Shown here one piece after another: positions 1 through 64,000 of a stretch of DNA of 64,000 nucleotides. Both the position numbers and the translations under genes were made by a program. The stretch comes from Laetmonice hystrix (taxonomy: Eukaryota). The stretch spans positions 6,264,001 to 6,328,000 of the forward strand of contig OZ249436.1 of assembly GCA_965235115.1 (NCBI GenBank), read 5' to 3'. The notes beneath the pieces are model-generated. The model was not told where the DNA came from. It worked only from the letters and a program-made list of their open reading frames with translations, and did no database searches. Each line of letters opens with the position of its first letter. Position 1 is the stretch's first letter.

Positions 1-274
1 ATCTGAAGACAGTGACGACTGTCTCAGGCACACTAGTTACATGTATTATATAGACAACCTGTTCTCCCCACTTTGTTGACCTGTCTACTGATGACCTATG
101 ACAATGGTCGACATGACAGTCACCTGTGCCAGATTTACTGTCTCCAGTAAGACTGAGTGGCCGTTCTCAATCCATCTGCCGTCCATCTGCCACTATACAT
201 TACGGTCAGAGTTGATCGGTGAGGGAATTCGATTGTGGCGCTGGACAGACTTGAGCAAATCCCCGAAACCCCGC

Positions 275-475
275 GTCACTTCCGGCGGGGCCGACGGGTC
301 CCCGCCGTCGGCCGGTCACTGCCGGTGGGGTCAAGGGGTGCCCGCCGGCGGCTGGTCACCTTCGGCGGGGTCGAGGGGTGCCCGCCGGCGGCTGGTCACT
401 GCCGGCGGGGCCGACAGGTGCCCGCCGTCGGCTGGTCACTGCCGGCGGGGCCGACGGGTGCCCGCCGCCGGCCGG
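275..475. repeat. GC-rich 40-bp tandem repeat, ~5 copies
   Basis: CACT/CACC anchor recurs at 277, 317, 357, 397, 437. Unit resembles CACTGCCGGCGGGGCCGACGGGTGCCCGCCGGCGGCTGGT with an internal inverted repeat. Confidence 0.85.
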
Positions 476-2422
476 GGCAGTACCAAGGTCCCGGCTGAAG
501 AATGTTACAATCTCCCTCTCTGGCGTCCCGGATCAACCCAAGCCTGATGGGCGTGGTGCCAGGGGTCGATCACCGTCGAGTAGGTAGACCTCTCCACCCC
601 TGTCGTACTGCCCCCAGGGGAGGGTGGCAGCTGGCCCGGCGAACCCTCCCCACCCTACCATCTCCACATACCCAGCTCGCCATCGATCTACGCCACATTA
701 CGGCAAACCGGAGCAAATCTGGCACCGACAGACTTCCTGTTTTACTGTGTGTATGAGGGCAGCGGAGATTTACTCTAACTTAGCCCTAGTGGTTCGACTC
801 TTGGGAAGGGAAGGCTCCTGAAACATTTCATGCACCTCTGCTGCATGGCTTTGCAAAGGAATTTGTATGACGCATCAGAGAAAATTCAAATCATCCAAGC
901 CTTTCTGCCACCTAATTAAAGTACTCTTTGGTCGGGAAAGGGCTCTCTTGATTTAACTTTAAAAGTCGTGTTGAGACAACATTAAGATTAAGGGCATGGG
1001 AGGGTCAAGGGGGCAACTGCCCCCCCCCCCCCCGGATTTCCAGTTAAAAAAATATTATTGGGCCTAGATCCCCAATATTGACCCTGATATTGACACCGTC
1101 ACATCTTTGTCAGGCATCTCACCTGGCCTGTGTAAACTTTCTCTTCTCTCCGTGGAAGGATCCACTGACCATACCCCCGCCACGCCGCCACCCACAATTC
1201 AACACACGTTAAAAAACTCCTTTTATTTCCAACCATTTGGCTAAATTCTATTGGGCAATAAAATTTCACGAGTGGTTGTTTTCTATTGACCTTCCGTGCG
1301 AAGCTTCTGCCGGTCTGCAAGAGATCGATTAAAGCATATGACGTTTTGAAAAAAAAGTTAGGTGGACCTTTCTTTCATGGGATTTAGTAGGGCTGAAACG
1401 ATACACTTGTGCCACGATACGATACGTATCACGATACAACAAACGATATATCTCACGATAGTTGTCAAGTTATACTTGATTGATGCTTAGACTGTCACAG
1501 AGAATCGGGAATCAGAAGCTTGGGTCAAAATACTCTGTGTATTGTGAATTATTCTAGCGATCGATAGCACCTGGGATGATCACGGAGGAATCAGGTTCTA
1601 GGGGTAGAGTGTCTCAGGACACTTTTTACTATCACTAGTCTTGTATCGAGCTAAAAATAGCAAAAAGGGGAACTGATCCTGGAGGCATGGTCCGTTGGAA
1701 GATCTGGCGTCTGGAGAACACACGATAACCCATTGAGAGACAACTGATTTGGAACCTTGCCGCAGATTGAGCCCACTGAGGGGGGAAAGGGTTCTATTTC
1801 TAGATCCCTTTAGAAGAGTTGTGTCCACCTATCGCCGAGTTACACCCTCACCTCTCCAAGTGGACACATACCAAGCGAGCCGAACTCTTCGTACTGTCAG
1901 GTTTTCAACAGCGTCTGTTTCCAGACTACGACCGAACGTGGAGACCGGCGCCTCACAGTTCCTTACATTACTACAGCGTTGCTTATTGCTTTATATATCC
2001 ACCTCCAGGTCGAGGACCACAGAAAGGGTGTGCACATATACTCAACGTTATGTTAGGATAAAAACAAAGTTCCGGCAAAATTAAAAGTATTCAAGTACTA
2101 CAGGTCTTAGGTAAAGATTAAACCCAAATTTTGATAGACGTCTGTACGTCTGTACATTCTGTAAAATTTATTTTAGTGAACATAAACAGATATTTTGAAA
2201 ACCACCCAGCAAAAATGGGACGTGAGCGCCCTCTACACATTGCAGTCACGTGTGCATGTCTTGATACCTATTTGATATGCAAATACCAGTGTCAGTCGCA
2301 GGGATATAGACTATTGTTAGATACTCTATTGTTAGGTCTTTTGTTTTGCGACTCACTGACGTGTGACAACGTGCAAGTAGGCTAGCTTTGCCTGCATGAA
2401 ACATCGAGTTATACATATATTT

Positions 2423-2454
2423 AGAGAGAGAGAGAGAGCGAGAGAGAGAGAGAG

Positions 2455-2527
<73 letters not shown>
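2423..2527. repeat. (AG)n microsatellite
   Basis: Directly visible. Confidence 0.95.
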
Positions 2528-2532
<5 letters not shown>

Positions 2533-2719
2533 TTCAGTATACCGCACTATAAGAGACGATATACTGTAGCGAAAGGTCAGAGTCGGCCGACTGAGGAAGA
2601 CGCCAGCAAGTTTTAATCATCTTCTCCATGACGTCGACCGTATTCGCCTCCAGGCGGCGCTATCAGTGCGGAAACAGCCCGGAGATCGGAGTAGGTTAAT
2701 GACGGGCAGACGTCTGGCC

Positions 2720-2834
2720 CACATCTCGGGTTAGTTAGATCCGCGGGTCTCCTAGCTCAGTGAGTCTGTGATCTTACATCTCGGGTTAGTTAGATCCGCG
2801 GGTCTCCTCGCTCAGTAAGTCTGTGATCTTACAT
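2720..2834. repeat. ~56-bp direct duplication (2 copies)
   Basis: ACATCTCGGGTTAGTTAGATCCGCGGGTCTCCT...TCTGTGATCTTACAT occurs twice in tandem. Confidence 0.8.
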
Positions 2835-3560
2835 TCTCCCGCCGTATACACGTTTAACGTCAGGTCCAGCCTAACTGCAAACCTTTATCTGAGGTGGTCG
2901 CACGGATAAGTAGGGTGGAATGCCTGTGGCGGTCAGCCAGTTATGAATGGCTCCCATACTACAGTCCAGAATTTATGAGCCTCAAGTAGAGGGCACGTGG
3001 GATGTAGTTAGGGGCTTGTATGACCTTCAGATGTTACCAGATATTCCATGGACGCTAAGTTTCTGCCTATTTATCATTAATAATGCAATAATGTAAGGAC
3101 GTCAAAACATGAGCCTTCTTAATCCGGATTATCTGAGGTGGATTCAGTGCTTTGGAAAGACGCGCGCTGAATAATGTTACTGCTTCACTGAAAATAACTT
3201 CAGCGAGGATTAATTAGTCGTGCTGACGTGGAAAGTAATTGCGGATTACGGCGTAATTTCAGTTGTGTGTTTATTTGATTGTCTCTAGGGTTTCTATTTC
3301 TAACGTATCGTCATATAGGGGTAGTCTGGTGGGAACTACCCCCCACCCCCCACCCCCCACAGACACTTCACCCGTCTCATCATAGACCTTCACTTCATGT
3401 CATGAATATATACGCGGGAATGCAGATACTGAAAGTTCGCTACACTCTTGTTGTCTTAAGGAACCATTTCAAGAGAAAATATTCAAAAACTTTTTATAAG
3501 TGGATTTGATATGTTTTATTTTGCATGTATGAATATGCCTTTGACGTCCTGGTACTGATG

Positions 3561-3765
3561 GAGAAGAAGAAGAAGAAGAAGAAGAAGAAGAAGAAGAAGA
3601 AGAAGAAGAAGAAGGAGAAGAAGGAGAAGAAGAAGACGAAGAAGAAGAAGACGAAGAAGAAGAAGAAGACGAAGAAGAAGAAGAAGAAGAAGAAGAAGAA
3701 GAAGAAGAAGAAGAAGAAGAAGAAGAAGAAAAGGAAGGAGGAGGAGGGGAGGAGGAGGAGGAGAT
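3561..3765. repeat. (GAA)n / (GGA)n microsatellite
   Basis: Directly visible; source of the poly-K and poly-F ORFs. Confidence 0.95.
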
Positions 3766-5177
3766 GATGAAGCAACCGTTTTTCTACTTTTGACAAACGC
3801 TCACAGTTTACGTTGTGGCGGCCTGGTATTATACGTCATAACCCAGACGTCTTGACGTCGTCTGGATGGAATCAAAGGTAGAGACTGATGCGATAATCGG
3901 TATGAAAGTCACGCCGGGATGCAGACGTACTGACAAAGCCACTCCCCTGGAATCTAGTCCTGAACATTGATAGATAACGTAAATCGATGCATGAGAGTGC
4001 AGCAGGCAACCACATAATCCACGCCTGATTTATCGTAGGCGTTTAATGGATGGCATCACAGCCGGTAAATGAAGGGGTCTCAATGAGGCCCATACTTTCA
4101 AACCAATCCATCATTTTCGGAACTCCCCCATTTTCAGATTGTGTCTAACATGATAATAAATCGGGTTGCGAATCATTATTTTATCTGGAACGCTTGATGT
4201 ATTGGAAACAGTGCTCGCTATATGTTTATTGACGTCGCGTTTCATGGATAAAAATGTTGTGAAATGTTACGCTTTGTCAGACCTGGAAGGAGATAGGACA
4301 ATAAATCATAAGATCCCGATTAGCTCGTTATAATGCTGTCTGCTGAATGCGAGCAGACGTTGAGGTACACCGTGGTGAGACCACTGAACAAGTTCGGGTT
4401 CCTGTCGAGGCGGAGCGATGACCCGGGTCGCTCGATCCATCGGTCGAAACGAGAAATCGTTGGTCGACTTTGTCGCCATCTAGTGGGGAATGTGGGCGGC
4501 GTAGGCCTCGTTTTGAGACCACACGTGTCGGTCTAAGTGAAGCCAGCGGGTGGCCTCAGGTCGACCTCTTTCTACGCCACGGGAGATGGTGGATCTTGTT
4601 ACCATAAATCATGGCATCACTAATCCAGATGCGGATTATCTGAACACGAATCCCATTCCGTCTAAATTCAAACACTCGGGTAGACATTACTCCAGGCGAC
4701 TTAAAGATATCGCATGCGACACAATAACCCCCAGTTAGGCCGACCGAGGTTCTCGTGACATCTGGATCCAATTGTAATATAGGCCTATCCTCAGTTCATC
4801 TAGTCTGTAGATTGTAGAACACAAGGGTCGCAGGGTGGAAAATAGTTTACTCCCTTTTCAGGCATGCAGTGTATCACAGAAAGCCTAACTCAGCCTAACT
4901 ATAGCCAGGTAGAAGAAAAGAAGGTCTAAACATTCGTGGTAGGCCTACATTGCACGTATAAAATAGCCTCACATCAGGTAAAACTAGGAACAGTTTGAAA
5001 AAAATGAAGGAAATATAAGACATTTGTAAAAACGTCTGGTAGGGGTGCAGCCGGGTACGCTGGTAGATCTAATTGGCGCCCAATATTGGAGACTGTGGAG
5101 TGACACAGCAGTGTGTGGGAGGATCGCAGCTGGCTCTCAGCTGGCTGGATAATGATAGCTAAACAGAGCTCTTCACT

Positions 5178-5700
5178 ACGGGAACTAACAACAGCTCCCA
5201 ACCTGGCTGTCCCGGGTTAGCCACCTGTCTGACGGGAACTAACAACAGCTCCCAACCTGGCTGTCCCGGGTTAGCCACCTGTCTGACGGGAACTAACAAC
5301 AGCCCCCAACCTGGCTGTCCAGGGCTAGCCACCTGTCTGACGGGAACTAACAACAGCCCCCAACCTGGCTGTCCCGGGTTAGCCACCTGTCTGACGGGAA
5401 CTGACAACAGCTCCCAACCTGGCTGCCCAGGGTTAGCCACCCGTCTGACGGGAACTAACAACAGCTCCCAACCTGGCTGTCCCGGGTAAGCCACCTGTCC
5501 GACGGGAACTAACGACAGCTCCCAACCTGGCTGTCCCGGGTTAGCCACCTGTCTGACGGGAACTAACAACAGCCCCCAACCTGGCTGTCCCGGGTTAGCC
5601 ACCTGTCTGACGGGAACTAACAACAGTCCCGACCTGGCTGTCCCGGGTTAGCCACCTGTCTGACGGGAACTAACAACAGCCCCAACCTGGCTGTCTCGGG
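5178..5700. repeat. 54-bp minisatellite, ~9-10 copies
   Basis: Unit ACGGGAACTAACAACAGCTCCCAACCTGGCTGTCCCGGGTTAGCCACCTGTCTG. Confidence 0.92.
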
Positions 5701-6688
5701 GTAGACAGAAAGCAATGGAATAACAGTTACACTGACGTTGATAATGATTTCTCTGACATGATATGTGAGGGCACACCCAATACCCCATAATAAATATGAC
5801 ATCAAAGAACTGTGATACATTATGTATTTTCCCAAGCGGTGACGTATGGCTTGAGTCTTATGAAGTAAGAACTTTATCAGACTCAAGCAATACTCTCCCA
5901 GGTCACCGCTTGGGGGCCAAACTATAGACACTCATTTACAGCAGTGCTGTACCCCATAGACTAGTGTCCTACTCACCAAATATTCCTACGAGGTATAGAT
6001 CTATAATAGTCCAGACGATGGAAGCTTTTTATGTGTGCCCCTTTCATCTCCGGGTGCGATAATACCGTTTGTGTATGAATTGTTACCGAGGACCTTAAAG
6101 GGGCACCGTCAATTAAAAGCCACAAAATCGACCCCCTCTCATATTAAACAACCTTGATTTACCTGCAATCTCGTAATAAATTGGAAGCAAAACAACTGTG
6201 CATTATGTAGTTGTAATACGGAGTAGCGTGTGCCATCGGTAATTGTCTTCTTTCGCTCCACGCTCCACGTCATCATCACAGCGCCGGTTTGTCATGGCGG
6301 TGGTTTGTACTCCACGGACCGTGCTCGGGCGACTGAACTTGTAATTTTCTTACATTTGTTGCCATTATTTGAGCGCCATATTTAAATAGGCTATACATAT
6401 GTTGCTACGGATGAAAGGTAGGCCTACGTTTCATATTTGGGGGGAATTGAGTCCCTATAATAGCTTACAATTTGTGGTTGATGCCGCGGTAGGATAATCT
6501 CAACACCCACTTCCTGATTAGGCCTACATGTCGTCTTCTTTAGCTTCATCATGGATTGAACGATAATAAGGGCCATAGAGACACGTGACCTGGGATGACG
6601 TAGTCCGTAAGTAGGTCAAACCTTCCCAGGTATCCCAGTGCCAGTGTTCGGCTATAAATTCGGACCCGGGGTCATGGAGGCTCCAAGC

Positions 6689-6760
6689 GGTTCCGTGGTG
6701 TAACGGTTAGCACTCAGGACTCTGAATCCTGCGATCCGAGTTCAAATCTCGGCGGAACCT
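6689..6760 (+). tRNA. trnQ-CTG: tRNA-Gln (anticodon CTG)
   Basis: GGTTCCG...CGGAACCT acceptor stem, anticodon arm CAGGA-CT-CTG-AA-TCCTG, T-arm CCGAG-TTCAAAT-CTCGG; T6 Pol III terminator at ~6773-6778. Confidence 0.97.
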
Positions 6761-6787
6761 TAAGGGAAAACCTTTTTTCCCAATTCT

Positions 6788-6840
6788 AATGGTTGTGAAC
6801 CAACATCTTGGACTCTGATTCTGGCGGACCCGAATTTTTA
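6788..6840 (+). pseudogene. decayed tRNA-Gln fragment
   Basis: AATGGTT...TTGGACTCTGATTCTGGCGGACCCGAATT echoes the D, anticodon and T arms of tRNA-Gln but has no intact stems. Confidence 0.4.
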
Positions 6841-7284
6841 AACGATTTATTTGATTTTTCAGATTAATTTGATTGTGAAAAACAAAATTGTTTCGTCAAA
6901 GAATTCCCCAATCTAATTAGGATATATCTCGTAGAGGCCGAGAACCGTGACGATAGGCCTATAGGGGGTTTAAGTCTCGTGACCTAGATATGCAAATGAC
7001 GTTAAATAGCCTCAAACCAGCTCCCGGTAGCGCCGAAAGTGCGCCAAGCGATTGTGACGTCAAAGAATTTCCCATAGGATTAACATTGACAGGGCCGACA
7101 GGTTCACAAAAACCAGCCTGTATATTCACAATGTAACTTTCTAAACTATAAAAGAAACTTTATCCTAGAGTAAACATCCCGGTAATCATGTATTGTAACG
7201 CTCAACATTAACAGCGACTTGACTGCAGAATGAAAATATTTCAAAGTTGACTGTCACTGTTCGCAATGGCCATCGCAATGTTAA

Positions 7285-7810
7285 AGGGAGTCGTAACATT
7301 CATTTTTTCGATTTATGGCAGTCTTAGAAACATATGATTCGCATACCTTGGACTCCCAGTAACATCATGTGAGACTGTTATGGCCCAGCGACCAGTATTT
7401 AGTAAGGAAAATATGCCAAATCTCTCGCAAATACGTAGCTCAGAATTAGCGAGCGGCCCACAGGATATTTGAGTTGGCCGCGGTCGGGCGATGATGACGC
7501 GTGATCACGTTACTTCCGGGTGTGGAAGGGAATCTCCCTCTAGTCTAGCATTGACCTAAATACTGCATGTACACCCGGAAGTCACGTGATCACGCGTCAT
7601 CATCGCCCGACCGCGGCCAACTCAAATATCCTGTGGGCCGCTCGCTAATTCTGAGCTACGTATTTCCGAGAGATTTGGCATATTTTCCTTACTAAATACT
7701 GGTCGCTGGGCCATAACAGTCTCACATGATGTTACTGGGAGTCCAAGGTATGCGAATCATAATGTTTCTAAGACTGCCATAAATCGAAAAAATGAATTTT
7801 ACGACTCCCT
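7285..7810. mobile_element. foldback MITE with ~240-bp TIRs and TTAA TSD (Kolobok-like)
   Basis: TTAA|AGGGAGTCGTAA...TTACGACTCCCT|TTAA. Arms are near-perfect reverse complements around a ~45-bp spacer. Confidence 0.88.
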
Positions 7811-8199
7811 TTAAACCAGCGAGGCTATCTGCTCCTTGTCCCGCTAACGCGAAATCTCTTGAATTCTCGTGACATACTTAAACGCCCTATTAACGCCAGC
7901 AACTTAAACACTCGGAATTACCGAGGCTGCCTCTGATTGGCTGTTTCTAGGTGACATCGGCTGATTGGCTGTTTAGACCAGCCAATCAGAAGCGTCGAAG
8001 TTTTTAGAACTGGGCTCTGGTCTCCGAGGTCACTGCTTGGGGGTCACAGAAATCGACGTCCTGAACCACCGTATCCCCGAAAATGATAATCCTACTTACC
8101 GAATAAACATGAGGTGTAGATCTGGGCCTTTAGTCTCTTTTTATACGGTGCCCCTTGGCATCTTGTGGTTAGAAAAGGTTTTAACAATGCGATTTGTTA

Positions 8200-8402
8200 C
8201 GGGCTTCCGTTTCACTAACGGCCCTGTGACATCCCCGATTTGGGGACATGCATCCCCACTTAAAGTGTTCCACTACCATGTCCCTCCCCGGGGACATCCC
8301 CAATTCAGGCAATGTTAATTTTAAGGACAATGAAACAGGATGTCTCTGAATCGTGGATGTCCCCACTTGGGGATGTCTTCGCTTAGTGAAACGGGCCCCT
8401 GG
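8200..8402. mobile_element. short palindromic MITE (GGGCCCGTTTCACTAA-type ends)
   Basis: CCGTTTCACTAA ... TTAGTGAAACGGGCCCCTGG inverted ends with internal GACATCCCC/GGGGATGTC repeats. Confidence 0.6.
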
Positions 8403-9618
8403 CCTAGATGTCAGTGTGATTGGTAAACGCCGAGGGACGACAGTCTCCAGACCGGCTTTTTCTTATTTCTTTTTCCCTCTACAGACAGTGGCGCTGGCGT
8501 GCACATAGTTCCCTCAGGATATCAATTCTGGGATAGAAATATCTGATATAATACAGGCACCGTATTGGTATGGGAAGAGCTCTGTGAAAGATGGACTTCA
8601 GTTGTAGGTATAGCAAACTTTTCCACACAAGGTGTATTACAGGAGGGGCACATTAACCCATCGTAAGTAAATATTATTGGAAGCCAAAATATTCGTGCCC
8701 AGTCTGTGCCTTGATACTTTGCCCTAAAGTAGTCTATTCCTTTTTACGTATCTTGGGACAGTGTTTTCCCCCAAGGTTGTCTATTTTTTGTTTTTACAAA
8801 GACAGTAACAACCGTTCCTTGGAATGGTCATATTTGGTTTTATTTTAGTGTAGGACATTCAATGCGTCTATTGCGTCTATCTCCCGTCAGTCGATGATCA
8901 ATTATTGAGAACCCTACAGACAACATAGGTGGCGCCACAATGACTATTTCCCCCCGCCCTCTGGTGGCGATCAGGGATGTCAGTTCGGACGGCTTGTATT
9001 CTTCACTACGGAACGGTCAGGACTCGGGACGCAGAATAATTCTCGGAGACGTGATCTCTGATATTTGGTATTTGTCTTTAGCAAACTTTCAATCACATTC
9101 CAGGCGAGAAATATTAGAGGTAATTATTATTAAGAAACCACAGCCCACGTGTGGTCTGATTAATATCAAATACACAGTTTTAATTAGGTACACAGGGACA
9201 ATGTCCCCTAATGCTACTCCTTACTCTAAGTCGTTATTGTTGTCTCAATCCTTTTAAATGTCTCTTTTCTATACCTTTCTGCTCCAGGAGTCTGACTAGC
9301 ATAGTGCATAGCAAAACGGAGAGGCTACAGCTGGAGTAGATCAAATAATTCAGAGCTCAAGTCATTCTGCACCATGTGTAGAGACTGGCACGCAAGAGTA
9401 ATTATCTCTTCAATAAGGGAAGAAGGCTCAGAACCATGGAATAATGCTTCACTCAGCTGGTAGTCGCGGACGGTAATCACCAGCCTAGGTTTACGTAACC
9501 AGTGGCAAGTCAATCAAACATAATTCATATAATTATAATCACATCGGATATATTTCGTAATTGGTATTGATTGCAGTTTTTTCTACACGGTAGTATGGAA
9601 TTGCTGACTACGTATCCT

Positions 9619-12600
9619 TCATGTGGCGGTCCTAAAAAGGGCAATGAGATCTTTTCGCTGTATTTCGAAGTCATAAACCTGTAATGTAATGAAAATTGGG
9701 ATTTTATAGATGAGAAGTCCGCCTGAATGAGTGGACAATTGAATATAAAACTTCGACAACAACTTCTGTCGTTTATAAGTCTGAACTAATCGGGCATAGC
9801 CTCATTTATCTTCAGTGGTTCGGTGTCTTGGTACATTATGATTACATTATCATTACATTATGATTACATTATGATTCAGTTTGCTTTCCTCTCACTGTAT
9901 ACAATCACATTGCACACATTCAGTTCCGATCGCCATTAACAATATTAGGAATAGATTATGTTATTACAGATCGGCCATTCCCAGACACTATGATCGCTAC
10001 ATCAGCGTTCCCAATTATCATCTTCATTGTATAAGTCCTGAATCTTACCGGCGAGAAAATGGGAATTAATATAACTGGCATCTTATCGGATTCGATCATG
10101 TAATAAAAATAAGTGGCCATTTCAACACGTAGCGTACGACGATTTCAAATTACCCCCAAAACGGTAATGATATTCGAATACTTTGGTCTTGGAACAATCC
10201 TTCACCTTCAATGATATACAAACCACTGGTTGTCACTCTCACCTGGAAACTTGTCTGGATTGTCTTCCGGTCTGGGAACCGTGCGACAACAGCCATACCA
10301 CGCTCCATACACGACCGTATCATCACCTGAATTATAGACAACATGATTCCACACTGAGGTCATAAATATGATCGTGCTCCTAATGATTCCACACTGAGGT
10401 CATAAATATGATCGTGCTCCTAATGATTCCACACTGACGTCATAAATATGATCGTGCTCCTAAATCACAGTGCATTAACTCGGATAATTACATTCGTTTT
10501 CAGACACTGTCATAGTGTGTGATAGAGTGCATAATTATACAGGGGTAAAGATTTGGAGATATAGTGGCTATGCCAACTACCGTAGCCCCTGTAAAATGAT
10601 TCGATGTTCTATCATTTGCCCCCCCCCCCACCCAAAGGAGCTACGATGTAGCTACAATTATGTACACAAGCTCGTCACACTCGACGTGACTAAGTTACCC
10701 ATGCTGCCACGTTTTGCCACAGTTATCAAGAAATATTTCCCGTCTAGATTTACCTGCTCCTGGCTGCGTGTCGTTTTCTCTGAGATATTTACCTGTTCCT
10801 GGCTGCGTGTCGTTTTCTCTGAGATATTTACCTGTTCCTGGCTGCGTGTCGTTTTCTCTGAGATATTTACCTGTTCCTGGCTGCGGGTCGTTTTCTCTGA
10901 GATATTTACCTGCTCCTGGCTGGGTGTCGTTTTCTCTGAGATATTTACCTGCTCCTGGCTGCGGGTCGTTTTCTCTGAGATATTTACCTGTTCCTGGCTG
11001 CGGGTCGTTTTCTCTGAGATATTTACCTGCTCCTGGCTACGTGTCGTTTTCTCTGAGATATTTACCTGTTCCTGGCTGCGGGTCGTTTTCTCTGAGATAT
11101 TTACCTGTTCCTGGCTGCGTGTTGTTTTCTCTGAGATATTTACCTGTTCCTGGCTGCGTGTTGTTTTCTCTGAGATATTTACCTGTTCCTGGCTGCGTGT
11201 CGTTTTCTCTGAGATATTTACCTGTTCCTGGCTCCGTGCCGTTTTCTCTGAGATATTTACCTGCTCCTGGCTGCGGGTTGTTTTCTCTGAGATATTTACC
11301 TGCTCCTGGCTGCAGGTCGTTTTCTCTGAGATATTTACCTGTTCCTGGCTGCAGGTCGTTTTCTCTGAGATATTTACCTGCTCCTGGCTGCGTGTTGTTT
11401 TCTCTGAGATATTTACCTGCTCCTGGCTGCGGGTCGTTTTCTCTGAGATATTTACCTGCTCCTGGCTGGGTGTCGTTTTCTCTGAGACATTTACCTGTTC
11501 CTGGCTCCGTGTCGTTTTCTCTGAGATATTTACCTGTTCCTGGCTGCGGGTCGTTTTCTCTGAGATATTTACCTGTTCCTGGCTGCGTGTTGTTTTCTCT
11601 GAGATATTTACCTGTTCCTGGCTGCGGGTTGTTTTCTCTGAGATATTTACCTGTTCCTGGCTCCGTGTCGTTTTCTCTGAGATATTTACCTGTTCCTGGC
11701 TGCGGGTCGTTTTCTCTGCGATGTCTCCGAGGACGCGATCATGGTTTTCATTGTTCACGTCTCGCACCCTACACACAACAGAAAACATCTGACCCTCTAA
11801 GACAAGAGAACGCCAACTTTTCACAATTGATAGTAACGGGGTTTCCTGGAGGAGTCCACCTTTTGTAGGGAGTGTAGGGGTAGCCTAAAGAAAGGCATTT
11901 AATAAAAATAAAGCCAGGGTTCTTTGGGGATTACGAAATTTTTGGGGGTAGGGATGAAGGTACAGGGGTCAGGTTGGTGGATATATAGTGTTACCGATTG
12001 TACAGGGGTCGGGTTGGTGGATGTATAGTGTTACTGATTGTACAGGGGTCGGGTTGGTGGATGTATAGTGTTACTGATTGTACAGGGGTCGGGTTGGTGG
12101 ATGTATAGTATTACTGATTGTACAGGGGTCGGGTTGGTGGATGTATAGTGTTACTGATTGTACAGGGGTCGGGTTGGTGGATGTATAGTGTTACTGATTG
12201 TACAGGGGTCGGGTTGGTGGATGTATAGTGTTACCGATTGTACAGGGGTCGGGTTGGTGGATGTATAGTGTTACTGATTGTACAGGGGTCGGGTTGGTGG
12301 ATGTATACTGATTGCACAGGGGTCGGGTTGGTGGATGTATAGTGTTACTGATTGTACAGGGGTCGGGTTGGTGGATGTATAGTGTTACTGATTGTACAGG
12401 GGTCGGGATGGTGGATGTATAGTGTTACTGATTGTACAGGGGTCGGGTTGGTGGATGTATAGTATTACTGATTGTACAGGGGTCGGGTTGGTGGATGTAT
12501 AGTGTTACTGATTGTACAGGGGTCGGGTTAGTGGATGTATAGTGTTACTGATTGTACAGGGGTCGGGTTGGTGGATGTATAGTGTTACCGATTGTAGAGG

Positions 12601-25745: not shown

Positions 25746-28166
25746 CTAATATCGGCGTAATTCTGACTTTGTCATCATGATTTGATCATTCTTGAAACGA
25801 TGCAAATTATGTGCAAAAATATTAGTTGCGGAGTCTGTCTGTGCTCAAGTTTACAACAGCATTTTGTAGTTCACAGATGTGTTGCTGACTTTAGACATAG
25901 AAAACACCGTTGGAAACCTTATTAGAATATACAATGTCGTCACAGATTTTGCGTGACAAGCACCTGTAGTTGTAAAGGTCACAAGTGTTCCACATTTTTC
26001 AAAAAAAGTTATAAAAAAGAAGAAATTCATGATACTAATTTATAAACTTTATACCGTCCAAAATCCATTCTCATCACCAAGAATTCCCTGTGAATTGGTT
26101 CATTATTCACACCGTGAGCTCATTTTATTTTATTTTTATTCCCAACTGAGCATGCCCTTCTCCAGCAATACATTCGAGTGAACAACCTCCATTTTCTCAA
26201 ATTTCCTGCATTCAATATCACTTCAAAGATGTCTTTCTTACATATGATTTTGACGAAGCAAGTAGATCTAGCTACTAAGGACAGCGACACTATCTACGGA
26301 AGCAGCCTCTGTAGTTAGCACAGGGGTGCTTTGACATGGCTCGTCGTGAAAGGCCACGTAGACTTTTTCTTTTTCCTGTCTGCCAAGTAGGTTTGACGTG
26401 GATGTAATTTGCACGGACCTAATATTTTCTTTGGCTTCATCCTGTGATGTGGTTAGAGCTGCTTCACCTTGTAGGAAGAGAGATGTACAAAACAAATGTA
26501 CACGCATGAACAATAACAATGTCGGTAAGACGTTGTGACATTGGCTGTTGGCGGATGTAGGCGCATTAACTCCTTCCGGGCCGATCTCCTGACGTTGTTA
26601 TTCTTGGAAATGACTCGAGGCAAAGCCGACCCCTTGAGAAGTGGGCCTAAGCATATTGCACGGGATGAAAGTCTGTTTCGAAAGTCACGATTCTTGATTC
26701 ACATTGCTGCTTTAACTAACAAAACTCAAATGGCAATATGTAAACTCAGCCGTGTAAATTCTGGCCTAAGTTGTAGAGTTATCGACCTAGATACCGTGCT
26801 TTCATGTATTTTGTGTGTTGTATCAGGAAACTGGATGATACCATAGAATAACAAAAAGATATGTCTTTGCCCCCAATCCCCCTTCTGAAGAGTATTAAAT
26901 ACCTGCGATACCTACAACAATCTATAAAATATAGGGCCTCTAAATGTTTGTCTGTGGCATCTCCTGTAAAGAAAAGAGACGGAGAGCTTAAATAACGTTT
27001 CTGTTTAAACAACATGACTTCATATCAGAGAAAATAATCATCTTGTTTTCCTTATGCTCCGTAGAAATGTCAAATAAGATTTCAATCATTTTACAACTGT
27101 GAAGCGCATGAATGTAGACTTTATATGTAGGCATGTAGGCCTACACATTCTGCATTCTGACGTATTTCTTCCTTCCGTGACATTCCTCTTTCCAACTGAT
27201 TGAGGACAGAAAATAAATAATGTAAAAATCTGTGGGAGAATGTCCAATGGGATAGGTGAGTGCATGGTCTGTGTGTCGTGATCATTCGTTTCTCAAGAAT
27301 ATTGTCTTGTGATACGATTTATTCCCCTGCTATAAACATTGTTCATGTTCATGTTACACTATAGTTTGTTGACACCTCGATAGAAAACAAGGATACTGAT
27401 GAGATTCCGAGCATTGTCTATAGGATCCACTCATGTTGTCATGCCCCCAAAAACTGTCATTATACGGAATTAGGCGAAGGGCGTATACGATGACAACAAT
27501 GAATGGAATTCTAACGTCCTTGATGGTAATCTTCCTTCATGTAAATAGGCAGTGAACGATCTGTAGGATGAAAGGTCATCAATGGCATCAGCGCCAATTA
27601 ATGAGCGTCTTGCCTTTCAGCACGTTTACTGTAAGAACGCCGGGAGAAATGGAGGTGAAGTTATTTTTGTTAGAATAATCTAGTTTTTGAGGCAGTAAAA
27701 CGGCTCCCTTCATTCTGTCCTCGAGTTTGGCAATGGTCGTGACGTAAAGGGGAGCAGACGTTGACCGCCGCGGAGACGCGCCAGACGACGCCATGCAGAC
27801 GATCTGTCGTGCAGTCGGTCGCCTGGCATGACGCGGAGACAGAACATGTGCGGTCTGTTCTTCACTACCAAATAATTCCCTGTTCCTCGGTGAAAAAAGG
27901 CAGAGAACTGTTATTTACGGACGTTTACTGGACTGCATATTTAGCATGATTGAGAAAATTACTAATCTTCATGGCCATCGGGAGCAGCTGACAAGAAGCT
28001 CAGTCGATCGTAGGCGGGCCCTGTTATACGCTACGTTTCCCGGTCACCAATGATATTCCGTCGGAGATAAAGCAGTCGACAGTAGGTTGCCTGACGAATA
28101 GTTCTCTTCACAACCGATAGGCGCTGTTGGCGGTGAAGAGCTCTCCGGGGTACGGCAAACAGAGCC

Positions 28167-31100
28167 ATGCTGCGGACTCAGGTTGGCGTCGTGCTGGCTG
28201 GGATGCTGCTTTTCTTGCCGTTTGTTGCCGTTGCACAAGAAGAGGTAAGTATATATTATACGCGCAATCTCCCGATTTGTGTTACTAGATCTTTCAAATC
28301 ACCTGCCCCAACTGTGAGAGTATACCGTAGTCCATTCGTCTGACCTCTTGGAGTGGATGCGAGGGATGTTATGTTTAATCAGTGAAGTGTTCAAAAGGAA
28401 TGACATAAGCTTGGATACTTAAAACCATTCATGGCGGATTGGATTGCCATCGACTTTTGGTGGGTCTGGTGCGCCAAGACAGGGCATTTCAATTTGGTCA
28501 TTGCACATGGCACAGGGGATATTCCTCGACACACATGGAAAGCGTATGGCGCCAAGAAATGGTTGAGTGTAACCATGAATGTGTTAATTCGACGTCCCAA
28601 GATATGGCCTACAAGGCGAGGCATAAAGGCCCATGTCCACTAGGCCCAGTCACACTAGGGGATACGAGGGGTTACGACGGGTTTATGAGTACCTACGATG
28701 AGCAAACGCAATAAATCGCCGTATATCTTAAAAAGATCGTGCGACAGGTCATGAGTGATCGTGGGAGGTCGGGAGGTAAAATTTGTCGTAGCGCGGATTT
28801 TGAACATGTTCAAAATCCAGTCTACGATTTTGAATATGTCTACGATTTTTTTACGTTCTTATATAGTCGTGCGATGGTCCTGCGATGGTCGGGGGTGGTC
28901 GTGCCTTATCGTGGCTAGTGACAGTCGCACAGTCATCACAAGACCACCGCACAACTTGTCCTGCGACTAGTTGCTATTGCACAGTTATTCCCACGACTAT
29001 CGCACGAGTAAACCTGACCATTCGTACGATTGTTCCTTGACAATCGTAGCTAATCTTAGGTAATCGCACGCTTTGTCTGGATAATTCCTGCGAGAAATCC
29101 TATGAGCATTTGTGCTACGGATGACAACATGGTCGCAAACTAATCTTTAGTGTGTGACCGCTATCTCATAATCGTAGAGCGATTCCACGACAGGCCTCCG
29201 ACACCTCACGATCCCCGATTACCCCTGCCTATCGTGCGATCCAAAATTCGTACGACTAGATGTGACTGGGGCGATTGCCCTTGCGACGGGCATACGATTT
29301 TTTATTTGATTTTGGAATGTCATTCTGTAATTTTTCCTGACTGGCCTCTGGAAATGGGTTCCATCGTTTAAAGCACAGTAAAATAAAAGGGTGATGTCAA
29401 AATCGCATGGACGTCGCAAGGACAAGCGCAATCACGTCAATCAAGGGCAAGCATGCATTCCTTTTAATGCTTCATAAACTTTAGTATAGCACCGTAGAAT
29501 TTTAAAAATTGAACATAAAAACAGAAGTCCTCTGGATTAATCAATTTACGAAAACATTATGATGTTTAGATCATAGAACTGTATTTTTGGATATAGGGAC
29601 AGAAGTTTACATGTAAGGGACCTTTTTATCAGGAACCATATTCAAGGTTGTGCAGAAATAACGGAATAATTAACGGCGGGCATAGAACAGCAGTATTTGT
29701 ATTACTATTTTATCTTAGCTTGCTTCTCACATAACATTGTCGAGTATAAATCTATCGGCTACTACAAGATCTAGATTCATCCAGAACAGAATCCACCTAG
29801 ATTGCTCTGAATTCACGACACCGCAGGTCGGCGCTATGTCTGCCACATGTACTCAATCCAATAAATGATTTAACTTCAGTGCACAAAGGATGAGCACTTC
29901 ATTCAAAATTCTCTTAAAAATAAACGTTAAGGCGGGGTTTAAAGAACAGTACTTCATTGTCTGCTCGCCAACGTGAAACACCGGGTGAGATCTCCGCAGT
30001 TGTCAAGAGCAGCAAAGCTTTGTTGAACATCAGTTTGTCTGTCTGTCTGTCCGCCAGTGAGCATCCCAGAAGTGGCCGATACTGAATGAATACTAGGACT
30101 ATACCGGCGATTCGAAGCCGGTCACTCTAAAAAGTGGCCTTCAAGTCAGCCCAGTATTTCCGGATATCAGATTGCGTCCGTACGTTGATTATAGATGGAG
30201 TAAATAGATGTGGAAATCTGTCCATCAGACATAAAACAATGAGGCTATGGATGGAGTAAATAGATGTGGAAATCTGTCCATCAGACATAAAACAATAAGG
30301 GTATGGATGGAGTAAATAGATGTGGAAATCTGTCCATCAGACATAAAACAATGAGGCTATGGATGGAGTAAATAGGTGTGGAAATCTGTCCATCAGTCAT
30401 AAAACAATGAGGCTATGGATGGAGTAAATAGATGTGGAAATCTGTCCATCAGACATAAAACAATGAGGCTATGGATGGAGTAAATAGGTGTGGAAATCTG
30501 TCCATAAGACATGAAACAATGAGGCTATGGATAGAGTAAATAGATGTGGAAAGCTGTCCATAAGACATAAAACAATGAGGCTATGGACCGGAAATGTACC
30601 TGATGGTATCGGAGATATCGAAGACTTGAATGAACATGAATGGCGCTTGGGACTGCCATCGATTCCTTTGGTTTCCAATGGCAGTCAATATCACTAATAC
30701 TATAGGATCCATGAAGGTCAGCAGAGAGGGGAAGGAAAGATAACTGGATAAGAGAATGGTAGGGGGCAGACCGCACCCCTATATGTAAATATGCTGTCAA
30801 AAGTATGTAAATATGACATAGAGATGGGTAGATTGGAAGATCTCCAAAGATGGTTCGGGATATCTGGGACGATGGGTTGGAAAAGTAGGGGGCTGAAAGA
30901 TAATATAAATAAGGATGTAAATGGGGAGAAATATACACGATTAAATGGTAAATAGAGAGAGAGGGAGAGAGGGAGATAGAGGGTGAGAGAAATAGAGGGA
31001 GAGAGAGATAGAGGGAGAGAGAGATAGAGGGAGAGAGAGATAGAGGGAGAGAGACGGAGAGAGAGATAGAGGGAGAGAGTGGGAGAGAGGGAGGGGAGAG

Positions 31101-34100
31101 GGAGAGATAGATAGAGGGAGAGACAAAGGGAGAGATATAGGGAGAGATAGAGGGAGAGAGAAAGGGAGACAGAGAGAGAGAGAGGAGAAAGACAGAGAGA
31201 GATAGACAGAGACAGAGAGGGAGAGAGAGACACAGAGAGAGACACACAGAGACAGACATAAATATGAAGAAAGGAAACTGGGGCGACGAAAACTATACCA
31301 GAGAGAAACTCGGAGAAACCGTTAGCAATGACTAGAGGCAGGTAAAATAATTAGCCACCCGAGTTATCCACTGTCATTTCCATGTAAATCCCATTCTAAA
31401 CTTTATTCTCTCCAATGCGTACATGGCTCCATCCTTCAGACAGACAGAGTGTCGACATGATGTGCGTGTGTCAAGGACAGACCACCACGCCGACGTCGCC
31501 GATATCATTATCCGTCCAGTGTACGCGACAAACGTCATGCGACGCTCGTACAAACGTCATAACCGCCCAAACAATGTTTTGTCGTTCGTGTCGAAAACAT
31601 TGTTGAAGATCGATTCTTGGCGCGTTGAATAGTTTATTCGGCAAAGATAACCGTAACCGCCGTCTCTACACATGGTAATACAAAAAAAGTGGCGACATTA
31701 TTGCTACATTTGATGCCGTTATATTGCTTTATAAAGAAATATTTTACAAATGTAGGCCTGCATGAACATTTCATGGTTCGGTCCTTTTTTTCGCCTGGCC
31801 TTCTCGGATCTATGTTAATGAGACACACAAGTCGTAAGAGACGGTAAATTGATATGATAACACACGTTATGCGTTATCCCTCGGACCAATTATGATAACA
31901 CACGTTATGCGTTATCCCTCGGACCAATTAATGTGCTGATTTACATGGTGATTGGGTCAGAGGCAAATATCAACATCACATTTGACCTTTTCGGCGACTG
32001 CGACCAGAAAGTGGAAAACAGATGGTTTACATCTCTCCAGATCTATGTGAGCAACTGTCTCTGTATGCTTCCTTGGTCAATACATTTACCTACAACCGAT
32101 GAAAACAGATGGTTTACTTCTCTCCAGATCTGTGAGCAACTGTCTCTGTATGCTTCCTTGGTCAATACATTTACCTACAACCGATGAAAACAGATGGTTT
32201 ACTTCTCTCCAGATCTGTGAGTAACTGTCTCTGTATGCTTCCTTGGTCAATACATTTACCTACAACCGATGACAACAGATGGTTTACTTCTCTCCAGATC
32301 TAGATCTGTGAGCAACTGTCTCTGTATGCTTCCTTGGTCCATACATTTACCTACAACCGATGAAAACAGATGGTTTACATCTCTCCAGATCTAGATCTGT
32401 GAGCAACTGTCTCTGTATGCTTCCTTGGTCAATACATTTACCTACAACCGATGAAAACAGATGGTTTACTTCTCTCCAGATCCAGATCTGTGAGCAACTG
32501 TCTCTGTATGCTTCCTTGGTCAATACATTTACCTACAACCGATGAAAACAGATGGTTTACTTCTCTCCAGATCTGTGAGTAACTGTCTCTGTATGCTTCC
32601 TTGGTCAATACATTTACCTACAACCGATGAAAACAGATGGTTTACATCTCTTCAGATCTGTGAGTAACTGTCTCTGTATGCTTCCTTGGTCAATACATTT
32701 ACCTACAACCGATGAAAACAGATGGTTTACTCTCTCCAGATCTAGATCTGTGAGCAACTGTCTCTGTATGCTTCCTTGGTCAATACATTTACCTACAACC
32801 GATGAAAACAGATGGTTTACTTCTCTCCAGATCTGTGAGCAACTGTCTCTGTATGCTTCCTTGGTCAATACATTTACCTACAACCAATGACAACAGATGG
32901 TTTACTTCTCTCCAGATCTGTGAGCAACTGTCTCTGTATGCTTCCTTGGTCAATACATTTACCTACAACCGATGAAAACAGATGGTTTACTTCTCTCCAG
33001 ATCTAGATCTGTGAGTAACTGTCTCTGTATGCTTCCTTGGTCCATACATTTACCTACAACCGATGAAAACAGATGGTTTACTTCTCTCCAGATCTGTGAG
33101 CAACTGTCTCTGTATGCTTCCTTGGTCCATACATTTACCTACAACCGATGAAAACAGATGGTTTACATCTCTCCATATCTGTGAGCAACTGTCTCTGTAT
33201 GCTTCCTTGGTCAATACATTTACCTACAACCAATGACAACAGATGGTTTACATCTGCCAGAGGTCTACATATGCCATAAAAATCTACAAAAGCCATAGGA
33301 TTATTGAGGGGGGGGGAGGCCCCCCAATACAATTATTATGGCGGGGGAGTGCCCCCTGTCCTCCCCCACTTCCGCCGCCTATGCACAGATACTTAGTATA
33401 AAATCAACTTGACGATTGGACAAGCTGTTTGCCGAGAACAAATCCTTACTTTCTTACCGCCCGGTTGTCAATATCTCCCCCTGGCAAGTATTGAATCTAT
33501 TTCCAACGTGTTGCAATGTTGTGCTCATTAAATACAAGCCAGCAGCCGCAAGCCCTTCCCCCTCCCATACGACGTAAATGTCACTGTGAATTGGGACGGA
33601 CTATGAGCAGTTAATTCAGACATCGAAGTCAGAGAACCTAATTAGACAAACATATAGCCTCTTAGTATTTTGACCTACTTATGCAGTGATATTTCCACTG
33701 TAATATAATGATGTCATGTTATGTCATAGAAATCTTTCCATTTAAATTCAATGACTGATTTAAATGAATATTGGAATATAGAACGAATGCTTCTGGTAGT
33801 TGGAAAGTTCTTTGAAAATAACAGACCGACTTTCATATTTATTTTTTCTTTATCGACTGTAGATTAACAGAAACATATATTTCAAAACAACTTATAGGTT
33901 TCAAACTGCTCTGTTGGCACTTTAAATTCTGAAAGTTTCCCTATTTTATTGAAATGTTGGCATAATTATTCACATTCCGTGTAATGAAAATCAAGGCAAT
34001 TTCATTTGTGGTATTTTTTTAATGAATAACTGCCTGCCCACCAGAAGGTGCCAGGACGAGGGATATATTCATGAATCCAAGTCGACCACCGGGAAATGTT

Positions 34101-34219
34101 GGTTGACAGTCGCAAATGGTGGACATGATGATTGGGAGGATCGGTATTATTAAAAACCTTCTGGGGCGCATCCTTTGTCAGGGTGAAACCTGTTAATTAG
34201 CGAGGGAGAGAGAAAAAGC

Positions 34220-34272
<53 letters not shown>

Positions 34273-37200
34273 CCGGAGAGACAGAGAGGGAGAGAGAGGG
34301 TGAGAGAGAGGGAGAGAGAAGAGAGAGAAAGAGAGGGAGAGAGAGGGGAGAGACAGAGAGTGCACACGCAGGATGTGACGCAGTATGACGGGTTGATGGG
34401 AGGTTGTCTACCAAATTTGGCGGGAGATGTGCTATCGGGAGAAATCTATGCGTTTAGTCGTATAGAACCTATACTTGTGCTGCATACGCAGCGAAAACAC
34501 GTCAGAGGACGAAATGCTGTGGTAGAATTATTTACTTGGATCCCTAGTACACAGTCAGGTTGGATAACTGCCGGAAATCCTCCAAAACGTGTTTCATAGC
34601 ATGCCCCTTTAAACCTCGTTTCACGATGAGAAATACGGATGGCATACAGATGCCACCGAGAAGGGGGGGGGGGTTAACAATTCATATCTGTGTTTGACAA
34701 TGCCAAACGTTCACTGGAATTCCATCGCCTTTGGTAGCACAGCGTTTCTTGTTGGTTGGATGTAGGCCTAAGGACATCTAGACATGTATAGCCGGCGTGT
34801 TGACGTGCCCTTCACCTTTCTCAATAAAGTAATTAGCTAGACACTGCACTGATATCCTGTTTCACCTATACCTATCATGTCTGCATCACTTGATCTATGT
34901 GTGGGTGGTATAGGGTTGGGGGCATACCTGTCATGGTAGGACTAGGCGCATTTTCCAATCACTTGGGTGGGATAGGGTTGGGGCATACCTGTCATGGTAA
35001 GACTAAGCGCATTTCCCAGGTTTTTACTCTGTATAGCTGTATTGGGGGCGGCATGCCCCCCTCTTGGGGGACCCCCCCCCCCCCGACAGCGGCGCCCCTG
35101 AGAGGTCCACATCTAGTATACAATCGCAAACTTACAAGGGACTGGTGAATGCTGTCGTGGTAAGTAGCGGCGCATCATTTCTCTAACGCCGCGCACACAG
35201 GCTCCGATATCTCTCAGTTCGTCAGTGGTTGGTCTCCTGTCAGATAGCATCTCACTTTTTCTAATGGAACTTGTCAGCAAAACCATTAGGGCTGATCCTG
35301 CGGTTTCCTTGACGATCAACCTGTGACATGAGCAGTACGCCAAGCCACAGATCCACAGGCTTACTGCTATCTAATTAGTCACGATGTCGTTCGAAGACTT
35401 GGAATTAAAATCCTTGGCGCTTCTAGATCTGTTTCCCAATATAGTGCACACGTGTTTGTTCGGCCGCTTGCACATAATCTTTTTACCTCCACATGAAACA
35501 GTTAGAGTCATCCTCAATAAAATGTTATCTCTGAAAGAGAATTGTGGTATTCTCTATTATCGATTTATTTTACAATTGCTTAATTAGGGCTTAATGTATC
35601 CGTGATCAATACCCGCCACGCGGCGACGTTACGGCGGCTTTTAAACCACTTTAATCCTGCAAAATAACTTCCCTTTTCTTGAAAATGACAATATCAGTGC
35701 AGATAATCTACTTGTTGTCTGTCGGTAGTTTGACGTGGGGATCTAAACAATACTCCTCCGTTAATCCTGGCGCTTAGAGCAACCTAGCCCTCATTAATCA
35801 CCTTCTCCTTGAGGATCTCTCGGCAGTCCCCAGGCTCGGCCGACGGCTCAATCGCACGCTCAGCAAAGGTGGGGATGATTCGAGAGGTTTCACAGTTGGT
35901 GGTTTCACAGTTAAAGTCGTTCTGTTGACGGTACATTTAAGGGAGGTTATTCCTTAAAGACCATGCGGTGTCTTCAAAATAAACTGACTAATAGAAATCA
36001 AAACTTACCGAGTATATGACTATTATAATAAGTGCGTCCGCAAGCTATAGGAAAATAGACAATGTCCTTCGCTGAGAATGGTGTTGAGAAAGTTTCTCAG
36101 GGCAGGCCGAACGCCAAGGAACTGCAACTTTCATTGCCCCGGAAAGAAAACCCCACTAGTTTTAGAAAATAGTCCAAATACATTATTTTTAGTGTTTCTT
36201 GTACGATTATGAAAACACAGGTATTTTATTGCGTCTTTTATAATCATCAGGAAAATGTAGAATGGGAGCGCCTGTTATTGTTACCTTCTACCTTTGTTCA
36301 TGTCACCAAAGCAAAGGGCGGTGAGTGTACATGCATTTACCATTCTTAGACATCACAAGGTTCACAGCATTGGAAAATACGGAGTGAACGTCATGTGTGC
36401 GTAAGGTCAACTTTCTACGTAACTGAGGTGGGGCGGGGTGAGGTGGGGTGGGGCGGGGTGGGGCGGGGTGAGGTGGGGTGAGGTGGGGTGAGGTGGGTGA
36501 GGTGGGTGGGGGAGGGGGTTGGGTTTCCGAGTCGGCATGCAGTTTTACCTGTCAAGAGTACAGGGAGGGTGTGTTGCTGAGGTTACGTCTTGTCGACAAC
36601 GAAGGCTATCTACTCGGCGAACAGAGAACGGGGAACAGATTCATGTTCAAAGAAACAAGAAAGGAGAAATCTAGATAACATCAATCAGCCTAATGACTCC
36701 AGATCAAACCAAGTATATCTACATGCGTCCTCAAAGTCCTTGTCCCGAGCTTAATACTGCTGTTAACATTGAGGAGTGCAGTTAATTCCTTCTAAAATAT
36801 TGGTCACGGCCAAGAACTCAACCCTGCAAAAGATGGGTCAATAGAAACTGTATGTCACGTGTGTAACAAGGGGAAACAACTGCTCTAAGGTCCACTTGTT
36901 TGTTTTCAATGAATCGTAGCAGATGCACATTAAGTCAGCTCCTTTGGTTGTGTTTTTAGCCGATGGTGTGCAAATGTAATTGTCTCCAAAGGTACACAAA
37001 ATGACTGAACATGCCCAAATTGTCCTTTGGTTGTGTTTTGACGATGGTGTAATTGTCTCCAAACGTACACAGCACTACTAATGACTGAACCTGCCCAAAC
37101 TGTCCTCTGGTTGTGTTTTTGCCGATGGTGTAATTGTTTCCAAAGGTACACAACACTACTAATGACTGAACATGCCCAAATTGTTGTGATCTTTATCGTT

Positions 37201-38208
37201 TATCTATCAGCAATTTCATTGTGATATATTTAGCTCTCCTAAGATTCACTTATTCAAGTTCCGCGAGGTAGATTGTCCCGTCTTTGACCCCCTGATACCA
37301 CTGTTCTGGGTTCATAAATTTGGCTACATTTCGTATAAAGTTTAAAAGCAGCTTTTCTCGAGGTGAGCCTTGATCAATACACACATGAGTCTCAAAGACT
37401 TGTCTAAAGTGTCGGCGTCTTTGTTCTTGCAGGCATTTGAAGGAGGCGATGGGCCAGTTCTGTGGCGACATCTGGCGGAACACATAGCCACCAATCTCCG
37501 GCGTGGTCGCTGTACAGAGTTGATGGAAGCACTCACCAGGTGTCAGGACAGGTTGGATGGCCTGGCAGGTAATAATGGCGGTCGGACGGCCATTGCCCAG
37601 AACAGCGGCGGTAAAATACATAACAGGATAATAATGCCCCTACTTATGAAATGACGATCTGACTGCTAGCAAACATCGCTGCAGATAAGGTCCTATGTTT
37701 ACAGGATTGGATTTGTAGTATTAGCGAACGTGTAGCATACACGAACATCAGATCGACATCAGATCGAGCTTTGTGTTAGTTCTCGTGCTCCGATCATCTT
37801 CCCAGCGCCAAGATGTCAACATTAGGGGAAAAGACGATCGTCAATTGTAGGAAGTGATTTTGTCTGCAGTTTTCAGTATGAAATCGACACAAAATGTGAT
37901 AACTAGTAGTGCCAGTGCCATATGGACTGTCTTTGTCTGTTTTGTCTCATTTGGAATGACATTTTTGAAACTTGTTGAATTTTACCTTCGCTTTAATCTT
38001 TCTAAATCTTATCACTTGGTTCTTTGTTCATTATATTTGCAATGAATTCAAATATCTGCACATTCCTAAATCTAGTTCAATCTCAGTAATTATCCGGTTT
38101 GCCCTTTTGGTTCCAGGATACGCATCTAAAGCAGAACGATCCAAACGACATGATTGGGAAAAGTTAAAGGATTACTTCTCCCTGCTAGGATATGGTAGAC
38201 GTCGATAA
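28167..38208 (+). CDS. putative secreted prepropeptide (neuropeptide/hormone-like precursor), 3 exons, 101 aa
   Basis: Exons: 28167-28244 (MLRTQVGVVLAGMLLFLPFVAVAQEE|GTAAGT), 37433-37568 (TTCTTGCAG|AFEGG...DGLA g|GTAATA), 38117-38208 (GGTTCCAG|GYASKAERSKRHDWEKLKDYFSLLGYGRRR*). Phases 0 and 1 match. It has a signal peptide, an RSKR convertase site, a terminal G-RRR amidation signal and AATAAA at 38538. Linking exon 1 across 9 kb is inferred. Confidence 0.72.
28643..29272. mobile_element. non-autonomous PIF/Harbinger-like DNA element
   Basis: GGCCCAGTCACACTAG ... CTAGATGTGACTGGGGC inverted ends with internal TCGT/ACGA-rich repeats. Confidence 0.6.
30190..30588. repeat. 56-bp minisatellite, ~7 copies
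   Basis: Unit ATGGAGTAAATAGATGTGGAAATCTGTCCATCAGACATAAAACAATGAGGCTATGG. Confidence 0.92.
30955..31258. repeat. AG-rich low-complexity tract
   Basis: Directly visible. Confidence 0.92.
32014..33255. repeat. 85-91-bp minisatellite, ~14 copies
   Basis: Unit GAAAACAGATGGTTTACTTCTCTCCAGATCT(AGATCT)GTGAGCAACTGTCTCTGTATGCTTCCTTGGTCAATACATTTACCTACAACCGAT. Confidence 0.94.
34202..34360. repeat. (AG)n-rich tract
   Basis: Directly visible. Confidence 0.9.
34360..34608 (-). mobile_element. partial inverted copy of the 43290-43816 Kolobok-like element
   Basis: Reverse complement matches ~43290-43540; ends ...CATAGCATGCCCCT|TTAA. Confidence 0.8.
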
Positions 38209-38726
38209 TACAGAAACGTTTTACATGCCGGGTGTGAAGCCAACATACAGGCGACCTCCAAATGACTTGCACTCTAAACACAAGGCCATTTTATACATGG
38301 GAGTTCTTTGCAGTGGTTAAGGATGGACTATAAAATTTAGTCAAATTCAGGAAAAACGGAAACACTAAAGGGGCACTAACCACATGAGAGATAAAAGATG
38401 CTTTGTTTAATGATGCTTTGTTAATTTTTATTTTTATCTACCCCTGTATTTTTTTGGTTCATGATTCCCGTATAAAAAATCCATGCAAAGGAGAAGTCCA
38501 TGGTTACTCATGTACAGAGTGATCGTGATGTACCCTTAATAAAACGTTTGATGGTCAGTGTCGTTGCTATCATTATGTTAAGTATAGAATTGACGTTTTA
38601 GGTGTAGAAGGGAAATGAATGGCACACTGAAGGTTACCGTGGAATTAAAACAAGTCGAACAAGAAGGTGAACATCGAAACTTTAGGTTTCATAATTAGTT
38701 GTCATAGATGACATGGTGCGAATGTT

Positions 38727-39143
38727 TCAGTTAATCACTTGAAAAGCGTTGTTTTTGAGACACCAAAAGGCGACCCCTGGCGACGTGTCGTGGATACCGT
38801 TAGCGTAGAAGAATCCGTCCAGTGACGTATCGTTACCTGCAGTGGGCCAGACGGACACGGCTGAGGTCAGCATCCCCTTGTTGGACCAGATTCGGGGACC
38901 TGGCCGACACTTCTCCGTCAGGTCGACGTGTACACATCGGATTTTCTTAAAAAACGAAGGACCCGGTTGGGGCACTCCCGAATTGTCGTAGAAAAAGTCT
39001 CCGAGGGCCACGTAATCTGTGAGGAATGAACAGTTTAATTGTTAACTAAATCAACTCACACAACAGGGAGGACACGTGCAGACGAAGTGCACGTAGGAGA
39101 CATAAATCAATAATAATAATAGTAGTAGAAGAAGAAGAAGAAG

Positions 39144-39174
<31 letters not shown>

Positions 39175-40483
39175 GTACTCTTTACCCTGTGGACATGAAG
39201 CCCTCCACACAGAGCCAGGGTATAGTCCGACCGTAGTCCGAGTGTCCCAAATGAAGGCGAATGAGTTCGGCTTCATCAGAGCATTTCCAGTGGTGTCTTT
39301 AAAGGTCAGCAGTTCTTTCTCAAGATCGTCGTGATTTTTCTGACCTCGTTGACCTAGCACCACCCATCCCTCGCTTGGCAACAAAGGTTCATAGCACACG
39401 AAGTCTTCGCTGGAATGAGGGAAATATAAAGGTGCTACAGTTAGGTCGGTACCGTCGCTTTTTGTGATCAATTCGAGGACCTGACTCTTTTACAGAGTTG
39501 ATCACTTCCGAAACAGATTACATATAGAAGCTTAAAAAAGAAATAAACTGAAAATAAACTGAAAATTCACCCCACAAACACCCTTTTATTGGAGCTTTCG
39601 AAAAAAGTCGAGAAAGAATTGAAGACACAAGGTAGTGGACAGTTGAATTGTAGGCCTCTGTACTAACTGGCAGTGCTTGTAGTATACTGGCGACAATCTC
39701 CCTATTACAGGCAGCAATTCAAATACGACCATAAACTTACTTGGCTAAACTAAGTCTGTCGGACCAAACTTGTTTTGCTGAAGCATGTTTGACAGATATG
39801 GCAAGCAGTTCAGCATTCTGCAATAGGACAGAATGTCAATGTAGATAACGTATGTGGGGAGTGAGGAGTGAATGTCAATGTAGATAACGTATGTGGGGAG
39901 TGAGGAGTGAATGTCAATGTAGATAACGTATGTGGGGAGTGAGGAGTGAATGTCAATGTAGATAACGTATGTGGGGAGTGAGGAGTGGCATAACCAGTTC
40001 AGCATTCTGCCATAGCACAGAATGTCAATGTAGATAACGTATGTGGGGAGTGAGGAGTGGCATAACCAGTTCAGCATTCTGCAATAGCACAGAATGTCAA
40101 TGTAGATAAAGGTATGTGGGGAGTGGGGAGTGGCATAACCAGTTCAGCATTCTGCAATAGCACAGAATATCAATGTAGATAACGTATGAGGAGAGTGGGG
40201 GGTGCCGTAATAAAAGGAGAAAAACGTAAATTAGGCCTATAGTAGAAAGGAAGCATGTACATTTTAGGACCTCAAGAGATTTTTTCCCGCTATAGTTGCA
40301 GGAATGAATTTTCAAGTACATGGATTTTCAAGCCAACCACACCGACTAACGTTATTGCTGGTTAAAATATTTTAGTCAAACAATTTCTAAGAATAGGATG
40401 AAGGTGGGCCTATACACAAGGTAACTCACGACAGCGATGAGTGTAACCACGAAGGCCAGGCAGCTCCAGAGAAACGGCGTCAT
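38727..40483 (-). CDS. secreted Vps62/DUF946-like domain protein, paralog A (4 exons, 214 aa)
   Basis: Exons 40483-40430, 39817-39741, 39409-39186, 39016-38727 (645 nt; phases 0, 2, 1; GT-AG). Signal peptide MTPFLWSCLAFVVTLIAVNA. Three internal repeats with VWSD..DF.CYEP..P.EGWVVLG, IWDT..GSVWR..CPQDYVALGD, IRCV..DL..IWSN..VSVW, the pattern I recognise for Vps62/DUF946. Confidence 0.88.
39811..40190. repeat. ~72-bp and 39-bp tandem repeats duplicating the exon-2 acceptor of paralog A
   Basis: CAGCATTCTG (rc CAG|AATGCTG) at 39811, 40000, 40072 and 40145. Confidence 0.85.
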
Positions 40484-41447
40484 TACGGGATAGGTAACGG
40501 TAACTGACTGAATACTTATCAACGATACATATCTGACGTTTTGGTGATAAGTGGAGAGAAGGTAACAGCTGTTCTCGGTATCTGTGATAATCTGTTCAAC
40601 CAAATAATAAACTCGGAACACCGACGCTGCTTCTGATTGGCTGTTTCTAGGTCATATCCGGAGGCGATCCGGATGTATGAAGCGGCCATTTCCCCATAGG
40701 ATTTGCGCAAACCCCAGTGAAGCGGTATCGCGCATGAGCAGAGGAGTGTAAATAGGCTAGTCGAATTTCCCCCTACGCACAGTCACATAGGCCTAGTTCA
40801 AATCTAATTTCTCAACATGCCTATCCTTCTCGAATTTTCTACCGTAGAGACAAAACAGTCTCTTCTTCACCTCAGAGGAAAACCAGATATTTTTACTCTG
40901 TAAAGTCCGACACAGGAGAGTTCTCTATTGCTGCACGGCGGCAGCGCGCGAGTTTGTTGTTGTCCATCTGGGCCATTGATCCCTACCTAGCCACCCACCC
41001 CACCCCTACATGGCGACCTCCTGTAAGAACAAATGTTTCTGATTTTAAAAAGGTAAATATATTCATATGTCACCTTGCTGACTTTTCTCTGGGCTGTCTG
41101 TAGAAAATGCACGTTACTCTTAATTTGAGTGCACCAAACACTAATCTGGGGGCCACTAGGGTAAACTGAAGGCTTTACAGGCATTACTTTCCATAAACCT
41201 AGACTTATAACAAAAAGGTAACCACGGTGACATATATAAGTATCTTAACATTTTTATAAGCAAAAATACTTGTTCTTTGTATTGAAAATGCATTATATTG
41301 ATATGAAAAGGGTCTGGGTTGGATACATTGGTTCCTATGGCGAGATATGGTGGGAGATCTGATAAGTGCCGCACATGACGTAAAGTGGCCCCCGGGGTTT
41401 AGCTCTAAAAGTTCATGAACTAAGGTAAAGGGTTCTTTGTGTGTTAT

Positions 41448-41887
41448 TAGCCTGGTCCCCGGTGCCTACCATACGCATCCGCTATGTTAGGCCCGGTGAT
41501 GGCTAACAGAAAGCTGTAAAACGGAAGTGGTTATCTCCAAGCACTTCCGCCTCGGAGCTAATCACTTCCGTCTCCGGCGTTAACAGAGTGATCGACTTCT
41601 GCTTGAAGCGTGGCCGGGAGTGGCCAACATGCGACTGCGTATGCAGACCGTATAGCAGGTGTGGGGAGTGGTGACGCTATGTTTACATCCAGAAAAGCGA
41701 GGACATTTAACACTTGTATTTTAAAGGGATTGACGAAAATATTTGTATCTTGTTGGAGAAATACGGAGGGTACGGAACTATGCCTCGTTTGCGTCCATGT
41801 TTTCGATGGGCCAATCACAACGCTTGCTTCGATTGGCCTTCACCAGGCTCTGTATACGAAGTCAATATAGAGCTGGGGACCTGGCTA
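41448..41887. mobile_element. non-autonomous DNA transposon with TAGCC termini and 10-bp TSD (AcademH-like, inferred)
   Basis: TGTGTGTTAT|TAGCCTGGTCCCC ... GGGGACCTGGCTA|TGTGTGTTAT. The paralogous site near 50482 has a single TGTATGTTAT (empty site). Confidence 0.82.
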
Positions 41888-41940
41888 TGTGTGTTATGGG
41901 ATCCCTGCCAGTAACGCATCAACCTAGCTACCTTTCTTAA

Positions 41941-42750
41941 AGGTGATATGTCACGTATTTCAAATAATACGTCGTGTTTCAGCAAAAATATGTCTGCATT
42001 GTGGTTCTCCGATATGCCCCATAGGTCCCCTACCTGTTGGGGGCCTCGGGTGGCCGAATGGTCTAAGGTGTTGGCTCATGACGCCTATGACCATCGCCTC
42101 ACACCGCTGCAATCCGGGTTCGATCCCCGGCCTGGGCTGCATGTGTGAAAGGTTTTTCAGTCAGTTCCTTCCCGATGGTCGGTGGTTTCCTCCGGGTACT
42201 CCGGTTTCCTCCACCAAGAAAAACTGACTTTCATCATCATATTCACCGCCGTGATATGACCCTGGCTGTTGCAAGGCGTAAAACCCCAAATACCCACCCA
42301 CCCCTACCTGTTTATGTAGCTTTGGCCGGTATTTTGTAAAAGGAAATCGCCAATTCTGAATGCGGTCAGTGAAAATGACACACTTAGATTCCGAGACCCC
42401 GGGATTTGCAGCCAGTTGTGTTTTGCACCCTTTTCACACGATCGGCGGATGGCACCAATGGCGCGTGTTTACATCTCGAGTAATCACAGCGAGAGTCACG
42501 TGATCATGGGACCTGTTCAAACGATTCGCGGCAGCCAAAAGAGGCCAAAATGGCTAATTCATTGCAATTTGCGGACACTGCAGCTAAGTTTATTCATTTT
42601 TCTAAATTAGGGAGTATTTCACAGCGGTGTACTCGTATTATGTGTTAACAGAATCAATATGAAAAACAATCAGTGCCATAAAGTACGTCAGTAGTGAGCA
42701 GGTAAGCAGAAAACTCAAGATTCGGTCGATTCCCCCGTGACATATTTTCT
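41941..42750. mobile_element. TTAA-flanked Kolobok-like element carrying a nested SINE (duplicate at 45601-46410)
   Basis: TTAA|AGGTGATATGTCACG ... CGTGACATATTTTCT|TTAA; absent from the paralogous segment near 50530. Confidence 0.75.
42039..42300 (+). mobile_element. tRNA-derived SINE with V-domain-like core
   Basis: A box GTGGCCGAATGG, B box GGTTCGATCC, core GGTTTCCTCCGGGTACTCCGGTTTCCTCCAC; 12-bp TSD CCCCTACCTGTT at 42027 and 42301. Confidence 0.88.
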
Positions 42751-43246
42751 TTAATCATATTTCTAAAAGTTTAGGGTGCTCAATTGTATGGAACGTCGGG
42801 ATGGTAATTTATCATAACTGTTCAATGACACTAACGTAGATAAGGGTTTAAATGCTTGTAAGATGTAACTAGTGTCTCTGTTGTTAACCATGCAGCCATG
42901 ACATGTTTGTATCCCAGTATTGTATTTCTAGCCCGCAGGTAGTCACATGATATGTAGACAGGGTGAGACCAAAACCCGAAACACATGACTACAATCCCTA
43001 CATCCTTTGTGCCTGGATTAGCTACCAATCAGTGACATGTAGTGTATTATATTTTATTATATTTTAGTTAAGGACGCTCAAGTGTAGCTTTCTTATAGGT
43101 TGTTGGTGACATCATAGCCCCATCTGTACTGATGGACAGTTCTATAATAAGTTATGGTCATTCCCTGATTGGTTCGAGATGACATCATCCTACCATCGAT
43201 GTCCCAATTTTAGATTTCCTATTGGAATCAGTAGCTTAAGCGTTTG

Positions 43247-44420
43247 TAGGGTGTCTCAAAAAAATGGTAATCCAATGTCAAATGCTTAAAGGGGCATACT
43301 ATGGAACACGTTTTGGGGATTTCCGGCAATTGTTCAACATGACCGTGTACTCGGGATACAGGTAAATAATCCTACCACAGCATTTTGTCCTCCGACGTGT
43401 TTTCGCTGCGTATGCAGCACAAGTAGGTTCTATACGACCAAACGCATAGATTTCTCCCGATAGCACATCTCCCGCCATAATTTGGTAGACAACCTCCCAT
43501 CAACCCGTGTAATTGCGTACTGCGTCACATCCTGCGTGTACACTCTCTGCATGTGCTTACTCACATGCTTCGCTTAGTTGTAAACAATTCAGCAGTTGCA
43601 CTCGACCCTCCGGCATCAGAATGCCACCCAAAAAATATTTTACGAAATCGGCAGAGAAACGGACAAGGGAGCTTCATAAACTTCGATTTCTCACGCAAAA
43701 TGAAACTGATAAGTCTGTCTTTGTTTACCAAGCAATTTTAATGAAGGATATCTTTATGAAAATAGCAAAAGTTCTTTGAAATACCGATTTTTCACGTTTC
43801 CTCATAATATGCCCCTTTAATGTATGAAGAATGTGGATATTGTAACATAATGAGTAAATATGCACGATGAAGCAGAAGCTACTACCCTCGCAGACATGTC
43901 TTGTTTGTCTGCCTAGCGTCATGGTAAGCTGAGCACCATTGTCCAGAAAAGTTCCTCCAAAAATAAGTGTTTACCACTTTTGAATTGAAAGGCCAAAAGG
44001 CCATTGCATGTTGAAAAGTGCTGGTGAAGATCCAACTTGGACAGGATTATGTCATCGTCAGTTGCAGAATATGGGTTGGAGTCCATTCATGTGCAGTTCC
44101 AGTGACATATGGCTCACAGATGTTTCAGGCATTCTAAGTCAAAAGCCAAACTTAGCAACATGGTTCAACTGTCACTTGAACAGCGCGTATTCGTGGTGAA
44201 GACATTCCATGAAACAGGTAGCTTGGAAGCAACCCAAGATGCTTTCCGGCAACGTTTCACTGACAGAGATCCGTCAGCTAAGAATATCGTAAATATAATT
44301 AGTTGAGACAAAACATGTTTTTTATCCTCTCCATAGCGTCTGGTGTCACTGCCAAAAGTCTGAATGGCCTGATTCAAAAGTGGTAAACATTGATTGTTGC
44401 TTGCCATTTTCAGGCCAATG
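43247..44420 (+). mobile_element. 3'-truncated Tc1/mariner remnant (duplicate at ~46907-48080)
   Basis: Left TIR TAGGGTGTCTCAAAAAAATGGTAATCCAA; HTH fragment MVQLSLEQRVFVVKTFHETGS...FRQRF at 44160-44306. Confidence 0.72.
43290..43816. mobile_element. Kolobok-like MITE with TTAA TSD (duplicate at 46950-47476)
   Basis: TTAA|AGGGGCATACTATG ... CATAATATGCCCCT|TTAA; empty single-TTAA site at ~51932 in the paralogous segment. Confidence 0.85.
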
Positions 44421-44570
44421 CAATAGTGCAAAACTAACCGATCACACTACGCTGTTAGTATCAGCACACTGAAGGTTACCGCGGAATTAAAACTAGTCGA
44501 CTAACTTAAGGTGAACATCGAAACTTTAGGTTTCATAATTAGTTGTCATAGATGACATGGTGCGGATGTT

Positions 44571-45232
44571 TCAGTTAATCACTTGGAAAGCGTTGTTTTT
44601 GAGACACCAAAAGTCGATCCCTGGCGGCTTGTCGTGGATATCGTTAGCGTAGAAGAATCCGTGCAGTGACGTATCGTTACCTGCAGTGGACCAGACGGAC
44701 ACGGCATAGATCGGCAGCGCATCGTTGGACCAGATTCGGGGACCTGGCCAACACTTCTCCGTCAGGTCGGCGCGCACACATCGGATTTTCTCAGAAAACG
44801 ACTGATCAGGTTTGGACACTTCCGATTTATCGTAGAAAAAGTCTCCGAGGGCCACGTAACCTGTGAGGAATGAACAGTTTAATTGTTATCTAAATCAACT
44901 CACACAACAGGGAGGACACGTGCAGACGAAGTACACATAGGAGACATAAATCAATAGTAGAAGAACAACAAGAAGAAGAACAACAAGGAGAAGTGGTGTA
45001 CTCTTTACCCTGTGGACATGCAGCCCTCCACACAGAGCCAGGGTATATTCCGACTTCATTCCGAGTGTCCCAAATGAAGATGAATGAGTTCGCCTTCATC
45101 AGAGCATTTCCAGTGGTGTTTTTAAAGGTCAGCAGGTCTTCCTCAAGACCGGTGTGATTGTTCTGACCTCGTTGACCTAGCACCACCCATTCCTCGCTTG
45201 GCAACAAAGGTTCGTAGCACGCGAAGTCTTTG
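44571..45232 (-). pseudogene. headless copy (exons 3-4 only) of Vps62-like paralog B
   Basis: Exons 45232-45009 and 44860-44571 are identical to paralog B. The duplication breakpoint at 45337 lies in intron 2, so exons 1-2 are missing. Confidence 0.82.
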
Positions 45233-45698
45233 CTGGAATGAGGAAAATATAAAGGTGCTTCGGTTAGGTCGGTACCGTCGCTTTTTGTGATCAATTCTAG
45301 GAGCTGACTCTTTTACAGAGTTGATCTCTTCCGAAACTATGTTTACATCCAGAAAAGCGAGGACATTTAACACTTGTATTTTAAAGGGATTGACGAAAAT
45401 ATTTGTATCTTGTTGGAGAAATACGGAGGGTACGGAACTATGCCTCGTTTGCGTCCATGTTTTCGATGGGCCAATCACAACGCTTGCTTCGATTGGCCTT
45501 CACCAGGCTCTGTATACGAAGTCAATATAGAGCTGGGGACCTGGCTATGTGTGTTATGGGATCCCTGCCAGTAACGCATCAACCTAGCTACCTTTCTTAA
45601 AGGTGATATGTCACGTATTTCAAATAATACGTCGTGTTTCAGCAAAAATATGTCTGCATTGTGGTTCTCCGATATGCCCCATAGGTCCCCTACCTGTT

Positions 45699-45960
45699 GG
45701 GGGCCTCGGGTGGCCGAATGGTCTAAGGTGTTGGCTCATGACGCCTATGACCATCGCCTCACACCGCTGCAATCCGGGTTCGATCCCCGGCCTGGGCTGC
45801 ATGTGTGAAAGGTTTTTCAGTCAGTTCCTTCCCGATGGTCGGTGGTTTCCTCCGGGTACTCCGGTTTCCTCCACCAAGAAAAACTGACTTTCATCATCAT
45901 ATTCACCGCCGTGATATGACCCTGGCTGTTGCAAGGCGTAAAACCCCAAATACCCACCCA
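45699..45960 (+). mobile_element. tRNA-derived SINE (duplicated copy)
   Basis: Same sequence as 42039-42300 at +3660. Confidence 0.88.
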
Positions 45961-48230
45961 CCCCTACCTGTTTATGTAGCTTTGGCCGGTATTTTGTAAA
46001 AGGAAATCGCCAATTCTGAATGCGGTCAGTGAAAATGACACACTTAGATTCCGAGACCCCGGGATTTGCAGCCAGTTGTGTTTTGCACCCTTTTCACACG
46101 ATCGGCGGATGGCACCAATGGCGCGTGTTTACATCTCGAGTAATCACAGCGAGAGTCACGTGATCATGGGACCTGTTCAAACGATTCGCGGCAGCCAAAA
46201 GAGGCCAAAATGGCTAATTCATTGCAATTTGCGGACACTGCAGCTAAGTTTATTCATTTTTCTAAATTAGGGAGTATTTCACAGCGGTGTACTCGTATTA
46301 TGTGTTAACAGAATCAATATGAAAAACAATCAGTGCCATAAAGTACGTCAGTAGTGAGCAGGTAAGCAGAAAACTCAAGATTCGGTCGATTCCCCCGTGA
46401 CATATTTTCTTTAATCATATTTCTAAAAGTTTAGGGTGCTCAATTGTATGGAACGTCGGGATGGTAATTTATCATAACTGTTCAATGACACTAACGTAGA
46501 TAAGGGTTTAAATGCTTGTAAGATGTAACTAGTGTCTCTGTTGTTAACCATGCAGCCATGACATGTTTGTATCCCAGTATTGTATTTCTAGCCCGCAGGT
46601 AGTCACATGATATGTAGACAGGGTGAGACCAAAACCCGAAACACATGACTACAATCCCTACATCCTTTGTGCCTGGATTAGCTACCAATCAGTGACATGT
46701 AGTGTATTATATTTTATTATATTTTAGTTAAGGACGCTCAAGTGTAGCTTTCTTATAGGTTGTTGGTGACATCATAGCCCCATCTATACTGATGGACAGT
46801 TCTATAATAAGTTATGGTCATTCCCTGATTGGTTCGAGATGACATCATCCTACCATCGATGTCCCAATTTTAGATTTCCTATTGGAATCAGTAGCTTAAG
46901 CGTTTGTAGGGTGTCTCAAAAAAATGGTAATCCAATGTCAAATGCTTAAAGGGGCATACTATGGAACACGTTTTGGGGATTTCCGGCAATTGTTCAACAT
47001 GACCGTGTACTCGGGATACAGGTAAATAATCCTACCACAGCATTTTGTCCTCCGACGTGTTTTCGCTGCGTATGCAGCACAAGTAGGTTCTATACGACCA
47101 AACGCATAGATTTCTCCCGATAGCACATCTCCCGCCATAATTTGGTAGACAACCTCCCATCAACCCGTGTAATTGCGTACTGCGTCACATCCTGCGTGTA
47201 CACTCTCTGCATGTGCTTACTCACATGCTTCGCTTAGTTGTAAACAATTCAGCAGTTGCACTCGACCCTCCGGCATCAGAATGCCACCCAAAAAATATTT
47301 TACGAAATCGGCAGAGAAACGGACAAGGGAGCTTCATAAACTTCGATTTCTCACGCAAAATGAAACTGATAAGTCTGTCTTTGTTTACCAAGCAATTTTA
47401 ATGAAGGATATCTTTATGAAAATAGCAAAAGTTCTTTGAAATACCGATTTTTCACGTTTCCTCATAATATGCCCCTTTAATGTATGAAGAATGTGGATAT
47501 TGTAACATAATGAGTAAATATGCACGATGAAGCAGAAGCTACTACCCTCGCAGACATGTCTTGTTTGTCTGCCTAGCGTCATGGTAAGCTGAGCACCATT
47601 GTCCAGAAAAGTTCCTCCAAAAATAAGTGTTTACCACTTTTGAATTGAAAGGCCAAAAGGCCATTGCATGTTGAAAAGTGCTGGTGAAGATCCAACTTGG
47701 ACAGGATTATGTCATCGTCAGTTGCAGAATATGGGTTGGAGTCCATTCATGTGCAGTTCCAGTGACATATGGCTCACAGATGTTTCAGGCATTCTAAGTC
47801 AAAAGCCAAACTTAGCAACATGGTTCAACTGTCACTTGAACAGCGCGTATTCGTGGTGAAGACATTCCATGAAACAGGTAGCTTGGAAGCAACCCAAGAT
47901 GCTTTCCGGCAACGTTTCACTGACAGAGATCCGTCAGCTAAGAATATCGTAAATATAATTAGTTGAGACAAAACATGTTTTTTATCCTCTCCATAGCGTC
48001 TGGTGTCACTGCCAAAAGTCTGAATGGCCTGATTCAAAAGTGGTAAACATTGATTGTTGCTTGCCATTTTCAGGCCAATGCAATAGTGCAAAACTAACCG
48101 ATCACACTACGCTGTTAGTATCAGCACACTGAAGGTTACCGCGGAATTAAAACTAGTCGACTAACTTAAGGTGAACATCGAAACTTTAGGTTTCATAATT
48201 AGTTGTCATAGATGACATGGTGCGGATGTT

Positions 48231-49543
48231 TCAGTTAATCACTTGGAAAGCGTTGTTTTTGAGACACCAAAAGTCGATCCCTGGCGGCTTGTCGTGGATA
48301 TCGTTAGCGTAGAAGAATCCGTGCAGTGACGTATCGTTACCTGCAGTGGACCAGACGGACACGGCATAGATCGGCAGCGCATCGTTGGACCAGATTCGGG
48401 GACCTGGCCAACACTTCTCCGTCAGGTCGGCGCGCACACATCGGATTTTCTCAGAAAACGACTGATCAGGTTTGGACACTTCCGATTTATCGTAGAAAAA
48501 GTCTCCGAGGGCCACGTAACCTGTGAGGAATGAACAGTTTAATTGTTATCTAAATCAACTCACACAACAGGGAGGACACGTGCAGACGAAGTACACATAG
48601 GAGACATAAATCAATAGTAGAAGAACAACAAGAAGAAGAACAACAAGGAGAAGTGGTGTACTCTTTACCCTGTGGACATGCAGCCCTCCACACAGAGCCA
48701 GGGTATATTCCGACTTCATTCCGAGTGTCCCAAATGAAGATGAATGAGTTCGCCTTCATCAGAGCATTTCCAGTGGTGTTTTTAAAGGTCAGCAGGTCTT
48801 CCTCAAGACCGGTGTGATTGTTCTGACCTCGTTGACCTAGCACCACCCATTCCTCGCTTGGCAACAAAGGTTCGTAGCACGCGAAGTCTTTGCTGGAATG
48901 AGGAAAATATAAAGGTGCTTCGGTTAGGTCGGTACCGTCGCTTTTTGTGATCAATTCTAGGAGCTGACTCTTTTACAGAGTTGATCTCTTCCGAAACAGA
49001 TTACATCTAGAAGCTTAAAAAGGAAATAAATTGGAAATAAACATAAAAAGCGTTTCCGGGGTTCACCCCACAAACACCCTCTTATTGGAGCTTTAGAAAA
49101 AGTTGAGAAAGAATTGAAGACACAAGGTAGTGGACAGTTGAATTGTAGGCCTCAGTACTAACTGGCAGTGCTTGTAGTATACTGGCGACAATCTCCCTAT
49201 TACAGGCAGCGATTCAAATACGACCATACACTTACATGGCTGTAGTATATATGTCGGACCAAACTTGCTTTGCTGAAGCATTGTTGACAGGTATGGCAAC
49301 CAGTTCAGCATTCTGCAATAGGACAGAATGTCAATGTACATAATGTATGTGGGGAGTGAGGAGTGACATAACCACTTCAGCATTCTGCAATAGCACAGAA
49401 TGTCAATGTAGATAACGTATGTGGGAAGTGGCGTAATAAAAGGAGAAAAACGTAAATTATACACGAGAGGAGTACACAAGGTAACTCACGACAGCGATGA
49501 GTGTAACCACGAAGGCCAGGCAGCTCCAGAGAAACGGCGTCAT
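48231..49543 (-). CDS. secreted Vps62/DUF946-like domain protein, paralog B (4 exons, 214 aa)
   Basis: Exons 49543-49490, 49312-49236, 48892-48669, 48520-48231; same sizes (54/77/224/290) and phases as paralog A. MTPFLWSCLAFVVTLIAVNAELVAIPVNNASAKQVWSDIYTTAIKDFACYEP...CPQGYVALGDFF...FWCLKNNAFQVIN*. Confidence 0.88.
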
Positions 49544-50843
49544 TACGGGATAGGTAACGGTAACTGACTGAATACTTATCAACGATACATATCTGACGTT
49601 TTGGTGATAAGTGGAGGAAGGTCACAGCTGTTCTCGGAATTTGTGATAATCTGTTTAACCAAATAATAAACTCGGAACACCGACGCTGCTTCTGATTGGC
49701 TGTTTCTAGGTCATATCCGGAGGCGATCCGGATGTATGAAGCCGCCACTTCCCCATAGGATTTGCGCAAACCCCAGTGAAGCGGTATCGCGCATGAGCAG
49801 AGGAGCTGTAAATAGGCTAATTGAATTTCCCCCCTACGCACAGTCACATAGGCCTAGTTCAAATCTAATTTTTCAACATACATATCCTTCTCGAATTTTC
49901 CACCGTGGAGACAAAACAGTCTCTTCTTCACCTGAGAGGAAAACCAGATATTCTTACTCTGTAAAGTCCGACACAGGGGAGTTCTCCATTGCCTGCACGG
50001 CGGCAGCGCGGGAGTTTGTTGTTGTCCATCCGGGCCAGTGATCTCTACCTAGCCACCCACCCCACCCCGACATGGCGACCTCCTGTAAGAACAAATGTTT
50101 CTGATTTTAAAAAGGTAAATATATTCATATGTCACCTTGCTGACTTTTCTGTGGGCTGTTACTGTTAATTTGAGTGCACCTAACACTAATCTGGGGGCCA
50201 CCAGGGTAAACCGAAGGCTATGCACAGGCATTACTTCTCATAAACCTAGACTTATAACAAAAAGGTAACCAGGGTGAGATATAAATATCTTAACATTTTT
50301 ATAAGCAAAAATAGTTCTTCTTTACATTGAAATGCATTATATTGATATGAAAAGGGTCTGGGTTGGATACATTGGTTCCTATGGCGAGATATGGTGGGAG
50401 ATCTAATAGGTGCCGCTCAGGATGTAAAGTGGCCCCCGGGGTTTAGCTCTAAAAGTTCATGAACTAAGGTAAAGGGTTCTTTGTATGTTATGGGATCTCT
50501 GCCAGTATCGCATCAACTCAGGTACCTTTCTTATTTCTAAAGGTTTAAGGTGCTCAATTGTGTGGAACGTCGGGATGGTAATTTATCATAACTGTTCAAT
50601 GACACTAACGTAGATAAGGGTTTAAATGATTGTAAGATGTAACTAGTGTCTATGTTGTTAACAATGCAGCCATGACATGTTTGTATCCCAGTATTGTATT
50701 TCTAGCCCCCGGGTAGTCATGATATGTAGACAGGGTGAGACCAAAACCCGAAACACATGACTACAATCCCTACATCCTTTGTGCCTGGATTAGCTGCCAA
50801 TCAGTGACATGTAGTGTATTATATTTTATTATATTTTAGTTAA

Positions 50844-51715
50844 AAGAAAAGACCATCGCCAGTCTGTATAGGCCAGGCACACATGCCGTGATATTCTAAG
50901 CAAGTTAAAAAATATTTGAACACAATTGGTGCTCAGATGGTTAAGATATAGGCACTTTAGTGCCGAAGGCTTCTTACAACCTGCTCAGCTGGTGAAGGCC
51001 GCCATTCCTTGGGCTAATCTCAAAGTGCGCATGCTCGCCCTAGGCGAGCATGCGCAGCACGACTGCTCTCCAGTTTGGGAGGAACTGAAAGCTGACGCAC
51101 CTGTTGCGTTGATCGATTTGGAAGGCAGCGAACGTTGACAGCTTATAAGCAAAATTTGTTAGAACATAGACGAAAACCATCGATAGTGATGAGTGATGAG
51201 CCTACCGATGTCAGGGGACATATCAGGGTGGACACGGATCTGGGCAGCCGTGGGTTTCGGCCGCCTGCATTCGTCCAACTTAGATTCGTGCATGCGTGTG
51301 AATGTTGACGGGAGCTTGGCCCCTGAGGCCCGGCGCCACTCTGACTACGACCGCGAGCAATGGCAGCTAGTGTCAGCATGGTCAGCGCACAGACCTGCTG
51401 CGTTTAGTTGTGACTGTGACTGTGACTGTGACTGTGGGACTGACCGCCGTCGATTTGCCACCCGCCTCGGCTGCTTTTAGTCTAGTATAGCCTAGCCCTG
51501 GCATGCAAAAGATTAGCCCTGGAACGTCACTTCCGGTCAGCCCAATAGCAACAAATGGCTGCGCTGCTGAAGCCAGTGATTTTGACACGGTTGTCATGTT
51601 CAATATATTACTTCTTGGAATAGGGGGGCATTTATTTCCAACCACTACTCTGAAGGGTGAGTATATATAGAGGCCTTGCAGCTGTCCAAATGTAATTTTT
51701 GACTGGTCTTCTCCT
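50844..51715. mobile_element. TTAA-site DNA element (Kolobok-like)
   Basis: TTAA|AAGAAAAGACCA ... TGGTCTTCTCCT|TTAC; absent at the paralogous site near 43068 (TAGTTAAGGACGC). Confidence 0.7.
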
Positions 51716-51894
51716 TTACGGACGCCTACGTGTAGCTTTCTTATAAGTTGTTGGTGACATTATTGCTCAATCTGTACTGATGGACAGTTCTATAATAACT
51801 TATGGTCATTCCCTGATTGGTTCGAGATGACATCATCCTACCATCGATGTGCCAATTTTAGATTTCCTATTGGAATCAGTAGCTTAAGCGTTTG

Positions 51895-52680
51895 TAGGGT
51901 GTCTAAAAAATGGTAATCCAAAATCAAATGCTTAATGTACGAAGAATATGGATATTGTAACAAAATGAGTATATGTATGTGAAGCAGAACCTACTACCCT
52001 CGCAGACGTGTCTTGTTTGTCTGCCTAGCGTCATGGTAAGCTGAGCACCATTGTCCAGAAAAGTTCCTCCAAAAAGAAGTGTTTGCCACTTTTGGATTGA
52101 AAGGCCAAAAGGCCATTGCATGATGAAAAGTGCTGGTGAAGATCCAACTTGGACAGGATTATGTCATCGTCAGTTGCAGAATATGGGTTGGAGTCCATTC
52201 ATGTGCAGTTCCAGTGACATATGGGTCACAGGTGTTTTAGGCATTCCAAGTCAAAAGCCAAACATGGTTCAACTGTCACTTGAACAGCGCGTATTCGTGG
52301 TGAAGACATTCCATGAAACAGGTAGCTTGGAAGCAACCCAAGATGCTTTCCGGCAACGTTTCACTGACAGAGATCCATCAGCTAAGAATATCGTAAATAA
52401 AATTAGTTGAGACAAAACATGTTTTCTATCCTCTTCATAGCGTCTGGTTTCCCTGCCAAAAGTCTGAATGGCCTGATTCAAAAGTGGTAAACATTGATTG
52501 TTGCTTGCCATTTTCAGGCCAATGGTGCTCAGTCATCCATGACCCCAGACCGCCGATCAAGATATGCTTTGGATGAAAGACGCTTCTACTTTATGATGCA
52601 CATCCCTATGTAGCTGCAGGATCCACACTTTTAATATGCGACCCATTTAATTTTGGATTACCATTTTTTGAGACACCCTA
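51895..52680 (+). mobile_element. internally deleted Tc1/mariner element with both TIRs
   Basis: TAGGGTGTCTAAAAAATGGTAATCCAAAA ... TTTTGGATTACCATTTTTTGAGACACCCTA|TA. N-terminal transposase HTH fragment (DUF4817-like) at 52264-52410; no DDE domain. Confidence 0.78.
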
Positions 52681-54006
52681 TACTCGTGTATATCCTGTAA
52701 ACTTCACTCTGCCGGGTAGTTTTCAACTACCAAGTTACCGTGATTACCCGACATCGACATGGTCTTCATAGCAACTCGTCGTTTGTTCGTGTCCTGGCGT
52801 CATGTCAACCTGAGCTGTTTTAACAGTCATCATTATATTTCTAACTATATATTAATCCACGCGTGACGGTGACCCCGGGAGGTTTTGGCCGGGTCCTTCC
52901 GAGGAAACCCTTACACTCCGTCGTACAGCCGAGACATAACGAAGTCGGTCGATAGTGAGCCGAGTCAGTGACAGGGATAGGGAACGGTTGGGTGTGTGTG
53001 TGTGCGTATGTATATACCTCCAACGGAGGACTTTCGTAGGGTTACACACCTTCGAAACGAGGACCCACTCCAAATGGGGACGTCCCCACTTGGAAATAGC
53101 TTGAGAAGAGGCTTTCTTCAAATTTCCCGCGTCAGAATTTGTCTAAAAATAGCATTTTCAGGCCCTGTCCTCGCTGAGAGGAATTCTTCATCTCTGATAA
53201 ACATCCTCATTTGGCACAGAAATATTACTGACACACTCCGCCATGACAGGTCCTCCTTTAGTCAATACAATTCCTCATAAGCGTTGACTCGCTAGGTGGC
53301 GATGGACGTCCTCGTTTGGTCAAGAGCTAGTCAGTGTACGCACTGACTCGCTAGGTGGCGCTACACGTCCTCACTTAGTTGATACAAATTCATAGCAAGG
53401 CCTGAACGGGCCAGACCTATAATTCCATCAAAGATGAGGAAATATGCACATTTATTTCTGCAATCTTCACTCGTCTATAAAGGTTTAATTGGGATGTTTG
53501 GCAGGTTTGGTTGAAATATCTTGATTTCTTCAACCAGTATGTCGACCTACAGGCACCTATGCCTACTCTTGGTAGAAAATAATCATGGATAATACAATAT
53601 TATTGTATGCCAAAATCTTCTTCCTAGAAAGTCACCGGAATTTGAAGAAATATTTTCGATAGGGCAAGTCTAGATTAAAATCTGGCTGATCATTCAGAAA
53701 TGCTCTTGTACCCATAAGATGGGACTAAAGTGGATAGGCCTATCCTTGTCATAATTCTAGAACGGTCCATCACAGAAGTTTCATTTATTGAAGTAGACAT
53801 ATCAATAGGCCGAATAGTCATCTTTATACTGCAGGGATTGCTAAAAAAACTGTAATGAACACATTCTTGTGATTGGCACTTTGTAAATTCGTAACTGTGA
53901 TTAGTTTTGGTGACCAAGCTCTACATTTTAGTGCAGGTTTTGTTGATAGACTCTAATTGCTCATTAACCCCCTAATTAGAGCTAATTAGAGTCATTATTA
54001 AGCACA

Positions 54007-57000
54007 CTTTCCTCCAGAAATGGCGTTCGTAAGTGACAGGGGGTTGGGTGTCTGTAACCCCCCCTAGGTGCCAAATATTTCTTCTTTAGGCTTTTTAGGT
54101 CCTAACTAATACTTGGATCCGTCCACTGTAACCCCCCCCCCCGCACCAATTAACCCCCCCCCCCCCACTGTACTAATCTCTGGGCACGGCCCAGAGTGAC
54201 GGGTTTCCAATTGATGAAGAAATGTTGCATGGACTCAAATTGCTAATTAAAAGTGATTTTTTGGGTACTTTGAGTGACCCCCAGCTTAATCCACCCGATG
54301 CAGAACTTAAGAATCAACTTTCCGAGATCCCACCCCCTCCCCAACATATTCCACGTCTCAAACCTTTTGGACTCAAATTGCTAATTAAACCCCTGTGGGC
54401 TCCCCGACTATTCGGCCTAGGCCTACTGATGCAGCTGGTCCTATTTTAATTAGGCCTGGTCCTGAAAGTGGACCTTTTCACTACTACATGCTTTGTAAAT
54501 GAGGGCATTAATAATTACTAAAGTAAATTAAATGTCGTATCATAAATCATCTACTACACCATGAACAAATTTGTTTCTATGTCATATTTCAACTGTATCC
54601 AGATTCGTGTCCTCGGTTAGACATGTGTCTAACCGAGAACCCTCTAGGTATGTCCTCGGTTAGACATGTGTTAAGTTCTCATGTCCTCGGTTTGAATGTG
54701 TGTAAAGTCCAGGGTAAGTTTAGCTTCCGTCTAACCGAGAACCCTCTATGTATGTCCTCGGTTAGACATGTGTTAAGATCTCATGTCCTCGGTTTGAATG
54801 TGTGTAAAGTCCAGGGTAAGTTTAGCTTCCGTCTAACCGAGAACCCTCTATGTATGTCCTCGGTTCGACATGTGTTAAGATTTCATGTCCTCGGTTTGAA
54901 TGTGTGTAAGGTCCACGGTAAGTTTAGCTTCCGTCTAACCGAGAACCCTCTGTCCTCATGTCCTCGTTTAGGAACTGTGTAAGTCCATGTACAGCAAGAT
55001 TAGCTCAAGTCGAACCGGGAGCCCTCTGTATATGTTCTCGGTTAGACGTGTGTAAGTGCTTCCCTGCCATCGCCCTCCCACCCAATAGTTTCTTGGCTAC
55101 TCCCACCAACATTCCATCGCCCTCCCACCCAATAGTTTCTTGGCTACTCCCGTCAACATTCCATCGCCCTCCCACCCATCCACAGTTTCTTGGCTACTCC
55201 CACCAACATTCCATCGCCTTCCCACCCAATAGTTTCTTGGCTACTCCCGCCAACATTCCATCGCCCTCCCACCCAACAGTTTCTTGGCTACCCCCGCCAA
55301 CATTCCATCGCCCTCCCACCCAACAGTTTCTTGGCTACTCCCGCCAACATTCCATCGCCCTCCCACCCAATAGTTTCTTGGCTACTCCCGCCAACATTCC
55401 ATCGCCCTCCCACCCATCCACAGTTTCTTGGCTACTCCCACCAACATCCCATCGCCCTCCCACCCAATAGTTTCTTGGCTACTCCCACCAACATTCCATC
55501 GCCCTCCCACCCAACAGTTTCTTGGCTACCCCCGCCAACATTCCATCGCCCTCCCACCCAATAGTTTCTTGGCTACTCCCGCCAACATTCCATCGCCCTC
55601 CCACCCAATAGTTTCTTGGCTACTCCCACCAACATTCCATCGCCCTCCCACCCAATAGTTTCTTGGCTACTCCCGCCAACATTCCATCGCCCTCCCACCC
55701 AATAGTTTCTTGGCTACTCCCACCAACATTCCATCGCCCTCCCACCCAACAGTTTCTTGGCTACTCCCGCCAACATTCCATCGCCCTCCCACCCAATAGT
55801 TTCTTGGCTACCCCCGCCAACATTCCATCGCCCTCCCACCCAACAGTTTCTTGGCTACCCCCGTCAACATTCCATCGCCCTGCCGCCCCACAATTTCTTG
55901 GCTACTCCCACCCATATTTAATCGGCTATCCGCCCCCAGTTCCTTGGCCACCCGGGGCCCCTGCCAAAATTCCATCGGCTACCCGCCCCACAGTCCATCT
56001 CCCGCATACATTCAACTGCTCTTAGCTGGAGTACCGTGCTTGACAACCCACCTTTCCTCCAGAAATGGCGTTCGTAAGTGACAGGCAGGTTGGGTGTCTG
56101 TAACTCCCCCCCCCCCCTAGGTGCCAAAGATTTCTTTTTTAGGCTTTTTATGCCCTAACTAATACTTGGATCCTTCCACTGTAAACCCCCCCCCCCCTGC
56201 ACCAATTAACCACCCCTGTACTAATCTCTGGGCACGGCCCTGAGTGACGGGTTTCCAATCCATACATTATAATTGATAAATTGGTCAGAAATGTTGCATG
56301 GACTCAAATTGCTAATTAAAAGTGATTTTTAGGTAGTTTGAGTGACCTCCGGCTTAATCTACCAGATGCAGAACTTAAGAATCAACTTTCCGAGATCCCA
56401 TTAATCGGCATTAATAATTACTAAAGTAAATTAAATGCCATATCATAAATCATCTACTACACCATGCAGTAGCGTACCCAGGGGAGTGCTTGGGGTGCTC
56501 AAGCACCCCGCTCAATTTGCCCAATTTTTTTTGGTGCGCTTGGTGCATACAACCCCCTCACAATTTGCAGCGCCTACGACGTTGGTTATTTCCAGCACCC
56601 CCCTGGGTCCAGTTTCTGGGTACTCCACTGCATGAACAAATTTGTTTCTATGTCATATTTCAACTGTATCCAGATTCGTGTCCTCGGTTAGACATGTTAG
56701 ACATAACCGAGAACCCTCTATGTATATCCTCGGTTAGATGTGTATAAAGTCCTCATGTCTTCGGTTTGAATGTGTGTAAAGTCCACGGTAAGTTTAGCTT
56801 CCGTCTAACCGAGAACCCTCTATGTATGTCCTCGGTTAGACATGTGTTAAGATTTCTTGAGATTTCATGTCCTCGGTTTGAATGTGTGTAAAGTCCACGG
56901 TAAGTTTAGCTTCCGTCTAACCGAGAACCCTCTGTCCTCATGTCCTCGTTTAGGAACTGTGTAAGTCCATGTACAGCAAGATTAGTTCAAGTCGAACCGG

Positions 57001-59875
57001 GAGCCCTCTGTATATGTTCTCGGTTAGACGTGTGTAAGTGCTTCCCTGCCATCGTCTTCCCGCCCCAGTTTCTTGGCTACTCCCGCCAACATTCCATCGC
57101 CCTCCCACCCAATAGTTTCTTGGCTACTCCCACCAACATTCCATCGCCCTCCCACCCAATAGTTTCTTGGCTACTCCCGCCAACATTCCATCTCCCTCCC
57201 ACCCAATAGTATCTTGGCTACTCCCGTCAACATTCCATCGCCCTCCCACCCAACAGTTTCTTGGCTACCCCCGCCAACATTCCATCGCCCTCCCACACAA
57301 CAGTTTCTTGGCTACTCCCGCCAACATTCCATCGCCCTCCCACCCAATAGTTTCTTGGCTACTCCCGCCAACATTCCATCTCCCTCCCACCCAATAGTTT
57401 CTTGGCTACTCCCACCAACATTCCATCGCCCTCCCACCCAATAGTTTCTTGGCTACCCCCGCCAACATTCCATCGCCCTCCCACCCAACAGTTTCTTGGC
57501 TACCCCCGTCAACATTCCATCGCCCTGCCGCCCCACAATTTCTTGGCTACTCCCACCCATATTTAATCGGCTATCCGCCCCCAGTTCCTTGGCCACCCGG
57601 GGCCCCTGCCAAAATTCCATCGGCTACCCGCCCCACAGTCCATCTCCCGCATACATTCAACTGCTCTTAGCTGGAGTACCGTGCTTGACAACCCACCTTT
57701 CCTCCAGAAATGGCGTTCGTAAGTGACAGGCAGGTTGGGTGTCTGTAACTCCCCCCCCCCCCCCTAGGTGCCAAAGATTTCTTTTTTAGGCTTTTTATGC
57801 CCTAACTAATACTTGGATCCTTCCACTGTAAACCCCCCCCCTGCACCAATTAACCACCCCTGTACTAATCTCTGGGCACGGCCCTGAGTGACGGGTTTCC
57901 AATCCATACATTATAATTGATAAATTGGTCAGAAATGTTGCATGGACTCAAATTGCTAATTAAAAGTGATTTTTAGGTAGTTTGAGTGACCTCCGGCTTA
58001 ATCTACCAGATGCAGAACTTAAGAATCAACTTTCCGAGATCCCATTAATCGGCATTAATAATTACTAAAGTAAATTAAATGCCATATCATAAATCATCTA
58101 CTACACCATGCAGTAGCGTACCCAGGGGAGTGCTTGGGGTGCTCAAGCACCCCGCTCAATTTGCCCAATTTTTTTTGGTGCGCTTGGTGCATACAACCCC
58201 CTCACAATTTGCAGCGCCTACGACGTTGGTTATTTCCAGCACCCCCCTGGGTCCAGTTTCTGGGTACTCCACTGCATGAACAAATTTGTTTCTATGTCAT
58301 ATTTCAACTGTATCCAGATTCGTGTCCTCGGTTAGACATGTTAGACATAACCGAGAACCCTCTATGTATGGCCTCGGTTAGACATGTGTTAAGATTTCTT
58401 AAGATTTCATGTCCTCGGTTTGAATGTGTGTAAAGTCCACGGTAAGTTTAGCTTCCGTCTAACCGAGAACCCTCTGTCCTCATGTCCTCGTTTAGGAACT
58501 GTGTAAGTCCATGTACAGCAAGATTAGTTCAAGTCGAACCGGGAGCCCTCTGTATATGTTCTCGGTTAGACGGGTATAAGTGCTTCCCTGCCATCGTCTT
58601 CCCGCCCCAGTTTCTTGGCTACTCCCGCCAACATTCCATCGCCCTCCCACCCAATAGTTTCTTGGCTACTCCCACCAACATTCCATCGCCCTCCCACCCA
58701 GTAGTTTCTTGGCTACTCCCACCAACATTCCATCGCCCTCCCACCCAATAGTTTCTTGGCTACTCCCGCCAACATTCCATCGCCCTCCCCCCCCCCCAAT
58801 AGTTTCTTGGCTACTCCCGCCAACATTCCATCGCCCTCCCACCCAACAGTTTCTTGGCTACTCCCTCCAACATTCCATCGCCCTCCCACCCAACAGTTTC
58901 TTGGCTATTCCCGCCAACATTCCATCGCCCTCCCACCCAATAGTTTCTTGGCTACTCCCGCCAACATTCCATCACCCTCCCACCCAATAGTTTCTTGGCT
59001 ACTCCCGCCAACATTCCATCGCCCTCCCCCCCCCCCAATAGTTTCTTGGCTACTCCCGCCAACATTCCATCGCCCTCCCACCCAACAGTTTCTTGGCTAC
59101 TCCCGCCAACATTCCATCTCCCTCCCACCCAATAGTTTCTTGGCTACTCCCGTCAACATTCCATCGCCCTCCCACCCATGCACAGTTTCTTGGCTACTCC
59201 CGCCAACATTCCATCGCCCTCCCACCCAATAGTTTCTTGGCTACTCCCGCCAACATTCCATCACCCTCCCACCCAATAGTTTCTTGGCTACTCCCGCCAA
59301 CATTCCATCGCCCTCCCCCCCCCCCCCCCCAATAGTTTCTTGGCTACTCCCGCCACCATTCCATCGCCCTCCCACCCAACAGTGTCTTGGCTACTCCCGC
59401 CAACATGCCATCGCCCTCCCACCCAATAGTTTCTTGGCTACTCCCGCCAACATGCCATCGCCCTCCCACAAAATAGTTTCTTGGCTACTCCCGCCAACAT
59501 TCCATCGCCCTCCCACCCAACAGTTTCTTGGCTACTCCCGCCAACATTCCATCGCCCTCCCACCCAGTAGTTTCTTGGCTACTCCCACCAACATTCCATC
59601 GCCCTCCCACCCAGTAGTTTCTTGGCTACTCCCGCCAACATTCCATCGCCCTCCCACGCAACAGTTTCTTGGCTACCCCCGCCAACATTCCATCGCCCTG
59701 CCGCCCCACAATTTCTTGGCTACTCCCACCCATATTTAATCGGCTATCCGCCCCCCCCCCCAGTTCCTTGGCCACCCGGGGCCCCTGCCAAAATTCCATC
59801 GGCTACCCGCCCCACAGTCCATCTCCCGCATACATTTAACAGCTCTCAGCTGGAGTCTGGCTGGACAACCCACCT
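54007..59875. repeat. higher-order tandem repeat: 3 units of ~1.6-2.2 kb, each with a 47-bp minisatellite and a ~100-bp subrepeat
   Basis: Unit start CTTTCCTCCAGAAATGGCGTTCG at ~54007, 56052 and 57697; 47-bp unit CCAACATTCCATCGCCCTCCCACCCAATAGTTTCTTGGCTACTCCCG. Confidence 0.92.
56467..56630. mobile_element. 164-bp CAGT...ACTG MITE (also 58111-58274; relative at ~61481-61622)
   Basis: CAGTAGCGTACCCAGG ... CTGGGTACTCCACTG inserted at CATG; unit 1 shows the empty site CTACACCATGAAC (~54555). Confidence 0.8.
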
Positions 59876-61756
59876 AACGAGTGAGTGTCGAGGCAGCATG
59901 CTGTTGGACTGGATTGCCACCACGGACTGGAGCAAATATATTGGTATAGCCGTGACCATCAGGGTTTCCGCCAGAAAATAATTAATGGGGGGGGGCGGGC
60001 GAGCTCGCCGAAGGCGTGCCGGAACGGGGGTCTGGGGGCTGTCCCCCAGAAAAAAAAATTCAGGAACTCCGGAGATGCGTTTTCCTGGCCTCTCAGAGCG
60101 AGAATCTTCACTAAATCTACCACCAAAAAATCCACAATCATTACGCCAAAAACACAAAATTGGCAGTGACAGCAAACAGAATCATACCAACGTTTTATAA
60201 ATGCATCATTACAATATTATTCGACATCAGAAGGGAGGATTGTCAGGATTATTCATAGACATTTCGTTGTCGACGTTAAAACTATGTTCAGATACCTTAA
60301 AAAAAACACTGCTCTGCAGATTGATGTGGAGGGGGGATATCCCCCTCATGTCCCAATCATGGGGGGGGGGGATACATCCCCCCGTCACAACATTGACGGC
60401 ATCCCTTGTACCTCTCGTCATCAATATAATTATTATGGATTGAGTTCAGGTCGTTTTTCTGGTATTGCCCCCAGCTATACGACACCGAGCCCATAGGCCT
60501 ACCACATTCTGGCTACCCGCCCCACAGTCACTTGGCCACTCCCGCATACATTCCACCGGCTATCCCACCCACCCACTCCAGTCATTTGGCTAATCCTTCT
60601 TTTTGGATCCTCGGATCTGAATAAGTGTAAAATCTCTAGTGTTATACTACAGGCCCACATTCCCTACTCTCCAGTCCACTCTCCTCCTTGTTCACATTCC
60701 CTTGGATCTTCAGCTGACAAAACACGACTTCTAATCACGTTTTGGCCACTTCGAGATATATTTTTGACACATTTAATTAAGTCTGCGTCTATAGGGTAAC
60801 TGTGCCGAGTCTGAGCACCTTAACTAATTGGTTAGGATTTTCCCCTAAATCTCAAACGAAACTTATCCAAAATGGTCTGTATACAATACCTATCACAGGG
60901 GTATACGATAACATGTCATTTTTGCATCAGTATCGCACAATAGGTTGTGTCGGAAAAAAATAAAATTTATTAAAAGTGCTCATACTAGGCACATCAAATC
61001 GTATGAGCATACTCGTATTACCATATGATATTCATATACTGAGGAAACATGCGGGGAGGGGGGATAATTGCTGATAATGGAGCGTCAAGCCTATTTAAGG
61101 GAATAGGGCCTATTATTTTGATAGTTAGGGGACTAGTGAACCAATTACGGGGGCAATTATGCGAGGCACAAATTCAGAAAACTCACAAAATGACAATATC
61201 ACAAAATGGCAAAACATCACAAAAATTCACATCACAAAATGGCAAAATCACATCACAAAATGGCAAAAATCACATCACAAAATCGACCCATTAAAATCCC
61301 GTATTCATGTTTTTAATACAGGTGTATGCACCCTACCTACGATGGGGTAACTGAAAAGACAACCTAGGTCTAGCTCACTTGTGTATCCGGAGTTGAGACG
61401 ACAGCGGCGTCCTTTCTAGATGTCCTGAAAGAAAACTAATTCTAGCTACCTTGCTGAGCCTGTGTAGAGACGGTTGACACAGTGGCGTACTCAGGGAAGG
61501 GGGGGGGGGCTCGGGGGCCTCAATCACCCACCTGAATTTGCTGTCTTTTTTTAGTAATTGGCAGTGCCCTCGCTTGGCGATGATACAGCACCCCCTGGGT
61601 CCAGTTTCTGAGTACGCCATTGTGACCGGAGTCCTTTCTAGATGACCTGGTCCTGGAAGAAAAAGTTAGCTCGCCTTACCTGTCGATGCAAGTCCCTCCT
61701 CATATGGCAAATCCAAAAGTTTGTAGTAAATCCAATTTACGGCATTTAGACCTTGG

Positions 61757-63421
61757 TGCACACACTGACAAACCGAGGACCCACTCCAAGTGGGGACATT
61801 AACCTCGACAAAGATGTCGTTATGATATCCTCTGGATAATACGCATACCAGTCCGGGGTGGTATAAAGATCGACCAAGACCAACTGAGGGGGGTCGTTAC
61901 AGCAGCAGGTATGTCATGGTAGCTGTGTCACTGGTCAACATAAGTTTCTTATTCTTGGCGGCCGCCACATAAATAAGTGGCGGCCGCCACATGGTAACTG
62001 GCGGCTGCCACATAATTATGTGGTGGTCACTATGTAAAATATATACACACTGTGGCACCAACGGGCTTCCGTAGAATTGGGACAAAAGGCCGGTTTATAG
62101 TCTGATTTATGGTCGGCCGATGGTCGGTCGACGGACTATAAACCGGCCTTAAGGCACGTGCCTTCTGGAACTCCATATAACCCAGGGAATACCTTACTCA
62201 GATAACAGAAAGGACATTAACCAGTAATTTTTTTAATAGTTATTGCATAAGTCTAGACGTGAACACACACATTCATTGCATAAAGGTGGGGGCATGCCTG
62301 AAATCCTGAAGGAGGGCATCCTTTACATTAATATCGGTCAATCTCAATCTCCTATGATAGGCAAGCAGGGGGCGCAATCCCTCCTAAACACCACACCCAT
62401 AAGTTACTACTCCAAATGAGCACATTTACAGATGCACTCCAAATTGACAACCGAAAGGACGTGCAGCCAGAAAGGTGATGAAAAGATTTTCGAAGGTTTA
62501 TCTGACCAGCAAAGAGAGGCCTCAATAAACGGTCTGGTGGATGTGGGGCGAGGGCTGGTAGGGCAGTAGAGAAAATACAAAGGCTTCGAAAAGGAACATG
62601 AGGGGGTATTTGTTGAGAAAAATCGGACTTTCCTCTACATTATTATCATAACATACGGCAATGTACAATTCATGTGCAACCTTCTTGGATGGATGTATAC
62701 TTAGGACCTGAACAAGCGAGGACAGAGACACACTCCGTCATGTCCGCAACCAAGGTTCTGCATATGTACTCCCAATGGGAGGACTTTGGCAACCAAGGAC
62801 ACGGCAAAATGGGGACAATCAGGGCCCGTTGTTTTGTTGGGTGGGCAAGAGTATGAGTGAGTTGCATGAGTCTCTCTCTCTCTCTCTCTCTGTCTCTGTC
62901 TCTCTCTGTCTCTGCCTCTGTCTCTCTCTCTCTGTCTCTGTCTCTCTGTCTCTCTGTCTCTCTCTCTCTCTCTCTCTCGCATGAGTCTCTCTCTCTCTCT
63001 CTCTTAATAATGCTCTGTATTTTAGTAATTCTTTGTTGAAACCTAGTCTAAACTTATCTGGATCAGTGACACAGCTACCATGATACCTGCTGCTGTAACG
63101 AATCCCTCAGTTGGTCTTGGGTTGATCTTTCGAGGTCCGTACTGCAGTAATCCTCCCGCCATCATCGGTTTGACTTGACCTAGGCTACATCCGGGTAATT
63201 CCAGACTTCCGGTAACCGTGAGTCGGATATATAGTGTCCGTATATCTCATACACGAAACAGTTTTATCCATTACGTCTTTTACCTGCACTATTTAATATT
63301 TTATTCTAAATCTTGGTATGTGTATTGTCTATACAGTTACTGCCAGACGATATCATAATGCCATCTTTGTCGAGGTTAATGTCTCCACTTGGAGTGGGTC
63401 CTCGGTTTGTCAGTGTGTGCA
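61757..63421. repeat. inverted repeat pair enclosing ~1.1 kb
   Basis: 61757-~61850 matches the reverse complement of ~63315-63421, and ~61866-61933 matches the reverse complement of ~63064-63130. Confidence 0.75.
62871..63004. repeat. (CT)n/(CTGT)n microsatellite
   Basis: Directly visible. Confidence 0.93.
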
Positions 63422-64000
63422 TCAAGAAAGCCTAAACAAAAGAACGTGTATTACTTTCCAAATGGGGACTATGACTAAAAACATTGAATTCCAAAGTGTG
63501 ACGAGGGTAATACGGATTCGGAGGTGGTAGAGTCCTAACAAAGTAAATCGAAAAATACTGTTGTCAAAATGAGCATAGAAACGGTTTCCTGTAAAGAACT
63601 GTCATACGGTTAAAGACAACGATTCTAGTTACATAATACATTATAACCTTTTTTTAAATTAAACGTTAAACCTGGCAGAACCAGAACAAGAACAGGTCAT
63701 AGCCCCAAAATGATATACCTGTATAATGTCTATTTGATGCAGCAGGATATGATAGCAAAAACGACTTACAGAAAACCGATATAGTGATTCCTAACATGCG
63801 CCTGACCTCAATTGACCTTGAAAGGTCAGCTCAATGTAAAATATAATGGTGTCAAAAGATTCCGTCACGTGACCGAAAAACTAATGGTGCCAGAGGGAAA
63901 AGCATATATAGGTATATATAAAGAGAAGAGTTATGGCTCACTGAACATATTGATGGCGTCACTGTGACGTCATGGGTCACGTGACCGAAAAAACAATGGT

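Follow-up and report, generated by a model that had tools for sequence, protein, structure and literature searches.

In this work, we describe a 39-bp minisatellite that spans the junction of exon 7 and intron 7 of an AKR-like gene in the window (the whole stretch of 64,000 nucleotides of Laetmonice hystrix DNA analyzed here) and that multiplies the splice donor of this exon into 25 identical sites, each of which is in frame with exon 8. The array is a clean member of the kind of repeat known from the amphioxus mirages and from human F7 and IFI6, and its mechanism is already known in short form. We consider it probable that the first donor is dominant and that use of the other copies, if there is any, is confined to the nearest ones. 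That the downstream donors are effectively silent comes somewhat short of an even chance, and minor use of the nearest few donors is a tentative possibility. The first-donor reading is supported by the intact gene and by an orthologous protein that aligns without a gap over the exon 7/8 junction, and it is opposed by an excess of synonymous differences among the repeat copies.

Analysis with TRF placed 25.0 copies of the unit at positions 10748 to 11722 (reverse strand, as is the whole gene), with 94% matches and without indels, copy 1 being the real end of the exon. The donor CAG/GTAAAT (the slash marks the splice site) is identical in 25/25 copies, at positions 11690, 11651, and so on to 10754, and the spacing between donors is exactly 39 nt in all 24 intervals. 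The frame of exon 7 is open across the entire array, in agreement with an earlier note on this DNA, which had claimed 25 stop-free in-frame copies of 39 bp. That note had given the open reading frame as 10658 to 11824; the openness stands, but the start does not, since the stop-to-stop frame is 10658 to 11884 and position 11824, counted from the translation, is only its first GTG. Of the five other reading frames of the unit, three are likewise open. After the last copy, only the first 6 bases of the intron recur, and positions 7 to 12 of the unit match exon 7 at 5 of 6 bases. The unit spans the exon/intron boundary and keeps the splice signal intact in its copies, as in arrays of the mirage and F7 type; its previously proposed fixed split of 27 exon and 12 intron bases needs loosening, since 27 to 33 nt derived from the exon and 6 to 12 nt derived from the intron are possible.

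A degenerate pattern search of the 627-Mb assembly found 25 matches to the unit, all of them inside the array, which is hence specific to this locus and drawn from the exon 7/intron 7 junction of its own host gene. Copies 2 to 25 fall into 15 distinct types, and unit-to-unit junctions are present in collapsed contigs of three DNA runs (from one sample, possibly that of the assembly itself); over positions 11684 to 11959, these contigs covered only 4 of 28 bins, with the repeat unit alone. The junctions in the contigs and the 15 copy types make a pure assembly artifact unlikely.

The geometry put forward in the earlier note is right in that any donor from 11690 to 10754 joins the exon 8 acceptor at 10326 in frame, and the proposed range of 293 to about 605 amino acids was borne out. 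With donor 1, intron 7 (10327 to 11689) is 1,363 nt long. With donor 25, it is computed to shrink to 427 nt, and exon 7 grows by 936 nt to 1,015 nt, giving a product of 605 amino acids; exon 7 exceeds 300 nt from donor 7 onward.

The coding part of exon 1 (22239 to 22331; 93 nt, 31 amino acids from the ATG) was located by tblastn with the N terminus of the related protein P0003 (E value, 2e-6). Exon 2 (15963 to 16127; 165 nt), exon 3 (15206 to 15319; 114 nt), exon 4 (14588 to 14653; 66 nt), exon 5 (13888 to 14004; 117 nt), exon 6 (13570 to 13673; 104 nt), exon 8 (10243 to 10326; 84 nt, with the acceptor at 10326), and the coding part of exon 9 up to the stop codon (9619 to 9678) were placed by a gene model and the P0003 alignment. 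Exon 7 (11690 to 11768; 79 nt) is entered in phase 2, left in phase 0, and ends at donor 1 according to the ungapped P0003 alignment over the exon 7/8 junction. Exons 2 to 9 add up to 789 nt and 262 amino acids with no internal stop and with GT-AG at every junction, and together with exon 1 they form an intact reading frame of 293 amino acids (31 plus 262).

A phmmer search with exon 2 yielded 41 proteins, the best full-length relative among which is P0003 (294 amino acids), with 172 of 262 residues identical over exons 2 to 9 (66%); the same search at longer lengths returned no homologue among 12 candidates. P0003 was obtained from a 1,988-nt Logan contig and is presumably the spliced transcript of a distant relative. 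It has neither a gap nor an insert at the exon 7/8 junction but, as the protein of a distant relative, is mute on splicing across the array. Of the eight matches to P0003 in the genome, the one at the host locus alone exceeds 30% identity, and the gene is therefore single copy among the scored candidates.

The assignment of the host to the AKR superfamily in the earlier note is upheld for family and fold: while none of seven single exons matched Pfam, P0003 matches PF00248 (E value, 3.4e-8; 33.4 bits versus a cutoff of 24) and solved AKR structures (E value, 1e-20), and the gene model matches the C7 AKR of this genome (E value, 2e-15). It does not extend to the catalytic tetrad, Asp-Tyr-Lys-His. 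In a sequence alignment, Lys alone is kept, and the window protein, like P0003, has other residues in place of Asp, Tyr, and His. Because three of the four tetrad residues are replaced, the host protein is AKR-like and probably not a standard reductase. Another homologue, P0015 (292 amino acids), shows tetrad losses similar to those of the window protein, and the three proteins may form a conserved noncatalytic AKR subfamily; a literature search on AKR pseudoenzymes returned nothing evidently on such a subfamily.

To place the repeated residues in a structure, an alignment-based model of P0003 (pLDDT of 85, with alternating strands and helices) was used instead of the single-sequence fold, which was poor (pLDDT of 49.6). 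In this model, the residues that the array repeats run from the end of the helix at 229 to 241 through a short loop into the helix at 245 to 255, of which they make up the first turn; the exon 7/8 junction lies three residues into this second helix. Since the repeated residues cover a helix end, a loop, and the first turn of the next helix, an insert would be predicted to protrude as a loop between these helices, the second of which would be completed by the last copy. The view that this insert is a functional, tunable S/T-rich segment is speculation.

The in-frame, stop-free status of the array is not beyond chance. Among 5,760 hypothetical donor-straddling units drawn from the eight donors of the gene, 1,920 have a length divisible by three and 1,181 (20.5%) are also free of stops, and the same gene has two further junction arrays that are out of frame. 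At exon 3, the donor is repeated in an array with a 62-bp unit (14954 to 15252) and five donors, of which that of copy 3 is identical to the real one; at exon 5, a 28-bp segment with the donor is duplicated (13838 to 13900), giving two identical donors at 13888 and 13860. Both were identified by TRF and inspection and retain donors that score as high as the authentic ones. Given that the gene has three such arrays, the probability of finding one or more in frame and open is 0.50. Three of the eight donors of the host gene are duplicated in all, and the copies of the 62-nt array alternate between two unit types.

Junction-straddling arrays are also found elsewhere in this genome. Our base-rate survey drew on 47 of 91 myosin matches and all 31 AKR matches, of which 73 of 78 were examined and 5 were dropped for short flanks; it is small and covers loci L009 to L054. 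An automatic screen flagged three donor-side and four acceptor-side cases, five of which held on inspection, and TRF together with reading by eye added two clear acceptor arrays and one uncertain donor case. This amounts to seven clear arrays in the AKR and myosin loci, with a unit divisible by three in two of the seven; one of the seven, a 24-nt donor duplicate, is in frame and open. Two more arrays were picked separately and lie outside this count: LIG1 has 22 donors 53 nt apart and out of frame, with 37 of the 53 nt of its unit derived from the exon, and an EGF exon has 29 acceptors 55 nt apart. The donors are intact in the out-of-frame arrays of LIG1 (L052:2015-3187) and of a myosin gene (L033:1649-2122), and the copies in both differ from their own exon mostly by amino acid-changing or stop-making bases. 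In an AKR1-like gene (L012/L013; G000:C29:21328001-21343000), almost all introns contain arrays; among these are arrays of 41 and 35 nt that straddle acceptors and a 24-nt donor duplicate that is in frame and free of stops. A preference for downstream donors would shift the reading frame at the out-of-frame arrays of exons 3 and 5 and of LIG1, so it is a reasonable inference that the first donor normally wins in this organism.

Repeats of this kind have some history. The minisatellite in intron 2 of human IFI6 (6-16, G1P3) has a 12-nt unit. It was reportedly described by Turri et al. in 1995, and the amphioxus mirage minisatellites are said to have been described by Canestro et al. in 2002. 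Tandem repeats at human exon-intron boundaries can give alternative transcripts (PMC2812944). In human F7, LMNB2, and PDGF, which have junction-spanning repeats, only the authentic first donor is used, whereas in IFI6, with 25 pseudosites, and in CBS, the first donor and two more are used (PMC1557585). IFI6 gives rise in this way to three mRNAs that encode different isoforms (PMC4526556). In minigenes of F7, splicing goes to whichever functional donor lies farthest upstream, and donors are used less with increasing distance; the pseudosites each work once the upstream ones are disabled but do not otherwise compete (PMC1557585). It is of note that this first-donor rule was tested in mammalian cells and on a unit that is mostly intron, with 4 of 37 nt from the exon (PMC1557585).

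The 37-bp VNTR in intron 7 of F7 resembles the array described here in that its first unit spans the exon/intron boundary and is followed by identical donors downstream (PMC1557585; Borensztajn et al. 2006). However, the F7 unit consists of 4 exon and 33 intron bases, occurs in 5 to 9 copies, and has a length that is not divisible by three, whereas here 27 to 33 of 39 bases are derived from the exon and 25 copies are in frame. IFI6 has an authentic donor followed by 25 pseudodonors, the two nearest of which are used constitutively (PMC1557585); this use has been demonstrated, while here the array is known from sequence alone, and the IFI6 unit is shorter than the 39-nt, mostly exon-derived unit in the folded barrel protein of an invertebrate. 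The amphioxus mirages (Adh3 and the globins BflGb6 and BflGb9) are similar in having several boundary duplications per gene in an invertebrate, with units of 10 to 160 bp (PMC3087553; Ebner et al. 2010). Length polymorphism and undisturbed regular splicing were shown for these exon/intron boundary minisatellites, in contrast to the sequence of one haplotype here, and the available part of the source mentions no synonymous-site excess among the units (PMC3087553).

The structure of the array is evident; for its origin, we propose that a short segment spanning the end of exon 7 and the start of intron 7 was duplicated locally and that ordinary minisatellite turnover then raised the number of copies to 25, as would have occurred at many exon edges in this genome. 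The spliceosome would mainly take the most upstream donor at 11690, giving the normal 293-amino-acid protein, and the remaining 24 copies would be mostly intron. Since the unit is, by chance, in frame and open, transcripts in which splicing slips to one of the nearest donors would not be subject to nonsense-mediated decay and would encode 13 or 26 additional residues, as in human IFI6. According to the orthologue model, the helix completed by exon 8 would receive its cap and first turn from the copy whose donor is used, and such rebuilding of the helix start would be a reason for amino acid constraint on the copies in use.

A possible signal of such constraint is seen among the copies. Copies 2 to 25 differ at nine alleles, of which five are synonymous in the gene frame, including all four alleles found in three or more copies. 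Counted over copies, 29 of 35 differences are silent, compared with 21 to 27% expected (pN/pS of 0.076); permutation gave P values of 0.014 to 0.055 by allele and of 0.001 to 0.005 when weighted by copies, which are not independent of one another. A toy model of neutral turnover reached the observed silent share in 1 of 1,628 usable runs (of 4,500). In further simulations, with 500 runs per setting and a single lineage without population structure, constraint on copy 1 only reached the skew in 1/270, 0/243, and 0/6 runs, compared with 4/237 runs for constraint on the first 3 copies, 9/151 for 6, 50/81 for 12, and 102/109 for 20. Light use of donors 2 and 3 thus explains the skew weakly. In untranslatable control arrays, 3 of 18 classified alleles are synonymous (P of 0.052 one-sided and 0.072 two-sided against the 39-nt array); the controls comprise five arrays with variable exon-derived parts and one unclassified allele, four others being without copy variation. 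The test was chosen after the data had been seen and concerns nine mutations only. Taken together, the skew is a modest hint that some extra copies may be translated; use of some downstream donors is on this account a live possibility, and the skew is the one reason why a ladder of isoforms may be kept alive.

An account in which the array acquired its synonymous variants by capturing alleles of exon 7 began from the 62-nt array, whose single exonic variant is silent, but was dropped as the main explanation. In LIG1, none of seven alleles is synonymous and the copies differ from the exon by amino acid changes, and the myosin copies carry a stop. Capture would also need four segregating sites among 5.0 synonymous sites, which is an implausibly high diversity, and constraint on copy 1 only fails to reproduce the skew.

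The foremost alternative to the first-donor reading is a real isoform ladder as suggested in the earlier note, in which donors deep in the array are used appreciably to give proteins with several to many 13-amino-acid units. As an added structural reason, the amino acids would be under selection because the start of the helix has to be rebuilt by the last copy, whichever this is. This would fit the synonymous excess over the untranslatable controls, the simulations in which about 12 or more copies are constrained, the 25 intact donors, and the position of the repeated residues in the orthologue model. However, the excess is limited by the small number of mutations and the borderline P values given above, five copies (7, 10, 11, 13, and 21) have amino acid changes that include Arg to Pro and Arg to Cys, and the intactness of the donors is unremarkable (P of 0.09). 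In addition, the five human cases listed in PMC1557585 use three donors at most, and preferential use of downstream donors would disrupt the frame at the out-of-frame arrays of this gene (62 and 28 nt) and of LIG1. We therefore regard a deep ladder as improbable.

It is even less probable that the whole array is exonic, with the last donor at 10754 as the main site, a 1,015-nt exon 7, and a coding-VNTR protein of about 605 amino acids. This would be the simplest account of the synonymous excess, in line with the simulations with 20 constrained copies, and donor 10754 is the nearest to the acceptor and is followed by ordinary intron, the remaining 427 nt of which are of normal length. A preference for the downstream one of two competing donors is known in some systems. 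Early duplication experiments on donor choice disagreed with one another (PMC1557585). Against this, exons 3 and 5 of the gene and the 53-nt array of LIG1 would all give frameshifts under a last-donor rule, a barrel protein would have to accommodate a 312-amino-acid low-complexity insert that is absent from its relative, and, as a weak point, the repeat open reading frame resembles no protein among 8,000 scored candidates of 224 to 714 amino acids. A deep ladder and a fully exonic array, considered jointly, are unlikely. Finally, harm to or regulation of splicing by other routes (exon 7 skipping, intron retention, or unit-to-unit splicing), lowering expression with copy number, is very improbable: skipping in F7 minigenes rises when the nearest usable donor is farther away (PMC1557585) and AG dinucleotides in each unit are possible weak acceptors, but donor 1 is intact with a score of 5.96, within the 3.8 to 7.0 of the other donors of the gene on a rough generic matrix, the unit is purine rich with no pyrimidine tract before its AGs, and the coding sequence is intact.

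As a repeat, the 39-bp array adds one case to a type of oddity that has been described before and is common in this genome. Its 25-step in-frame series of identical donors would be a natural ruler for 5' splice site choice in an invertebrate, with the out-of-frame arrays at exons 3 and 5 as built-in controls in the same gene. Should downstream donors be used, this would be notable in view of the maximum of three in the five human cases (PMC1557585), and the array would offer a path by which an intron repeat turns into a protein repeat. A bolder proposal, to which we assign a low probability, is that in-frame junction minisatellites are not silent, with many of the 24 extra donors used to give either a ladder or one 605-amino-acid coding-VNTR protein and with purifying selection on the 13-amino-acid unit. 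If this were true, synonymous excess would be a sequence-only marker of translated mirages and the array would be a snapshot of intron sequence becoming a protein repeat. No report of a long donor ladder was found in the literature searched, which excluded subscription journals.

The window contains several other repeats and genes. Intron 6 is filled by a 40-bp array of 39 copies (11960 to 13537) that begins about 30 nt past the donor. A different 40-bp repeat of three copies (10343 to 10463) stops 16 nt short of the acceptor of exon 8, and no junction is spanned by either repeat. An off-locus DNA match on C7 (L002), considered as a paralogue, was rejected as a noncoding repeat of intron 6. 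A tRNA-Ala gene (16811 to 16882) lies inside intron 1 on the strand of the host gene, and one tRNA-Gln and two tRNA-Leu genes are nearby (6689 to 6760, 24070 to 24151, and 24552 to 24633). At about 42000 to 49000, a tandem duplication with an offset of 3,660 nt contains identical open reading frames (44571 to 45312 and 48231 to 48972) and tRNA-His calls at 42042 and 45702, and a more diverged pair of related open reading frames is found at 38727 to 39489. Lastly, three separate arrays of one 47-bp unit are interleaved with repeated flanks at 55067 to 59727.
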